In this document: in pieces, positions 1 through 64,000 of the stretch
Position numbering within the stretch: the stretch's first letter is position 1
Layout of the letters: every line of letters starts with the position of its first letter
The notes under the pieces: generated by a model
Seen by the model: the letters and a program-made list of their open reading frames with translations, nothing else
Databases searched by the model: none
Told to the model about the DNA's origin: nothing
DNA from: an uncultured Campylobacter sp.
GTDB taxonomy: Bacteria; Campylobacterota; Campylobacteria; Campylobacterales; Campylobacteraceae
Length of the DNA: 64,000 nt
Assembly: GCF_963517995.1 (NCBI RefSeq)
Contig: NZ_CAUQHQ010000001.1
Coordinates: 583-64,582, forward strand
Direction: 5' to 3'
Position numbers and translations under genes: made by a program

Positions 1-897
1 TTTTTCGTTCATAGCGGCGTTTAGATGAGTTAGGATTTTCTTGTCGTCTATTTCTAGCGCGCCTAGGTTAGCCTCCGTCATCGTATCGAGCAAATTTGCG
101 TTCGCATTTTGCTTAATCTGCGCCAAAAACGCCATATCGGTTATCCTGACGGCTTTTGGAAAATCATAGCTTCTAGCGTTGCTAAAGCTCATTTTGCCGA
201 CCTTTATTCCTACTTTAGATATATTTTCGTAGGCGGTTTGCAAATTTACGAACGAAACTAGATCGCTAAAGCTCTTAAAATCGCTAAGCTCGATGAGCAT
301 GGATGCGTTTTCCATCGCAAATTTGCCCGAGTCGTCCATATCGCCGCCGTCAATCTTGCCGACGCCGATTTCTAGGGATTTTATCTTGTTTTCTTTGATT
401 TGGGCCTTTACAAAAGGCTTTGAGACGAAGAATTTAGAGAAACTCTCGTCTACTGTAAGGACGGCCAAAATTAGCGTCCCGTCGCGGGTTTTATCTAAAT
501 GTATTAGCACGTCGGCGCTCAAAAACTCGTCCGTGCCGAATATCTTTTTAGCTTCGGCGGCGGCTTCGGGCGTTAGAGCCTTGATATCGCTGTGCGCCTT
601 AAATCCGCTAAAAATCTCGGCAAATCCATGCTTTAGCGTGGTTTTAGCCTCAAATTTTACCGGATCTTTGCCGTCGGTTAGCTCAAACGTAAGCGTCGCG
701 CGCGAACTAAAGAGCCCCTTGTCGTACTCGTTTTGCGTCACGTTTGCTTTTAGGTCGACAAACGGCAAGCTCAAAGTTTCGCCCGTTAGCCTAGCCACGC
801 CCCTATCGTAGGACTCTTTGGCCTTAGACGAGCCGTAAAACGCGACGCCAAAAACCGCGATCAAAACGACCGCAAGCGCAAATATAACCTTTTTCAT
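1..897 (-). CDS. YdgA/DUF945-like protein, partial (runs off the left edge)
   Basis: Own translation from ATG at 897 (RBS AAGGA): MKKVIFALAVVLIAVFGVAFYGSSKAKESYD...NEYDKGLFSSRATLTF. N-terminal anchor plus YxKGLFSS motif typical of YdgA; open to base 1. Confidence 0.7.
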   Translation of the reverse strand, partial: MKKVIFALAVVLIAVFGVAFYGSSKAKESYDRGVARLTGETLSLPFVDLKANVTQNEYDKGLFSSRATLTFELTDGKDPVKFEAKTTLKHGFAEIFSGFKAHSDIKALTPEAAAEAKKIFGTDEFLSADVLIHLDKTRDGTLILAVLTVDESFSKFFVSKPFVKAQIKENKIKSLEIGVGKIDGGDMDDSGKFAMENASMLIELSDFKSFSDLVSFVNLQTAYENISKVGIKVGKMSFSNARSYDFPKAVRITDMAFLAQIKQNANANLLDTMTEANLGALEIDDKKILTHLNAAMNEK

Positions 898-917
898 TTT
901 TTTCCTTATTTTAAATT

Positions 918-1295
918 TTACTTCGTCGCCGCGATAAGTTCGATCTCGACCAAACCGCCCTTTGGCAGCGTTTTTACAGCAACCGTGCTGCGAGCGGGAT
1001 AGGGCTCGTTAAAAAACTCGGCGTAAATTTCGTTTACCGCCGCAAAGTCCGCGATATCGGCTAGAAAAATCGTCGTTTTTACCGCGTTTTCAAAGCTAAG
1101 CCCCGCTTCGCTCAAAATCGCTTGCAAATTTTGAAGCGATCTTTGCGCCTGCGATTTTACGTCCGCGCCCGCAAATTCGCCGCTAGGAGTCACGCCTAGC
1201 TGCCCGGAAATAAATAAAAATCCGTTAGCCGCGATCGCTTGCGAATACGGTCCGATCGCTTGCGGGGCGTCTTTTGTAGAGATAACCTTTTTCAT
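918..1295 (-). CDS. ridA: RidA/YjgF family enamine-imine deaminase
   Basis: APQAIGPYSQA, FISGQL, YPARSTVAVKTLPKGGLVEIE motifs. Confidence 0.93.
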   Translation of the reverse strand: MKKVISTKDAPQAIGPYSQAIAANGFLFISGQLGVTPSGEFAGADVKSQAQRSLQNLQAILSEAGLSFENAVKTTIFLADIADFAAVNEIYAEFFNEPYPARSTVAVKTLPKGGLVEIELIAATK

Positions 1296-1388
1296 TTTCG
1301 TCCTTTGTAAAAAATTTCGCGAATATTAGCAGTTTAGCGCCGAATTTGCAAATTTAGCTATAATTTCCCGTAAAAAGGCGCTAAAAAT

Positions 1389-1862
1389 ATGAAAATCACC
1401 CTTGCTCCAAACGAGTTTTTAGACGATTACGTTCTTGGCTGCGAATTTGCAAAAAACGCCGAAATCTCGGGCAACGCGTATCTGTTTTGGAGCGGCGCGA
1501 TCTGCGCTAAATTTGAAAACTCGCGCACCGTTTTTCTGCATAAAAAAAGCATCCCCGCGCGATTTTGCGAGGCGGCCGCGCGCTGCAGCGACCTAGCAGG
1601 TCTAACGCTCACGTCGGCGTTTTGCTCGTTTACGACGCTAGCGCCCTCGCATCTAGTCGCCAAAAACGGCTCCAAACTCTATCCGCTTTTTGATCTACGC
1701 GAAATTTGCGGGATAAAATTTATAAATTTAAAGAAATTTTACGACGATTTCGGACTTGACTACGGCTATAGAATTTACATCGAAAAGTGCTCGTTTTTCT
1801 CGCCCGAACCGCTTGAAAAGCGCATAAAGCTAACCGAAACGATGTGCCTGGGGTATTATTAA
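1389..1862 (+). CDS. Conserved Campylobacter-type hypothetical protein (157 aa, soluble)
   Basis: Clean ORF, host-like codons, TATAAT upstream; function not recognised. Confidence 0.7.
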   Translation: MKITLAPNEFLDDYVLGCEFAKNAEISGNAYLFWSGAICAKFENSRTVFLHKKSIPARFCEAAARCSDLAGLTLTSAFCSFTTLAPSHLVAKNGSKLYPLFDLREICGIKFINLKKFYDDFGLDYGYRIYIEKCSFFSPEPLEKRIKLTETMCLGYY

Positions 1863-2033
1863 ACCGCGAAATTTAGGCTTTTTGGCTTGCAAATTTAGCC
1901 AAATTCGGCCGTAAATCCAGACTCAAATTTAATCCGCGCCGAATAAACCGAGTTTTAGTCAAATTTTGCTGCGCCGCGCGGAGCGAAGCGATAAATTTAA
2001 AGCTAAATTTACGCGCTAAATTTAACGAGCTTC

Positions 2034-5000
2034 CTACCTTGCCGCATTTTGCTTATCTTGCTGGGTTACGGACGTGAGTTTAGAGAGGCGCTTACCGAGA
2101 AATTTTTTCGCATCGTCTACGATAGAGTAAACAGTCGGCACGAAAACGAGGCTAAGCAGCGTAGAAACGGCTAGTCCGCAAATCACGGCTACCGACATCG
2201 TCGCGCGAAACTCCGCGCCCGAGCCGCTAGCAAACACCGCAGGCGCCATGCCGGCGATCATAGCTATCGTAGTCATCACGATAGGCCGCGCCCTCTCCGC
2301 GCCCGAGCTTAGCAAAGCCTGCCTGACGCCGCTTCCGCGCAAACGCTTTTCGATGACGAAATCAACGAGCAAGATAGAGTTTTTACCCACGATAGCCATG
2401 AGCATCAAGATGCCGATGACGGCAGATAGATCAAGCGCCCCGCCGTAAAGCAGCAACCCGCCCGCCGCGCCGCCGATAGAAAGCGGAAGCGCGATAAATA
2501 TCGTAGCGGGCTGCAAAAAATCGCGAAATAGCACGACCAAAACCAGTAAAAACATCGTCACGCCAAAGCCCAGCGCGATACCAAACTGCTCAAACATCTC
2601 GCTCATATACTCGCTATCGCCGTACTCGGGCGACGAGATGCCTGAGGGCAAGTTTTTCATCGCGGGCAGCGCGTAAATTTGCTCCAAAACCTCGCCTACG
2701 GTAAATCCGGGCTGCAAATCGGCCTCGAGCGCGATCTTGCGGCGTTTATCAAACCTCTCTATGCTAGCAGCGCCTTGCAAATACGAAACTTCTGCCACGC
2801 TAGAGAGCGGCACGGCCGTCCCCGCCGCGCTTTGGACGTAAATTTTACGCAGGACTTCAAGGTCGTTTCTAGCGTCCCCATCTAGGCTAACGCGGATAGG
2901 CACTTGGCGGTCAGGCAGGTCAAATTTCGCCGACGCCGCGTCCGTGTCGCCCACGGTAGCGATACGCAGAGCCTCGGCTACGGCTTGGTGGCTCACGCCT
3001 AGCCTCGCGGCCTCTTTTTTGATTAAATTTACGCGGATTTCGGGCTTTTGCAAAGGCTCGTTTACTTGAGCGTTTTTTGCACCCGGCACGTCGCTCATTT
3101 GGGATTTTATCAGCGCGGCGGTTTTAGAGAGCGCGTCCGCGTCCTCGCCGGTTAGGATTACCGAGATATCGCGCGCGGCCATATCGTTAGCGAAGGCAAA
3201 TCTCATATCGCTAAATTTAGCCAGCTCCGCCCGCAGCTCGTCTTCAAACCGCTTTTGCGTAGCGCCCCGCTGCTTGTGCGGTTTTAGCGTGATTAGCAGC
3301 TCGCCCTTGTGCGTTTCGCCGCCGCCTCCGGCTATAGCAAAAACCGACAGAACGGCCGGATTTTGCTTAACGACGCGGGTTAAATTTAGCAGCCTCTCAT
3401 CGGTCTGCTCTAGCGTAGAGCCGGGAGCTAGCGTGATATTTACGCTGCTTCTGCCAGAATCGCTTTGAGGCAAAAATCCCGTCGGCAAAAGCGGAATGAG
3501 CACAAAAGATCCCAGCAGCAGCAAAAAGCCGATAAAAAGCGTAAATTTACGGTGATCTAGCGTGAAATTTAGCAAATTTAGATAGGCGGCCTTTAGCTTG
3601 TCCGCTTCGCGCTCCTCTTTGGCCTCGGGTTTTAGGACGTAGGCCGCTAGCAGCGGAGTAGCTAGGCGCGCTACTAAAAGCGAAGCCAAAACCGCCGCCG
3701 CGACGGTTATGCCAAACTGCCTAAAGTACTGCCCGATGCCCCCGCCGATAAAGCTAACGGGCAAAAATATCGCCACTATCGTTAGCGTAATAGCAACCAC
3801 CGCAAAGCCGATACCGTCAGCCGCGTCGATGGCGGCTTGATACGGGCGCTTGCCTAGGGCTAGGTGTTTTTTGATATTTTCTATCTCCACGATCGCGTCG
3901 TCTACGAGTATGCCGATAACTAGCATTAAAGCTAGCAGCGTGATGCCGTTTAGCGTGTAGTCCAGCAGATAAAGCGCCGCAAACGTCGGCAAGATCGAAA
4001 GAGGCAGCGACACGGCCGCCACCAGCGTCGCTCTCGCGTCTCGCAAGAAAACAAACACGACCAAAACCGTCAGTATCGCGCCCTCGGCTAGCATCCAGAT
4101 CGTTTGGTCGTAGCTTTGCTTAGTCTCGTTCGCCGAGGTGTATATCTCGTCTATCTTTACTTCCGCATGCTCTGCGGTAAATTTAGCCAGCTCCTCCTCG
4201 ATCTTTTGCATCACGACCGTGTCGCTGGCGCCTTTTGAGCGCGAGACGCTAAATCCCGCCGTCTCCAGCCCGTCCATCCTAGAGCGCGACCTAACCTCGG
4301 CGTGCGAGTCCTCTACGCGAGCGATATCGCCCAGACGGACGCTACCGCCGCCCTCTAGTCGGATGGGGGTGTCTGCTAGCTCCTCGATACTCTTTGCGCC
4401 GCCCGTTACGCGCAGGCTGTTTTCCGCGCCGTCTAAAACGGTCCTGCCCGCGGGCAAATCGGCGTTATTTTGCGCGAGCTGCTTGTTAATATAAGCCGCG
4501 TCTATCTTTAGCGAGCTAAGCGCAGCGGGGTCTAAAAGCACCCTAATCTCGCGCGTAACGCCGCCTAGGCGCTTTACTTGTTGCACGCCCGGGATCGCTA
4601 GCAGCCGCCTTTTTATCTCGTTATCTATCAGGCGCGATATCTCGCTTTGGTCTAAATTTACGCTTCCTACCGAATAAAACGCGAGCACCCCGCCCTCGAC
4701 GTCCACGCGCTCTACTAGCGGCGTATCGATGTCGGCGGGCAGTTCGTCTCTGATCTGCGAGATAGCGTTTCGCACGTCGTTTACGGCCCTATCGACGTCC
4801 GTCTCGATAGCAAACTCCACCGTCGTAGCCGAGCTGCCCTCGGAGATCGTAGAGCTAACGTGCCTCACGTCCGCCAGCCCGCTCACGGCGTCTTCTATGC
4901 GCCTAGTAGTCGAGCTTTCCAGCTGAGTAGGCGACGCGCCGGTCTGCGTGACCGTGACGCTAACGATAGGAAAATTTACGTTTGGGTTTGCGTTTATCGG

Positions 5001-5096
5001 TAGGCGCAGAAACGACGCTACGCCGCCTAAGCTAAGCGCGATAAAAAGCACGATAATCGGGATAGGATGACGGATCGCCCAAGACGAAATTTTCAC
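2034..5096 (-). CDS. RND efflux transporter permease (AcrB/AcrD/AcrF family)
   Basis: 1020 aa; GILVDDAIV (TM4), KNSILLVDF, RARPIVMTT motifs. Confidence 0.95.
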   Translation of the reverse strand: MKISSWAIRHPIPIIVLFIALSLGGVASFLRLPINANPNVNFPIVSVTVTQTGASPTQLESSTTRRIEDAVSGLADVRHVSSTISEGSSATTVEFAIETDVDRAVNDVRNAISQIRDELPADIDTPLVERVDVEGGVLAFYSVGSVNLDQSEISRLIDNEIKRRLLAIPGVQQVKRLGGVTREIRVLLDPAALSSLKIDAAYINKQLAQNNADLPAGRTVLDGAENSLRVTGGAKSIEELADTPIRLEGGGSVRLGDIARVEDSHAEVRSRSRMDGLETAGFSVSRSKGASDTVVMQKIEEELAKFTAEHAEVKIDEIYTSANETKQSYDQTIWMLAEGAILTVLVVFVFLRDARATLVAAVSLPLSILPTFAALYLLDYTLNGITLLALMLVIGILVDDAIVEIENIKKHLALGKRPYQAAIDAADGIGFAVVAITLTIVAIFLPVSFIGGGIGQYFRQFGITVAAAVLASLLVARLATPLLAAYVLKPEAKEEREADKLKAAYLNLLNFTLDHRKFTLFIGFLLLLGSFVLIPLLPTGFLPQSDSGRSSVNITLAPGSTLEQTDERLLNLTRVVKQNPAVLSVFAIAGGGGETHKGELLITLKPHKQRGATQKRFEDELRAELAKFSDMRFAFANDMAARDISVILTGEDADALSKTAALIKSQMSDVPGAKNAQVNEPLQKPEIRVNLIKKEAARLGVSHQAVAEALRIATVGDTDAASAKFDLPDRQVPIRVSLDGDARNDLEVLRKIYVQSAAGTAVPLSSVAEVSYLQGAASIERFDKRRKIALEADLQPGFTVGEVLEQIYALPAMKNLPSGISSPEYGDSEYMSEMFEQFGIALGFGVTMFLLVLVVLFRDFLQPATIFIALPLSIGGAAGGLLLYGGALDLSAVIGILMLMAIVGKNSILLVDFVIEKRLRGSGVRQALLSSGAERARPIVMTTIAMIAGMAPAVFASGSGAEFRATMSVAVICGLAVSTLLSLVFVPTVYSIVDDAKKFLGKRLSKLTSVTQQDKQNAAR

Positions 5097-6340
5097 TCCG
5101 CGCCCCTTTGCGCCGCTTCGCCGTCATTTACCAGCGCGGCGGCTTTTAGCGCGACCTCATCGTCCTCGCTAACGCCCGAAATCACCTGCACTAGCCCGTT
5201 TGCTCTAAGTCCGGTTTGGATTTTTCGCTTCTGCGCCTTGCCGTTTTTTATTATCGTCGCAAACGCGCCCGCCTCCGTAAACGAAACCGCCTGCGCGGGC
5301 AGCGCTAACGCGCTCAATTCGGGCAGGTCGATGACAATCTTGGCGTACGAACCGATAAATTTAGCCCCGCCGTCTAGCGAAATTTTGACCTTACCTAGGC
5401 GCGAGCTCGTATCCACGCTAACAGGCACCAGCCGCACCTTGCCGTTTACCGCCTCTTTTACGCCGTAAATTTGAGCCTGCGCGCTCATACCGACTTTTAT
5501 CTGCGCTAGCTCGGCTGCGTCCGCGTCCGCAGATAGCTCGATGACGCCGTCTTTTGCGATGTTAAACAAAGCCTCGCCGCTAGTTAGCGCGCCGATTTGG
5601 GCTTTTTTGGCCGTTATTACACCGCTAACGGGCGCTATCACGCTAGCCTTTGTCAGCTGATCTTTAGCCTCTGCGATCTGCGCTTCTATCTGCGAAATTT
5701 GGGCTTTTGCAGAGTTTAGATTCGCTCTGGCGCTTGCTTCTTTTGCGTTTGCTTGTTCGAGTTCTTGCGAGCTGATCGCCTTTTTTGCCGCCAAGTCTTT
5801 AGCTCGCTTTAGCGCGGAGCTAGCCTCGCTAAAAGCTGCCTTGGCGGAGTTTAAATTTTGCTTTGCGGCTTCAAGCGCGGCGGTTTGCTGGTCAAATTTC
5901 GCTTTTAGGCCGGCACTATCTAGCAGGGCTAAAATTTGCCCCCTTTGCACGTTTTCGCCCACTTCGGCTAAGATCTGGGCGATTTGTTGGCCTTGCAGCG
6001 CCGAACCTGCGGCAACGTCGTCTTTAGCAACTAGCTCGCCGTGCAAATTTAGCTTTGGGCTAAATTTTGCGACCTTGGGCGAGACGACCGTGAGCTTTAT
6101 GGCTTCGTCGTTTTGATTTTGTCTAGCGTCCGAATTTTTGTCATCTTGGCCGACGTTTGTTTCGCTAGCGTCGCCGTCTTTTACGTCCGCTTGAGCCGTT
6201 TTATACTCGGACGCGTTTTGCTTGTTTTGCGGCGGCGTTTCTTGCGCCGATTTATTTTCCTGCGCCGCCGTCGTTTGCTGCGCGGTCAAAACCAGCGCAA
6301 ACGATAAAAAACACGCCTTTAAAATTTTGCCGAATTTCAT
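5093..6340 (-). CDS. RND efflux periplasmic adaptor (membrane fusion protein)
   Basis: Lipoyl halves (VGENVQRGQILA; APVSGVI) around a coiled coil; overlaps RND start by 4 nt; ATG 6340 chosen for its AAGGG RBS (track ORF starts at 6376). Confidence 0.92.
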   Translation of the reverse strand: MKFGKILKACFLSFALVLTAQQTTAAQENKSAQETPPQNKQNASEYKTAQADVKDGDASETNVGQDDKNSDARQNQNDEAIKLTVVSPKVAKFSPKLNLHGELVAKDDVAAGSALQGQQIAQILAEVGENVQRGQILALLDSAGLKAKFDQQTAALEAAKQNLNSAKAAFSEASSALKRAKDLAAKKAISSQELEQANAKEASARANLNSAKAQISQIEAQIAEAKDQLTKASVIAPVSGVITAKKAQIGALTSGEALFNIAKDGVIELSADADAAELAQIKVGMSAQAQIYGVKEAVNGKVRLVPVSVDTSSRLGKVKISLDGGAKFIGSYAKIVIDLPELSALALPAQAVSFTEAGAFATIIKNGKAQKRKIQTGLRANGLVQVISGVSEDDEVALKAAALVNDGEAAQRGAE

Positions 6341-6386
6341 AAAAATTCCCTTGAAATTAGTCTTAAAATTTATCATATTAGCAAAA

Positions 6387-6411
6387 TTTAGGACTAAAAG
6401 TCAATCCTAAA
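6387..6411. promoter_or_regulatory. Putative MarR-family operator
   Basis: Inverted repeat TTTAGGA-ctaaaagtcaa-TCCTAAA between divergent MFP and marR-type genes. Confidence 0.45.
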
Positions 6412-6468
6412 ACCTTGAAAATATTTTGGGATTTTACTAAAATTCGCGCAAAATAAAAAAGGAAAACG

Positions 6469-6915
6469 ATGTATAACTTTGACGACCTAGGCAAAAAAAT
6501 CAGCGAGATTGACGAGCGTATAGACGCGCTGATCGCTAAAACCGGGCTTAGCTACAGCGAATTTGCAGTGCTTTATACGCTAGCAAAAGACGGCCGCTCG
6601 ACGCAAAAAAAGATCAGCAAGGAGTGGCTCATACCCAAGCAAACGGTTTTTAACGTCTGCAAGGATTTTCGCCAAAAAGGGCTAGTGCAGCCAAGCGAGC
6701 AAAGCACTGATAAAAGGGAGCGTGCGATGAGCCTCACGCAAAAAGGACGCGACGCGGCAGACCCTATCGTACGCGCTAGCGATGAGCTGGGCGAGCGGGT
6801 ATTTGCTAGGCTCGGCGAAAAAAATACCCAGAAGCTATTTTCGCTGCTGACGCGCTTTTGCGAGATTTGCGACGACGAGATCAAAGACGCGTCTAATCTC
6901 AAGACCAAAATTTAA
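6469..6915 (+). CDS. MarR family transcriptional regulator
   Basis: GLSYSEFAVL, wHTH, DKRERAMSLTQKG; divergent from the efflux genes. Confidence 0.92.
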   Translation: MYNFDDLGKKISEIDERIDALIAKTGLSYSEFAVLYTLAKDGRSTQKKISKEWLIPKQTVFNVCKDFRQKGLVQPSEQSTDKRERAMSLTQKGRDAADPIVRASDELGERVFARLGEKNTQKLFSLLTRFCEICDDEIKDASNLKTKI

Positions 6916-7872
6916 ATTTACCGACTTTAAATTTTTTATGCTCTTTTAATTTCAGCAAAAATCGCGGCTTAAATTTAGCAAATATTTTTGCCGCAAAGCG
7001 CGGATTTGACGGCAAAACGCGCAAAATTTATCCAAAGCGCCGCGGTAAATTTAATATAAATTTATATGGGCAAGCACGAAATCGTAGGCTTTTGCCAAAA
7101 AACTTGCAAATTTGGCGACAAACCGTGTGCAGACCAAAAGCTAACGGTAAGCCTCGCGCAAAATACTCTAGCCGAACGCGCTGCGTCCTAACGATATTTA
7201 TCTTGCCGACTTTTTGGCGCTATCCGCTTTCTCCGGTTTGCCGCTTTTGCGCTACACGGTTTAAATTTAGGCTTCAATCGCGCGTTTGACAGCTTAAATT
7301 TTACAAATTTCGCCTGGCAAATTTATCAAAAAGCCGTCTTGTTAAATCCTACGCTTAAATTTTGTTGCTGACCAAACGAAATTTACCTAAATTTAGAAAA
7401 AACACTTACAAACACAAACCGCCGCTAAATTTACTCGACAACGGCGCAAGCGACGCTACTTTGATTTAGCATTTACAGCTCATAAAATCGTCAAAATTTA
7501 GCCCAAGAGTGCGCTAGCGTATATTTTTACTGCGGGTTGCCTTATTTTATCCAAAAGGCGCGGGTAAATTTAAACCGCCGAATTTTGATGCGTCGCGTCT
7601 GGCAGCCTACTGATTTAAAGCCTTGTTCGCAGGCCGATTTTCCGACGGCTTAAATAAAATTTGTCAAGCCCTAGCCTAGACATTGCCGTTTTAACGGCGG
7701 CGACCGTCAAATTTATCCGTAAGTGGCGAAATTTAACTTTCGTAACATTTTGTAAATTTATTTACGTTTTTACTCACTTTGTATAGATTTTTGTAACTTA
7801 AATTTCAAAATTAATCAGAAAATATAATACAAAGCTCTATAATCGGTAAATTTAAAACCGAAAGGAGAAAAA

Positions 7873-8925
7873 ATGAAACTATTTTCAGCGCTGGCTCTGT
7901 GCGCGGCGATGGCGTTTAGCGCGCAGGCTGCGGGAAAATACAAGATCAAGCTCGCCTCCACCTACGAGAGCAACGTGCCCGTACTAGGCGATGCTCCGAA
8001 AAAATTTAAAGAGCTCGTAGAAAAGATGAGTGACGGCCGTATCGAGGTTCGCGTCGACTATCCGTCCAAGCACAAGGCGGCGTTTGCGCTGCTTGATATG
8101 GTAAAAAGCGCCCAGTACGACGCGGCTTTCACCGCGAGCTACTTTTATAAGGGCAAGGACGCCAAGCTCATGCTCTTTACAACCGTGCCTTTTGGTATGA
8201 ACAAGGCCGAGCAGGACGCATGGTACGCGTACGGCGGCGGCAAGGAGCTAGCGCAAAAGGTTTTTGGCGAGCAGGGCATCGTGACCTTTCACGGCGGAAA
8301 TTTCGGTATGCAAATGGGCGGCTGGTTTAAAAAAGAGATCAAAAGTACGAACGATCTAAAGGGACTAAAACTGCGCATGGCCGGGCTTGGCGGCGAGATA
8401 ATGGCAAAACTGGGAGCTAGCATCAACACGATCCCGATCGGCGAGCTATACATGGCGATGGAGATGAACACGATCGACGCCGTAGAGTGGGTCTGTCCTG
8501 CGATCGATATAAATTTCGGCTTTCAAAAGGTGGCTAAATTTTACTACACGGGCTGGCAGGAGCCCGCGAGCGAAAACGAATTCTACATCAACAAAAAGCT
8601 CTGGGACAAGCTACCCGCCGACCTCCAAGCTATCGTAGAGACCGCGACCAAGGCCGTAGCGACCGATGTCTACGAGTCGGCGGTCTATCAAAACTCGCTA
8701 GTCCTTGATAAAATCAAAAGCGAGCACCCGGACGTGAAAATCGCCTCGTTTCCGCCCGAGATCATCGCTGCGCTGCGCAAAGCCACGGATGAGATCCTAG
8801 ACGAGCTCTCGGCCAAAGACGCGACATTTAAGGAAATTTTGGACTCGCAAAAAGCATTTATGAAAAAGGCTAGGGTCTGGACGCAGATCTCCGAAAACAG
8901 CTACATAAACAGTACTACGGAGTGA
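7873..8925 (+). CDS. TRAP transporter substrate-binding protein (DctP/TakP-like)
   Basis: Signal peptide; MSDGRIEV, QMGGWFKKEI, LKGLKLRMAG, YYTGWQEP. Confidence 0.9.
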   Translation: MKLFSALALCAAMAFSAQAAGKYKIKLASTYESNVPVLGDAPKKFKELVEKMSDGRIEVRVDYPSKHKAAFALLDMVKSAQYDAAFTASYFYKGKDAKLMLFTTVPFGMNKAEQDAWYAYGGGKELAQKVFGEQGIVTFHGGNFGMQMGGWFKKEIKSTNDLKGLKLRMAGLGGEIMAKLGASINTIPIGELYMAMEMNTIDAVEWVCPAIDINFGFQKVAKFYYTGWQEPASENEFYINKKLWDKLPADLQAIVETATKAVATDVYESAVYQNSLVLDKIKSEHPDVKIASFPPEIIAALRKATDEILDELSAKDATFKEILDSQKAFMKKARVWTQISENSYINSTTE

Positions 8926-9051
8926 TCTCTGCTAAATTTAACGAGCCGTACGAGTAAAATGACGGCTCGAAGGCTGGTGCAAATTTGAGATTAAATTTGA
9001 ACTGAAATTTGGTTTGAAGTTAAATTTAAATAATTACAAAAACAACTCGGA

Positions 9052-9630
9052 CTATTCTTTTATATCTCTTGTTTCAATGATGTATTCAAAGTATTTTACT
9101 CTATCTTTTGTCATATCTAGTTCACACTGCGCTATCATGTTCAATTCTATTAGCGACGGCGGATAGTCTCCTCCACCCATCTCCTCCCTAATATTCATGC
9201 AGCCTTCTTTCATTTTCAACCATACTCTCTGCGCTGCAATAAAATCGTTTTTACTAGGCTCTTTTGCTGCCAGCTTTGACTTATCGTTAGTAAACCTTTG
9301 CAATACGCTCTTATATTTTATGTTTAAAACTTTATCGTAAATACTCATTTCAAAATCAGTGCAGTTTGCCAGCTGCCCAAAATGACCTTTATCGGATGCT
9401 TCCTGGCAGTCACGATTTATTTTCTCACTTATTATGTCACCATAATTCCATTCAAATTTTACATAATCAAGTGACGAGCCTTGCGTCGTGAGATCGGCCT
9501 GTATACATCCAATAACTTGGTCGGTAGTTTGAGAGTTCATTATACATTTTTTCGTATTTTCAGAGACATAGTCCGATCCTCCGCCGTATACCGTGACGGC
9601 GACAACAAGTGGTAAAAGTAGCTTTTTCAT
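9052..9630 (-). CDS. Secreted LprI/DUF1311-like (lysozyme-inhibitor family) protein
   Basis: Signal peptide; C...DKVLNIKYK...AQRVWLK..EGC...C.LDMTKDRVK pattern; AT-rich, atypical codons. Confidence 0.7.
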   Translation of the reverse strand: MKKLLLPLVVAVTVYGGGSDYVSENTKKCIMNSQTTDQVIGCIQADLTTQGSSLDYVKFEWNYGDIISEKINRDCQEASDKGHFGQLANCTDFEMSIYDKVLNIKYKSVLQRFTNDKSKLAAKEPSKNDFIAAQRVWLKMKEGCMNIREEMGGGDYPPSLIELNMIAQCELDMTKDRVKYFEYIIETRDIKE

Positions 9631-9774
9631 ACGTTTTCCTTTAATTAGAATTGAGTGCTCATTATACGAAATTTTACTTTAAATTTACGTATTTTACCCC
9701 ATATTTTTTACCTTCCAGCCCAAAATATACAATCTCAAATATTTATTTCACATTCGCATACTTCAAACAATGTT

Positions 9775-10062
9775 ATATACGAATCGGATCTAGACCTCAA
9801 CCCTTTTATAGGCTCGCACGAGATTGACGAGCTCAAAAACTTTAGCGCAAAAGCAGTCTCGGAGAATGAAGTACGAGTAAAATTTGAGTTATTCGGCGAA
9901 AAACGGGACGTGACTTTGCGCCTAATCTGCGATAAAGATTGCCTATTTGGCGACGTAAAGCTTAGTGACGTAGGCTCGCTAAAGGCTAAGATTAAAAAAT
10001 CTTTGAAAAAGCGTATCCGAGTAATTACGGCAAAATTTTTAAAGACTAAGCATAAAATTTGA
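9775..10062 (+). pseudogene. Probable 3' remnant of a DUF3828-like exported protein
   Basis: DLNPFIGSHEID...VRVKFELFGEKRDVTLRLICDKDCLFGDV...GSLK resembles DUF3828 C-termini; no credible start, RBS or signal peptide. Confidence 0.4.
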
Positions 10063-10170
10063 GAATTTTTGCGCCGTTTGGTTTCAAATTTGCCCGTTTT
10101 TCAAACGGCGCGCAAACCAAAAGCGGCGCGCAGATAAGCCGCGAGCTAGCTATAACCCGCGCCGATAAAT

Positions 10171-10731
10171 TTATATCTTTTTATACGGAGCTTGTCCGAC
10201 TTCGTAGAAGTTATTACCCTCGCTATCTATCGCTACGATAGCCGGGAAATCCTCAACCGTAAGCCTCGCGACCGCCTCAGGGCCAAGCTCTGGGTAGGCT
10301 AGCACTTCGTACTTTTTGATACTTTGGCTAATTAGCGCGCCCGCACCCCCGATAGCGACCATATAGACGCAGCCTGATTTTTTCATCGCTTCGACGACGG
10401 CATCAGAGCGATATCCTTTGCCGATCATGCCGTTGATGCCTACTTCGTTTATCATCGTCGGAGTGTATTTGTCCATGCGTCCGCTAGTAGTCGGTCCCGC
10501 AGCTCCTATGACGTCGCCCGGTTTTGCGGGGCTTGGTCCTAGGTAGTAGATCGTCTCGCCGGCTAAATTTACGGGCAAGGCCTCGCCGCGAGCCAAAGTC
10601 TCGGTTAGCGCCTTGTGCGCGGCGTCGCGGGCTGCGATGATGGTGCCGCTTATTAGTACGTTATCGCCTGCTTTTAGGCTTTTTACGACCTCTTTGTCAA
10701 ACGGCGCGGTTATCTTTTTTACTTCTGACAT
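10171..10731 (-). CDS. Class I fumarate hydratase / Fe-S hydro-lyase beta subunit
   Basis: ARDAAH, GPTTSGRMD, MIGKG motifs. Confidence 0.92.
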   Translation of the reverse strand: MSEVKKITAPFDKEVVKSLKAGDNVLISGTIIAARDAAHKALTETLARGEALPVNLAGETIYYLGPSPAKPGDVIGAAGPTTSGRMDKYTPTMINEVGINGMIGKGYRSDAVVEAMKKSGCVYMVAIGGAGALISQSIKKYEVLAYPELGPEAVARLTVEDFPAIVAIDSEGNNFYEVGQAPYKKI

Positions 10732-10740
10732 ATTTTCTCC

Positions 10741-11586
10741 TTAAATTTCAGCTTCGGCGTGGCGAGCGGCGTGGCAGTTGATGTTGATAGCGACCGGTAG
10801 GCCCGCGATGTGGGTCGGATACCACTCGATGTTTACTTTTACCGCGGTCGTGTCGCCGCCTAGACCTTGCGGTCCGACGCCCGTTTTACAGGCGAGTTCT
10901 AGCAACTCCTCCTCTAGTTTGGCGTACCGCGGATCGGGGTTTTTGCTGTCTGCGTCGCGAGCGGCGGCGTATTTTGCCATTAGCGCGGCCTTATCCATCG
11001 TGCCGCCTATGCCTACGCCGATCACCATCGGAGGACAGGCGTTTGGACCCGCTAGCTTAACTGTGTCTAGAAATACCTTTTTCACGCCCTCTAGGCCGTC
11101 TGCTGGCACTAGCATTTTTAGAGCCGATTTGTTCTCGCTACCAAAGCCTTTTGGAGCCACTTTTATATGGATTTTATCGCCTCTTACTATCCTTACGTTT
11201 ATGACGGCGGGGGTGTTGTTTGTCGTGTTTTTACGCTCAAAGATCGGATCGTTTACGACTGATTTGCGCAGGTAGCCGCCCACGTAGCCGTCTTTCACGC
11301 CTTCATTTATCGCGTCTTCTAAAAATCCGCCCTCGATATGCACGTCTTGTCCCAGATCGACGAACACGACCGCCATGCCCGTGTCTTGGCAGATCGGAGC
11401 GATGCGCTTCTCGGCTAGATCAGCGTTTTGGAGCACCTTGCCTAGGATGTCCTTGCCTATCGGCGAGCTCTCGTTTTCTCTAGCTTTTTCAAAAGCCGCT
11501 CTCATATCGGGCGTTACGACGTAACAGGCCTGCTTGCAAAGCTCGCTTACGGTTTTGGAGATCGTTTCTGCTTGAACTACTCTCAT
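10741..11586 (-). CDS. Class I fumarate hydratase / Fe-S hydro-lyase alpha subunit
   Basis: PICQDTG, KGFGSEN, ACPP, NINCHAARH motifs. Confidence 0.93.
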   Translation of the reverse strand: MRVVQAETISKTVSELCKQACYVVTPDMRAAFEKARENESSPIGKDILGKVLQNADLAEKRIAPICQDTGMAVVFVDLGQDVHIEGGFLEDAINEGVKDGYVGGYLRKSVVNDPIFERKNTTNNTPAVINVRIVRGDKIHIKVAPKGFGSENKSALKMLVPADGLEGVKKVFLDTVKLAGPNACPPMVIGVGIGGTMDKAALMAKYAAARDADSKNPDPRYAKLEEELLELACKTGVGPQGLGGDTTAVKVNIEWYPTHIAGLPVAININCHAARHAEAEI

Positions 11587-12005
11587 CTGTCCTCCTGTGT
11601 TAAATTTGTTTTCTAAATTTCAAAATGTAGAATTTAAATTTTATATTTTATTAAATTTCGTGAAGTTTATCAAAATAAGCTAAAAAGTTAGATTAAATTT
11701 ACTGATTTTGAGAGAGTCCGAGAGAAAAATCGGCTGAAATTTATGCTTCGCGTAAATTTGAAAATTTAGCCCAGCTAAAGCCGGCGATAAAATTTAACGC
11801 TAGTTCTGCAAGACTCGGCAAAACGGCGATAAATTTAGCGCACGTGCCGCAAACTCAAATTTGACGAAATAGCTTAAATTTAAGCCGGTTTCGAATGCGA
11901 CGGCATTTTCAAATTTAGAGTCGCTAAATTTAAGACGCCGTCTCCGAATCTCAAATTTAAAACTAAATTTACGCCCCGCCTGCAAAAAGCAAGGCGCAAA
12001 TTTGC

Positions 12006-13337
12006 CTAGTCTTCATCCTCTTTTTGCTCAAATTTTCTGCGTACCTTGACGCTAGAGATGCTAGCGCCGTCCATCTTGCGCACCTCGTAGTAGCAGTTTT
12101 CGTCCTCGATCTTGTCGCCTACGACAGGCAAGCGACCGATGAGATTAAAGACATACCCGCCGATCGTTAGCTCCTCGGTCTCGTCGGCAAAGCTTATCCC
12201 CATCAGTTCCTCGACGCTCTCTAAATCAAAGCGCCCCTGAAACTCGTAGATATTTTCGTTGATTTTTTTGTAGTGCGGGTCGGCGTCGTCGTGCTCGTCG
12301 TTAAAGTCGCCTAGGATCTCTTCCATTATGTCTTCCATCGTAAGAAGCCCCGCCGTGCCGCCGTATTCGTCTACGACGAGAGCGGCGGAGATTTGCTGCT
12401 TGTTCATCATCACGAGGATTTTAGATATCGAGAGGTTTTCGGGCACGATGACAAATTTACGCACGATGCTGTCAAATTCGCGCTTTTTGTTACCAAGATC
12501 GATTTGCAAGATATCTCTAATATGGATCATACCTAGTATCGCGTCCTTGCTACCGTCGATATACGGATAGCGCGTATATTTGGAGTCAAAGATCACTTTG
12601 ATGTTTTCTTCGTAGCTTTTTTGCTTGTTTATGCAGACCATGTCGCGGCGCGGAGTCATGATCTCTTTAGCCACCGTGTCGGAGAAATCGACCGCTTTTT
12701 TGATGATCTCGGTCTCAAAGCTATCTAAAACGCCGCCCTTTAGGCTCTCGCCCACGATGATTTTTATCTCTTCTTCGGAGTGGGCTAGCTCGCTCTCTTT
12801 GGCTGGTTTGATGCCCAAAATTTTAAGCGAAACGCCGGCTAGAAAATCAAAAGTCTTGATAAGCGGCGAGAAAACTACCCAAAATACATGTAGCGGACGC
12901 GCGATGGCTAGGACTGCTTTTTCAGATTTTGCGATGGCGACAGACTTTGGTACCAGCTCGCCTAGCACCACGTGCATGAGCGTGATCAGCGTAAACGCGA
13001 TCGCAAACGCGACGGTATGGACTAATATATCGTTTAGATTAAAGTATGTTTTTAGCGGTTCTTCTATCAGCCTAGCTACCGCAGGCTCGCCGATCCAACC
13101 AAGAGCTAGCGAGCTTAGCGTGATGCCTAGCTGCGTGGCGGAGAGGTAGGTGTCGAGGTTGTTTGACATATCAAGCGCGGTTTTTGCGTTTGGCACTTTG
13201 TCCTTAACAAGCTCCTCTAGGCGGGTCTTGCGGACTTTGACGATGGAAAATTCTGATAAGACGAAAAAAGCGTTTAGAAATACGAAGAAAAACGCGAGAG
13301 CGATCATAAAAAGCGAGTCGGCGCTACTGGGGTGCAA
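12006..13337 (-). CDS. HlyC/CorC (CNNM-CBS-CorC) family transporter
   Basis: DUF21 TM region (TQLGITL, GELVPK), CBS pair, VDEYGGTAGLLTMED, CorC domain; TTG start with AAGGA RBS. Confidence 0.93.
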   Translation of the reverse strand: MHPSSADSLFMIALAFFFVFLNAFFVLSEFSIVKVRKTRLEELVKDKVPNAKTALDMSNNLDTYLSATQLGITLSSLALGWIGEPAVARLIEEPLKTYFNLNDILVHTVAFAIAFTLITLMHVVLGELVPKSVAIAKSEKAVLAIARPLHVFWVVFSPLIKTFDFLAGVSLKILGIKPAKESELAHSEEEIKIIVGESLKGGVLDSFETEIIKKAVDFSDTVAKEIMTPRRDMVCINKQKSYEENIKVIFDSKYTRYPYIDGSKDAILGMIHIRDILQIDLGNKKREFDSIVRKFVIVPENLSISKILVMMNKQQISAALVVDEYGGTAGLLTMEDIMEEILGDFNDEHDDADPHYKKINENIYEFQGRFDLESVEELMGISFADETEELTIGGYVFNLIGRLPVVGDKIEDENCYYEVRKMDGASISSVKVRRKFEQKEDED

Positions 13338-14075
13338 TTAAAATCCTTAAAAAATTAAAATGAAATGCGGCGATTATAGCAAAAAATCGGGAATTTTAAA
13401 CTGAAAGCGCATTTTTGTCGCCGCCGGAGCGGGCGAGAGTCGCGGAGGCTATTTTGCCGCGTTTTGGCGCTTTTAGTCGTGCACGCGCCCTGCTCGCCGT
13501 TTAAATTTTAGCACAAATTTGACCTCCGTGCTAAACTTGTAATAAAAATATTGCTTATTTTATCCGCTTTTTGCAGCAAATTTGTACGCCAATCCCCGGC
13601 TAAACCCGCGCCGTAAAAACGCAAAACGCAAAAATACAAGCCAAATTTGAAAGAATTTAAATTTGCGTCGCCTGCGTCATTGGGGCTCAAGTTCTTAAAT
13701 TTGATAAAGGAGTTAAATTTGGATTAGTTTTAAGGCTTTGCCGGCAGCACCGAATTTAAGCTCTAAAAGCAAATCGGCTCGCTGTAAATTTTAAAATTTG
13801 AGCCAAGATCGGGCGGCTTTGACGCGGCGATTTTAGCGCTTGAAATGTCAAATTTGACCGCAAATTTGAACTACGGCAAATTTAAATTTTGAAGCTAAAT
13901 TTGACTTGCGATCTAGCCGTTTTGCCAACACAAGTCCGAACCGACGCGGCGAATTTGAACGTAAAATCCGCCCGCAAAACCGCTAAAACTGCGCTTTGTC
14001 GCCGTTTGCTTTAGCGCCGTTTACAAAGTCGGTCGCTTTTTTAGCAGGCCTTTTGATCCCTTTTTAAGACGCAAA

Positions 14076-14186
14076 GCCTCAAGCCCCTCGTAGTCGGCGT
14101 TTTCGTCGTCCCGCCCATGTAATCCGCGCCAAAAGCCCCAAGATAAACAGTATAAATATCGCTCGCGCCCGCTCCTTTGTAAATTT
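14076..14186 (-). pseudogene. Decayed inverted paralog of the 70-aa gene at 15791-16003
   Basis: Minus strand reads aaatttacaaaggag...ARAIFILFILGLLA / YMGGTTKT / ADYEGL versus aaatttgtaaaggag...MARLVFILLILGLITWFYMGGTNKTVADYKGM; start lost, frameshifted. Confidence 0.7.
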
Positions 14187-14946
14187 AGCTTTAATATACA
14201 GCGGCAAGGGGTTTAAATTTAGCTTGATTTTGCGCAGATTTGCGACATTTTTAGAAAAAGAGCCTAACGAACCGATATCGCGGCAAAAACCGATCGCCCC
14301 CAAACAGCGCCTGCGGCTAGATCGCTACCGCAAAAAACTAACGCTAGTATCGCCCTGTCATCTGGGTCGCGACCCGTAAATTTCAGCTCAAAAACGATCA
14401 AGCCGAGATCGCAATCCAAGAAAAGAAAATCGGTCGCCGTTTTATATCTCTTCTCTCTTTTATATGGGCCAAATTTGGCGCGCGGGCAACGGCGGCGAGC
14501 GGATTAAATTTAACAAAACTACACCGACATAACGGCCGTTTTACAATCTTTGAGGCACTAGCGGCAAATCGCGCGAAGAAAATGAAACAAGAGTTAAATT
14601 TGTGCGGGTCGCGGACGTCCGAGTCGCCAAATTTGACGCCGTAAAAAAGAAGCAAAAAAGACGGCGTAAATTTTATAAATTCGGCATTGCAAATTTGCAA
14701 GCAATAGAAGCAGTACAAACCAGTCGTCAACGCCCGCCGCACCTGGAGTAAGCTCACACTCAAACCCAGAGAGCGTCAAACGCCGCCCATAAAAAAGCAA
14801 AATTTAAAAAACGGCGAATTTTAGCGGTCTCGCGCAAGAATAAATCCGAATAAAATAGCCAAAATCGGCGCCGCAAGTAAAATTTATGCGACAAAATTTG
14901 CACAAATCCGCAAAAAGGCGAGCGAATTTGTGCGGGCTAAGTTAGA

Positions 14947-15399
14947 TCATTTTACTTTTTTGCCGTTTTTGTAGCTGGCGAAAATTTCGGTCGTGCCGTC
15001 CTTTTTAAACGCGATCACGTCGTAGTCTTCGACGATGTCGCCCTGCTCCATACCCGGACTTCCCAGCGGCATGCCGGGCACCGAGATGCCCACGACGTCA
15101 GAGGGTTTAGCGGCCAAAAGCGCTTTTATCTCCTGCGCCGGTACGTGCCCCTCGATAGCGTAGCCTCCGACTATGCCGGTATGACAGCTGTATAGCTCCG
15201 CCGGCACGCCGTATTTATTTTTTGTTTCGATTATCTCGTTTGTTTTATGCTCGGTTATCTCAAAGCCGTTTTGCTTCATTACCTCGCCCCATTTGCCGCA
15301 GCAACCGCACTCGGGACTTTTATAAACCTCGATCGTCTCGCCTAGCGCGGCAGCCGCGATCGCGGAAAATAGCGCAAAGCCCAAAAAGATCTTTTTCAT
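14947..15399 (-). CDS. DUF411 (CopG-like) periplasmic metal-binding protein
   Basis: YKSPECGCC, SCHT, IEGHVP, VPGMPLGSPGME; signal peptide; ATG 15399 with RBS. Confidence 0.92.
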   Translation of the reverse strand: MKKIFLGFALFSAIAAAALGETIEVYKSPECGCCGKWGEVMKQNGFEITEHKTNEIIETKNKYGVPAELYSCHTGIVGGYAIEGHVPAQEIKALLAAKPSDVVGISVPGMPLGSPGMEQGDIVEDYDVIAFKKDGTTEIFASYKNGKKVK

Positions 15400-15790
15400 C
15401 CTTATCCTTTTATAAAAATTTCGGCGCATTTTAGCATAATGTATATAAACGGCAAATCAAGTTTTCAAAAACCAAATCTGAATAATTTCTCTCTAAATTT
15501 TAGCTCGGCTTTGAAATTTAGCCTAAAGCGGCCCTTGTCGCGTCGGCGGACAAAATCGCCTAAACGGCAAGCCCAGTGCATCGCTAGCGCAAAGCGTATC
15601 GTCATTTAGGCGTTGCAAACCGTGCCGCTAAGCATAAGACGGGCGCCGGTCTAACCGCGACGTAAGGCTAAATGCGATTTTATGCAGATATTATTTTAAA
15701 AATCGCCGCGCAGCTTGGATTTTACGCAAAAACAAGCTAAATTTAACCGTCGCCATTGTATCATTAAAAATAAATTTGTAAAGGAGAAAA

Positions 15791-16003
15791 ATGGCGCGAC
15801 TAGTTTTTATTTTGTTAATTCTAGGTTTAATCACGTGGTTTTATATGGGCGGAACGAATAAAACCGTGGCCGACTACAAGGGCATGAGTAGCGAGCAGCT
15901 AGAAACGCTGTGCCTAGAGAAAAAGGACAAAACCGCGTGCCAAAAATACGCGATAGACTTCGTAAAAGGCGCCAAAGCAAACGGCGGTAAGCCGCAGTTT
16001 TAG
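15791..16003 (+). CDS. Small membrane-anchored protein (70 aa, one Cys pair)
   Basis: Strong RBS AAGGAG; N-terminal hydrophobic helix; C...AC resembling a half Sel1/Hcp repeat. Confidence 0.75.
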   Translation: MARLVFILLILGLITWFYMGGTNKTVADYKGMSSEQLETLCLEKKDKTACQKYAIDFVKGAKANGGKPQF

Positions 16004-16157
16004 GCATTTTTAGCGCGGATCTACTTGGTAAATTTGCCTGATTAAGGCTTAGGTTTTAAATTACCGAATTTAGCGTCAGATGCGGCCCTAAATTTAAACT
16101 CTTGACGCAAATTTAGATTTCTAAATTCGGCGTATATTTTAACCGCTTAGATAATAA

Positions 16158-16183
16158 AAAGCCTGATTGCAAAATCAGGCTTT
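16158..16183. terminator. Intrinsic terminator (possibly bidirectional)
   Basis: AAAGCCTGATT-gcaa-AATCAGGCTTT between convergent genes. Confidence 0.7.
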
Positions 16184-16196
16184 ATTTTTTAATTTT

Positions 16197-16517
16197 TTAC
16201 TTCATCGTGCAAGCTACTTGATCGCCTAGATCGCAAGCTTTTGTATAAAATATTTTAGCATTTGCCATATCTCCACTTTTTTTGTATTTATATGCCAATA
16301 AAGTGCAAGCTTCGGCATTATTTAGATTGCAAGCTTTTCGAAAAAGTTCAATTTCTTTAGGATCGTTTTCGCCTGCAACATAGTATTTTTCAGCAGCTTT
16401 CAAACAAGCCTGCGCATCGCCGCCGTCGCATTTTTTGATATTATCCTCCAGCTCCCCGGCACTCAAATTTAAAGAGCATAGCATGGCAACGACCATAACT
16501 AAAACGATTTTTTTCAT
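16197..16517 (-). CDS. Secreted Sel1-like/Hcp cysteine-rich repeat protein
   Basis: Signal peptide; KACNLNNAEAC and KACDLGDQVAC repeats. Confidence 0.85.
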   Translation of the reverse strand: MKKIVLVMVVAMLCSLNLSAGELEDNIKKCDGGDAQACLKAAEKYYVAGENDPKEIELFRKACNLNNAEACTLLAYKYKKSGDMANAKIFYTKACDLGDQVACTMK

Positions 16518-17383
16518 TGTTTTCCTTTTGATTGAGGTTGGTTAATCATTATATTTTTATTTGCACTGTTTTACAAGCCTCGTTTTTATAATAAATGCAA
16601 GATTTTGGGCAAATTTGCGCCAAACCTAAAAGCAGCGGTTTGGCCCAAAACGCGGACAAAGGCGCTAATCATGCCGCAAAATCAAAAATAAAAGAGAAAA
16701 ATTTTGCGCCGCCGATAAAGATTTAGGCGGCGATTTTTGATTTAAAAGCATAGAAAAGCAAAGCCCGTTTCGCTAAAATTTAGCAAGCAAAACAGCAAAA
16801 ATCGGAATAAATTTAAGATACTATCTTTATTTACGGCTCGCCGACGACGAGTTTTGCACGTTTTGCCGCCGCAGGCGTTAGGATAAAAATGCGGCGCTAT
16901 AAATTTACCTCCGCTTGCGCCGCTAGCACCGAAATTTAGAAACGCTTTAGCCCAAAATCGTCTGCGCCCTTAGAAATCCTATTTTTGGCGCCGTTAGATT
17001 TTTGCGCAAATTAGTCCAAAAATAGCAGCATATGCCCGCGGCGCGCGAGTAAATTTAAGAGCGTTGGTTTAATGCGTCAAATCCAAAGCACTAACAAATC
17101 TGCGGCGTCAAGCCCCTTTGCCTATCCGCAAAAACCGTCGTATAAAACCGCGCATGGGGGACTAAAACAAAGCCTTTTGGCGCAAAACAGGCAAGCTCTC
17201 CAAAAGCTCATCGCATTATTTAAGACCGGGTAAAACCAACTGCGATATCCAAATTTGACGTAACTCCCCAAAAGCTCATCGCCGCAGTCGTTCTCAAAAT
17301 CTAGCGAGAAAGGACGCGCTAGCAGGCGCAAGCGGCGATATTAAATTTAACGAGCCAAACCGCGCAAGAGCAAACGCGCTAGG

Positions 17384-18175
17384 CTAATAGATAAAAAGCC
17401 CCTCTTTATTTGCCTCGCCGACCTTGTCCGTTTTGACCCACGCTACGACGTAGATAATAAACGATGCCACGATAAAAAGAAAACTAAATATAAACAAGTA
17501 CCCGCTTGCTTGCATCAGCTCCCCGATAAAAAATACGAAAATATATGCTTTAAAAAGCCCGTTTCTAGTTAGCCTAGCAAGCTTAAAAAAGACCTTCGCC
17601 CAAACTACCGCCACGTAAACTAGCAAAAGCGCCGCGATAACGGCGACGAGCCTAGCTAGCGGATGGCCCGTTTGCGCCAAATAAAACGCCAACGTCTGCG
17701 TGACCTGGGCGACGAACATCGCCATCATCGCCTTACCGTAGTTTACGTGCAGATCATCGCTACCCGCAAGCCGCGCGATACCGCCTAGCGCCGCATAGGT
17801 TAGCAGCGCGCCTACGAGGACTGCTAGAGCAACGGCGATTTGTAGCTTTAGCCCCGCGTAGTCCGCGATAAAAAACGCGTAAAGTTTGATAACGGCAGGC
17901 GCGACGCCGGAAGCTATGCCTGCCGTCCTAGCCCGCCAAAATGCCGCGCTTTCTTTTAGTGCCGCCTTCGTCTCCTCGCTTCTGGCGTCTTTCGTGGCGC
18001 GCCTCTCGCCCTCGTCCGTCACCACGAATACGTCGCGGGCAAACTCCCCGTCGGCTCGAAACGCCACGCACTCTCCTCCGCCAGGCCGCCCCGCGCGCAC
18101 CTCTTCAAAGCTAAATTTATAGTATTTCCCATCATCGCCGACTATCGTCGTTTCGCTTATCGCTACGCCCTTCAT
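17384..18175 (-). CDS. Membrane protein with small soluble N-terminal domain and ~6 TM helices
   Basis: IVGDDGKYYKF N-terminus then hydrophobic segments; RBS AAGGAG; downstream of DUF3137. Confidence 0.75.
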   Translation of the reverse strand: MKGVAISETTIVGDDGKYYKFSFEEVRAGRPGGGECVAFRADGEFARDVFVVTDEGERRATKDARSEETKAALKESAAFWRARTAGIASGVAPAVIKLYAFFIADYAGLKLQIAVALAVLVGALLTYAALGGIARLAGSDDLHVNYGKAMMAMFVAQVTQTLAFYLAQTGHPLARLVAVIAALLLVYVAVVWAKVFFKLARLTRNGLFKAYIFVFFIGELMQASGYLFIFSFLFIVASFIIYVVAWVKTDKVGEANKEGLFIY

Positions 18176-18285
18176 CCGCTCTCCTTTTTCGTTTTACCGC
18201 CACGCTCGGTGACTTTCGTCTCGCACGCTCGTTTAGGTTTTTAGGGTGCGGGTTACGCCGCCCGTCAAATTTAGCGCCGCACTTT

Positions 18286-19152
18286 CTAATCCGCCCAAAT
18301 TTTACGGTTTAGCCGCAGCTCCTCGACGATACGCAAAAAGCCGCCGATCTCGTCTTTGTAAAATCTATTCGCTCCCTTACCAACGAGCGGGCGGCGCAGA
18401 TCTGGCTCGAAGTTATCGCGTCCCGTGCGGATCGCCATACAGATTTTATCCCCAGTTAGCACGATGTTTATAGGGCGGTGAAATCTCATTTTTAGCAGCT
18501 TTAAATTTTCCATCAAGCCAGGCGTGAGCGCGTATCTAGCCTCGATCTGATCGGTTGCGTAGACTCTAAAATACCGCTCAAACTCCGCGTCGTCCATCCT
18601 CGCGCGCTTGCCGCCGTAGTCCTTAAACTCATCCGTCCCGCTACAAATTTGAGTGACGGCCTTTAAGCGTTTAGGAAAATCGGCCACGAACAAAAGCCCC
18701 GCAAAAAGCACTCTATGCGTCTTGTTCCCCTGCCAGTCCTCTTTGATGCTTATCGCCTCTACGTCGCTAAATTTGACCCGCACGCCCTCTATCTGCCCGA
18801 AAATCAGGTCGTTGCCCGAGTATTTATCGATGTCAAAATCATAAATCATATATAAATAATCATTTTCCACTAAGCCGCCCGGGTGGTAGGTTAGGCCGCA
18901 GCTTTCGACGATGCTGCGTATAACTTTTCGTTTAAATTTAAATGTAAAGCTATCAGTGAAAATGCTCTCGAAAAAATAATACGCCCCGACCGCGCAAACC
19001 ACGAAAGCGCCGATGCTAAGCGCGGCTTTATGCGAGGCTAGATAAAGCAGCCAAGACGCGGCCGCAGCGATAAAGACGCAGGCGAGCTTTAGGCGAAAAA
19101 GTGAGCGTAAAACCCTTTGCCGCTCAAGCTCTAGCAAGACCAGATCGTCCAT
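18286..19152 (-). CDS. DUF3137 domain membrane protein
   Basis: Two TMs; YSGNDLIFG, FAGLLFVADF, FERYFRVYATDQIEARYALTP; next to lemA. Confidence 0.85.
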   Translation of the reverse strand: MDDLVLLELERQRVLRSLFRLKLACVFIAAAASWLLYLASHKAALSIGAFVVCAVGAYYFFESIFTDSFTFKFKRKVIRSIVESCGLTYHPGGLVENDYLYMIYDFDIDKYSGNDLIFGQIEGVRVKFSDVEAISIKEDWQGNKTHRVLFAGLLFVADFPKRLKAVTQICSGTDEFKDYGGKRARMDDAEFERYFRVYATDQIEARYALTPGLMENLKLLKMRFHRPINIVLTGDKICMAIRTGRDNFEPDLRRPLVGKGANRFYKDEIGGFLRIVEELRLNRKIWAD

Positions 19153-19421
19153 TTTTACTCCATTTTTGATTTAACGCCGTTTTTGCGAATTTGACTATTT
19201 TAAACCTGCATTTGGGCTTTGGCATTTAAATTTGCTTTAATCTGCATTAATCTAAGCTCGACGTTTACGAGCCGCGGCGTTTTAATTAAAACCGAGTTTG
19301 CCGCCCAAATTTACCGTCCGAGCCGCTTTTTGCGTTCAAATTTAGCAAGTCCGCTTGCATTTAAGAACGCCGCGGTTAAAGCGCCTAAATTTAGTTCAAA
19401 TTTGGCGAATCGAGTGCAAAT

Positions 19422-19976
19422 TTAGCGGTTAAAAAGCTCGTGCACGTCGTGCGGATCGTCTTGCCCCTTAGGCACCTCGAAAAATGCCGCCTTGCTAAAC
19501 CTCGCCCAGCTAGCGACGATGTTTGAGGGAAACATCTCCACGGCGTTGTTATAGTCGGTCACGGCAGCGTTGTAGGCGCGACGCGCAGCGGAGATCTGCT
19601 CCTCGATATCGTTTATCGTTTTTTGTAGGTGCATTACGTTTTCGTTTGCTTTTAGTTCAGGATAGTTCTCCACGACGACGTTTAACTTTGAGATCAGATT
19701 TGACAGCTCGCCGTTTAGCGCAAATCTCTGTTCGTCACCCGCAGCCTTTTGGATGCCGCTTCTAAGCGCGGAGATATTTTCTAGCAGCTCGCGCTCATGC
19801 GTGAGATACTGCTTGACGGTGGCGACTAAATTCGGAATGAGGTCAAAACGCTTTTTTAACTGCGTATCGACGCCTGATTTGATATTTAGGACTTGGTTTC
19901 GCTTGCCCACTAGCGAGTTATAGGTCGAAATGACGATGAGCGCGAGAACGGCGAGGACGCCTAGGACGATATACAT
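19422..19976 (-). CDS. lemA: LemA family protein
   Basis: YNSLV, QLKKRFDLIPNLV, ENYPELKAN, ARRAYN, FPSNIVA. Confidence 0.95.
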   Translation of the reverse strand: MYIVLGVLAVLALIVISTYNSLVGKRNQVLNIKSGVDTQLKKRFDLIPNLVATVKQYLTHERELLENISALRSGIQKAAGDEQRFALNGELSNLISKLNVVVENYPELKANENVMHLQKTINDIEEQISAARRAYNAAVTDYNNAVEMFPSNIVASWARFSKAAFFEVPKGQDDPHDVHELFNR

Positions 19977-20901
19977 TTTACTCCTTTGATTTAACTTTTG
20001 TTTTGATTATATCAAAAAATCGCTGAAACCGAAAATTTATACGCGTTTTGCCGCGCTAGATGCTAGGTCGCCCGAAGTTTTGCAACCAAAACGCCAAATT
20101 TCGCTTGCCTTTAAGCAGCTTTGCGAGCAAATTCGGACATATGGCTAATTGCCGTAAAATCAAGGCGCGCGGCCGATTCCTGCGCTTAAATTTAAGCTTA
20201 AAAACGCAAAATACGCTTTTAGCTTTGCGTTACGGGCGGTTAAGCACATTTTTAAACAAAAACCAAAGCAGATACGCGCAAGCAAAACGGCTCAGCGCGA
20301 GGTCTTGCCGGGCGGCGATAGGCGGGTAAAATCTGGCTTATAAAATTCGCCTGCACGGGCGACACGGCCTTTTGCCGCGATAAATTCGTATCTTTTGAGG
20401 GTGATTTTACGCGGGCTAACGGCTAAATCATCGCAAATTTAGCACCGTTTAAGCAGCGATAAAAAATAGCGTTTTAAAGCACGCCAAAAAGAGCGCGAAC
20501 CGCAATCTTATCGCGGTTTCAGAGTTTTAAGCTGCAAGAGCAAAATTAGCTTTAAACGGCAAAATTGCCGAGTCGTCAATCCATCTCGCGCGTTTTGCGT
20601 TTAGGCGAGGAAATTGCCGCTCGCGCCCTACGCGAAATTTAGCTATTTTGCCGATTTTGCCGGCCGCAAGTAGGCAAATTTACGCCCGCTAGCAAGCCAA
20701 GAGGGCAAAAGCTCGGATTTACGCCGCGCGCAAACGGCAAATTTGCGATTTTGCGCCGTAAGGCAAAATCCAAAACTAGCTAAAAGACGCAAATTTAGGG
20801 CGCGTATAAAAACTAAACCAAAATGCTTTAGCCTTTTAAATTGCCGCAAAAGCGCTTTTACCGCGTCTTGCGCGATAAATTGCGGGATAAATCCCGGCAA
20901 A

Positions 20902-23427
20902 TCACCACTTCATACCCGCTTCCAGCCAAAAGTTGCGGCCAAGGCCGTACTCGTAGTAGTTGCCCTCGTTTGAGGCGATAAATTTTTTGTTTAAAAGATT
21001 ATTTATATCAAGATTTACAAACGCTCGAAAATCGCCTGCCAGCCGCCTTTCGTAACCTATACGCATATCCCAAGTCGCGTAAGACGGTAGCTTTTGGCGC
21101 TCGTAGACGTACATCCCGCGCGTCCTATTCCAGCCGCCTAGCAGCGCGTCCGTTTTGCTCGTATAGTTTATGAAATTTGAAACGCTAAAGCCACTAAATT
21201 TAGCCGAGTGGCGAAATTTAGCGGTAAAAGGCACATGGTAATCGACGACGGGTAGTTCGCTTTTTTTGATGATTTTACCGTTATACGAGACGTCGTCGTT
21301 CATCTCGTCGTCTTCGTAATCCTCAAAACTCCTGCTTTGCTTCATAAAGCTTAGCGAGCCTTCAAAATCGTTTTTCACGCCCCAAATTTCGATCGGAGCG
21401 ATGTTTGACGCGCTTAAGGTTACGATGTCGCGCTTACTTTGCCCTTCGTTGGTAAATATAGAATATCCGTTTCCGTAGCCTGATAGCGGCTCTCTTACGT
21501 ATTTCATCGCTACTTCGTCGCGGCCTTGGCGTCTTACGTATTTTAGATTTAGCCTCGCATTGCCGACGTCGCCGCGATAATACGCGCTAAATTCGTCGTC
21601 GTAAGGCGTCTTTAGCTCCCTGATAGGGCGGCGGTTATTAGCCAGTCCGCCGCACGTATACGCCCCGCCGTAAGAGCTTCTCTCGCAAGTCTCATACATC
21701 CTGTACACGCCGTTATACATCTTATACGCGAAAAAATTTCGTCCGTAGTAGCGGTTTAGTCCAAGGCCTATGAAGTTTTTATCCGCGAATTCATACTCGG
21801 CTAGCAACCTCGGGGCTAAATTTACGTCGTTGTTATCGCCGTTTCGCTCAATGCGAAGCCCGGGACGAAATTTAAACGCGCCAAACCTCATCTCGTCTTC
21901 GAGATAAAGGGCGAGATTGGTTTGCGTAGCCTTGGTTTTTACGGCGTAGTAGTAGGTTTTTTTCGATAGATATTGACCGACCGCGCCCTGGGAGGCGAAG
22001 CTATCGTCTATGACGCATGTTTTATCGCCGGCGATGCACGTTCCGCTCATCAAAGGCTTTGGCGTGCCGTAGGATACGCGGGTGCGCGGTATCTCGTAGC
22101 TGCCGCTTTGTCTAGCTATCTCAAAACCCGATTTCACCAGATGCGATGCGCCCAGAGCCTCAAATTCCTTCACGCTTGCGTCGAATTTATACGCTAGCTT
22201 GTTTTGGCGTTGCTCAAAATCGTTTAGACCCCCTATGCCCGAGCCGAAATTCGGGCTAGGATTGGTTCCCCAGTTTTTGACGTTTGAGGGTTTGTAGCCG
22301 TAGTACTCGGTATCATGCTCATAGTCGCGGCTGTTTTGCGAGGCGGAGTAGCTAAGCGTTTGCTCTAAAAATACCCCCTCAAGATCGGCCTGCGCCTCGA
22401 GAGTCGCGACGTAACCGCCGTATTTTAGCGTGAGCTGGGAGTCTAGGTACCGCTTGGCGGAGGTGTAGTTATCTAGCCTAGAATACAAAAAGCTCGGCTT
22501 TAGCGTAAATTTATCGCTCACGCCCCAAACGCCTTTTACGAAAAGATTATCATTAGTCTGCCTGTCGTCCGGAAACGAGTATAAATTTTGATTTATCTGT
22601 TTTTTGTTGTAGTGGTTTTTTATGACGGATCGGTGCCTCGAGTAGTCTAGCAAAAGGCCGAAATTCTGCGTCAAATACCCCTCGGCGCCGACTCTATATC
22701 TGCGCTTTTTAAAGTCGCTCATATCGGCTAGATCGCCGTCGTCGTATCTTTGCGCGGCGGAGGCGTCTTTATAAATTTTACTCCAATCCCCGCCCGTATA
22801 AGAGTAGCTAAGCACGCCGTGAAAGCCGCTTTTGGGGTCTCTGGTTTTAGCGTTTACTGCGCCTCCTTGAAAGCCGCCGTACCTAGCCGAGACCGCGCTA
22901 TCTAGCACCTCGACGCTACCTAGCAGATCCGCATCTACGCTCATAGCTTGCGAGCCTATCGTGCTGTCGCTCCAGATGCTGTTATGGTTATTCCACGTGC
23001 TTTTTTTAGGGTCTAGGTCGTTATTTATGCTTGCGCCGTCTAGGGTAAAGTTATTTTGATAGTAGCTCGCGCCGTTTATGCTGATATCTTGCGGAGCTAG
23101 ATCGCCCGCGCGCACGCTTTTGGCGTTTTTCGCGCTAAAGGCGACGTTTGGATTGCCCTTTAAAAGATCGGTTATGCCGTGATTTTTCGACGTTATCAGA
23201 TCCATATCCGCGCGCGTTAGTTTTCCGGGTTCTTTCGTAGCGTTGGCGTCGGCGCTGACCTCGACTTTATCTAGCATGACCTCCGCAGCGTTTAGCGTAC
23301 TTAAATTTAACGCCTTTAATGCGGTTAAATTTAAAGAGTCTTGATTAGCGTCGCGACTCGCTACCGAATGCGAAAGCGGCAAATTTAACGCCGCAACCGC
23401 CACGAAAAGACTAGCCGTTTTTTTCAT
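20902..23427 (-). CDS. TonB-dependent receptor, YddB/FusA-like
   Basis: Plug motif PQDISINGASYYQNNFTLDGASINNDLDP, SARYGGFQGG, LKTPYDDE, C-terminal GRNFWLEAGMKW. Confidence 0.85.
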   Translation of the reverse strand: MKKTASLFVAVAALNLPLSHSVASRDANQDSLNLTALKALNLSTLNAAEVMLDKVEVSADANATKEPGKLTRADMDLITSKNHGITDLLKGNPNVAFSAKNAKSVRAGDLAPQDISINGASYYQNNFTLDGASINNDLDPKKSTWNNHNSIWSDSTIGSQAMSVDADLLGSVEVLDSAVSARYGGFQGGAVNAKTRDPKSGFHGVLSYSYTGGDWSKIYKDASAAQRYDDGDLADMSDFKKRRYRVGAEGYLTQNFGLLLDYSRHRSVIKNHYNKKQINQNLYSFPDDRQTNDNLFVKGVWGVSDKFTLKPSFLYSRLDNYTSAKRYLDSQLTLKYGGYVATLEAQADLEGVFLEQTLSYSASQNSRDYEHDTEYYGYKPSNVKNWGTNPSPNFGSGIGGLNDFEQRQNKLAYKFDASVKEFEALGASHLVKSGFEIARQSGSYEIPRTRVSYGTPKPLMSGTCIAGDKTCVIDDSFASQGAVGQYLSKKTYYYAVKTKATQTNLALYLEDEMRFGAFKFRPGLRIERNGDNNDVNLAPRLLAEYEFADKNFIGLGLNRYYGRNFFAYKMYNGVYRMYETCERSSYGGAYTCGGLANNRRPIRELKTPYDDEFSAYYRGDVGNARLNLKYVRRQGRDEVAMKYVREPLSGYGNGYSIFTNEGQSKRDIVTLSASNIAPIEIWGVKNDFEGSLSFMKQSRSFEDYEDDEMNDDVSYNGKIIKKSELPVVDYHVPFTAKFRHSAKFSGFSVSNFINYTSKTDALLGGWNRTRGMYVYERQKLPSYATWDMRIGYERRLAGDFRAFVNLDINNLLNKKFIASNEGNYYEYGLGRNFWLEAGMKW

Positions 23428-23754
23428 AATTATCCTTAGTTAAATTTATTCGTCGGCTTTGGGCGTTTGCGTCAAAACCGCGTATTTTAGGCGGCGATAA
23501 ATTTTACTCGCCTTACGTTTTAGCTTTAAAAAGTCGCTAAATTCGGCTAAATTTACGCCGCAAAATTTGTAAAAAGGCGGCTATTTGCGGTTCATCTTCG
23601 CAGCGATTAAGCTTTGTTTTTAAATGCGCTTTAAACCGCAAATTTAAACAAAAAACGCCGCCTAAATTTAGTCGCCGCTTAAAAAAGCTACGCCAAGCAG
23701 GGTTGCTAAAAATCCAAAAACCGCGCTAAGAGCTAAATTTACCCCGCGCGGGAG

Positions 23755-24021
23755 TTATTTTTCAGACTTTAAAACCGCTTGATAGCCCTGTTTTTTGAGC
23801 GCATCGACGACGGCGTTTTGGGGCAAATCGTCTTCAGCTATGATTTGAGCGGTTTTGGCTTCTAAATTTACCTCAAAATTTTTTACGCCTTTTAGCTCGC
23901 CAAGAGTCTGCACGATGACCTCGTAGCAGCTCACGCAGGACATATTGGGTATCTCGTAAACTAGCGTCTTGTCCGCAAACGCCGCCGCGCTAAGCGCGAA
24001 AACTAGAGCTAGCTTTTTCAT
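23755..24021 (-). CDS. Exported heavy-metal-associated (HMA) domain protein
   Basis: Signal peptide plus MSCVSC. Confidence 0.88.
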   Translation of the reverse strand: MKKLALVFALSAAAFADKTLVYEIPNMSCVSCYEVIVQTLGELKGVKNFEVNLEAKTAQIIAEDDLPQNAVVDALKKQGYQAVLKSEK

Positions 24022-24278
24022 TCTTTGATACCGACTTTGTATTTTTTAGCTTGGATGGCGCGCACGACGTCCATCACGTTTGCGCCGCTATCTGCGGTGA
24101 TATTTACGTCCTTGCTTTTTAGATCAAAACTCACTCTTTTTACGCCTTTGACGCTTTTTGCGGCATCTTCGATTTTCTTGGCGCAGCCGCCGCAGTTCAT
24201 GTTAGGTACATTTAGTTCGTAGGTTTGCTCTGCAAAAACGCTGCCGCAAATCGCCGCTAAAAGTAAAATTTTCCTCAT
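24018..24278 (-). CDS. Exported heavy-metal-associated (HMA) domain protein
   Basis: Signal peptide plus MNCGGC; 4-nt overlap with the next HMA gene. Confidence 0.88.
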   Translation of the reverse strand: MRKILLLAAICGSVFAEQTYELNVPNMNCGGCAKKIEDAAKSVKGVKRVSFDLKSKDVNITADSGANVMDVVRAIQAKKYKVGIKE

Positions 24279-24301
24279 CGTCGCTCCTTGAAAATAATAT
24301 T

Positions 24302-24319
24302 TGATATGAAATTGTATCA
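24302..24319. promoter_or_regulatory. Putative metal-regulator site overlapping an extended -10 for the HMA genes
   Basis: TGATA-N8-TATCA inverted repeat; minus strand reads TGaTACAAT. Confidence 0.35.
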
Positions 24320-24542
24320 GTATATTTCTTATATATTTATTATTTTGATTTATTTTAAATGTAATGTAACTTACGTTTCTATTATATTTAAGGCAAAATT
24401 TGACGGTAAATTTAAAATCGCCGCGTGAGACAACGTTTATTTTAGTTCTAAATTTTAGCCCTCCCGCGCCGTTTGCTTTTTGCTATTTTGGCGGTTTAAG
24501 ATTTATTCGTTTATTTGATAGTCGCTTAGTCTCGGGGCTCTG

Positions 24543-25538
24543 CTACTTCACCCTGCATCCCGTAGCCTCCGCCGCCTCGCAGACGAGATCGTAGAGCGCC
24601 TGGGCAAGTTCTGCTTTTTCCGGATATAAAAAATCTTTGGGGTGTATTACTTCATAGGGGGTTGTAGGATGTGGAGCATAATCTGATTTTGCCTCTTTTA
24701 TCAACTCCTCTTTTAAAGGGCTATCGCTATTTTCGATAACGGAAAGCAAACAGCTATAAAATTCATCGGTTACCTTAAATACGCAATTGTTTTTTGAGGG
24801 TTTCACTTTATCCAAATAACAAAATGACCAAAAGTTACACATAATGATATCCGCCTTAGAAAAATCCAAGCCGTCCATTCTGTTATCTACGTTTTCAGGC
24901 GGGATAATCTCTCCCTTACGCAGGTCTCCCGCCTTTTCCGCTCCGTAAAAAGAGCAGTCATATAGCGTCCCCTCAAAGGTGCAATCTTTCAGATTGGAAT
25001 ACCAAAAAAGCGCCTTGTAGATTTCTCCGCTAAATAGGCAGTTTTCTAACGATTTACAGCGATTAAATTTTAAGCGGACATTCTTTTTGATTTGGGTAAA
25101 ACGACAGTCTTTTAATGTAGCCCCTATAAAATCCCCCCATTTGTATTTGCAACCGGCAAAACTGCACGACAAAAAGGTAGCGCCATTTCCGCAAATAGCG
25201 TAGACGCTCAGTTCAAATACGCTTTCGTCAAAAATAACGTGGTCAATCACAGGGGTAAAATCGGCTGTTTCTTCAATGGCAAAATACTGCCACACCGAGC
25301 CCGTAAAATCGGCATAGGACAAGGAGGTATGGAGGGGTTTGGATATATTTTCCCACATATAGCCATTTCGCAAAGGAACTTGCGCTCTTTCACCTATGAG
25401 CTTAATCCCGCGAAAATCCTGCAAGCCCTCTTCCGTAAGCCCAAAAGGCGATACGCTAAGGTTTTTAGTCGCCGCAAGCACGTCTTGCAAAGCGGGATAA
25501 GCATCCCAACGTTTTTTGAGTTTGATCGAAATCGCCAT
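24543..25538 (-). CDS. Pentapeptide-repeat-like hypothetical protein, probably horizontally acquired
   Basis: ATFLSCSF, ATLKDCRF, NLKDCTF repeats; AT-richer, atypical codons. Confidence 0.7.
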   Translation of the reverse strand: MAISIKLKKRWDAYPALQDVLAATKNLSVSPFGLTEEGLQDFRGIKLIGERAQVPLRNGYMWENISKPLHTSLSYADFTGSVWQYFAIEETADFTPVIDHVIFDESVFELSVYAICGNGATFLSCSFAGCKYKWGDFIGATLKDCRFTQIKKNVRLKFNRCKSLENCLFSGEIYKALFWYSNLKDCTFEGTLYDCSFYGAEKAGDLRKGEIIPPENVDNRMDGLDFSKADIIMCNFWSFCYLDKVKPSKNNCVFKVTDEFYSCLLSVIENSDSPLKEELIKEAKSDYAPHPTTPYEVIHPKDFLYPEKAELAQALYDLVCEAAEATGCRVK

Positions 25539-25606
25539 TTTTACTCCTTTGTTAAATTTGTCTATTTGCGTAGATTTAAAGTAAAATTTGCTCGGCTAGC
25601 TCGGCT

Positions 25607-26293
25607 CTAAACGGCATTGTTTAGATCCCAGTCTATCGGCGCTTTGCCGTGTTCGGCGAGATATAAATTCGCCTTTGAAAAGTGCCTGCAGCCAAAAAAC
25701 GCGCCGCGCGCTAGCGGACTTGGATGCGCCGCCGTTAGCACGAGGTGGCGCGATGCGTCGATGAGAGGGATTTTGGCCTTAGCGGGATTACCCCAGAGCA
25801 TGAAAACGACGTTTTGGGCGCGCTCGCTAAGCCTCCCGATCGCAGCGTCCGTGAACTCCTGCCAGCCAAAATTTGAGTGCGAATTTGCCCGTCCCGCGCT
25901 AACGCTTAGCGTCGCGTTTAGCAGCAGCACGCCCTGCTTCGCCCAGTAGCTCAGATCGCCCGAATTTGGCTCCGCGATACCCAAATCGTAGTAAATTTCT
26001 TTGTAGATATTTTGCAAGCTGGGCGGGATTTTGACGCCGCGCGGCACGGAGAAGCTTAGCCCCATCGCCTGCCCCGCGCCGTGATACGGGTCTTGGCCTA
26101 GGATTACGACTTTGACGGTGTTAAAGGGCGTTAGATTAAAAGCGTTAAATATCAGCGCGTTTGGCGGATAGACCTCGCCCGCAGCCTTTGCTCGCAGGAA
26201 ATTTTCCTTCACGCGGGCGAAATTTTCGCTTAAAAACTCCTCTTTTAGCGCCTCTTTCCAGCCCGCTTCGATTTGGATTTTATCTATTTGCAT
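25607..26293 (-). CDS. ung: Uracil-DNA glycosylase
   Basis: GQDPYH, GLSFSV, HPSPL motifs; ATG 26293 has RBS. Confidence 0.97.
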   Translation of the reverse strand: MQIDKIQIEAGWKEALKEEFLSENFARVKENFLRAKAAGEVYPPNALIFNAFNLTPFNTVKVVILGQDPYHGAGQAMGLSFSVPRGVKIPPSLQNIYKEIYYDLGIAEPNSGDLSYWAKQGVLLLNATLSVSAGRANSHSNFGWQEFTDAAIGRLSERAQNVVFMLWGNPAKAKIPLIDASRHLVLTAAHPSPLARGAFFGCRHFSKANLYLAEHGKAPIDWDLNNAV

Positions 26294-26483
26294 ATTTTTC
26301 CTTTGTAAATTTGCTCTTCTTCTTTGCATTCATTTTAAGGCAAATTTACAAAATGATAGCCAAAAATATTTAAATTTAGACGCATTTGGTTTGCTAAATC
26401 TTTAAAATAATCGGGAGCTGCAAGGCGGATATTTTAAAATTTGCTGTATAATCTAAACTAAAATTTAAACCAAAGGAATAGCG

Positions 26484-26972
26484 ATGTCAGAGCAAATTTT
26501 CGAGAAACTAAAAGAGCTGCTAAGCGCGCAAAACGCAAACTTTCGCGCGGTATCTCACGAGAGCGTCAAAACCTCGGCCCAGGTCGCCGCAGCGCGCGGC
26601 ACGCAGCTAGGACAGGGGGCTAAGGCGCTCGTTTGCGCCATAAAAGGCGGCGGCGCCAAACGATACGTTTTGGCGGTGCTGCCTGCTGATTACAAGGCCG
26701 ATTTGCAGCTCATCGTGCAGGCGCTTGGCGGATCAAGAGCAAGCCTAGCAAGCCCCGACGAGGTCGCGAAGCTAACGGACTGCGTACCCGGCAGCGTTCC
26801 GCCCTTTAGCTTTTGCGAGGAGCTAGAGCTGATCGCCGATCCTAGCTTATTTACGCGCTACGACGAGCTTGCCTTTAACGCAGGCTTGCTAGATCACTCT
26901 ATCATTTTAAACGCAAAGGACTACGAACGCATCGCCCAGCCAAGGTCGGTTAAATTTGCGGTCGAGCAGTAA
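26484..26972 (+). CDS. YbaK/ProX (YeaK-like) aminoacyl-tRNA deacylase
   Basis: GQGAKALV, GSVPPF, FNAG motifs. Confidence 0.9.
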   Translation: MSEQIFEKLKELLSAQNANFRAVSHESVKTSAQVAAARGTQLGQGAKALVCAIKGGGAKRYVLAVLPADYKADLQLIVQALGGSRASLASPDEVAKLTDCVPGSVPPFSFCEELELIADPSLFTRYDELAFNAGLLDHSIILNAKDYERIAQPRSVKFAVEQ

Positions 26973-27115
26973 AATCCGTATGATTAAATTTGATCCGAAT
27001 TTCGGTGAGTTAGGTTGAATAAATTTTGCGCAATTAAATTTAAATTAGGCAAATTTGCTAGTGCACGCCGAATTTGCCCGAAGTAGACACAGCCGCGCAA
27101 AAAGGCAAAATTTGC

Positions 27116-27367
27116 TTATTTTTGCAGCTCTTTTAGATTTTTAAAGCGGTAAATCCCGTTTTTTACGCGCTCAAAAATTTTACGGCTTTCTAGCAGTTTT
27201 ATCGTCTCTATGACGGTTGGTTTGCTAGCGCTCGTTTGCTCGCAGATTTGCGAAATTTTAATGCAGATAAAGCCGTTTTCGTCGGCATTTTGCGCTAAAA
27301 ATAAAATGATTTCCGTCTTTTTCTCGCCCAAAATTTGAGCAAAAATTTCCCTTGCTAGCCCGTCCAT
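27116..27367 (-). CDS. Small winged-HTH protein
   Basis: ISQICEQTSASKPTVIETIKLL...RVKNGIY; divergent from xth. Confidence 0.7.
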   Translation of the reverse strand: MDGLAREIFAQILGEKKTEIILFLAQNADENGFICIKISQICEQTSASKPTVIETIKLLESRKIFERVKNGIYRFKNLKELQK

Positions 27368-27425
27368 CAAAGTCCGAATTTCTAAATTTTTCGCTATTAT
27401 AGCCGTTTTTTATAAAGGACAAAAT

Positions 27426-28196
27426 TTGAAACTAATCAGCTGGAACGTAAACGGACTGCGCGCCGTCGCCGCTAAAGACGGCTTTGCTTGGCTAGAGGAG
27501 CAAAAGCCCGATTTTTTGGGCCTTCAGGAGATCAAGGTGCGCGAGAGCGACGTGCCCGCCGAGATTTATAAGCTCGGATTTAACGAAATCAGCGTAAATT
27601 CGGCGACTCGCGCGGGGTATTCCGGCGTGATGAGTCTGGCTAAATTTAGCTCCGCTACGCAAAAAGCGGCGTTTTTTGATGACGACGAGGGACGGGTTTT
27701 GGAGCATAGATTCGGCAACGTCGCGCTTTTTAACATCTACTTTCCAAACGGCCAAAAAGACGAGGCGCGCCTAGCCTACAAGATGGACTTTTACGCTAAA
27801 TTTTTGGCGTATATAGAGGAGCTCGTAAAGCAGGGCAAAGACGTGATATTTTGCGGCGACGTAAACACCGCGCACCGCGAAATCGACCTCAAAAACCCCA
27901 AAGCAAACGCCAAAACCTCGGGCTTTTTGCCTATCGAGCGCGCATGGCTGGACGAGGTCGTCTCGCGCGGCTTTATCGACACCTTTCGGCACGTGCGCGG
28001 CGACGAGGCGGACGCGTATTCGTGGTGGAGCTACCGCTTTAACGCCCGCGCCAAAAACGTCGGCTGGAGGATCGATTATTTTTTCATTTCGGCAAACCTC
28101 AAAGACCGCCTAAAAGACGCCTTTATCCTAAGCGAAGTCACGGGCTCTGATCACTGCCCCGTCGGCATAGAGATCGATCTGGACGGACTTTGTTAA
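27426..28196 (+). CDS. xth: Exodeoxyribonuclease III / AP endonuclease
   Basis: SWNVNGLRA, LQEIK, GDVNTAH, GWRIDYF, SDHCP. Confidence 0.96.
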   Translation: MKLISWNVNGLRAVAAKDGFAWLEEQKPDFLGLQEIKVRESDVPAEIYKLGFNEISVNSATRAGYSGVMSLAKFSSATQKAAFFDDDEGRVLEHRFGNVALFNIYFPNGQKDEARLAYKMDFYAKFLAYIEELVKQGKDVIFCGDVNTAHREIDLKNPKANAKTSGFLPIERAWLDEVVSRGFIDTFRHVRGDEADAYSWWSYRFNARAKNVGWRIDYFFISANLKDRLKDAFILSEVTGSDHCPVGIEIDLDGLC

Positions 28197-28509
28197 AAGA
28201 AATCTTGCTTTATTTTGCGGCGGCGTTTTTTGAGATTTTGGGCTGCTTTAGCTTTTGGGCGTGTATTACAAAAGCACGCTGTTTTTGGGGCTCGGCGGAG
28301 CGTCGCTCGCGGCATTTGCTTATATTTTGACGCGAGTAAATTTAGACTTCGCCGGGCGTGCTTACGCCGTTTACGGCGGCATCTATATCGTCTCGTCGCT
28401 ACTTTGGCTGCATTTTGTAGAAAAGCAAGCCTTTACCAAATGGGACTTAATCGGCGGCACGATTTGCCTGCTTGGCGCTTGTGCGGTGCTTTACGGCAGT
28501 AGAGGGTAA
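28190..28509 (+). pseudogene. ynfA: YnfA (UPF0060) family membrane protein, frameshifted
   Basis: Frame from TTG 28190: MLKEILLYFAAAFFEILGCFSFW; continues in another frame as ...AGRAYAVYGGIYI...WDLIG; shift near 28259-28265. Confidence 0.8.
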
Positions 28510-28672
28510 ATTTCAAATTTACCGAAATTCTCGCTTCTATCTTTTATAAATCTTTACAAACCTTAAACAACTGCTAAATTTAAGCTCCGATATATATATA
28601 ATTATAATTCTATATACTTGAGTTTTAGTTGCGGTTTTACCGCCTTTTTACGCTTAAATTTAAAGGAGATAA

Positions 28673-29134
28673 ATGCGTTTATTGTTTAACATCGTTTGGT
28701 GGGTGCTATTTGGCTGGTTGGTCGCCCTCGTTTTTTACGCATTAGGAGTCGTTCTTACACTTTTAGTCATTACCGCGCCCATAGGCCTTGGGCTGATGCA
28801 GTACGGCAAATTTTTACTCGCTCCGTTTTCCATGGAAATGGTAAGCGAGGCTAAATTTCAGCTGGATGCCGATAAAAATTCGGCATGGAAAGCTTACAGC
28901 GGCATCGTGATGATAGTCTACGTCCTTTGCGCGGGCATTTGGCTAGCTCTTGGCGTCGCGCTTTCTGCATTTGCTCAGGCTATCACGGTAGTGGGTCTAC
29001 CAAACGCCTACGTGCTAGCCAAGTCTCTTGGCACGGTATTTAATCCCGTCGGCAAAAGATGCGTTAGCAAAACCGTCTCGGACGAACTAAAACGCCGCGC
29101 CGCGAGCCAAAAAGTAGACGAGATGACTAGGTAA
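28673..29134 (+). CDS. YccF domain membrane protein
   Basis: NIVWWVLFGW...ITAPIG...LAPF and second half-repeat ITVVGLP...NPVG. Confidence 0.88.
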   Translation: MRLLFNIVWWVLFGWLVALVFYALGVVLTLLVITAPIGLGLMQYGKFLLAPFSMEMVSEAKFQLDADKNSAWKAYSGIVMIVYVLCAGIWLALGVALSAFAQAITVVGLPNAYVLAKSLGTVFNPVGKRCVSKTVSDELKRRAASQKVDEMTR

Positions 29135-29204
29135 ATTTAGGGCTCAAAATTAAGGCGGGCGGCAATGCCCCTTAAAATATACAAAATTTAAAAAGGATAA
29201 AAAA

Positions 29205-29534
29205 ATGAAAAAAGCGATTTTATCGGCGGCGGTTTTACTTGCTCTTAGCGGTTGTAGCTATCTTTCTATGGAAAAAGGCACGGATATCTCGCAGGCGACG
29301 ATGGAGCAAATAGTAGTAAACAAAAGCACGCAAAGCGACGTAGAGCGAATAATCGGTTACCCGCAAAATAAACAAAAGCTCGGGGACGGCGAAATTTGGT
29401 ATTATGAGTTTTCCAAGGTCGGATATCTGGGGAACAAAGACGAGAAAACCGTTTTTGAATTTGACAAAAAAGGCGTCGTCGTCAAAAAATACAAAACCGG
29501 CGGAAATAGCAAAAATCCGCTTACCGGTAAGTGA
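29205..29534 (+). CDS. SmpA/OmlA (BamE-like) lipoprotein
   Basis: Lipobox LSGC; STQSDVERIIGYP, WYY, FEFDKKGVV. Confidence 0.8.
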   Translation: MKKAILSAAVLLALSGCSYLSMEKGTDISQATMEQIVVNKSTQSDVERIIGYPQNKQKLGDGEIWYYEFSKVGYLGNKDEKTVFEFDKKGVVVKKYKTGGNSKNPLTGK

Positions 29535-29603
29535 TTTAATAGCCGAAAATCGGCTATGCTTTACACTCGTTTCGGCTGATCTTGCTTTAGCGGGCCGCGC
29601 TAA

Positions 29604-29873
29604 TTACGATAGCTTTTTCCATTCGCCTAGCGAGTACAAAAAAGGATTACGAAAAAGAATTAAGATTTCATCTTTTAAATCTTTATTAACTATTAACGTA
29701 TTTAAATAGCAATAATTTCTAGTTAAAAGGATATCTCTATGCGAGTCCGTATAAGCCGCCGCCGACAAGCCTTGTTTCGGATTTGCTAAATCCGGATAAA
29801 CGACCTCTTATTTTATTTTCCATCCGATTGTTCTTACTAGATAAAACGCCTCATTTGCGATTTTGCCGAATTT
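29604..29873 (-). pseudogene. Possible decayed gene fragment downstream of the 169-aa gene
   Basis: Own translation KFGKIANEAFYLVRTIGWKIK*EVVYPDL...LNTLIVNKDLKDEILILFRNPF...; one in-frame stop at 29808-29810, AT-rich. Confidence 0.35.
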
Positions 29874-29879
29874 TTATTT

Positions 29880-30389
29880 CTATCGCTTGCGCCGCTTATT
29901 GGCCTTTAAATTATTCGCGTTTGCGTCTTTATATACCCATAACTCTTTAAAAACGAAATCATAATCTAAAAAATCGGTTAATTCGGAAAAATCGTCGAAT
30001 TCTTCCGGTAAAGGAAACCCGATACCCCAAATCCTATCGACCGCGACGAATCCGCCCCAAGCGACCTGCTCGGTCGTATTTTGCAAGATATCTGCTACGC
30101 TCATCCCCGCCCAAATGCGCCCTTTTGACGTTTTATAATATCCGTTAAAATTTACGCCGCACGAGATAAGGGAAATTTCAAAATTTATAGGGTTGAAATA
30201 AATATCCAAAAACGATTCTTTTATTTTTATGCAGTCGTCGCGTATATCGCTTATTTCGTAGCCTAGTTTGTCTAATTTGCTAAAGATATCATTAACGTTT
30301 TCGCCCAAATATATACCCACGACTCCGACGTTTGGAGCGATGACGTCGCCTAAAATTTTCATTTCGTTTGCGCCGGTTTTAGTCTGCAT
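29880..30389 (-). CDS. Hypothetical acidic protein, immunity-like
   Basis: Clean ORF (alternative ATG 30362), AT-rich, IAPNVGVVGIYLGENV start, acidic C-terminal region. Confidence 0.65.
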   Translation of the reverse strand: MQTKTGANEMKILGDVIAPNVGVVGIYLGENVNDIFSKLDKLGYEISDIRDDCIKIKESFLDIYFNPINFEISLISCGVNFNGYYKTSKGRIWAGMSVADILQNTTEQVAWGGFVAVDRIWGIGFPLPEEFDDFSELTDFLDYDFVFKELWVYKDANANNLKANKRRKR

Positions 30390-30402
30390 GCGTTATCTTG
30401 CT

Positions 30403-31323
30403 TCATTTTTTGTCGTATTTTGCCTTTAGTAGGTCGTGGAGCTTACTCCAAGTATGCGAATAATGCCCCCTGCTTTCAAAACCGCAGCCGCTGATTTTGC
30501 TCTCCAGTATGGGCGTTAGATCGCCGTCTGCTACGTATTTAAAAAAGAATTCTCGCAAATTCGGAAAATTTGCTAAAAATTTTAAATTTTCCGCGTTAAA
30601 GCGCGCATCAAAACGCTCTAGCGACTCTAGCCGCACGCCTTCTATCGCCGCGCTATTAAGCAGCCTGCATCGCTCGATATAAAGCCACTTTAGCTTTTTT
30701 AGAGCATTTATCTCGCTTATGTTAGTAAGCCTAGGCGCGGAAAATATAAACAAAGTATCTAGCTCCTTGCAACCCTCTATGCCCTCTAAACTCATGATTT
30801 TAGAAAAGATAATCTCTAGCCGCTCAAGCTTTGGCGTATCGCGGAAAATGGCTAAATTTTCGTGCGTGAGTTTTGAAATATCAGCACAGCGCAAAGTAGG
30901 CGGCAGGCGGTTAAATTTCATCTTTTTGTTTTGCGTCGCCTTAAGCGCTTCCAAATTTTTAAACCGCGAGAAATCAAGCCCGAATTCGGCATTTTCGAAA
31001 AATCGCAAAGCTCGCATCTCAGTGTCGTAAAGCGCCTCCGCGCCCTTTACTTCGCCGATTTTAAAATCCTTCCAAATCTCTAAAATCTCTATCTCGGGAA
31101 AGATTTCAAACGCGCTAAGATCAAGCGAGGAAACAACGCTAGGGTTGCCTGCTATCCTAACAACGCGCACGTCGTGTTCTTTGGCAAAGGCTATGCCCTC
31201 GGCTAGTCTGCTAGGCGGGTAGATCACTACCGTAGCATCTCTGCCCTGCGACGGCTTTGGGGCGTAAGGATAGCGCACATCGCCTTGCACGCAAGCATCT
31301 ATGATTTTAAATTTTTCGCTCAT
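30403..31323 (-). CDS. Leucine-rich repeat protein
   Basis: LxxLxI repeats (FKNLEALKA, PKLERLEI, KELDTLFI, KKLKWLYI, FPNLREFF), ending DGDLTPIL...HYSHT. Confidence 0.85.
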   Translation of the reverse strand: MSEKFKIIDACVQGDVRYPYAPKPSQGRDATVVIYPPSRLAEGIAFAKEHDVRVVRIAGNPSVVSSLDLSAFEIFPEIEILEIWKDFKIGEVKGAEALYDTEMRALRFFENAEFGLDFSRFKNLEALKATQNKKMKFNRLPPTLRCADISKLTHENLAIFRDTPKLERLEIIFSKIMSLEGIEGCKELDTLFIFSAPRLTNISEINALKKLKWLYIERCRLLNSAAIEGVRLESLERFDARFNAENLKFLANFPNLREFFFKYVADGDLTPILESKISGCGFESRGHYSHTWSKLHDLLKAKYDKK

Positions 31324-31445
31324 AAAATTCCTTAAAATGTTTCTGCATTTGCCGTCCGCGTTTAAATTTACGCCGGCTTAACGATTTTAGCGCATTTTCG
31401 CTTGCGGTAAAGCCAAACTAGCCTGCTAAATTCTAAATTTAGCCT

Positions 31446-32006
31446 TTAGCTCAAAAACCCGTGATCTAAAAGGTGCGTGATTAAAATTTTAAATCCAAGC
31501 GCGATGAGGATCGCGCCGCCTAAAATCAGCGCCTTTTGCTCCAAAAACTCTCCGGCGAATTTACCGACGTAAAACGCCGCGACGCTAAGCGCGAAGCAAA
31601 CTATGCCGATCACGGCGGCGCTAAACCAGATATCCGCAGCCGTAAAGCTCAGCGTCACGCCCACAGCTAGCGCGTCGATGCTGGTGGCAAGTCCGCCTGA
31701 GAGCAGCATCTTCGTATCAAGGCTTACGGCCTGCGCGGGCTCGTTTCTACAGGCTTCGCGGATCATTTTTACGCCCAAAAAGCCCAAAATCGCAAACGCG
31801 ATGAAATGATCGATCTGCGCGATAAATCTCGCAAAAGCAGCACCCAAAAAATAGCCCGCAAGCGGCATCGCAGCCTGAAAAAATCCAAAAACAAACGCGA
31901 TAAATAAAATCTTTGATAGCGCGAGATTGCGGTATTTTGCGCCGTTTGCGATGCTAAGCGCCGCCGCGTCCATGGCAAGCGCGATAGAGAGAAGTAAAAG
32001 CTCCAT
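31446..32006 (-). CDS. mntP: Manganese efflux pump MntP
   Basis: [25 protein letters not shown] motifs. Confidence 0.92.
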
Positions 32007-32306
32007 TTCGTCCTTTCAAAAAGGCTAATTTTAGCTTAAAATTTACTTCTTGCGGATAATCTTGCTCAAATTTGCGGCTAAATTTGACGTCTGAAATTTG
32101 GAGCCAAACGGACGAGCGCACCATATAAATTTTCGCTTAAATTTAGCCCTTAAATCACAGCTCAAATTTGTGCTTTAAATTTTGCAAATTTGAACCGCCG
32201 TGCCGTAAAAATGCGGGTAAATGCGCCTGTTCGAGGCTCAAATTTACCCGTTTAAAAGCTGAAATTTAATATCATAACCGCCGAATTTTACTTTAAGGAA
32301 AAAGCG

Positions 32307-33056
32307 ATGAAGAAAAGTTTGATTTTATGCGCGGTTTTACTCGCCGCTTCGGCGCAGGCAGCCGGCTGGCAAGAGACTCTAAATCAAGGCGCGCAGATAC
32401 TTGGCGCAGCAAACTCGGGCGACTACAAAAGCGCGGTTAGCTCGGCTCTAAACGCGGCCGTTAAGGAGCTGTCAAACGGGGGATTTCTAAACAACGCCGC
32501 GGCTAAAATCCCGCTGCCAAAGAGCCTGGAAACGGCTGCAAATTTGGCTAAAAAAGTAGGCGGCGAAAAGTGGGCGAACGAGCTAGTAACCTCGATAAAT
32601 AACGCCGCGAGCGCAGCCGTGCCTGGAGCTGCGGATGTATTTTCGGGCGTGATAAAAAATATGAGCGAAGCGGACGTGAAAAAGGTGCTACAAGGCGGTA
32701 AGGATAGTTTTACGAAGTTTTTGCAACAAAACTCGAGCCAGAAGCTGCAAGCCGTGTTTAAGCCGATCATCAGCAAGATGATGAGCGATAATACCTTCGC
32801 AACCGCCTATAACGGGCTAAATTCGTTCGTCACGGGTAGCGCGCTGGCAAAATCCGACACCGCAAAACAGCTAAAAGGCATCGCTACTAGCATGGGTGCG
32901 GGCGAATATATCCCGCAAGAAAACGAGGATCTAAACGACTACATCACGCGCAAGACGCTAGACGGGCTCTTTAACGTGATGAGCGAAAAGGAAAGCTCGC
33001 TAAGAGGCGGCGCGGTTGAGCAGGGCACGAAGATCCTGCAGGGAATTTTTAAGTAA
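32307..33056 (+). CDS. DUF4197 domain exported protein
   Basis: Signal peptide; GFLNNAAAKIPLP, INNAASAAVP, YITRKTLDGLF. Confidence 0.88.
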   Translation: MKKSLILCAVLLAASAQAAGWQETLNQGAQILGAANSGDYKSAVSSALNAAVKELSNGGFLNNAAAKIPLPKSLETAANLAKKVGGEKWANELVTSINNAASAAVPGAADVFSGVIKNMSEADVKKVLQGGKDSFTKFLQQNSSQKLQAVFKPIISKMMSDNTFATAYNGLNSFVTGSALAKSDTAKQLKGIATSMGAGEYIPQENEDLNDYITRKTLDGLFNVMSEKESSLRGGAVEQGTKILQGIFK

Positions 33057-33071
33057 AAATAAGGGAGAATA

Positions 33072-33959
33072 GTGAAAAATAGTTTGGAATTTCGCGCCGA
33101 CGTAGGCATGATATTTGTTGCGATAGTCTTTGGTCTGGGCTATCTGCCTACCTCGCTAGCGCTTGCGACCAACGGGGTTTTTGGCGTTTTGTTTTGGAGA
33201 TTTTTGCTAGCAGCGATCATAGCCGGAGCGATTTTTTACAAAAAGCTAAAAAACGTAAGCGCGCCTGATATAAAACCCGGCGTGATTTTGGGTCTGTTTT
33301 TGTTTGCGGGGTTTGTGAGTCAGACTTTCGCGTTTAAGTACGCCGACACCTCGTCCGTAGCCTTTATCATCGGGCTAAACGTGGCTTTGGTGCCTTTTAT
33401 CGCGGCGGGGCTTTTTAGGCATAAAATTTACTCTTACGCGTATGTGGGCGTGGCGTTTGCGGTGGCGGGACTTTATATGATAGGCGATACGAAGGTGGGC
33501 TTTGGCCTGGGCGAAATTTTGGCTCTGGTTTGCGCCTGCGCCTACTCTTTTCACATCGTGCTCACCAACCGCCTAGTGCAAAAATGCAACCTCGTAAATA
33601 TGGTTTATTTTGAAATTTTAACCCTAGTCGCGCTTTGTTTTGCGGCTATTTTGGTTTTTGAGGACGCTAAAATTGCGCCCGTCGTGGACAAGGCGTTTAT
33701 CATAGCGATGCTAGTCGTGGGCGTGCTGGGCACGGCATTTGCGTTTTTCGCGCAGGCCTTGATGCAAAAATTTACGACACCCGTTAAAACGGCGATATTT
33801 TTCACTCTAGAGCCCGTAACCGCCGGGGCGATGGGGTATTTCATCGGCGACGAGGACATCAGCGCGTATAGGCTTTGCGGCGCGGCGCTTATCTTGGTCG
33901 GAGTTTTGATTAGCGAGATAGGCAGCTACCTGCGCGCTAAAAAGGAAAATTTAGCCTAA
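33072..33959 (+). CDS. DMT/EamA family transporter
   Basis: Ten TMs, FWRF, AFIIGLNV, LEPV. Confidence 0.9.
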   Translation: MKNSLEFRADVGMIFVAIVFGLGYLPTSLALATNGVFGVLFWRFLLAAIIAGAIFYKKLKNVSAPDIKPGVILGLFLFAGFVSQTFAFKYADTSSVAFIIGLNVALVPFIAAGLFRHKIYSYAYVGVAFAVAGLYMIGDTKVGFGLGEILALVCACAYSFHIVLTNRLVQKCNLVNMVYFEILTLVALCFAAILVFEDAKIAPVVDKAFIIAMLVVGVLGTAFAFFAQALMQKFTTPVKTAIFFTLEPVTAGAMGYFIGDEDISAYRLCGAALILVGVLISEIGSYLRAKKENLA

Positions 33960-34185
33960 ATTCGGGCGGGTTTTGCTTGCCGTTTCGCTCACGGCAAAAC
34001 CTCGCCGTAAAATTAAATTTATAAAACCACCTCTAAATTTACTCTCTCGGCGATTTTATTCCATTTAAATTTATCGTCGTTTGCCAGCTAGCAAGGTGGC
34101 GGCGACTCTCAAATTTGACGCGATAAAGCCCGAATTTAGTCAAATTGCGTTAAATTTGCCCCTTAAATTTAGCTAAAGAAATTAG

Positions 34186-35079
34186 ATGAAAAAATCAACC
34201 GAATTTAAGGCCGACCTCGCGCTGTTCGTGATCGCGGTGGTCTGGGGCGTGACGTTTTTGCCGATGGCGCAGACGCTAAAGACAAACGGCGTTTTTACGC
34301 TTTTGTTTTGGCGATTTTTGATCGCGGCCGCGCTAATGTCGCTAATAAGCCTCAAATTTACGCGTAAGATCGACCGCAATTCGTTAAGATTCGGCGCATT
34401 TTTAGGCGCGCTTTTGTTTGCGGCTTTTACGCTTCAGACCTTTGCCCTCAAATACGCCCCAAGCTCTACCGTCGCCTTTATCACGGGGCTAAACGCCGTT
34501 TTTACGCCCTTTATCGCGCTTGCGTTTTTTGGGCAAAAGGTCGTCGTTTACGCTTTTATCGGTGCGTTTTTATCGGCGGCGGGGCTCTATTTGCTAACGG
34601 GCAGCGAGCTTGGTTTTGGCGCGGGCGAGGCGCTTAGCGTCGTTTGCGCGCTTGGCTTTGCGCTACATATCATTTTTACGGGCGTTTTGGTGCGCAGGTG
34701 CGAGCTTTACTGGATGGTGAGCGCGCAGTTTGCAGTTGTCGCGGCGCTTTGTTTCGTTGCGGCGCAGATTTTCGAGCCACGCGGCGTCGTCCCCGTTTTA
34801 GACGAGGCGTTTTTCGTCGCGGTTGCGGTGACGTCGGTGTTCGCGACGGTTTTGGCGTTTTTTGTGCAGACGGCAGCGCAGCGCTATACCACGCCAGTTA
34901 AAACCTCGCTCATCTTTACCTTTGAGCCCGTGAGTGCGGGGATCGTGGGGTATTTTTTCGGCGGCGAGATACTAAGCGGCGTGCAGATAGCAGGAGCCGG
35001 ACTCATACTCTTTGGCATCGTCGTTAGCGAGGTCGGCAGCTACTATAAAAATAAAAAATCGCGAGTAGCCGGCTCGTAA
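34186..35079 (+). CDS. DMT/EamA family transporter (tandem paralog)
   Basis: Same motifs as 33072-33959 (TNGVF, QTFA.KYA, TTPVKT, EPV, SE.GSY). Confidence 0.9.
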   Translation: MKKSTEFKADLALFVIAVVWGVTFLPMAQTLKTNGVFTLLFWRFLIAAALMSLISLKFTRKIDRNSLRFGAFLGALLFAAFTLQTFALKYAPSSTVAFITGLNAVFTPFIALAFFGQKVVVYAFIGAFLSAAGLYLLTGSELGFGAGEALSVVCALGFALHIIFTGVLVRRCELYWMVSAQFAVVAALCFVAAQIFEPRGVVPVLDEAFFVAVAVTSVFATVLAFFVQTAAQRYTTPVKTSLIFTFEPVSAGIVGYFFGGEILSGVQIAGAGLILFGIVVSEVGSYYKNKKSRVAGS

Positions 35080-35118
35080 GGGCGGCTAAATTTGACGAAT
35101 CTAATCAAAGGAGCGAAA

Positions 35119-35757
35119 ATGACGAAAGATCAGTGCTGCGTCCTAAAGTATTTGACGGCGGGCGAGACGGGCGGTTTTGGGAAAACGGGCGAGATGAATG
35201 ACGGCGAATTTTTGAACGCGCTTATCGGTAAAGGGCTTGTTTGGATGCTTGACTGGGCCGGCGAAGACGAGACGGGAGAGCTGGGCAAGTTTATCAGCTC
35301 TAGGCTTGATGCGTTGCAAAGCGGCGTGGCTCTAGAGTGCGATAAAATTTACGCAAGGCTCGAAAAAGAAGCGGAAAAAGAGGGTTTCGAGTGCGGCGAT
35401 GCGAGCCTATTTTTGATGAACGAGTTTCAAAAGGCGCTGAAGAAGAGCGATTTTAGGCTCTTTACTTTGGATCTTCATAGTGATGCCTACTATCTGCTCG
35501 TCGCGCACAAGGACGCCGAGAAAGATTTTAAAAAGCTAGGCAAGCGCGAGGAGCTATTTTGGGATATCGCGCCGTGGGGCAAGCGCCGCAAAAGGCAGAT
35601 CCTTTACGTTATAAACTGCGAGTGCGGCGAGATGTCCGCGTGGCAGCTGGATGCGGACGAGCCGTCGCCAAGAAACGAGGTTTGCGAGGTCTGCGGGCGG
35701 GTGCTTTTTGACGCAGACGGCAATGCGATGCAGCCTTTGGAGAAGGAATTTATCTGA
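35119..35757 (+). CDS. Hypothetical protein with C-terminal Zn-ribbon-like motif
   Basis: ATG 35119 after AAGGAG; CECG...CEVCG near the C-terminus. Confidence 0.7.
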   Translation: MTKDQCCVLKYLTAGETGGFGKTGEMNDGEFLNALIGKGLVWMLDWAGEDETGELGKFISSRLDALQSGVALECDKIYARLEKEAEKEGFECGDASLFLMNEFQKALKKSDFRLFTLDLHSDAYYLLVAHKDAEKDFKKLGKREELFWDIAPWGKRRKRQILYVINCECGEMSAWQLDADEPSPRNEVCEVCGRVLFDADGNAMQPLEKEFI

Positions 35758-35852
35758 TTCGGCTTTTCGGGGTCAATTTGCCTGTGTCAAATGTGAACGA
35801 CTATAAATTATCCTCGCAAATTTGACCTAAAATTTAACCCAAAACGCCGAAT

Positions 35853-36650
35853 CTACCGCCTCTTTACCGCCGTAAATACAAAAAAACAAACCGAAGCGAT
35901 GAGGATGATGCTCGCGCCGCTGGTTAAATTCGCCTCAAAGCTCAGCCACAGCCCGCTAACGCAAAACGCGGCCGAGATGAACGCGGCGTTTAGCATCATC
36001 GTGCCCAGGCGGCTTGATATCGCGCCCGCGATGTAGGGCGGGATCGTGAGTAGCGCGATAACCAGTATGAGCCCGACCGCGCGTATCGTCATCACGACGC
36101 TTAGCGCCATCATGCACGTTAGCGCGTAGTATAGCAGCGTTGTGCGCACGCCGCGAAGCCGCGCAAACTCCGCGTCAAAGCTAAGCGCCTCAAACTGGCG
36201 GTAAAATAGCGCGACGGACGCGAGTATGACGCAGTTTGCGACCGCCATAAAAACAAGATCGCCCTGCGGCACGGCCAAAATCGAGCCGAAAAGATAGCTC
36301 ATTAAATCGACGTTGTAGCCAGGCGCTAGGTCGGTGAGGATGATGCCAAACGCCATGCCAAACGCCCACAGCGCGCCGATAACCGAGTCCATCTTGCTTT
36401 TATCTTTGAGCGTGATCGTGGCGATGAGCAGCGCCAAAAACAGCGAAAACAGACTCGCGCCCAGCAGCGGCTCGAGCGAAAAATAAAACGCGATGCCAAG
36501 CCCGCCGTATGCGCCGTGAGCGATGCCACCTGCGATGAAAACCATACGGTTTATGACCGTGAGCGTGCCGATCACTCCGCAAGCGATGCTAACGAGGATA
36601 CCCGCCAGCAGGGCGTTTTGCATAAAATTTAAGCTAAGAGCTTCTAGCAT
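35853..36650 (-). CDS. znuB: Zinc ABC transporter permease
   Basis: GIAHGAYGG, YLFGSILAV, VGLILVIALLTIP. Confidence 0.93.
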   Translation of the reverse strand: MLEALSLNFMQNALLAGILVSIACGVIGTLTVINRMVFIAGGIAHGAYGGLGIAFYFSLEPLLGASLFSLFLALLIATITLKDKSKMDSVIGALWAFGMAFGIILTDLAPGYNVDLMSYLFGSILAVPQGDLVFMAVANCVILASVALFYRQFEALSFDAEFARLRGVRTTLLYYALTCMMALSVVMTIRAVGLILVIALLTIPPYIAGAISSRLGTMMLNAAFISAAFCVSGLWLSFEANLTSGASIILIASVCFFVFTAVKRR

Positions 36651-36902
36651 TTTATTCCTTTTTTGTTTCGTTTTGGCGCATACGTCGTTTCGCCGAAATT
36701 TTATAAAATTTACTCGCCGAGACCTGCACCTTTAAGGTGCCAAATTTGAATTAGTCAAATTTAGTTAGATTCTTTTCGTAAAAAACAACCGTTTGAGGTT
36801 ATTTTTTACTTTGTTGTAAAGGGGGTGGGGACTTAAATTGCGCTCTGCATTGCAGTTGCGAAGCGTAGCTGAAGCAAAAGAGCTCCCTTTTTCTTTTTTT
36901 TT

Positions 36903-36987
36903 TTGGGAGAGGAAGGGGCTTTACTTCGCCTGCGGCTCGTAACTGCGAGCAGACCTACTTACGAAGCGTTGCCCCTTTCTCTCCCAA
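36903..36987 (+). repeat. Palindromic intergenic element (17-bp arms)
   Basis: TTGGGAGAGGAAGGGGC (36903-36919) / GCCCCTTTCTCTCCCAA (36971-36987), one G-T; inner CTTCG/CGAAG and GCTCG/CGAGC stems. Confidence 0.75.
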
Positions 36988-37126
36988 GCCCTCTCTAACC
37001 CCACTGCACGTGAGAGGTTGCTGCACTATGCGCAGTTTTATCCGGCGCTGTCGCGCCAAATGTTTTTTAGTTTAACATTTTTGAGGCGCGGGTTTTGGCG
37101 GCTCAAATTTGAACGCAAAGAGCCAA

Positions 37127-37243
37127 GGCGCAGTATTTTTTCTTTAGACGAGGCGGAAATGAGCCGAGCGAGGGCGCATACAAGTAGTATGTAACCGAGC
37201 TTCGGCGAAATTTCTAACGAAGTATAAAGGAAAAAGACAAGCC
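37127..37243 (+). repeat. Rod-shaped structured element, copy C
   Basis: GGCGCAGTA...GACAAGCC ends shared with 57873-57992; nested stems; tip CATAC-AAGTA-GTATG. Confidence 0.75.
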
Positions 37244-37252
37244 GCAAATAGC

Positions 37253-38008
37253 CTAACGATGTCCGCAGCCGCACTCTTTCAACGCCACCTCCACATCGCA
37301 AAAATGCCTATGATCTCTGGCCAAATGCTCGATAAAATCCTGCTTCGAGCCGTGCGAGATCTCGTGCATGAAAAGATCGTGATTGACGTAGGCGACCTTG
37401 GTGGCGAAATTTAGCGTCAAATTTACGTCGTGGCTGATGAGCACGACGCCCGTGCCTTCAGCATTGATCTGCTTTAGCAGCTTATAAACGTCTGCCTGGC
37501 CTTTTGTGTCGATACTGGCGGTGGGTTCGTCTAGCATCAAAATTTTAGCCTTTGCACAAAGAGCGCGCGCGATATAGACGCGCTGGCGTTGTCCGCCGCT
37601 TAGCTCGCCGATCTTGCGCCGCGTAAATTCGCCCATCCCGACGCGCTCCAGCGCCGCCTCGGCCTCTATCTTGTCGTCTTTGCCGTAAAATCCAAACAGC
37701 TTTTTATCTATCCGCCCCATCAAAACGACCTCGAGCACGCGCATCGGGAAGCTTTGATTTATTGGGATATTTTGCGGGACGTAGCCCACGGCCTTGCTCA
37801 CGCTAGCAGGCTCCTGACCGAACACCTCTATCGTCCCGCCGCTTGGCTTGTTTAGGCCTAACATCAGCTTTAAAAGCGTGCTTTTGCCGCCGCCGTTTGG
37901 ACCTATAACGGCTAGAAAATCCTTACAGTCGTATTCTAAATTTATGCCCTCAAACACGAGGTTTTCATCGTAACCGAAGCTCAAATTTCGCACCGAAACG
38001 TCGCTCAT
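37253..38008 (-). CDS. znuC: Zinc ABC transporter ATP-binding protein
   Basis: GPNGGGKST, LSGGQRQR, LDEPT, His-rich tail. Confidence 0.93.
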   Translation of the reverse strand: MSDVSVRNLSFGYDENLVFEGINLEYDCKDFLAVIGPNGGGKSTLLKLMLGLNKPSGGTIEVFGQEPASVSKAVGYVPQNIPINQSFPMRVLEVVLMGRIDKKLFGFYGKDDKIEAEAALERVGMGEFTRRKIGELSGGQRQRVYIARALCAKAKILMLDEPTASIDTKGQADVYKLLKQINAEGTGVVLISHDVNLTLNFATKVAYVNHDLFMHEISHGSKQDFIEHLARDHRHFCDVEVALKECGCGHR

Positions 38009-39570
38009 AAAACGCTCACCTTACCCGAAATATAAAACATAAAAACGCCAAGCCCCAGCATCGCAAAAAGCGCGGCAAACTCGCAGCAAGTCCGCAGCGC
38101 GCGAAATCTCGCCACGCCCTTTAGCTTAAAGCCGCAAACGGCCGCCAGAAATATCACTGCGCCCATGCCAAGCCCCATAAATAGGCCGCTAGCAAGCCCC
38201 GCCGCGTAGCTGTTTAGGCTAAAGGCTAGCACGAAAACCAGCAGCGTGCCAGGACACGGCACGAGCGATCCTGCTAGCACCACGAGCCACTCGCTAGCGG
38301 TTTTGGGAGCTTCATTAGAAGCCATGCAAGCCGCGCAGCCGCATTCGCTCTCGTGAGCGGTGGGGCTAAATTTGACGGAATTTGCGCTCAAATTTGAAGC
38401 AAAAGCTAAATTTGAGCCAAAAACTTTACTAGCCCCTTTTGCGCCCTTTTCACCCGAAACAGGCGCGGCGGCAAAGCTAAATTTAGGCTTTAGAGCCGTC
38501 TTTTTAAGCTTGGCGTAGATCATATAAAGGCTCACGCAAACGATCGTTACGGCCGAGATTTTCGTCATCGCGCCCGCCATGTCGCTAACCTTGTTCGTCA
38601 AAAACGCGTTTAAAAAAACGTAGCTAAAAAGCACGAGCAAAAACGCTCCCGCCACGTGCGCGAACCCGACCTTCATCGCAAAAGCCATCGCGCGCGAGTA
38701 GCTGCCGCCGTTTGCGACGAAATAGCTAGCCGTGAGCATCTTAGCATGCCCGGGACCTGCTGCGTGCAAAAAGCCGTAAAAGAAGCTAACTGCGGCTAAC
38801 AAGGCGAAATTTAGCGCGTTTAACTCGGCGCTATTTATCTTGATGAGCTCTTTTAGGCGCTCCAAAAACTGAAGGCTCATTCCTGAAACCGAGTCAAATT
38901 TGGCTTTATCCTCAGCGTCGATTTGCTCTAAATTCTGCTTATTTTGCACTTTAACTAGCGAGCTAAGTTCGGGCTTTGCGGGTTCTATTTTAGGCGCTTT
39001 TGAAGTCATTTCAAAAAATGCCGCGCTCAAATTTACGTTTGGTACGAGATAAATTTTATCGGTCAGAGCGTAGGGGTCTGGCGAGCTTATTTTAAAGTTA
39101 AAAAATCCCTCGCGGTCAAAAATCTCGACCGTGACGACGCGGCCGTCTTTGACCGCTAAATTTAGCTCTAAAATATACTCGAAATTTAGCCTGCCGCCCT
39201 CCAGATAGACCCGCTGCGAGAGCGTTTTAGTATGCAAATTTACGGTCTCGCCCGCGCCGTCGTAGTAGCCCACGCTAGTTAGATAGCCGCGCGGCACGAT
39301 GTAGTCGAGTAGGGATTTTTGCACCTTCCACGCTTCGTTTTTGCTAAGCGCTTTGTCGGCGTTTTCGTCGTAGCTTTGCAGCGTAAGAGCGGTGAAATTT
39401 TCAGAAAACGTCCAGGTTACGGCGGCTGTTTTGATCATCTCGCCTTGCAGGTTAAATTTAATCTCGGCATGCGCGGTCGGAGTGTAAAGCGCGCAGAGCG
39501 CACAGGCGTGCGCAAAGCTAAAAAAGGACGCAAAAAGCGCTAAAATGGCGAGTATGCGTCCAAATTTCAT
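38005..39570 (-). CDS. Fused DUF1007-like periplasmic domain plus RcnA/NicO-type permease
   Basis: Signal peptide, W.FSENF...YDENADKALS; C-terminal YGFLHAAGPGHAK and VPCPG. Confidence 0.8.
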   Translation of the reverse strand: MKFGRILAILALFASFFSFAHACALCALYTPTAHAEIKFNLQGEMIKTAAVTWTFSENFTALTLQSYDENADKALSKNEAWKVQKSLLDYIVPRGYLTSVGYYDGAGETVNLHTKTLSQRVYLEGGRLNFEYILELNLAVKDGRVVTVEIFDREGFFNFKISSPDPYALTDKIYLVPNVNLSAAFFEMTSKAPKIEPAKPELSSLVKVQNKQNLEQIDAEDKAKFDSVSGMSLQFLERLKELIKINSAELNALNFALLAAVSFFYGFLHAAGPGHAKMLTASYFVANGGSYSRAMAFAMKVGFAHVAGAFLLVLFSYVFLNAFLTNKVSDMAGAMTKISAVTIVCVSLYMIYAKLKKTALKPKFSFAAAPVSGEKGAKGASKVFGSNLAFASNLSANSVKFSPTAHESECGCAACMASNEAPKTASEWLVVLAGSLVPCPGTLLVFVLAFSLNSYAAGLASGLFMGLGMGAVIFLAAVCGFKLKGVARFRALRTCCEFAALFAMLGLGVFMFYISGKVSVL

Positions 39571-40509
39571 TTACAGGCTCTTTGCGAAAATTTGCGCCGT
39601 TTTGCGTAGCTCGGCGTCCCAATCAAGCGGCAGCTGATCGATCTCTACGACGCTAGCGCCGCTTTCTTTAGCGACGGTTTGAGCAGCTTTTTTAGAAAAC
39701 TGCGGAGCGACGAAAATGACCTTCACGCCGTGCTCTTTTGCTTCCTCGATGAGCTCTTTTAGCTGGGCGGGTTTTGGCTCCTTGCCCTCTACTTCGATCG
39801 CGATTTGCTCTAGATCGTAGCGCTTAGCAAAGTAGCCCCAAGACGGGTGATATACGATAAATTCGCGGTTTTTGACGTTTGCTAGAGTGCTTTTGATAAA
39901 TCCGTCAAGCTCGTCAAGCTTAGCTTCAAATTTGGCCAAATTTGCCTCAAAAAGCGCCTTGTTCTCAGGATATTTTTCGATTAGCGCGTCGGCGATGTTT
40001 TTAGCTTGGACTTTTACGGAAACGGGATCTAGCCAGATGTGCGGGTCAAATTCGCCGTGGTGATGCTCGTGATCGTGGTGATCGTGGCCTGCGTGTTCGT
40101 GTTTATGCTCGTGGTCTGCATCGTGGCTTGCGTGTTCGTGCTTGGCGTCGTGGTGATGATCGTGTTCGCCGTGTTCGTGATGGCCTTCAAATTTGATCTT
40201 TTCCACGCCCGCGTCGGTTTTTACGATTTTGAGATTTGGATAGGATTTTTGAAATTTCGGCAGCCAAGCCTCCTCAAACTCTATCCCGATAGCAAAATAA
40301 AGGTCGCTTTTTTCAAGCGCGGTCATTTGCTTGGGTTTTGGTTCGTACGTGTGCGGATCGGCTCCTTTGCCCACCATCACGTTTACCTCGACGGCCTCGC
40401 CCGCGATTTGCTTGACGAAATACTCCTGCGGCAAAATACTGACGCTAACTTGCCCTTTGGCGTAGAGCGCGACTAAGCCCAAACATAAAAACGCGAAAAT
40501 TTTTCTCAT
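39571..40509 (-). CDS. znuA: Zinc ABC transporter substrate-binding protein with His-rich loop
   Basis: DPHTYEP, long His-rich insert, DPHIWLDP, HPSWGYF; ATG 40509 with RBS. Confidence 0.94.
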   Translation of the reverse strand: MRKIFAFLCLGLVALYAKGQVSVSILPQEYFVKQIAGEAVEVNVMVGKGADPHTYEPKPKQMTALEKSDLYFAIGIEFEEAWLPKFQKSYPNLKIVKTDAGVEKIKFEGHHEHGEHDHHHDAKHEHASHDADHEHKHEHAGHDHHDHEHHHGEFDPHIWLDPVSVKVQAKNIADALIEKYPENKALFEANLAKFEAKLDELDGFIKSTLANVKNREFIVYHPSWGYFAKRYDLEQIAIEVEGKEPKPAQLKELIEEAKEHGVKVIFVAPQFSKKAAQTVAKESGASVVEIDQLPLDWDAELRKTAQIFAKSL

Positions 40510-40553
40510 TTTTATCCTTTCCATGTTAAAATTTGGGCGAAATTATATCAAAA

Positions 40554-40566
40554 GCAACTTAGTTGC
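40554..40566. promoter_or_regulatory. Putative Zur operator
   Basis: Perfect palindrome GCAACT-T-AGTTGC between divergent znuA and the Fur-family gene. Confidence 0.7.
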
Positions 40567-40621
40567 AAATTAATTTTTCTCAAGGTATAATACCCTAAAA
40601 TTCTTAACGCGGAGGAAAAAT

Positions 40622-40996
40622 ATGGGCGAAAATTTGGAAGAAAAAGCCGGTTTTGAGGAGCTTTTAACGAAAAATGATATCAAAATCACTCCGCTTAGAC
40701 TCGAGATTTTACGCATTTTACGCGCCGCCGCCGCGCCGCTTAGCTATGATGAAATTTTAGCCCAAATAGGCGCAAACAAAACCACGTTTTACCGCTGCAT
40801 GGACCTTTTTGAGGCTAAGGGCATCGTGCTAAAAAGCGAAAATAACCGCAAAAACTTCTACGAGCTTGAAAGCGGAGCAAAGGCGTATTTTGTCTGCGAC
40901 GTCTGCCACAAGATGACTAATATCGACATGCCGCGCCTAAAACAAAATCACGTCAAAAGCGTCGTAGTTAAGGGCGTTTGTGACGACTGCTTTTAA
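40622..40996 (+). CDS. Fur family regulator, probably Zur
   Basis: KITPLRLEIL, TTFYR, CDVC...GVCDDC; divergent from the znu operon. Confidence 0.85.
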   Translation: MGENLEEKAGFEELLTKNDIKITPLRLEILRILRAAAAPLSYDEILAQIGANKTTFYRCMDLFEAKGIVLKSENNRKNFYELESGAKAYFVCDVCHKMTNIDMPRLKQNHVKSVVVKGVCDDCF

Positions 40997-41129
40997 AATT
41001 TGCGCTTTAAATTTGGCGATAAATTCCGAACTCAAATTTGCTTACCGACATTAAATTTAAAAAACGACTTAGCGAGCAAATTTTACCGCTAATTTATAAA
41101 ACCGCAGTCTGCTAAATTTAAAGCGGTTA

Positions 41130-41162
41130 CCGCGTCAAATTTAAAAATCAAATTTGACGCGG
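41130..41162. terminator. Hairpin between convergent genes, arms built on AAATTT
   Basis: CCGCGTCAAATTT-aaaaatc-AAATTTGACGCGG. Confidence 0.6.
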
Positions 41163-41174
41163 GCGATTTAAAAA

Positions 41175-41570
41175 CTAATCATCGTAAAGCTTTGCGATCT
41201 CCGACGGTATCGCGATCGGACGACCGCGCGTAAGATCATAAAATACGTAAGTCGTCACCGCGCTGGCGACCATAGCGCCGTCCTTGCTAAACTCGTAAAA
41301 ACGCTTCGAGCAGCTTCTTTTTTCGGGCTGCGTCCAGGTTTTCACGCGCACCTTATCGCCCAAAAATAGCTGCCCCAGATAGTCTATCTCGTGCCTGCGC
41401 ACCATCCACGTGCGGTTTTGCGCGAGATTGGTCTCTATAAGGTCGCCCACGGCGTTTGAGTGGGCGCTAGCGGCTTCTTGCATCCAGATGACGTAATGAG
41501 CGTTGTTTGCGTGATGATTCACGTCGATGGCGTCCTCGCCCACGATAAATTCGTAATAAAAAATTTTCAT
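41175..41570 (-). CDS. Acyl-CoA/acyl-ACP thioesterase (hotdog fold)
   Basis: IDVNHHANNAHYVIWMQE, VRRHEIDY. Confidence 0.9.
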   Translation of the reverse strand: MKIFYYEFIVGEDAIDVNHHANNAHYVIWMQEAASAHSNAVGDLIETNLAQNRTWMVRRHEIDYLGQLFLGDKVRVKTWTQPEKRSCSKRFYEFSKDGAMVASAVTTYVFYDLTRGRPIAIPSEIAKLYDD

Positions 41571-41621
41571 TTTCGCTCCTAAAAACGCTAAAATTGTAGC
41601 AAAAATTTAAAGGCAAACAAA

Positions 41622-42341
41622 ATGAAAGAGATGTGGGACAAAAAGGCGTCAAGCTATACGAGATTTATGGGCGAGCCTAGCGTTTTTCATAGAGGGCTTT
41701 ACGCTAAGATCGCCGAGTTTGGCGTCAAATTTGAGGGCAAAAGCGTCGTGGATATCGGCTGCGGCACGGGCGTACATACGCTGCATTTAGCGCAAATTTG
41801 CCGCGAGATAACCGGCATGGATATCTCAGGCGAGATGCTAAAAGTCATGCTAGAAGACGCTGCTAAATTTAATATTTCAAATTTAACCGCCGTTCAAAGC
41901 GATTTTAAAAACTTTAATCCAAGCCGCGTTTACGACGTGGCTTTTAGCACGATGAGCCCTGCGATCGCGGACGAGGAGGATTTTAGTAAATTTATAAATT
42001 TGGGCGAAAAAAGGGTCTATCTTTGGTGGAATAAACCGCGAAATTCAAGCGTTTTGGAGCTTTTTTACGAAGGATCCGAGAAGCGATGCTTTAAAGAAAA
42101 GGCAAATTTCTTTGAAGAGTACTTGCGCCTAGAAAATATCGCCTTTAACTCCTGCGTGCTCGAGGAGTCTCGCGAGCAAAAACGCACGCTTGAAGAGATG
42201 ACGCAAAACGCGCTTTGGCATTTACAGATCGCAAATTTCGCGCACGATGAAAATGCGGTCAGATCGCGGCTAGAAAGCATCGCGAAAGACGGCCTCGTGA
42301 CGGAAAAAATCATCTCTTCAATGAAGCTTTTGGTTTTTTAA
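41622..42341 (+). CDS. Class I SAM-dependent methyltransferase
   Basis: VVDIGCGTG, MDISGEML. Confidence 0.9.
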   Translation: MKEMWDKKASSYTRFMGEPSVFHRGLYAKIAEFGVKFEGKSVVDIGCGTGVHTLHLAQICREITGMDISGEMLKVMLEDAAKFNISNLTAVQSDFKNFNPSRVYDVAFSTMSPAIADEEDFSKFINLGEKRVYLWWNKPRNSSVLELFYEGSEKRCFKEKANFFEEYLRLENIAFNSCVLEESREQKRTLEEMTQNALWHLQIANFAHDENAVRSRLESIAKDGLVTEKIISSMKLLVF

Positions 42342-42384
42342 GATATAATCGCTTTATTTATTTAAAATTTAAAAAGGATTTTAG

Positions 42385-43260
42385 TTGCCGCGAGCGTTTT
42401 TGCCGATATTTTTTTGCATTTTGCCTTTTTTTTGCGCCGAGGTTTTCGCATCCTCGCTAAGTCCGGCGGCACCGCTTAAATACGACGACGAAAAGGCGCG
42501 GCTAGGCAAAAAGCTCTTTTTTGACGCGTCGCTAAGCCCCGGCGGCACGGTATCTTGCGAGAAATGCCACAACCTTTACTGGGAGCTAAGCGGCACGAGC
42601 AAAAAAAACCTAAAAATCTCCGCCGACAAAGAAGCCAGCCCGCCTACGGCGCTAAATTCGGCGCTAAATTTTATATTTTTTAAAGACGGCCGCGTAAAAG
42701 ATATAAAAGATCAGGTAAAACAGAGTCTAACCGGCAAAGAGCAGTTGGGCGAGGAGCCCAAAAAACTAGAAGAAAAGGTCGGTCTAAACGCGGTTTATAA
42801 AAAAGAGTTCGAGCGGCTTTACCCGGGCGGCGTAAGCTTTGAAAACATCGCCGACGCGCTGGTAAATTTCGAAAAAGCCCTCGTCACGCCAAACGCCAAA
42901 TTCGACAAATTTATCGGCGGCGACGAAGACGCGCTGGATGCGGAGCAAAAACGCGGGTTTGAGCTATTTAAAAAAATCGGCTGTATAAACTGCCACGGCG
43001 GGGTCAATCTAGGCGCTAATATCTACTACGAGCTAAGCTCCAGCGATAAAGGCAAACAGGTTCGCTACAAAGTGCCTAGCCTAAGAAATATCGAAAAGAC
43101 CGCGCCCTATCTTTATAGCGGCGAGATAGCGGATCTAAAAGACGCGATAAAATTTATCGCCAAAGAGCGTATCGGCTATGAGTTAAGCGACGAGCAGACA
43201 AGGTTGCTTTATAAATTTTTGCTTGCTTTAAGCGGCGAACGACCGGAAATTTTAAAATGA
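42385..43260 (+). CDS. Di-heme cytochrome c peroxidase-like protein (divergent)
   Basis: LGKKLFFDASLS, two CxxCH (CEKCH, CINCH), YKVPSLRNI; signal peptide. Confidence 0.85.
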   Translation: MPRAFLPIFFCILPFFCAEVFASSLSPAAPLKYDDEKARLGKKLFFDASLSPGGTVSCEKCHNLYWELSGTSKKNLKISADKEASPPTALNSALNFIFFKDGRVKDIKDQVKQSLTGKEQLGEEPKKLEEKVGLNAVYKKEFERLYPGGVSFENIADALVNFEKALVTPNAKFDKFIGGDEDALDAEQKRGFELFKKIGCINCHGGVNLGANIYYELSSSDKGKQVRYKVPSLRNIEKTAPYLYSGEIADLKDAIKFIAKERIGYELSDEQTRLLYKFLLALSGERPEILK

Positions 43261-45689
43261 AACACAAGATAATCTTTCACAAAATTTTACTTTTCATCAT
43301 CGCTTGCATCGCGTTTTTCGGCACGGTGATGACGCAAAAAGCCACCAAAGACGTAATCAAAGCCTACGAATACAAAGGCGCGATAGAAAACATGATAGAC
43401 TCCGACGACGAGATAGACTTTGCGCTAAAAAGGACGTTTTTGCAGGCTGATTACGATGCGACGATGAGATATGCGGCCAGTCTTAAAAACGATTTGTTAA
43501 ATTTAAGCTCCGGCAAGCTGGCATCGTTTGAGCGGCTAGCTATCGGCGAGGGAGCGGTAAACGAGATACGAGAAACGTTTGATCAAAAAAGCGAGCTAAT
43601 CGATAAATTTAACTCTCTTAGCGCTCTGGCAAAGCTTGGTTTTGAAGAAACGATGCTGAAATTTAGCTCTTTAAACGACTCGCGTTTTAGCGAACTGCTG
43701 CCTAAAATTTTGCTGATTAGATACGGTATAAACGCCGATATAAACGGCGCTAAAGAGCTGCTAAAAAGCTATGAAAGCCTAAATTTAAACGAGCGCGAGA
43801 AAGATTTTTTACAAAGCGCGCAAAAGCTGCTGCAGCGCTACGAGGAAGCAGACCGGACGCTAGCTAGCATACAAGACCTAAATCTAAGCAAAAAGCTATA
43901 CGAGCTAAGAAGCAAAAACGATGCCTACGTAGAGCGCGTGACGTCGAATTTACGCGGCACGACGATTTTCGTGTTCGTACTTTTCGGGATTACGGCGGCG
44001 TTTATTTATCTATCGTATATTAGGGCTAGAAACAACATCAGACTGCTAAATCGCTTCGAACAAGCCGTGGATAACAGCTTTAACTCCATCGCTTTTACCG
44101 ATCTAAATAAGCAAGTCAGATACGTAAATAAAATTTTCGAGCAAAACTCGGGTTATAAATTTGAAGAGATAAGCGGCAAAAATATAAATTTACTAAAATC
44201 TGGCTTACATCCGCAAGAGTTTTATCAAAGAATGATAGACGCGATAGAAAACGATAATATCTGGCGCGCTGATGAGCTAATCAGCAAAACCAAAAGCGGT
44301 AAATTAATACGCGAGCAGGTCGTTTTCTCGCCGCTTTTTAACGAAAAAGGCTACAAAGACGGCTACATGGCGATCAAATTCGATAGAACCAAAGAGATAG
44401 CGATAACAAAAGAGCTCGAAGATAAAAACAAGCAGCTGCAAAACGAAGCCCTCATAGACAAGCTAACTGGATTTGGCAGCTATTTCGCGCTCACGCAGCG
44501 CATGGAGCGCCATCCTAGCGGGATGATAATCTACATAAACATAAACAATTTTATGGATTTTAGATTTTTTTACAAGACCAAAACCGTAGACCTTATCATC
44601 GCCTCGTTTGCCTCTACGCTAAAGCTTTGTATTGATACTTACGCGATGGACGCGGATATCTACAGAGTGCAGTTTGACGAATTTTGCATCTGGTATAACG
44701 GCGAGGACGCAAACAGGGACGCTAAGCGATTCGTAGATTATTTCAAAACGCAAAATCTCTACGTAACCGTAGACGGCGAGCGCGAATCCATACCTAACAT
44801 AAAAATAACCTTAGGCGTCAGTATGCCTCAAGACACAGTGCAGACAAATCGCCTAACTCAAGCCATGCTAGCCCACCACGAAGCCGTGCAAAGGGGCGAG
44901 GCGGCGCAGTTTTATACCGAAAACAGCTACATCGAGCAGCAGTATTACCACAACCAAATCATGTCGCGCACTATCGAGAGCGCACTATATAACGACACCG
45001 TTATCGTCGAGTGTCAGCCTATCTACGACGTATCCGGCCAAAGCGCGCGGATAAAATACTACGAAGTGCTCGTGCGCCTCATCGACGAAAACGGCAAGAT
45101 ACGCTATCCTGGCGAATTTCTTGATATCGCAAAGAAAATTTCGCTTTATAACGACATCACAAAAAAGGTCATCGAACACGTCTTTAGACTGGTCGAGAGA
45201 TTTGAAAACGTGGGTTTTTCGATGAATCTTTCAAGTAGCGATATCACAAACGAGAGCATAAGAGAACTCATTGAGAAAAAACTACGCGTATGCTCTAGCC
45301 CCGAGCGCGTGTATTTTGAGATATTAGAGAGCGAAGGCGTGGACGATTATAATATCGTAAACGATTTCATCAACAAGGTCCGCGCCTACGACTGCAAAAT
45401 CTCGATCGATGATTTCGGTAGCGGCTACTCTAACTACTACCGTATCTTGGAGCTTGATATCGACACGATCAAGATCGACGGCTCGATTATCAAAAAATTA
45501 CCGTTTGATCAAAACGCCCGCTACTTGCTGCAAACCATCATCGACTTTGCCGCAAGACAGGACTACAACGTCGTGGCGGAGTTTGTTAGCTCAGAAGAGA
45601 TCCTTGCAGAAATAAAAAAATTCGGTATCAAATACGCGCAGGGATTTTTGCTAGGCAAACCGATGCTGCCGGATAACATAAAAGAGTAA
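43257..45689 (+). CDS. Membrane sensor: periplasmic helical domain, PAS, degenerate GGDEF, EAL phosphodiesterase
   Basis: Two TMs; PAS (YVNKIFEQNSGY); RVQFDEF at the GGDEF position; EVLVR, EILESE, DDFGSGYS, KIDG, AEFV, QGF. Confidence 0.92.
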   Translation: MKHKIIFHKILLFIIACIAFFGTVMTQKATKDVIKAYEYKGAIENMIDSDDEIDFALKRTFLQADYDATMRYAASLKNDLLNLSSGKLASFERLAIGEGAVNEIRETFDQKSELIDKFNSLSALAKLGFEETMLKFSSLNDSRFSELLPKILLIRYGINADINGAKELLKSYESLNLNEREKDFLQSAQKLLQRYEEADRTLASIQDLNLSKKLYELRSKNDAYVERVTSNLRGTTIFVFVLFGITAAFIYLSYIRARNNIRLLNRFEQAVDNSFNSIAFTDLNKQVRYVNKIFEQNSGYKFEEISGKNINLLKSGLHPQEFYQRMIDAIENDNIWRADELISKTKSGKLIREQVVFSPLFNEKGYKDGYMAIKFDRTKEIAITKELEDKNKQLQNEALIDKLTGFGSYFALTQRMERHPSGMIIYININNFMDFRFFYKTKTVDLIIASFASTLKLCIDTYAMDADIYRVQFDEFCIWYNGEDANRDAKRFVDYFKTQNLYVTVDGERESIPNIKITLGVSMPQDTVQTNRLTQAMLAHHEAVQRGEAAQFYTENSYIEQQYYHNQIMSRTIESALYNDTVIVECQPIYDVSGQSARIKYYEVLVRLIDENGKIRYPGEFLDIAKKISLYNDITKKVIEHVFRLVERFENVGFSMNLSSSDITNESIRELIEKKLRVCSSPERVYFEILESEGVDDYNIVNDFINKVRAYDCKISIDDFGSGYSNYYRILELDIDTIKIDGSIIKKLPFDQNARYLLQTIIDFAARQDYNVVAEFVSSEEILAEIKKFGIKYAQGFLLGKPMLPDNIKE

Positions 45690-46182
45690 ATTTTCGTGCG
45701 GCGGCTATACCGCGTTAAATTTGACGGCGGAGTGCGTATAAGCGGGGTAAATTTACTAAGCAAATTTAACCTTGGTTTGTTATGCTAGCTTTTTACGCTA
45801 AAACGCCGGGACGTCTGGATGCGCTAGTTTGATGCTACCTTGGCGGTATTTTTGGGATTTTTAAAATTTGCTTTTTAGCATTAAATTTACGCGGCTTGCG
45901 TCCGTTAAATTTAGCTCGTCTTAGCCAAATTTGTCCGCTCAAATTTGACTAATCCCGCATCCAAACCGCCAAAAATCCGAGTAAAACTATAACTAAAAAC
46001 AATCCCGCCTGAAAATAAAAATTCTTTTTTAAATTTTCGTTTATCAGAGAGCAAAGCTCGGAGATAAAGATGTATAGCTCGCTCACGCATGTCCTTTGGT
46101 CTCAAATTTTACGTCAAATTTGCCGCTTTTGCCTAGCCAAATTTGAGCGAGGCGACGAAAAACCGCTCAAATTTAGCTTGGA

Positions 46183-46728
46183 TTATAAATTTGAGCTTAG
46201 CTCGTCTTTAAATTTCCTTTTAACAAAAACGGCGCAAACCGCAAGCGAAACCGCAGTCAAAGCGTAAAATACATAGCTAAAAATAGGATTTGCGCGCGTT
46301 TCGCCATCTTTTAGCTTTTTTACCGAAACGGCGTTTCTAAACATATCTAGCACCGCGATACGCCAGCCGTAGTATTTGATCTGCGCCCTGCCTTCGCCCA
46401 CTAGACTCTGGGCGGCGGCTTGGACATCGGCGGAGTTAAATTTAAAATAAAGCGGCAAGCCCCAGCCCGTGTCCTCGTTTCGATACGGCATCACTTTCGT
46501 GCCGTTAATTTCGCGCGTGTAGATAAAATACACGTCGCGCGTCGGGCCGTCAGCGGGATTTTGCGCGTCGATAAAGCCGTCTTTGTCCATGCGCTTGACC
46601 TCGCCGCCCGTGATGATCGCTTCGTCGTAGTGCGGAAAAGCGTAGTTTATCGCCGCAAACGCCGTAACGTGCAGGGCAATCAAGAAGCCAAAGATAAAAT
46701 TTCGGAGATATTTTTTAAATTTTTGCAT
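46183..46728 (-). CDS. DUF1523 family membrane protein
   Basis: TRDVYFI, YRNEDTGWGLPLYFKFNSADVQA, YYGWRI. Confidence 0.88.
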   Translation of the reverse strand: MQKFKKYLRNFIFGFLIALHVTAFAAINYAFPHYDEAIITGGEVKRMDKDGFIDAQNPADGPTRDVYFIYTREINGTKVMPYRNEDTGWGLPLYFKFNSADVQAAAQSLVGEGRAQIKYYGWRIAVLDMFRNAVSVKKLKDGETRANPIFSYVFYALTAVSLAVCAVFVKRKFKDELSSNL

Positions 46729-46774
46729 TTTCGTCCTTTGGGACGAATTTTACAAGATAGAAGTTTAGAAGAAG

Positions 46775-46799
46775 CTAAGCCCCTAAAATAGGGGCTTAG
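46775..46799 (-). terminator. Intrinsic terminator after norZ
   Basis: CTAAGCCCCTA-aaa-TAGGGGCTTAG. Confidence 0.75.
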
Positions 46800-46804
46800 A
46801 GGGA

Positions 46805-49051
46805 TTAGGCTTTGGCCTTGCAGCCGCAGCTTCCCGCGATAAATTTAAGAATCTGGATAAAGAAGCAAATGCCGCCGATGATGAAGATCGTATCGCCGAT
46901 CATCCTTAGCCAGCGTAAATTTTGCAAATGATCCATCTGTAAAAACTCCGCGCTTCTAGCGTACCACATGCCCACGTCTATCGCGGCGACGGCCTGATAA
47001 AGACCGATCGGAAGCAGCGACGCTAAAATCATCAGCATTAGTCCCGCATTTAGCGACCAAAAGCCTACTTTCATCAGCTTGTCGTTAAATTCTTGCCCTT
47101 TGAAAAGGTAAAGCGCCACGAGCCAAACAAAACCTAGCGCCAAAAATCCGTAAACGCCAAACAGCGCCGCATGTCCGTGCACCGAAGTGGTGTTTAGACC
47201 CTGGATGTAGAATAAAAATAACGGCGGGTTGATAAGGAAGCCAAACACGCCCGCGCCCAGCATATTCCAAAACGCCACCGCGATAAAGCAGTAAAGCGGC
47301 CATTTGAGATTTTTCGCCCAGCTTTGCGCGAACTGAAGCGAATACTGATGAAAGGCCTCGGCTCCAAGAAGCACCAAAGGCACGACCTCAAGCGCAGAAA
47401 AGCTAGCGCCCACCGCCATGATCGGAGTAGTCGTTCCGGCAAAATAAAGGTGGTGGAAGGTGCCCGGGATGCCGCCGATCAAAAATAAGCTCGCGCTCGC
47501 TAGAGTCGAATAGGTCGCAAATTTTTTACCAACTAAGCCTAAAGATGCAAACACGAACGCAAGCGAAGCGGTCGCAAACACCTCGAAAAAGCCCTCGACC
47601 CAAAGGTGAACGACCCACCAGCGCCAGTATTCCATCACCGGTAGCGGACTTCTTTGTCCGTAAAATAGTCCCGCGCCGTAGAAAAGTCCCACCGCGATAG
47701 CAGAAGCCGTAAAGATAGCTAGCAGGTTTTTATCGCCGTCAGCCTTAAATCCGCCGACGAATCCGCGAAGCACGAGCGCCATCCAGATAACAAGACCGAC
47801 AAACAAAATAAGCTGCCAAACCCTGCCAAGCTCGATATACTCGTATCCTTGGTGACCGAGCCAAAAGCTAGTAGACGTTTCCATCTTACCCGCTATCGCC
47901 ATGTACTCGCCGATAAAGCTACCCACGACTAGGAAAAGCAGCGCGTAAAATAGCAAATCCACGCCTAGTTTTTGAAATTTAGGATCCTTACCGCCGTTGA
48001 TGATAGGCGCTAGGAAAAGTCCGGCCGCCAAAAAGCCCGTCGCGATCCAGAAAATGCTCGCTTGGATATGCCAAGTGCGCGCCAAAGAGTACGGTATGTG
48101 CTCGGATAAATTTATACCGTAAAACTCCTGTCCCTCGACCGTGTAGTGCGCCACGAAGCCGCCTATCATGATCTGGAAAACAAATAGCGCGAGTGCTACG
48201 AAAAGGTATTTGCCAAGCGCCTTTTGAGACGGAGTCAAATTTAGCTTTGAAAGCGGATCGGCATCGATAGGAGCGAGTTTCTCGTGATCTTTTTCGCCGT
48301 AGAAATTTGAAAACCAAACTAGTAAGCCAACTCCCGCAACCAAAATCGTGACGCTAATAATCGTCCAAAATACGTTTTCTTGCGTCGGAACGTTGTCGAT
48401 TAGCGGCTCGTGCGGCCAGTTGTTCGTGTACGTAGCTTCGCTATTTGGGCGATTCGTCGCCGTAGCCCAGGTCGCCCAGAAGAAGAAATCATTTAGCTGC
48501 TCGCGGTTTTCTTCTTTAGCCAGCGTGTTGTTTTTCATCGCGTAGTTTTCGCGTAGCTTCTGGTATTTCGGATCGTTGCCAAAAAGCCCGTTGTACTCGT
48601 CGCGCACTACTTTTGCCGCGGCGATCCTCTCGTCGCTGATCGTTATAACGCCGTTTTTTAGCGTATTCGTGCGGTATTCGCTCTTTGTTAGAGCCTTGAT
48701 GTTTGCTTGTTGCTCGGCGTTAAGAGCATTAAATTTAACTCCGTAAAGCTGATTTGCCTTTATATCCATAAACGCGACTAGCTCTTTATGCAGCCAATCA
48801 GCCGTCCAATCAGGCGCCTGATACGCCCCGTGTCCCCAGACCGAGCCCACTTGCATACCGCCGATGCTTTGCCAGGCCTCTTGACCTTTATAAATTTGCT
48901 CTTGCTCGACTATTATTTTGCCGTTTTTATCGGCAAAACTCACCACCGGCGGCGCTTCACGGTAAACCTCTACGCCGTAATAGCCGAGTATCCCGAAGGC
49001 GATAGTAACGACTGCTACCAGCGCCCACCAATACTTCTTGTATTCACGCAT
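46805..49051 (-). CDS. norZ: Quinol-dependent nitric oxide reductase (qNor)
   Basis: GSVWGHGAYQAPDWTADWLH, WWVVHLWVEGFFEVF, GTFHH, HGHAALFG. Confidence 0.95.
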   Translation of the reverse strand: MREYKKYWWALVAVVTIAFGILGYYGVEVYREAPPVVSFADKNGKIIVEQEQIYKGQEAWQSIGGMQVGSVWGHGAYQAPDWTADWLHKELVAFMDIKANQLYGVKFNALNAEQQANIKALTKSEYRTNTLKNGVITISDERIAAAKVVRDEYNGLFGNDPKYQKLRENYAMKNNTLAKEENREQLNDFFFWATWATATNRPNSEATYTNNWPHEPLIDNVPTQENVFWTIISVTILVAGVGLLVWFSNFYGEKDHEKLAPIDADPLSKLNLTPSQKALGKYLFVALALFVFQIMIGGFVAHYTVEGQEFYGINLSEHIPYSLARTWHIQASIFWIATGFLAAGLFLAPIINGGKDPKFQKLGVDLLFYALLFLVVGSFIGEYMAIAGKMETSTSFWLGHQGYEYIELGRVWQLILFVGLVIWMALVLRGFVGGFKADGDKNLLAIFTASAIAVGLFYGAGLFYGQRSPLPVMEYWRWWVVHLWVEGFFEVFATASLAFVFASLGLVGKKFATYSTLASASLFLIGGIPGTFHHLYFAGTTTPIMAVGASFSALEVVPLVLLGAEAFHQYSLQFAQSWAKNLKWPLYCFIAVAFWNMLGAGVFGFLINPPLFLFYIQGLNTTSVHGHAALFGVYGFLALGFVWLVALYLFKGQEFNDKLMKVGFWSLNAGLMLMILASLLPIGLYQAVAAIDVGMWYARSAEFLQMDHLQNLRWLRMIGDTIFIIGGICFFIQILKFIAGSCGCKAKA

Positions 49052-49114
49052 ACTTTTCTCCTTTGTGATATGAAAATTCGGGCGATAGTTTATCCAAAAC
49101 GAGAATTTAATCGA

Positions 49115-49128
49115 ATGATTTGCGTCAA
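49115..49128 (-). promoter_or_regulatory. Crp/Fnr-family (NssR-like) box upstream of norZ
   Basis: Minus strand TTGAC-GCAA-ATCAT resembles TTGAT-N4-ATCAA; about 30 nt upstream of a TAAACT -10 (49086-49091), class II spacing. Confidence 0.6.
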
Positions 49129-49133
49129 TAAAA

Positions 49134-49149
49134 GGATAAAATCTGTCCT
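49134..49149. promoter_or_regulatory. Palindromic operator shared with the nifS upstream region
   Basis: GGATAAAATCTGTCCT, 14/16 identical to GGATAAAATATATCCT at nifS. Confidence 0.45.
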
Positions 49150-49206
49150 TAAAATATTGCTTATTTTAAAAATGTATAATTACGAAAATATATTTTGGGA
49201 GATTTT

Positions 49207-49737
49207 ATGCTTAAAGTCGAGATTATTTATAAATTTTGCCTGGTTTGCGCGCTGATTTTGGGGCTCAGTTTGCTCGCGTTTTCGGGACTAAATTTCGCGC
49301 TTGGAGAGTACGGCGAGTTTTGGATGAGCGCGCATAAATTTGCAGGCTTTTTGGTTGCGCTCGCAGCGCTTTTGCACGTGATAAATCGCAAGAAAAAGCT
49401 CATTAAGCTCTCAAACGAATTCATAGACGTCGTCACTCGCCGCAAAAATCCCAGCATGTGCAACATGGACCGCATTATCGCCTCGCTAGAGCCCTACACT
49501 ATCGCCCAAATCTCACAAAAACTGGGTTTTGATGAGACCGAGTTTTGCCGCACATTGCGCGAAAACGGCGTCAAATTTAGCGGTGCAGATCAAACCCTGC
49601 GCCAAATCGCTTCTTTAAACGACGAAAAGATATTTTTCGTGCTGGTTCTTATCGTCGAGGCGAAATTCGGCAAGAGATTTTGCGGCGAACTCAAATTTAA
49701 GGGCGCTAAATTTAACGGCGTCAAAAAAGCGGCTTAA
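49207..49737 (+). CDS. DUF4405-like membrane protein
   Basis: Two TMs with H...H (AHKFAG...LHVINR), soluble C-terminus; ATG 49207 with GGAG RBS. Confidence 0.65.
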   Translation: MLKVEIIYKFCLVCALILGLSLLAFSGLNFALGEYGEFWMSAHKFAGFLVALAALLHVINRKKKLIKLSNEFIDVVTRRKNPSMCNMDRIIASLEPYTIAQISQKLGFDETEFCRTLRENGVKFSGADQTLRQIASLNDEKIFFVLVLIVEAKFGKRFCGELKFKGAKFNGVKKAA

Positions 49738-50179
49738 GCTCGGCCGCAAGCGACGCAGGGGTTAAATTTGCATTTTTGAAAGGACTCAAATTTTAAAAAT
49801 AACCGAAATTTTAATCATAACTTTTAGCGTTTTGCTTTTTGGCGGGATTGCGCGGATTTGTTTTGCGGACGAGTTTGAGCAAGACGGCTCGGCCGAATAT
49901 AAATTCGCGCCCGCCGTTTCGATTTTATGCCAAATTTTAAAGAGTTTTTGCAAATTTTACGCGAAAAAAATCAGGACGCGATCAAAACGAAGCTGAGATT
50001 TTTGGGAGACCGTTTAACCGTAAATTTGGAACTTGCGTTAAATCGTGCTCTTTGAACCGATACAAAAAGATAAAATGTGGTCGTTTTGATAAAAAATAAA
50101 ATATAAAACGCTCCGGTGCGTAAGTGTATTGATTTAACAAAACGGGCTTAATATAGGACTAAAAATTTAGCGATAATTT

Positions 50180-51928
50180 TTAAATTTTATCTGTATCTAC
50201 AACCTTGTCAAAGATAAATTTAAGCTCCTCTTGGTGTGTGATAGCTAGTACGCCAAGGCGTGGAAAGTCGCGCTTTAGGGCGGTTAAAAGCTCTTTTGTC
50301 AGCGCGCTATCAAGCGCCGAAGTCGCCTCGTCAAGCAGCAAAAACGTAGGCTGCGCAAAATAAACCCTCGCAAACGCAAGCCTTTGCGCTTCGCCGCCGC
50401 TTAAAATCTTGCCCCAATCTTTAACTTCGTCTAATTCGCGGATAAATTTCTCCAACCGTACGCGCCGTAAAATCCCCTCAAAATCGGTATCGACGCCTTG
50501 CAAATCACTAGGATACGCGATAAGCCGCCTTAGACTCATACGCGCTAAAAACGGCTTTTGCGGTACGCTCATCGTCCCGCGCGGTACGCAAACCTCTCCA
50601 GAGCCGTGATCCCAGATGCCCACGATATACCTAAATACGCTGCTTTTTCCAGTTCCGCTAGCGCCGCGTAGCAGCACCCATTCGCCGCTTTTTACGCTCA
50701 AATTTAGCCCGCAAACCAGCTTCTCGCCGCTCGGGGTAAAAATTTGTAAATTTGTACACCTTAGCTCGTTTGCTTCGGCGTTTTCGTCAAATTTATCTTG
50801 TGCCAAATTTGCTGCCGTTACCTGGGCAGGTTCGTTCACTCCGTCAAGATCGCTGTTTTGCTCTCTAATTTTAGCGTCAAATTTGACCTTAGAATCCGTC
50901 GCCTGAGCTATATCGATGAATTTATACACGCGCTCTACGCTAGCAGCCCACTCCATAATCTGTTTATAATAATCCATAAACCACGCAAAGCCGTCCTGCA
51001 CGCTGTAAAACGCCGAGCGTGCCCGCATCATATCGCCAAAGCTCATCGCGTGCGCAAAATAAAGCGGCAAGCAGGCGAAAATCGGGATGAGATTCGTGAC
51101 CTTTAGGTAGCTTGCCGAAAAGCACTCAAGGCGAAACTCGGTGTTCATGATGACGCGCCAGTTGCGCACTACCTCGCCAAAACTCGCTCTAAAGCGCGAT
51201 TTTTCGGCGCACGCGCCCTTCATCAGCGCGATGGCTTCGGCATTTTCGCGGGTAATGAGCAGGTTTGCGCGGTAGTCGGCCTCAACCTGCTGCTTTTCGT
51301 AGTTAAGGCGCTTTAGAGTGCGGCCGATGAGGTGTGTGATAAGCGAGCTAAAAAGCGTATAAACGAGCGCGACGTAGACCAAAAATCCCTCCAGCGCAAA
51401 CTCGCGTCCAAACGCGCTAAAGCGCAACACCTTTGATGCCTCCCAGAGGATAAAGGTAAAGGCAAAAAGCTTGGAGAGGTTGTAAACCATGGATTTTATG
51501 AGATTTACGCTCTTATCGGCGAGCAGGAGGCTATCCTCGGCGATACGCTGATCCGGATTATCAAAGCCCGCAGCGCCGGACAAGCGGTAAAAATTTGCGT
51601 TTTTTAGCCATAAATTTTCCATCTTTTGGCTTAGGTTTTCGCGCCACGAGATCACAAGCAGCTTTTTAAACCAGTTTCCTATCACGATAAAAAGCACGAT
51701 AATCGCGGTATAAACGAGAAACTCGCCCACGAGCGGGAGCATGAGATCTTTTTCAAATTTCTCGATCGCGTCGTAAAATTTTTTATCCCATGCGTTCATG
51801 AGCGTCGCGACCTTGACGATGGCTAGACTAGCTCCCAGCGTCACGGCCAGCATCGTCCACGCCCCCAGCGAGCGCTTGCCCGTCCAAAACCAGCCCGCGA
51901 TGATGAAAAACTTCTTTAAAATTTGCAA
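50180..51928 (-). CDS. YddA/SbmA-BacA-type ABC transporter (fused permease and ATPase)
   Basis: DNPDQRIAED, EADYR, GASGTGKS, LSGGEAQRLAFAR, LDEATSALD. Confidence 0.92.
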   Translation of the reverse strand: MQILKKFFIIAGWFWTGKRSLGAWTMLAVTLGASLAIVKVATLMNAWDKKFYDAIEKFEKDLMLPLVGEFLVYTAIIVLFIVIGNWFKKLLVISWRENLSQKMENLWLKNANFYRLSGAAGFDNPDQRIAEDSLLLADKSVNLIKSMVYNLSKLFAFTFILWEASKVLRFSAFGREFALEGFLVYVALVYTLFSSLITHLIGRTLKRLNYEKQQVEADYRANLLITRENAEAIALMKGACAEKSRFRASFGEVVRNWRVIMNTEFRLECFSASYLKVTNLIPIFACLPLYFAHAMSFGDMMRARSAFYSVQDGFAWFMDYYKQIMEWAASVERVYKFIDIAQATDSKVKFDAKIREQNSDLDGVNEPAQVTAANLAQDKFDENAEANELRCTNLQIFTPSGEKLVCGLNLSVKSGEWVLLRGASGTGKSSVFRYIVGIWDHGSGEVCVPRGTMSVPQKPFLARMSLRRLIAYPSDLQGVDTDFEGILRRVRLEKFIRELDEVKDWGKILSGGEAQRLAFARVYFAQPTFLLLDEATSALDSALTKELLTALKRDFPRLGVLAITHQEELKFIFDKVVDTDKI

Positions 51929-52138
51929 ATTTAGCCTTTTTGTTTGGTTTTTGCTATTTACGGCGAGTCTTTTTTACGGCGCGAATTTTAATCTAAATTT
52001 AGCCTGCATTGAGCAAATTTGTCCGCTCTGCCCTTTCGCGCCAAATTTACGCCCGCCCCGCTAGAAAAAGCGAAGCGGCGTTTTTACTCGCCGCTTCAAA
52101 AAGCAAAATTTCGCGCAAATTTAGCCCGCCAAAGCCCT

Positions 52139-54352
52139 TTAATACGTATAGTTAAACGTCAGCGTGAAATTTCGCGGATCGCCGTAGAAGTTGTTCATGC
52201 CGGCGGTTCTGTTTTGGGTGTTCATGAAATATTTTTTGTCAGTTATGTTTTTGACCGCGAGTCCGAGGCTGAAATTTTTGTTGAAAAAGTAGTTCACGTT
52301 CGCGTCCCAAAGCGCATAGGCTTTTTGTGCCGGCGCTACGTAGGCTACGTTTTGATAAAAGCCCGAAGTCGCGCTCTGCCATCTCACTCCGGTACCAAAG
52401 CTCAGCTTTTGGCTGCTTGAAAAAGGTATCTCGTAGCTGGTGTAAATTTTAAACAAATGCTTAGGTACGTAGGATTTTGCGTTCGCGCCCTTGTCGTAGT
52501 TTACGTTCGTAGAGGTCTTTTTCTCGCTTTTCATATAGACGCTTTTGTTAAACGTATAGCCGGCAAAGAGGTTCCACCTATCTGTTAGCGCGCCTGAAAT
52601 TTCAAGGTCTAGGCCGCGGCTTCGCACCTTGCCCTCGGCGATGCTGTTGGCGGTATTTAGCGGATCTTGGATGGCTCTGTTTTCTTGTACGACCTGAAAT
52701 AGCGCTACGGCCGTGTTTAGCGCGCCGTCAAAGTACTCTGATTTTACGCCCGTTTCTACGTTGTAGCCAACGATCGGCTTTAGGATATTTTTGTTAGCGT
52801 CCGTCGCGCTTTGAGGTTTAAATATCTCGGCGTAGCTAAGGTACCAGCTGTGATTTTTGGCAAAATCCCATGTTAGTCCCGCATAAGGCGCGAAGTGATT
52901 TTTGGTTAGATCTAGCGTCTTTTTGCTCGTATGATTTTTTAGGTCGTCCCACTTTTTGTCGTATTTTACGCTGGTAAATCTCCCGCCTACTAGCAAATGC
53001 CAATCATCGGTAAAGTTATATCTAGTGCCGATACCAAAGGCGCGCTGATAAATTTTAGTCGTGTATAGATCATCGTCGGTGATGCTACTACCGCCCCAGT
53101 TTGGCTCGGCTATGGCGCTACCGTTCCAGTTATATAGCCCTATACCCAGCGAGCTTAGGCTGGCGTTTGGCGCCCATTTGTCGTGGCGGGTAAATTTCTC
53201 GCGAGAGAGCGATCCGTTTACGAAAAACTCGTGCTTTTGGCCGAAAAGTTCGTATTTACCATCTGCGCCGATTTGTAAATTTACCTCGTCCGATTCGTTA
53301 TCGTATTTTCTAAATCTCACGTTGTGCGTCGGTCTTGCTATCGCGACGTTGTAAGGGTTTGTGCCGCCCATCGCACCGAATTTAAACATTCCTTCGCTCT
53401 TGGTGTAGTTTAGTTTAGCGTAGATTTTCGTATCGTCGCTAAGCTGGTGCGAAAGCTCGGTAAAGGCGTTAAATTTCTCGTATTCGCTTTTGTCCCAGCT
53501 CGAGCCGAAGTAGCTTTTGCGGCTCAAATTTAAAAGATTGCCGCCGGCATCGCTAGCAGGCACGCCGTAGATGTCGTAGACGCCGATCGTTCTTTGCCAG
53601 ATGAGGCCGGTAGTTAGCATCGTTTTATCCGTTAGATCAAACTCAAACGTACCGCCCAGCGCCTCTCGGTGACCGTTTTTGTGGTTTTTAAACGAGCCGG
53701 TTTTATTTAGGATGCCGATTAGCCTACCGCGGATCGTGCCATCTGTGTTTAGCGCGTCGGTGACGTCAAACGAGCCTCTGTAGTTATTCCAGCTGCCCAT
53801 ACTTAGGCCCAAATTTACGCCAAGCTCGTCACCCGGGCGCTTGCGGACGAGATTTACCGTACCGCCGGGCTCGCCGTTACTCTGCGTAAGGCCCGCCACG
53901 CCGCGAAGCACCTCGACCCGGTCATAAAACTCGAGATCGGTAAATTCTTTTGAAAATCCAAGCGTGCCTTGAGCCGTGATCGAGACCGAGGATGCGACGC
54001 CGTCTTCTTGGATATTGTCGATGTTAAATCCCCTAGAGACGATACGGTCGCGCCCGCTATCGCGGTAGAGCGTGATGCCGTTCGCGTAGTTCATCGCAGT
54101 GTCTACGTCTTTTAGGTTTAGATCTTTTATGAGCTGATTTGAGACGACGGATACCGACTGGGGCGTCTGGCGTATGCTTAGATTTAGTCCGGTTGCGGTG
54201 CTCATATTTCCCGTCGTATACGAGCCCGTTCCCTCGGTCGTGGATAGGTCTGCCTTGCCATAGGCGGTCACCTCGCCGAGGTTCGCATCGACTGCATAAA
54301 GCGAGCAAGCAAGGTAAATAGATAAGCCTGCAAATTTGCATTGTGCGTTCAA
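52139..54352 (-). CDS. TonB-dependent siderophore receptor (FhuE/FpvA-like)
   Basis: TEGTGSYT, TPQSVSV, YDRVEVLRG, PGGTVNLVRKRP, GDPRNFTLTFNYTY; TTG start. Confidence 0.93.
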   Translation of the reverse strand: MNAQCKFAGLSIYLACSLYAVDANLGEVTAYGKADLSTTEGTGSYTTGNMSTATGLNLSIRQTPQSVSVVSNQLIKDLNLKDVDTAMNYANGITLYRDSGRDRIVSRGFNIDNIQEDGVASSVSITAQGTLGFSKEFTDLEFYDRVEVLRGVAGLTQSNGEPGGTVNLVRKRPGDELGVNLGLSMGSWNNYRGSFDVTDALNTDGTIRGRLIGILNKTGSFKNHKNGHREALGGTFEFDLTDKTMLTTGLIWQRTIGVYDIYGVPASDAGGNLLNLSRKSYFGSSWDKSEYEKFNAFTELSHQLSDDTKIYAKLNYTKSEGMFKFGAMGGTNPYNVAIARPTHNVRFRKYDNESDEVNLQIGADGKYELFGQKHEFFVNGSLSREKFTRHDKWAPNASLSSLGIGLYNWNGSAIAEPNWGGSSITDDDLYTTKIYQRAFGIGTRYNFTDDWHLLVGGRFTSVKYDKKWDDLKNHTSKKTLDLTKNHFAPYAGLTWDFAKNHSWYLSYAEIFKPQSATDANKNILKPIVGYNVETGVKSEYFDGALNTAVALFQVVQENRAIQDPLNTANSIAEGKVRSRGLDLEISGALTDRWNLFAGYTFNKSVYMKSEKKTSTNVNYDKGANAKSYVPKHLFKIYTSYEIPFSSSQKLSFGTGVRWQSATSGFYQNVAYVAPAQKAYALWDANVNYFFNKNFSLGLAVKNITDKKYFMNTQNRTAGMNNFYGDPRNFTLTFNYTY

Positions 54353-54369
54353 AATTTTCTCCTTAATAT

Positions 54370-54385
54370 TGATAATGATTAGGCA
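54370..54385. promoter_or_regulatory. Putative Fur box
   Basis: TGATAAT-G-ATTAGGC versus 7-1-7 consensus TGATAAT-n-ATTATCA, next to minus-strand TATAAT. Confidence 0.6.
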
Positions 54386-54592
54386 AATTATATATCAAAA
54401 TATTTAAGAAAAAATAAAGAGCAAACAAGCGCTAAATCAGACAAAACAGGGGTTAAATTCGAGCGGATAGATTTGGTATTTTGGGTTAAAAATTTTATGA
54501 AAAAAGTTAAATTTTGAAAGAAAAGATGAAGTAAATCTGGATCAAATTTAAAATTTAGCGAGCATTACTTAAAACACTCGCTATTTAAATAA

Positions 54593-55012
54593 TTAAGCAC
54601 CTATAATAATGTGGCTAGCTTTAATGATAGCAGTTACTTCATCACCCGCTTTTAGAGATAGGTTTTTAGCAGATTCGTTAGTGATGATAGCGCTTAGTTT
54701 ATCTCCGCCTGTTATCTCGATATCTACTTCGGCATTTACCGCACCCTCTACTACTTTTACTACCTTACCTTTTAGTTGGTTAGTAGCGCTTAGTTTTAGA
54801 CCGTTTTCGCCTTTAGCTACTATGATAGAAGAAGCTTTAAATAGATAAACTACCTTTTTGCCCGCTACTAGATCTAGAGCCTTTTGGCTATCTACGGTTA
54901 CGGTTGCTTTTACGGTCTCTCCGCCTTGCAATTTTGCTACGATTAGAGAGTTTACCGCTCCCTCTCTTACCTCCGTGATTTGAGCTTGTAGTTGATTTCT
55001 TGCGCTAAACAT
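54593..55012 (-). CDS. Double-TOBE molbindin (ModG/Mop-like)
   Basis: SARNQL and SATNQLKG repeats, GAVN, KAS. Confidence 0.9.
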   Translation of the reverse strand: MFSARNQLQAQITEVREGAVNSLIVAKLQGGETVKATVTVDSQKALDLVAGKKVVYLFKASSIIVAKGENGLKLSATNQLKGKVVKVVEGAVNAEVDIEITGGDKLSAIITNESAKNLSLKAGDEVTAIIKASHIIIGA

Positions 55013-55277
55013 TGCGTTTTCCTTTGTGATTAAATTTGATTTCGTATTAAAATCTGAGCGAATATTAACAACCTAAACTTTTATAAAACTTAAAAACCGA
55101 ATATGCAAAAATCTAACTTTATTACTAAAAACGCATACATTAACGATTATCGGAATTTTAGGCATTTTGATAAATGAAGTAGAAAAATTTAATTTTGTAA
55201 ATTGAAAATCGGGGTAGATGGGTTTTGGTGATGATAGAGTTAAAATTTAGGCTAAAATAATAAAAAAGGAGGCAAAA

Positions 55278-55751
55278 ATGCAAACTCAAAAAGATAAAAT
55301 CGCCGAAGCGCTGGAATACGGCAAAGCCTTAGCGCAAATCCCTAAAAATTTAAAGCGCAGATATCAGCTTCATCGCTTGATTAGATTGAATTTTCCGACT
55401 CTTACGGCATTGGCTTATTGCTTAACCCTGAACTATTTAGGTATGGATAATTTGTATCTAGTCGCACTATCTGCCATTGTTTGTACGCTATTATTTTTAA
55501 TTTTAAAACGCAAATACAGCAATCTTTTTATTAAAAATCCCGAAAAAAGTGACACGATTTTTGCGGTAGAACATTTTGCTACTTTTGCATTGATTTTTTA
55601 TCTTCCTATCACTTTATCCGGCAAAAGCCAGCATAACGATGGGGCAATAGGAGCTTTTGGTGTATTTTTGTTGCTAACTCCGATACTAATTATAGTGATT
55701 GCGGCTTGTATATATCACAACCAGAGTGTTTACGAGGAGCTAAAAGAGTAA
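55278..55751 (+). CDS. Hypothetical membrane protein (~4 TM), AT-rich
   Basis: RBS AGGAGG; hydrophobic segments; atypical codons. Confidence 0.7.
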   Translation: MQTQKDKIAEALEYGKALAQIPKNLKRRYQLHRLIRLNFPTLTALAYCLTLNYLGMDNLYLVALSAIVCTLLFLILKRKYSNLFIKNPEKSDTIFAVEHFATFALIFYLPITLSGKSQHNDGAIGAFGVFLLLTPILIIVIAACIYHNQSVYEELKE

Positions 55752-56305
55752 ATTTTAGTAGTCAAATTCTGTACTCAAATTTACGCAAAGCTAGAGCAGC
55801 TAAATTTGTTTGTTTCATAAGGTGGATTTTGCGATTCTGTAGCGCCAAAAACCATATTATAAGTCGTATCAAATTTACAAAAATAGAGTAGAGCGGCTAA
55901 ACTAACCGTCCGAATTTAACGTAAATTTTAGAACATAAGCCAAGCTACGCTAAGCAAAAGCGGCAGAAAGGCTAAAATGTTAGAAGCACAAATCTCTAAA
56001 AATTTAAAAAATGCCGACTTTACCGTTTAACTAGATTTGCATTTACGAGTTTCAGGCAACGGCTTTTACGCTAGCTTATTGCTACGATGCTTTTTACTCG
56101 CATCTGCCGCTAACCAACGCTACCCCGTAACGGCCGTCGTTTGCCTAGCAAGAAATTTGAGCACTTGCAAGTAAATTTAGACTAAATTCGGCAGCAAAAT
56201 CGCTACCGCAAGGCAAATTTAGTATCCAAATTCGGCGCTAAATTTAGCTACATTTTAAAGCTAAAAATTGTATAATCTACAAAAATTCTTAACAAAGGAG
56301 CTAAG

Positions 56306-56524
56306 ATGGCAACAGATCGAGAGTTGGTTAACTTTTCCCAAGAACACGAGCTAAACACCGTACTAGCAAGACACGGCAAGGCTCAAAGTATAGCAAACCG
56401 AGAGGTTTTGTGCGAGCTTGGCAAAGAGTGCAAGGAAAAACTGGGCAAAAGAGTACTAACGCAGGACGAATTTGACGAGTTTTTAAAACCTGTTTTAAAC
56501 CGCCTAGAAAATAAAAGGGCTTAA
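56306..56524 (+). CDS. Small hypothetical protein (72 aa), monocistronic
   Basis: TATAAT, AAGGAG RBS, downstream hairpin AATTTCGGGA/TCCCGAAATT (56523-56546). Confidence 0.8.
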   Translation: MATDRELVNFSQEHELNTVLARHGKAQSIANREVLCELGKECKEKLGKRVLTQDEFDEFLKPVLNRLENKRA

Positions 56525-56653
56525 TTTCGGGATGATTCCCGAAATTTAATACTTGCGGCCAGTTTCTTACCTCTAGAACAATCTATCTCTATAATAGCCA
56601 GTTTAATTCGCGGCCGATTTTTTCGGGCGGCTAAAATAATCGCCCGAATTTAA

Positions 56654-57646
56654 TCAAATAGGCAAAACGCGGATATTTGGGCTGAGGTTTTCTTGTAATA
56701 CGTTTTCGATCGCGTATAGCGTGCCCGTTGCGCCGCTCGCGCAGCCGTTGCAAGCGCCCATATACCTGATATAGACGTCAAATTTGCCCTCGGCGTCTTT
56801 TTGCAGATCGAGGATTTCCATATTACCGCCGTCCATCATCAGCATCGGGCGGATATCTCTATCTATGACGCTCTCGATGGCTTTTAGCTGGCCCACGACG
56901 GTCATATTTTCAAAGCTCACGTCGTCAAATTTACCCGCGGCTTGCGCGTCGATGAGGGCTTGCTTTTTCTCCCGCTCCATCTCGGCTCTAGTGTCTGCGA
57001 GGATATCGACGAGATAATACTCGCGCTTTTCGTGTCCGCCCGGACGCACGCAGGATTTGCAAAAGGCGCCCGCTTTGGTGTATTGCGTGATCTCCTCGAC
57101 CGTGTGTAGATCGTTTAGGCGGATGACCTCTTTGATCGTGCCTAGGCTAACGCGCGCACACTCGCACACGATGATCTCGTCTTCGAAATGCTCAGGATCC
57201 ACGCCCTTATACTGCGCTGCGGCGGCCTTGATAACGTCGTAGGCCATGACCGAACAGTGCATCTTTTGCGGCGGGACGGCAGGGACGTCTGGGGTATCGC
57301 GCATGGCTTTTTCCACGTCGATGTTTGTGATTTTGACCGCTTCGTCCACGGTCTTGCCGATGCAAAGCTCAGCCATCGTATCCGAGCTTGCCACCGCAGT
57401 GCCGCAGCCAAAGCTCTTAAATTTAGCGTCCATGATGCGGTCGGTTTTCTCATCCACGAGCCAATACAGCCTCACCGCGTCGCCGCAGCTCTCCGCGCCA
57501 AAATCCGCCACGATAAGCTTGCCGCCTCTTGCTTTTGCCTCGTCCTGCGTTATCTCGCCCATAAATTTGGGATTGTTCATGCGGTTCTGGACGTTTTGGG
57601 AGTATTCGTCCCAAATTGAACCGCCTATTAGATTATTTTTTGCCAT
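56654..57646 (-). CDS. nifU: Fe-S cluster assembly scaffold NifU
   Basis: IscU domain (SCGDA, FGCG, KMHCS), BFD-like CEC...FCKSC, NfU domain CNGC. Confidence 0.96.
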   Translation of the reverse strand: MAKNNLIGGSIWDEYSQNVQNRMNNPKFMGEITQDEAKARGGKLIVADFGAESCGDAVRLYWLVDEKTDRIMDAKFKSFGCGTAVASSDTMAELCIGKTVDEAVKITNIDVEKAMRDTPDVPAVPPQKMHCSVMAYDVIKAAAAQYKGVDPEHFEDEIIVCECARVSLGTIKEVIRLNDLHTVEEITQYTKAGAFCKSCVRPGGHEKREYYLVDILADTRAEMEREKKQALIDAQAAGKFDDVSFENMTVVGQLKAIESVIDRDIRPMLMMDGGNMEILDLQKDAEGKFDVYIRYMGACNGCASGATGTLYAIENVLQENLSPNIRVLPI

Positions 57647-57663
57647 TTTATTTCCTTTTTAGA

Positions 57664-57783
57664 GGCGTTGTCTCGCGAGCGTCTTTGAATGAGCTTGCAA
57701 AAATATCGCTGCGGCAACCTATTTGGTTAGCCTTGCTCATTTTTGCTTCACAACATTCAAATCCATCTCGCGATACTGCCGCC
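57664..57783 (-). repeat. Rod-shaped structured element, copy B (120 nt)
   Basis: Reverse complement aligns end to end with 57873-57992, with compensatory changes. Confidence 0.85.
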
Positions 57784-57872
57784 CACTTCCTTTTAAATTT
57801 AACTCAAATTTGGACTTTTTAAAGCTCAAATTTCAATCAAATTTAACCTCAAATTTGAATGTAAAACAATAA

Positions 57873-57992
57873 GGCGAAGTATTTTGAGATGATTTTGAAT
57901 GTTGTGCGGAAATTTTCGTCCCAAGGCTAGACAGATAGTCTGCCGCAGGGCGAAAAATTCAAACTCATTCAAAAGCGCTCAAAAGACAAGCC
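57873..57992 (+). repeat. Rod-shaped structured element, copy A (120 nt)
   Basis: GGCGAAGTA-TTTTGAG...TTTGAATG...GGC-T-AGAC-AGATA-GTCT-GCC...CATTCAAA...CTCAAAA-GACAAGCC; abuts the nifS stop. Confidence 0.85.
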
Positions 57993-57993
57993 G

Positions 57994-59181
<1,188 letters not shown>

Positions 59182-59188
59182 TTATCAA

Positions 59189-59384
59189 TTAGGATATATT
59201 TTATCCCTTTTATTTTCGCGAGGATAATATAACAAATTTTATAAATTTTTGATTAAAATTTTAGCTTAGTTTTTTCAAATTTAGCCGGTTTTTGATAGAG
59301 TTTATATATTGAAATTCCTTATCAAATGAGCAAAACGTCGCCCTTTCAGTCAAATTTGATATAAAAAGATAAAATATATCCTAA
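59189..59384. promoter_or_regulatory. Pair of inverted operator-like sites upstream of nifS
   Basis: TTAGGATATATTTTATC at 59189-59205 and its exact reverse complement at 59368-59384. Confidence 0.6.
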
Positions 59385-59542
59385 ACTTAGTTTGATTTCT
59401 TAAGGTTTTAGAAAATTTAAAAATTAGAAATTTCGCATTTTTGATGAAATTCGGCGAAAGAAACCTAAATTTGACGCGACAAAAAGGCAAATTTGAAGTT
59501 AAAATTTGCGGTTTTTTAGACAAGATGGGATAAAATTTAGAT

Positions 59543-60703
59543 ATGAAAGTCTTCAAGGGAATTTTAAGAATTATTGCCTGGTTTGTAGGCGTCGCTTACA
59601 TAATTTTCATGCTATTTGTATGTTTTTTGGCCCTAATCTCGCTTTTTTCATCCGATACGCCAGAAGGCTACGAGCCTAGTATGCCAACTAGCGCTTGCGA
59701 TTATATCGATGAAAAATTTGAAAAAGAGCTGCAAGGCTTACCTCCCGTTGCCGCTTTGCCGCCCCTAGAAAAAAGACCCGTATTTTGGCTTGGAAAAGGC
59801 AGATTTGCAAAAGGCGTAAAATTTGACCATTTATACGTTAAGAACGAAACCGGGGTCTGGCTTAGATATAAAGACGAGAGGAAAGAAGACCTTTTTTTGC
59901 AAAAAGATATGCCGGGGCGCTACTATGGATACGACGAGATTGACCGCTCGCCGGATGAGATGTGGGTAAGAAGAGAACTTAAATATTATGAATACGGCAT
60001 CTACGATATTTCTCTTTTTGAAAACGAAGCCAAGATATTTTCTCAAACCGCGTATATAGCCACGAGGCAATTTATCGGTTTCTTTAATCTACACTCTATG
60101 AGAGGCACCTCTTTTGCGGCTCCGCAAGGCACCGAGGAAAATTTAAATGCTATAAGAGGGCTTCAAATCCCGCTTGATGGTTTTCCTAAAAATCCTAATG
60201 AGCCTTGGCTTGTTCGGCCTGATAAGCTTGAGGCAAGAGGCTACGGCGGAGACAAAATAGCCAAAAAGCTCGCTCGCAATACCTTTGAGATTAAAGGCGA
60301 GGGATGGCGACAAACCGTGCGCGTAAATAGCCTCGCTAAAGATACGAAAGTCGTCTGCGGGGATAAAATTTGCCTCGCGCTCGCCTTTGACGAGAGCAAA
60401 GTCAATAGCTGCAATAACGGTGCTGCGTCCACGACGATTTACACGCTAAATTTAAAACAAAAATTTAGAGATTTTTACATGCTTCCTAGTAAAAATTTCA
60501 AATACGCCAAAATAATCGACAAATTTACCCTAGACGACGTAAAATCCTTTGAAATAATATTGTCGAAATTTAGAGATTTGGGCGGGCTTGACAAAGGAAG
60601 CGAGTACATAGACTACGAGGTTATCTTGCGAAACGGCGAGGGCGAGCAGGTCAATGAAATTTGTAGAAACCAAACCCAGAAAGTCGGCAACCGCACGCAG
60701 TAA
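59543..60703 (+). CDS. Hypothetical membrane-anchored protein (386 aa)
   Basis: N-terminal TM then soluble domain; family not recognised. Confidence 0.75.
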   Translation: MKVFKGILRIIAWFVGVAYIIFMLFVCFLALISLFSSDTPEGYEPSMPTSACDYIDEKFEKELQGLPPVAALPPLEKRPVFWLGKGRFAKGVKFDHLYVKNETGVWLRYKDERKEDLFLQKDMPGRYYGYDEIDRSPDEMWVRRELKYYEYGIYDISLFENEAKIFSQTAYIATRQFIGFFNLHSMRGTSFAAPQGTEENLNAIRGLQIPLDGFPKNPNEPWLVRPDKLEARGYGGDKIAKKLARNTFEIKGEGWRQTVRVNSLAKDTKVVCGDKICLALAFDESKVNSCNNGAASTTIYTLNLKQKFRDFYMLPSKNFKYAKIIDKFTLDDVKSFEIILSKFRDLGGLDKGSEYIDYEVILRNGEGEQVNEICRNQTQKVGNRTQ

Positions 60704-60859
60704 ATCAAGGCTCGCGCCGCAAACTTGAGATAAAGGCGGTGAAATCTCGGCGCACAAAACCTGCGTCTTTAAGATGTAAATTTAGCGGCGATACGGTATA
60801 AATGCGTATCCTTGCTCGGTAAATTTAATGTAAGGCAAATACGAAAGCCGCCGCCAAAT

Positions 60860-61527
60860 TTAAACCGGTTGGAGGTTTCTAGAGTCGTAAAATTTGATCA
60901 TCCATGGTGCGTCCGCGACGTCCGTGCCCGGCTTTGCCACAAAATACTCACGCACCGCGGCGTAGTCTGATTTTGAGATGAAATAAATATTTATAACGCC
61001 AGTCTCGCTAAACATGGCAAGGTTGCAAAAGTAGCTTAAAATTACGTCCTTATCAAAGGCTCTGAGCACGCATTTGGCGAAAAAATCAGCGCATAAAAAA
61101 TAAATGCGGCCAAGACGAACATAAACGGGATCACTACCGCGGAAAGCGGATTTTTCGGTATCGCTCCTAAAATTTGATAGGGCGATTTTCGCATTTGGGC
61201 GATATCTGCCAAATTTATCGTTACTCCCTTTTTGGTTTGGAAAATTTTATCCTCGTAAAGGTAAACGAGCGAGGGATTTTTGAGCTTTTTGATTAAGTCG
61301 GCGGCGGCTAAAACATTTCCAAAAATAACCCCTATAAACATCGAAACAAATCTGCCGTCTCGCATCGCTTCGGCTCTGAAAACCTCCCAAAAGGAGCCGC
61401 TTTGCCAGTCTACTATGCCGCTAAAAAATATCAGAAATATCATAGAAAGGTTAATGATAAGCAAGAAGGCGCAGCTAACTGAGATGCGGTAAAAATCATC
61501 CTGTAAAAACCAGCGGATTTTCGTCAT
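60860..61527 (-). pseudogene. Membrane protein split by a 1-nt frameshift
   Basis: ORFs 61042-61527 and 60860-61069 join (ALIFFAKCVLRAFDKD) if the A6 run at 61080-61085 is A7. Confidence 0.6.
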
Positions 61528-61791
61528 AATTTCTGCTCAAATTTTCTCCTTGTATTGCGCTTGTTTGCGCAAAGATAGCTAAATTTACCGGCATACCTCA
61601 CGCCCTAAATTTAGCCTTTAAAACCGGACGCGCATCTTAAAATAGTTGCGATTTCGTCCGCTTTTTACAAACAAGCTAAACTCCTGCGCCGATTTTGTTT
61701 TGCGGGCGCTTGCCTAGTTTTAGTAAGGCTTTGCCGCTAAATTTAACCTCAAATCAAAAACGCCCTAATCGCGGCAAAACGCCGCAAAGGG

Positions 61792-62439
61792 CTATTTAAA
61801 AACAAAGTCCGCAATGCCTGCAAAGCCGCTTAAAACCTTGCGCGCATCCTCGCTGCCTAGACCGGCGGCTCGTTCTACGAGTTCGTCGCTTTTTTGCTCG
61901 TCCGCGCTCACGCCTACGCCAAGGCCGTAGCAAACGCCCAGCATAAACGTCCCGTCCGCTCCGCCTAGACGCGCGGCGTTAGCAAAGTCCGCAGCAGCAG
62001 CCTTTGGGTCATAAAGCTTGCCTCTGCGCGGATCTAGCCTAACCATGCCGCGGCGATAATACCCATCCGCCGCACGCTCGCTGCCAAGCGCCTCCTGCCG
62101 CTCCAAAGCCTCGCCGATATAGCCTAGCGCGCGCGAATAATCGCTCATCCGCAAAAACAAATAGCCCAAATTTAGCGCTGCTTGGGGTTCGCCGCCGCTT
62201 GCGGAGAGCTTGTAATAGCGCACCGCTCGAACGTAGTCCCCGTAAATCGTCTCGTAAACGTAGCCCGCCTCTAGCTGCGCCTGCGCGTCCGCGCCTTCTG
62301 CGGCTTGCAGAGCAATTTCTAGCGCGGCGCCGTAGTTTTGTTCGTTAAAAAGCCTTAGATACTCGCTTTTAACGGCGTCAAAAAGCTCGCCCGAGGCGAG
62401 ATTTACCGCAAGTATCGTTAGCCAAAGCGCAAGCCTCAC
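61792..62439 (-). CDS. Sel1-like repeat exported protein
   Basis: AAEGADAQAQLEAG, SASGGEPQAALNLG, FMLGVCYGLGVGV. Confidence 0.85.
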   Translation of the reverse strand: MRLALWLTILAVNLASGELFDAVKSEYLRLFNEQNYGAALEIALQAAEGADAQAQLEAGYVYETIYGDYVRAVRYYKLSASGGEPQAALNLGYLFLRMSDYSRALGYIGEALERQEALGSERAADGYYRRGMVRLDPRRGKLYDPKAAAADFANAARLGGADGTFMLGVCYGLGVGVSADEQKSDELVERAAGLGSEDARKVLSGFAGIADFVFK

Positions 62440-62810
62440 CTCTCGTCCTTTAGCGGGCTAAACAGATCCGCAAACATCGGCTCGTAGTTAGCTACGGGCG
62501 CGCCCCCTATCTCGTCGTAGCCGGTTATGACGCCGTCCTCGTCGGTGACGAAAAACGCCGCGTTTAGTTTGCTAGGCGCCACCTCATCGCAAGTCCTCCC
62601 CGGCTCGCCGCTTTTTGCGCTATTTTGCAAATAATAAACCTTAGATCCGTCCTCTCGCATGCAAACGTCGGCAAAATCCGCGCGGTCTACGAGGGTTAGG
62701 ATATGTTGCCCTTTTAGTTGCGCTAGATGCGGATTTGCGTAGTTTTTACCGCTCGCGCAGCCGCTAAGTATTAGCGCGCTTGCAAGCGCGGCTTTCATTA
62801 AATTTCGCAT
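62436..62810 (-). CDS. Hypothetical lipoprotein
   Basis: Lipobox LSGC; overlaps the Sel1 gene. Confidence 0.8.
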   Translation of the reverse strand: MRNLMKAALASALILSGCASGKNYANPHLAQLKGQHILTLVDRADFADVCMREDGSKVYYLQNSAKSGEPGRTCDEVAPSKLNAAFFVTDEDGVITGYDEIGGAPVANYEPMFADLFSPLKDER

Positions 62811-62988
62811 TCTCTTTCCGTTTTATTTGTTTTTTGTTAAATTCGTGAACTCTCGTGCAAATCCGCCCTAAATTTACTTAAAATAGCCGTTTCGCCTATC
62901 GTTTAGGCATTTAGTCGCTGCGCGGATTTAAATTTACCGCCCCGCAAAATCTCGCCGCGCGGCAATTTCATCCTTTGCGCTATTTGGC

Positions 62989-64000
62989 TCAATCTTCTAT
63001 CTCAAAGTAGTAAGAAATGGGCAAAATTCGGCCCTTTTTGTCGATAAACACGTGTTTGTAGTCTACGCTAGCGGCCGTCGCGTCGCCCTCAAAAACGTAT
63101 ATGTCGTCAAATTTCGGTTCTATGGCGACCTTGCCGTCTACGTCTAGGCAACCGCTTTTTCTATTTATGCTGAAATTTAACATTCCGCCGTAAAACTCGT
63201 CAAATATATAGTCGAATTTTTGCGGCTCAAGGATAAATTTACCGCTTTTATCTATAACGCCCCACAGCTCGCCGACCCTCACTACGGCGCGGTCTTCTTT
63301 AAAGTGATTTACTTCGTTAAAACGCGGCTCTATCGCGAAATTTCCGCTTTTGTCTATGAAACCCCATTTGCCGCCTGATTTTACGGCCGCCAGCCCTTCG
63401 CTAAAGAGCGACGCTGATTCAAATTTAGGCTCTATAACGATGTTTGCGCCCTTGTTCACAAAGCCGTAGAGTCCGTTAAATTTTACGGGCGCCAAGCCTT
63501 CCGTAAAAGTTACCGGGCGGCCCAAATTTAGCTTTGAAACGGTAGCGCCGCTTTTGTCTATCACGCTCCATTTGTCGGCAATACGCACCGAGGCTAGCCC
63601 CTCGGAAAAATACGTTGCCTCGTCGTAGCGCGGAGGAATGATAGTTTTGCCGTTTTTATCCACGTAGCCGTATTTCATCCTGCCGTATTTCATCTCGCCT
63701 ACAATCATCGCGCCGTCTCCAAAAGCTATACCCGTATAGTCAAATTTGGGTTCTACTATGATCCTGCACGTTTTGTCTATGAAGCCGAATTTACCGTTTT
63801 TGACGATGGCTGCCAGCCCCTCGGTAAAGCTGGTTGTAAAGCCAAACGCACGGCGAATCTGCCGTTTTCGTCCATAAAAAAGGTCTGTTCGCCTATAAAA
63901 ACCACACAAAGACCGTCGGAAAAGCTTCCCGTGACCATAAAATTTTTACCTACGGCTTTTATGTTGCCGTCTTTATCCACGGCATTGCCGTCCGCAAAAA
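62989..64000 (-). pseudogene. WG/KWG repeat protein, frameshifted near 63845, partial (start beyond the right edge)
   Basis: Repeated F(S/T)EGLA.V....KWGFIDK.G units; upstream repeats (SFSDGLCVV...FMDENG) are in a different frame. Confidence 0.75.

Follow-up and report, generated by a model that had tools for sequence, protein, structure and literature searches.

Two rods occupy the nifS-nifU spacer

The DNA analyzed here, called the window throughout, is a 64,000-nt stretch of contig NZ_CAUQHQ010000001.1 from an uncultured Campylobacter sp. (assembly GCF_963517995.1). In this source genome (G000), the spacer between nifS and nifU is 347 nt long and holds two rod-like elements, copies A and B, that lie back to back within the following features.

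56654..57646, minus strand: nifU, Fe-S scaffold gene, downstream host gene (NifU_proper is the best match, 221 bits, below its cut-off of 273)
57653..57657, minus strand: nifU ribosome-binding site AAGGA (from the sequence; unpaired in the predicted whole-spacer fold)
57664..57783, minus strand: rod copy A, family R (fold, alignment, and covariance model, 114.3 bits; model bounds 57665-57782)
57784..57872, no strand: AT-rich linker of 89 nt between the rods (two back-to-back 5' leaders with AAATTT repeats)
57873..57992, plus strand: rod copy B, family R, 120 nt (fold, alignment, and covariance model, 120.7 bits)
57994..59172, minus strand: nifS, cysteine desulfurase gene, upstream host gene in the operon (nifS_epsilon score above cut-off)

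The preliminary description of this DNA had reported two 120-nt elements here that align end to end. We confirmed both (71% identity over 115 nt by blastn) and found every compensatory stem swap that it quoted. The 3' end of copy B is 1 nt from the nifS stop codon, the nifS mRNA reads the reverse complement of the rod, and copies 96 to 97% identical to it lie elsewhere in the same genome. The 3' end of copy A lies 17 nt ahead of the nifU start, and its folding strand is the strand in the mRNA. The linker contains a weak hairpin (57793-57846) and has no counterpart in the empty spacers of relatives.

As RNA, each element has one rod as its predicted fold (-46.8 and -52.7 kcal/mol; z -6.05 and -7.42; none of 200 shuffles as good), with weaker folds for the opposite strands (-39.9 and -41.4 kcal/mol). 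DNA parameters gave z scores of -6.1 and -5.3, and the opposite strands were again weaker. For the nifS-nifU mRNA, folding predicts that the rods join in a duplex of about 330 nt (-144.6 kcal/mol, z -9.9) that leaves the nifU ribosome-binding site free; such a duplex could be a substrate for processing. A promoter and terminator scan gave no signal beyond chance. The rods had been left without a named RNA family, and Rfam 15 agrees: its 18 matches in window positions 57300-58400 were weak and all far under the gathering score, and at 16 further rod loci rRNA and tRNA families alone were matched.

The rod fold covaries and is carried by one strand

The two elements had been proposed to belong to a structured single-stranded family whose fold is under selection. 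Across 27 aligned copies, 31 of 40 pairs changed on both sides and 91% of cells were paired, a result reached by 0 of 500 shuffles that preserved column make-up, not relatedness; slid-register controls were 33 to 48% paired. The proposal is thereby upheld. When 105 distinct copies were aligned to the model, which leans that alignment toward the covariance model, G.T pairs outnumbered A.C pairs (169 versus 51), and therefore one strand is the folding strand. Changes that arose in situ in resident copies went to G.T in 15 cases and to A.C in 9, a difference that is not decisive for the strand. In these resident copies, 566 loop positions carried 48 changes and 1570 stem positions carried 47.

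The rod begins with a terminal stem of 3 bp, followed by asymmetric loops. Its conserved unpaired parts are three 3x2 purine loops (GNA opposite RA), an A.G mismatch, one bulge close to the tip, and the tip loop itself, of 5 nt. Near one end, a CGTC/TGTC tetranucleotide is base-paired within the outer module. Length is nearly constant (about 116 to 120 nt) despite changed stems and even changed whole interiors, and elements located by their ends alone were nearly always 115 to 122 nt. The 3' end of the element is sharp. Among 153 elements, conservation reaches at least 20 nt into the A-rich 5' flank, which ends in AA, and 2 nt into the 3' flank.

One motif, AGTA opposite GAC, had been likened to loop E of the sarcin-ricin type. 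Loop E has an invariant bulged G in AGUA, opposite GAA. In the rods, the opposing strand reads GAC, and the G of AGTA pairs Watson-Crick and covaries with the opposite C; the pair is unbroken in 27 of 27 copies (25 G-C, 2 A-T), and the same position has four A-T or T-A swaps among the 105 distinct copies. The likeness to loop E thus fails, and a better description of the motif is one GNA/RA 3x2 purine loop with two Watson-Crick pairs and an A.G mismatch. Because purine loops of the GNA/RA kind are stable in DNA and RNA alike, they do not decide the substrate.

Mini-hairpins of about 27 to 45 nt were seen nested in rods at G000 C23, C11, C16, C15, C8, C169, C80, and C42 and at L002, L005, and L006. 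They occur in either orientation, show no clear duplication, and in some cases are nested twice.

Family R is abundant in one clade and sparse elsewhere

The preliminary description had dealt with the two copies in the spacer. The pair is not unique: about 50 copies per genome occur within one clade, accompanied by a sister family and by core exchange at fixed sites. The search for further copies that it had called for, done with an iterated profile, found 48 copies of family R at an E value of 1e-3 or below in the source genome, and the reversed-genome control had 0 matches at E < 0.2. With a covariance model, 78 of 81 genus genomes had matches and 3 had none; at least 23 matches were found in 29 of the 81 (the best 45 per genome being counted) and 1 to 9 in 49. 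Three complete relatives hold 50, 51, and 62 copies.

Among 146 genomes sampled from the order, 9 matched. The named records with the repeat, among the matches listed, are Campylobacter showae, C. concisus, C. troglodytis, and several Helicobacter species, so that the window is probably from a member of the showae group, and among 80 of 121 loci the R interior was seen solely in Campylobacterales. Many matches in these collection scans arose by chance and, including 9 loci, were removed by fold and by inspection. The plasmid collection had no match to the repeat, nor did the viral collection to the initial tip pattern. We found no description of the repeat in the open-access Campylobacter and Helicobacter literature. 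It was not found in the accessible parts of PMC6567213 and bioRxiv 10.1101/2024.07.26.605372; Supplemental Table 4 of the preprint, on "repeat regions," could list it.

Rods come and go at fixed sites and enter unrelated targets

Comparison of spacers had been suggested as a way to find empty sites and target duplications. Empty sites were found: two elements are present at 6 of 25 nifS-nifU loci (the source genome and 5 close relatives), no rod is present at the other 19, and the spacer measures 15 to 18 nt in 11 of 13 more distant genomes of the genus. Target duplications were not found; among 153 elements, flank repeats were no longer than in shuffled pairings. No recent strain-level insertion with exact borders was caught.

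The six filled nifS-nifU loci hold different subtypes, or a member of the sister family F2, in the same slot depending on the genome. We extended the slot comparison to 228 element-flank combinations in 77 slots. Orthologous slots whose flanks are at least 85% alike numbered 43, and 28 of them contain a rod pair less than 80% alike; cores have therefore been exchanged at fixed slots. At L518 and L445, the 5' flank is identical and the core alone differs. Conversely, there were 57 pairs of different slots with rods differing at 3 positions or fewer. Ordinary ectopic recombination could account for the core exchange.

At G000 C156 near 4039, C61 near 7325, and C59 near 6800, a leader is joined to a bare 3' end (the core being lost) or 3' ends are doubled. 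These joints are possible excision scars.

Rods also interrupt rRNA and protein genes. Copies lie in intervening sequences (IVSs) of 23S rRNA, in the helix-45 region in genomes G007, G012, and G041 and in the helix-25 region in G012, and further copies lie directly ahead of 5S, 16S, or 23S rRNA. In valS, an in-frame rod occupies one protein loop, with different members in two genera and none in 4 other genomes; guaA has an in-frame rod as well. Prophage records of Helicobacter cinaedi hold single and back-to-back copies. In tpiA, one copy supplies the stop codon and has been retained in both clades. The genes neighboring the copies are arbitrary, judging from 314 ORFs near Campylobacterales copies that were clustered and then read by eye. 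Together, the empty and filled sites, the in-frame insertions, and the rRNA insertions support the nonautonomous mobile element that the preliminary description had offered as one option.

Two neighboring observations concern these targets. In Helicobacter rodentium (L474), downstream of the rod comes a short second copy of the 16S rRNA 5' end, just ahead of the real one. The guaA of one genome in the same order (L077:404-3118) contains inserted GNAT acetyltransferase and methyladenine glycosylase domains besides its in-frame rod.

The favored explanation and a role in host RNA

The rods are copies of a dispersed repeat that takes up new sites and varies among genomes at the same sites. We consider it fairly probable that this repeat is a nonautonomous selfish element, spread and exchanged as a folded single strand by a trans-acting enzyme that reads its ends and shape, and that it is tolerated wherever a transcript can accommodate a hairpin. 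The movement mechanism is one that we infer, and a mobilizer was not found. The enzyme would recognize the shape together with the conserved outer module (GGCGAAGTAT ... GACAAGCC), not long terminal repeats. Insertion would take place 3' of A-rich sites ending in AA, and the enzyme may replace resident cores through the short ends, the intermediate presumably being ssDNA or RNA. Copies would then persist where the hairpin does little harm: behind stop codons, before ribosome-binding sites, in rRNA IVSs excised by RNase III, and in protein loops.

The best of the competing explanations makes the rods host modules of RNA processing or stability. They would shield transcripts at 3' ends that follow stop codons and at 5' ends ahead of ribosome-binding sites or mature rRNAs, or form RNase III sites, the fold being selected by the host and the copies being shuffled by gene conversion. 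Placement speaks for it. By simple ORF calls, on which these counts rest, 44 R copies have a gene on the 3' side, and in 39 of them the 3' end comes to within 40 nt of a gene end (30 convergent stop codons and 9 starts); the 5' end comes as close in 2 of 38. The copies directly before rRNAs and within IVSs, the sparing of stems in resident copies, and the predicted spacer duplex with its free ribosome-binding site would also suit such modules. However, the same 3' polarity is expected if the 5' leader belongs to the mobile unit, in relatives the operon is expressed with a spacer of 16 nt, and in-frame insertions and arbitrary neighbor genes fit parasitism.

The strand found in host transcripts also tells against a host module. 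Of the gene-abutting copies, 30 of 39 in family R and 11 of 18 in F2 have their weaker strand in the host mRNA, and the 23S IVS copies that were read had the worse-folding strand in the host transcript in 4 of 4 cases. The purine loops and G.U pairs are lost on that strand. Because most host transcripts carry the weaker strand, we argue that the fold was selected during spread rather than in mRNA. This weakens, as the main cause, the noncoding RNA or mRNA-processing module that had been named alongside mobility, and we regard host modules as unlikely. Stem sparing in resident copies and retention of the tpiA copy are nevertheless compatible with a benefit to the host.

Of 144 copies from three related genomes, 99 had the folding strand on the leading-strand template and 45 on the lagging-strand template, a count that covers the matches listed, excludes IVS copies, places the origin opposite an xerH-like match, and is confounded by gene orientation. 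Assigned by GC skew in G000, the replication strand split 16 versus 12, which is uninformative.

Candidate mobilizers do not adjoin rods

The preliminary description had noted no mobilizing gene in the window, and we agree. It had also pointed to a HUH/RAYT, TnpB, or reverse transcriptase gene that might lie beside the element elsewhere; none was found among the candidate loci checked. With the R1 covariance model, no rod adjoined any of 30 Y1 loci or 35 candidate-gene loci. Y1_Tnp amounted to one broken remnant (in G000) and one match below cut-off in the 81 genus genomes; in the family where rods abound, it gave 1 match below cut-off in 19 other genomes, and elsewhere in the order it was common (122 of 251 genomes). 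Y2_Tnp was found in 0 of 81 genomes, with a search control that was likewise without any match, which makes this result uninformative.

Other enzyme families fared no better as candidates. IS1595 is present in 44 of 81 genomes; its ends differ from those of the rods, and it makes an 8-bp target site duplication (TSD). IS110 was found in 1 of 5 genomes, with no adjoining rod, and TnpB was found in 0 of 5. DUF559 and PF13751 (IS1182-type) were each found in 0 of 81. The one GIY-YIG match lay in a 629-aa frame, which we took to be UvrC from its size, and had no adjoining rod. One reverse transcriptase, a 744-aa protein at L113:91-2325, likewise had none; its sequence resembles an RT-Cas1 fusion, and it lies beside a Cas6-like ORF. 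Tyrosine recombinases were found at 20 loci, none with an adjoining rod, and the ends of the rods differ from those of integron attC sites, which read RYYYAAC ... GTTRRRY. The search for a cognate insertion sequence with the ends of the rods covered IS1595, the IS1182 type, and IS110.

By eye, an IS1595 transposase pseudogene (L112:1400-1950) appears to contain five different mini-hairpin insertions of about 27 to 33 nt, and another IS1595 copy (L111:1790-1830) contains one.

These searches bear on two further explanations. A classical MITE, moved by a DDE transposase, would have the back-to-back composite as its mobile unit and the rods' 3' ends as outer terminal inverted repeats. Back-to-back pairs do occur in the window, in G000, and in H. 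cinaedi prophage DNA; an end-like sequence lies within 700 nt upstream in 14 of 54 copies, versus 4% of random positions; and distant relatives have near-perfect terminal repeats. Yet 40 of the 54 copies have no partner end, the 153 elements showed no TSD, and the absence of PF13751 and the different ends and 8-bp TSD of the resident IS1595 leave no matching enzyme among these candidates. A DDE enzyme acting on duplex DNA would also leave the strand-specific loops unexplained. We judge this explanation improbable.

Still less probable is a REPIN-like element moved by a Y1 HUH transposase (RAYT or IS200 TnpA) that has by now been largely lost or passes through by transfer. The lack of TSDs, the strand-specific bulges, the broken Y1 remnant in G000, and the CGTC/TGTC near one end would suit it, but Y1 genes are almost absent where rods abound and common where rods are rare, no rod adjoins the 30 Y1 loci, and the replication-strand bias runs in the opposite direction. 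The weakest explanation, a multicopy noncoding RNA transcribed from a promoter of its own in the periodic AT-rich leader and binding protein through loop-E-like motifs, has on its side a strong RNA fold and a conserved A-rich leader whose AAATTT periodicity presumably resembles Campylobacter RpoD promoters, but with the loop E reading gone, the promoter scan at chance level, and in-frame and IVS copies and 50-fold copy differences unlike a conserved gene, it is scarcely credible.

A sister family and relatives in other phyla

About 25 copies of the sister family, F2, occur in the source genome. F2 has the ends and length of family R and a different interior. One member is the third rod in the window.

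37127..37244, plus strand: rod of family F2 (same ends and length as R, different interior)

A convergent ABC-ATPase gene has its stop codon 8 nt from the 3' end of this rod. Upstream of it, window positions 36900-37126 contain a GGGAG/CCCC-rich hairpin family and a leader family that are also found upstream of many rods; these repeats form mosaic intergenic arrays. An F2 copy at L116:1501-1617 has an inverted inner segment. In some copies, including L209 and L183, one arm has turned into the perfect complement of the other.

Among the matches listed, records from Legionella, Pseudomonas, Bacteroidota, Nitrospirota, Binatia, Deltaproteobacteria, and Firmicutes contain rods of similar length that share the F2 inner module. 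We judged these cross-phylum relatives from their folds and by inspection; the F2 profile picks up some of them. The R model detected none of them except in Endomicrobium (E 0.007), where one copy has Campylobacter ends. The genes flanking the relatives are unrelated to one another, and among 47 scanned proteins from their neighborhoods (68 ORFs called) there was no mobile-element family. Terminal repeats are near-perfect in the distant relatives, a feature typical of insertion sequences.

In Endomicrobium (L135:556-1640), a low-GC gene of no assigned family lies between grpE and dnaK and is followed by a rod. Pseudomonas and Legionella relatives (L316, L367) lie inside tRNA clusters, with tandem copies in Legionella.

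Tentatively, Campylobacterales may represent one branch of a cross-phylum class of modular mobile elements of fixed length (about 116 to 125 nt) that are recognized by their fold. Such a class would do without a cognate transposase and produce no target duplications, its cores would be swapped like cassettes between fixed chromosomal slots by a structure-reading enzyme, and its insertion into rRNA genes would be one source of IVSs in Campylobacter and Helicobacter.

Comparison with known repeats

Rickettsia palindromic elements (RPEs) are stem-loops of 105 to 146 nt found in intergenic regions, in frame in conserved genes, and in RNA genes, with an uncertain TSD and no mobilizer shown in the accessible parts of the sources (PMC2229807, PMC10969869). 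By analogy with RPEs, matched here by description, the rods appear to work in the same way, as a nonautonomous mobile repeat recognized by its fold: their length is within that range, and they occur in frame in valS and guaA and within 23S rRNA. They differ in having three GNA/RA loops, insertions in rRNA IVSs, and cores that are exchanged at fixed slots and in a terminal stem of 3 bp versus a terminal inverted repeat (TIR) listed as 12 bp in the accessible RPE text.

A second comparison is with the Geobacter short-RNA family of 2009, which in the accessible text is 111 to 116 nt long, intergenic, and multicopy and is described as regulatory RNA, not as mobile (PMC2700814). By eye, the other strand of this family shares a tip-flanking module with the H. 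cinaedi rod, and Geobacter-type loci include variants with the ends or the middle module of the cross-phylum relatives; the tip and ends of the family are unlike those of rods. The R1 model gave weak in-register matches at 3 of 50 Geobacter loci (E 0.004 to 0.93) and one more off the motif, and profile HMMs of the two families did not cross-detect. On these weak tests, the Geobacter family looks like another branch.

ERIC/IRU, Correia/NEMIS, RUP, YPAL, and bcr1 are stem-loop repeats of 100 to 170 nt near gene ends, with compensatory changes in bcr1, and effects on mRNA stability and RNase III processing have been proposed for such MITE-like repeats (PMC2229807, PMC3184786, accessible parts). 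As given there, ERIC, Correia, RUP, YPAL, and bcr1 have TSDs and mostly TA ends or TIRs that match an insertion sequence. For the rods, neither a TSD nor, among the families searched, a cognate insertion sequence with the same ends was found, and we did not place them among MITEs.

GTAG/CGTC REPs and REPINs adjoin stop codons, form dimers, and are sometimes intragenic, and CGTC REPs have no known transposase (PMC3733652, whose accessible main text does not mention Campylobacter). Rods likewise lie next to stop codons, in paired copies, and sometimes within genes. REP stems are given in that text as 5 to 13 bp, in contrast to a single rod of 116 to 120 nt. The repeats of REP/REPIN-RAYT systems are hairpins of 20 to 40 bp tagged by GTAG or CGTC, unlike this rod with its CGTC/TGTC base-paired inside the outer module, and at the loci searched we found no REPtron and no rod-flanked Y1 gene. 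IS200/IS605 elements are biased to the lagging-strand template in the accessible text of PMC6006769, unlike the rods, whose folding strand is mostly on the leading-strand template. Campylobacter 23S IVSs are treated as stem-loops of the rRNA gene, with no link to a dispersed repeat in the accessible text (PMC2801512); rods lie within the helix-25 and helix-45 IVSs of relatives, and the copies in the window are intergenic.

What the rods mean for their hosts

For the question of how palindromic repeats of the RPE and CGTC types move (PMC2229807, PMC3733652), the rods offer a tractable case, with about 50 copies per genome, relatives with low and zero copy numbers, visible core exchange, and a well-defined fold. 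Within one lineage, the family ties dispersed repeats to 23S rRNA IVSs and to in-frame protein insertions, and it reshapes junctions in housekeeping operons, such as that between nifS and nifU. Because F2 modules recur in distant phyla, a mobilizer found in Campylobacterales could explain a widespread class.
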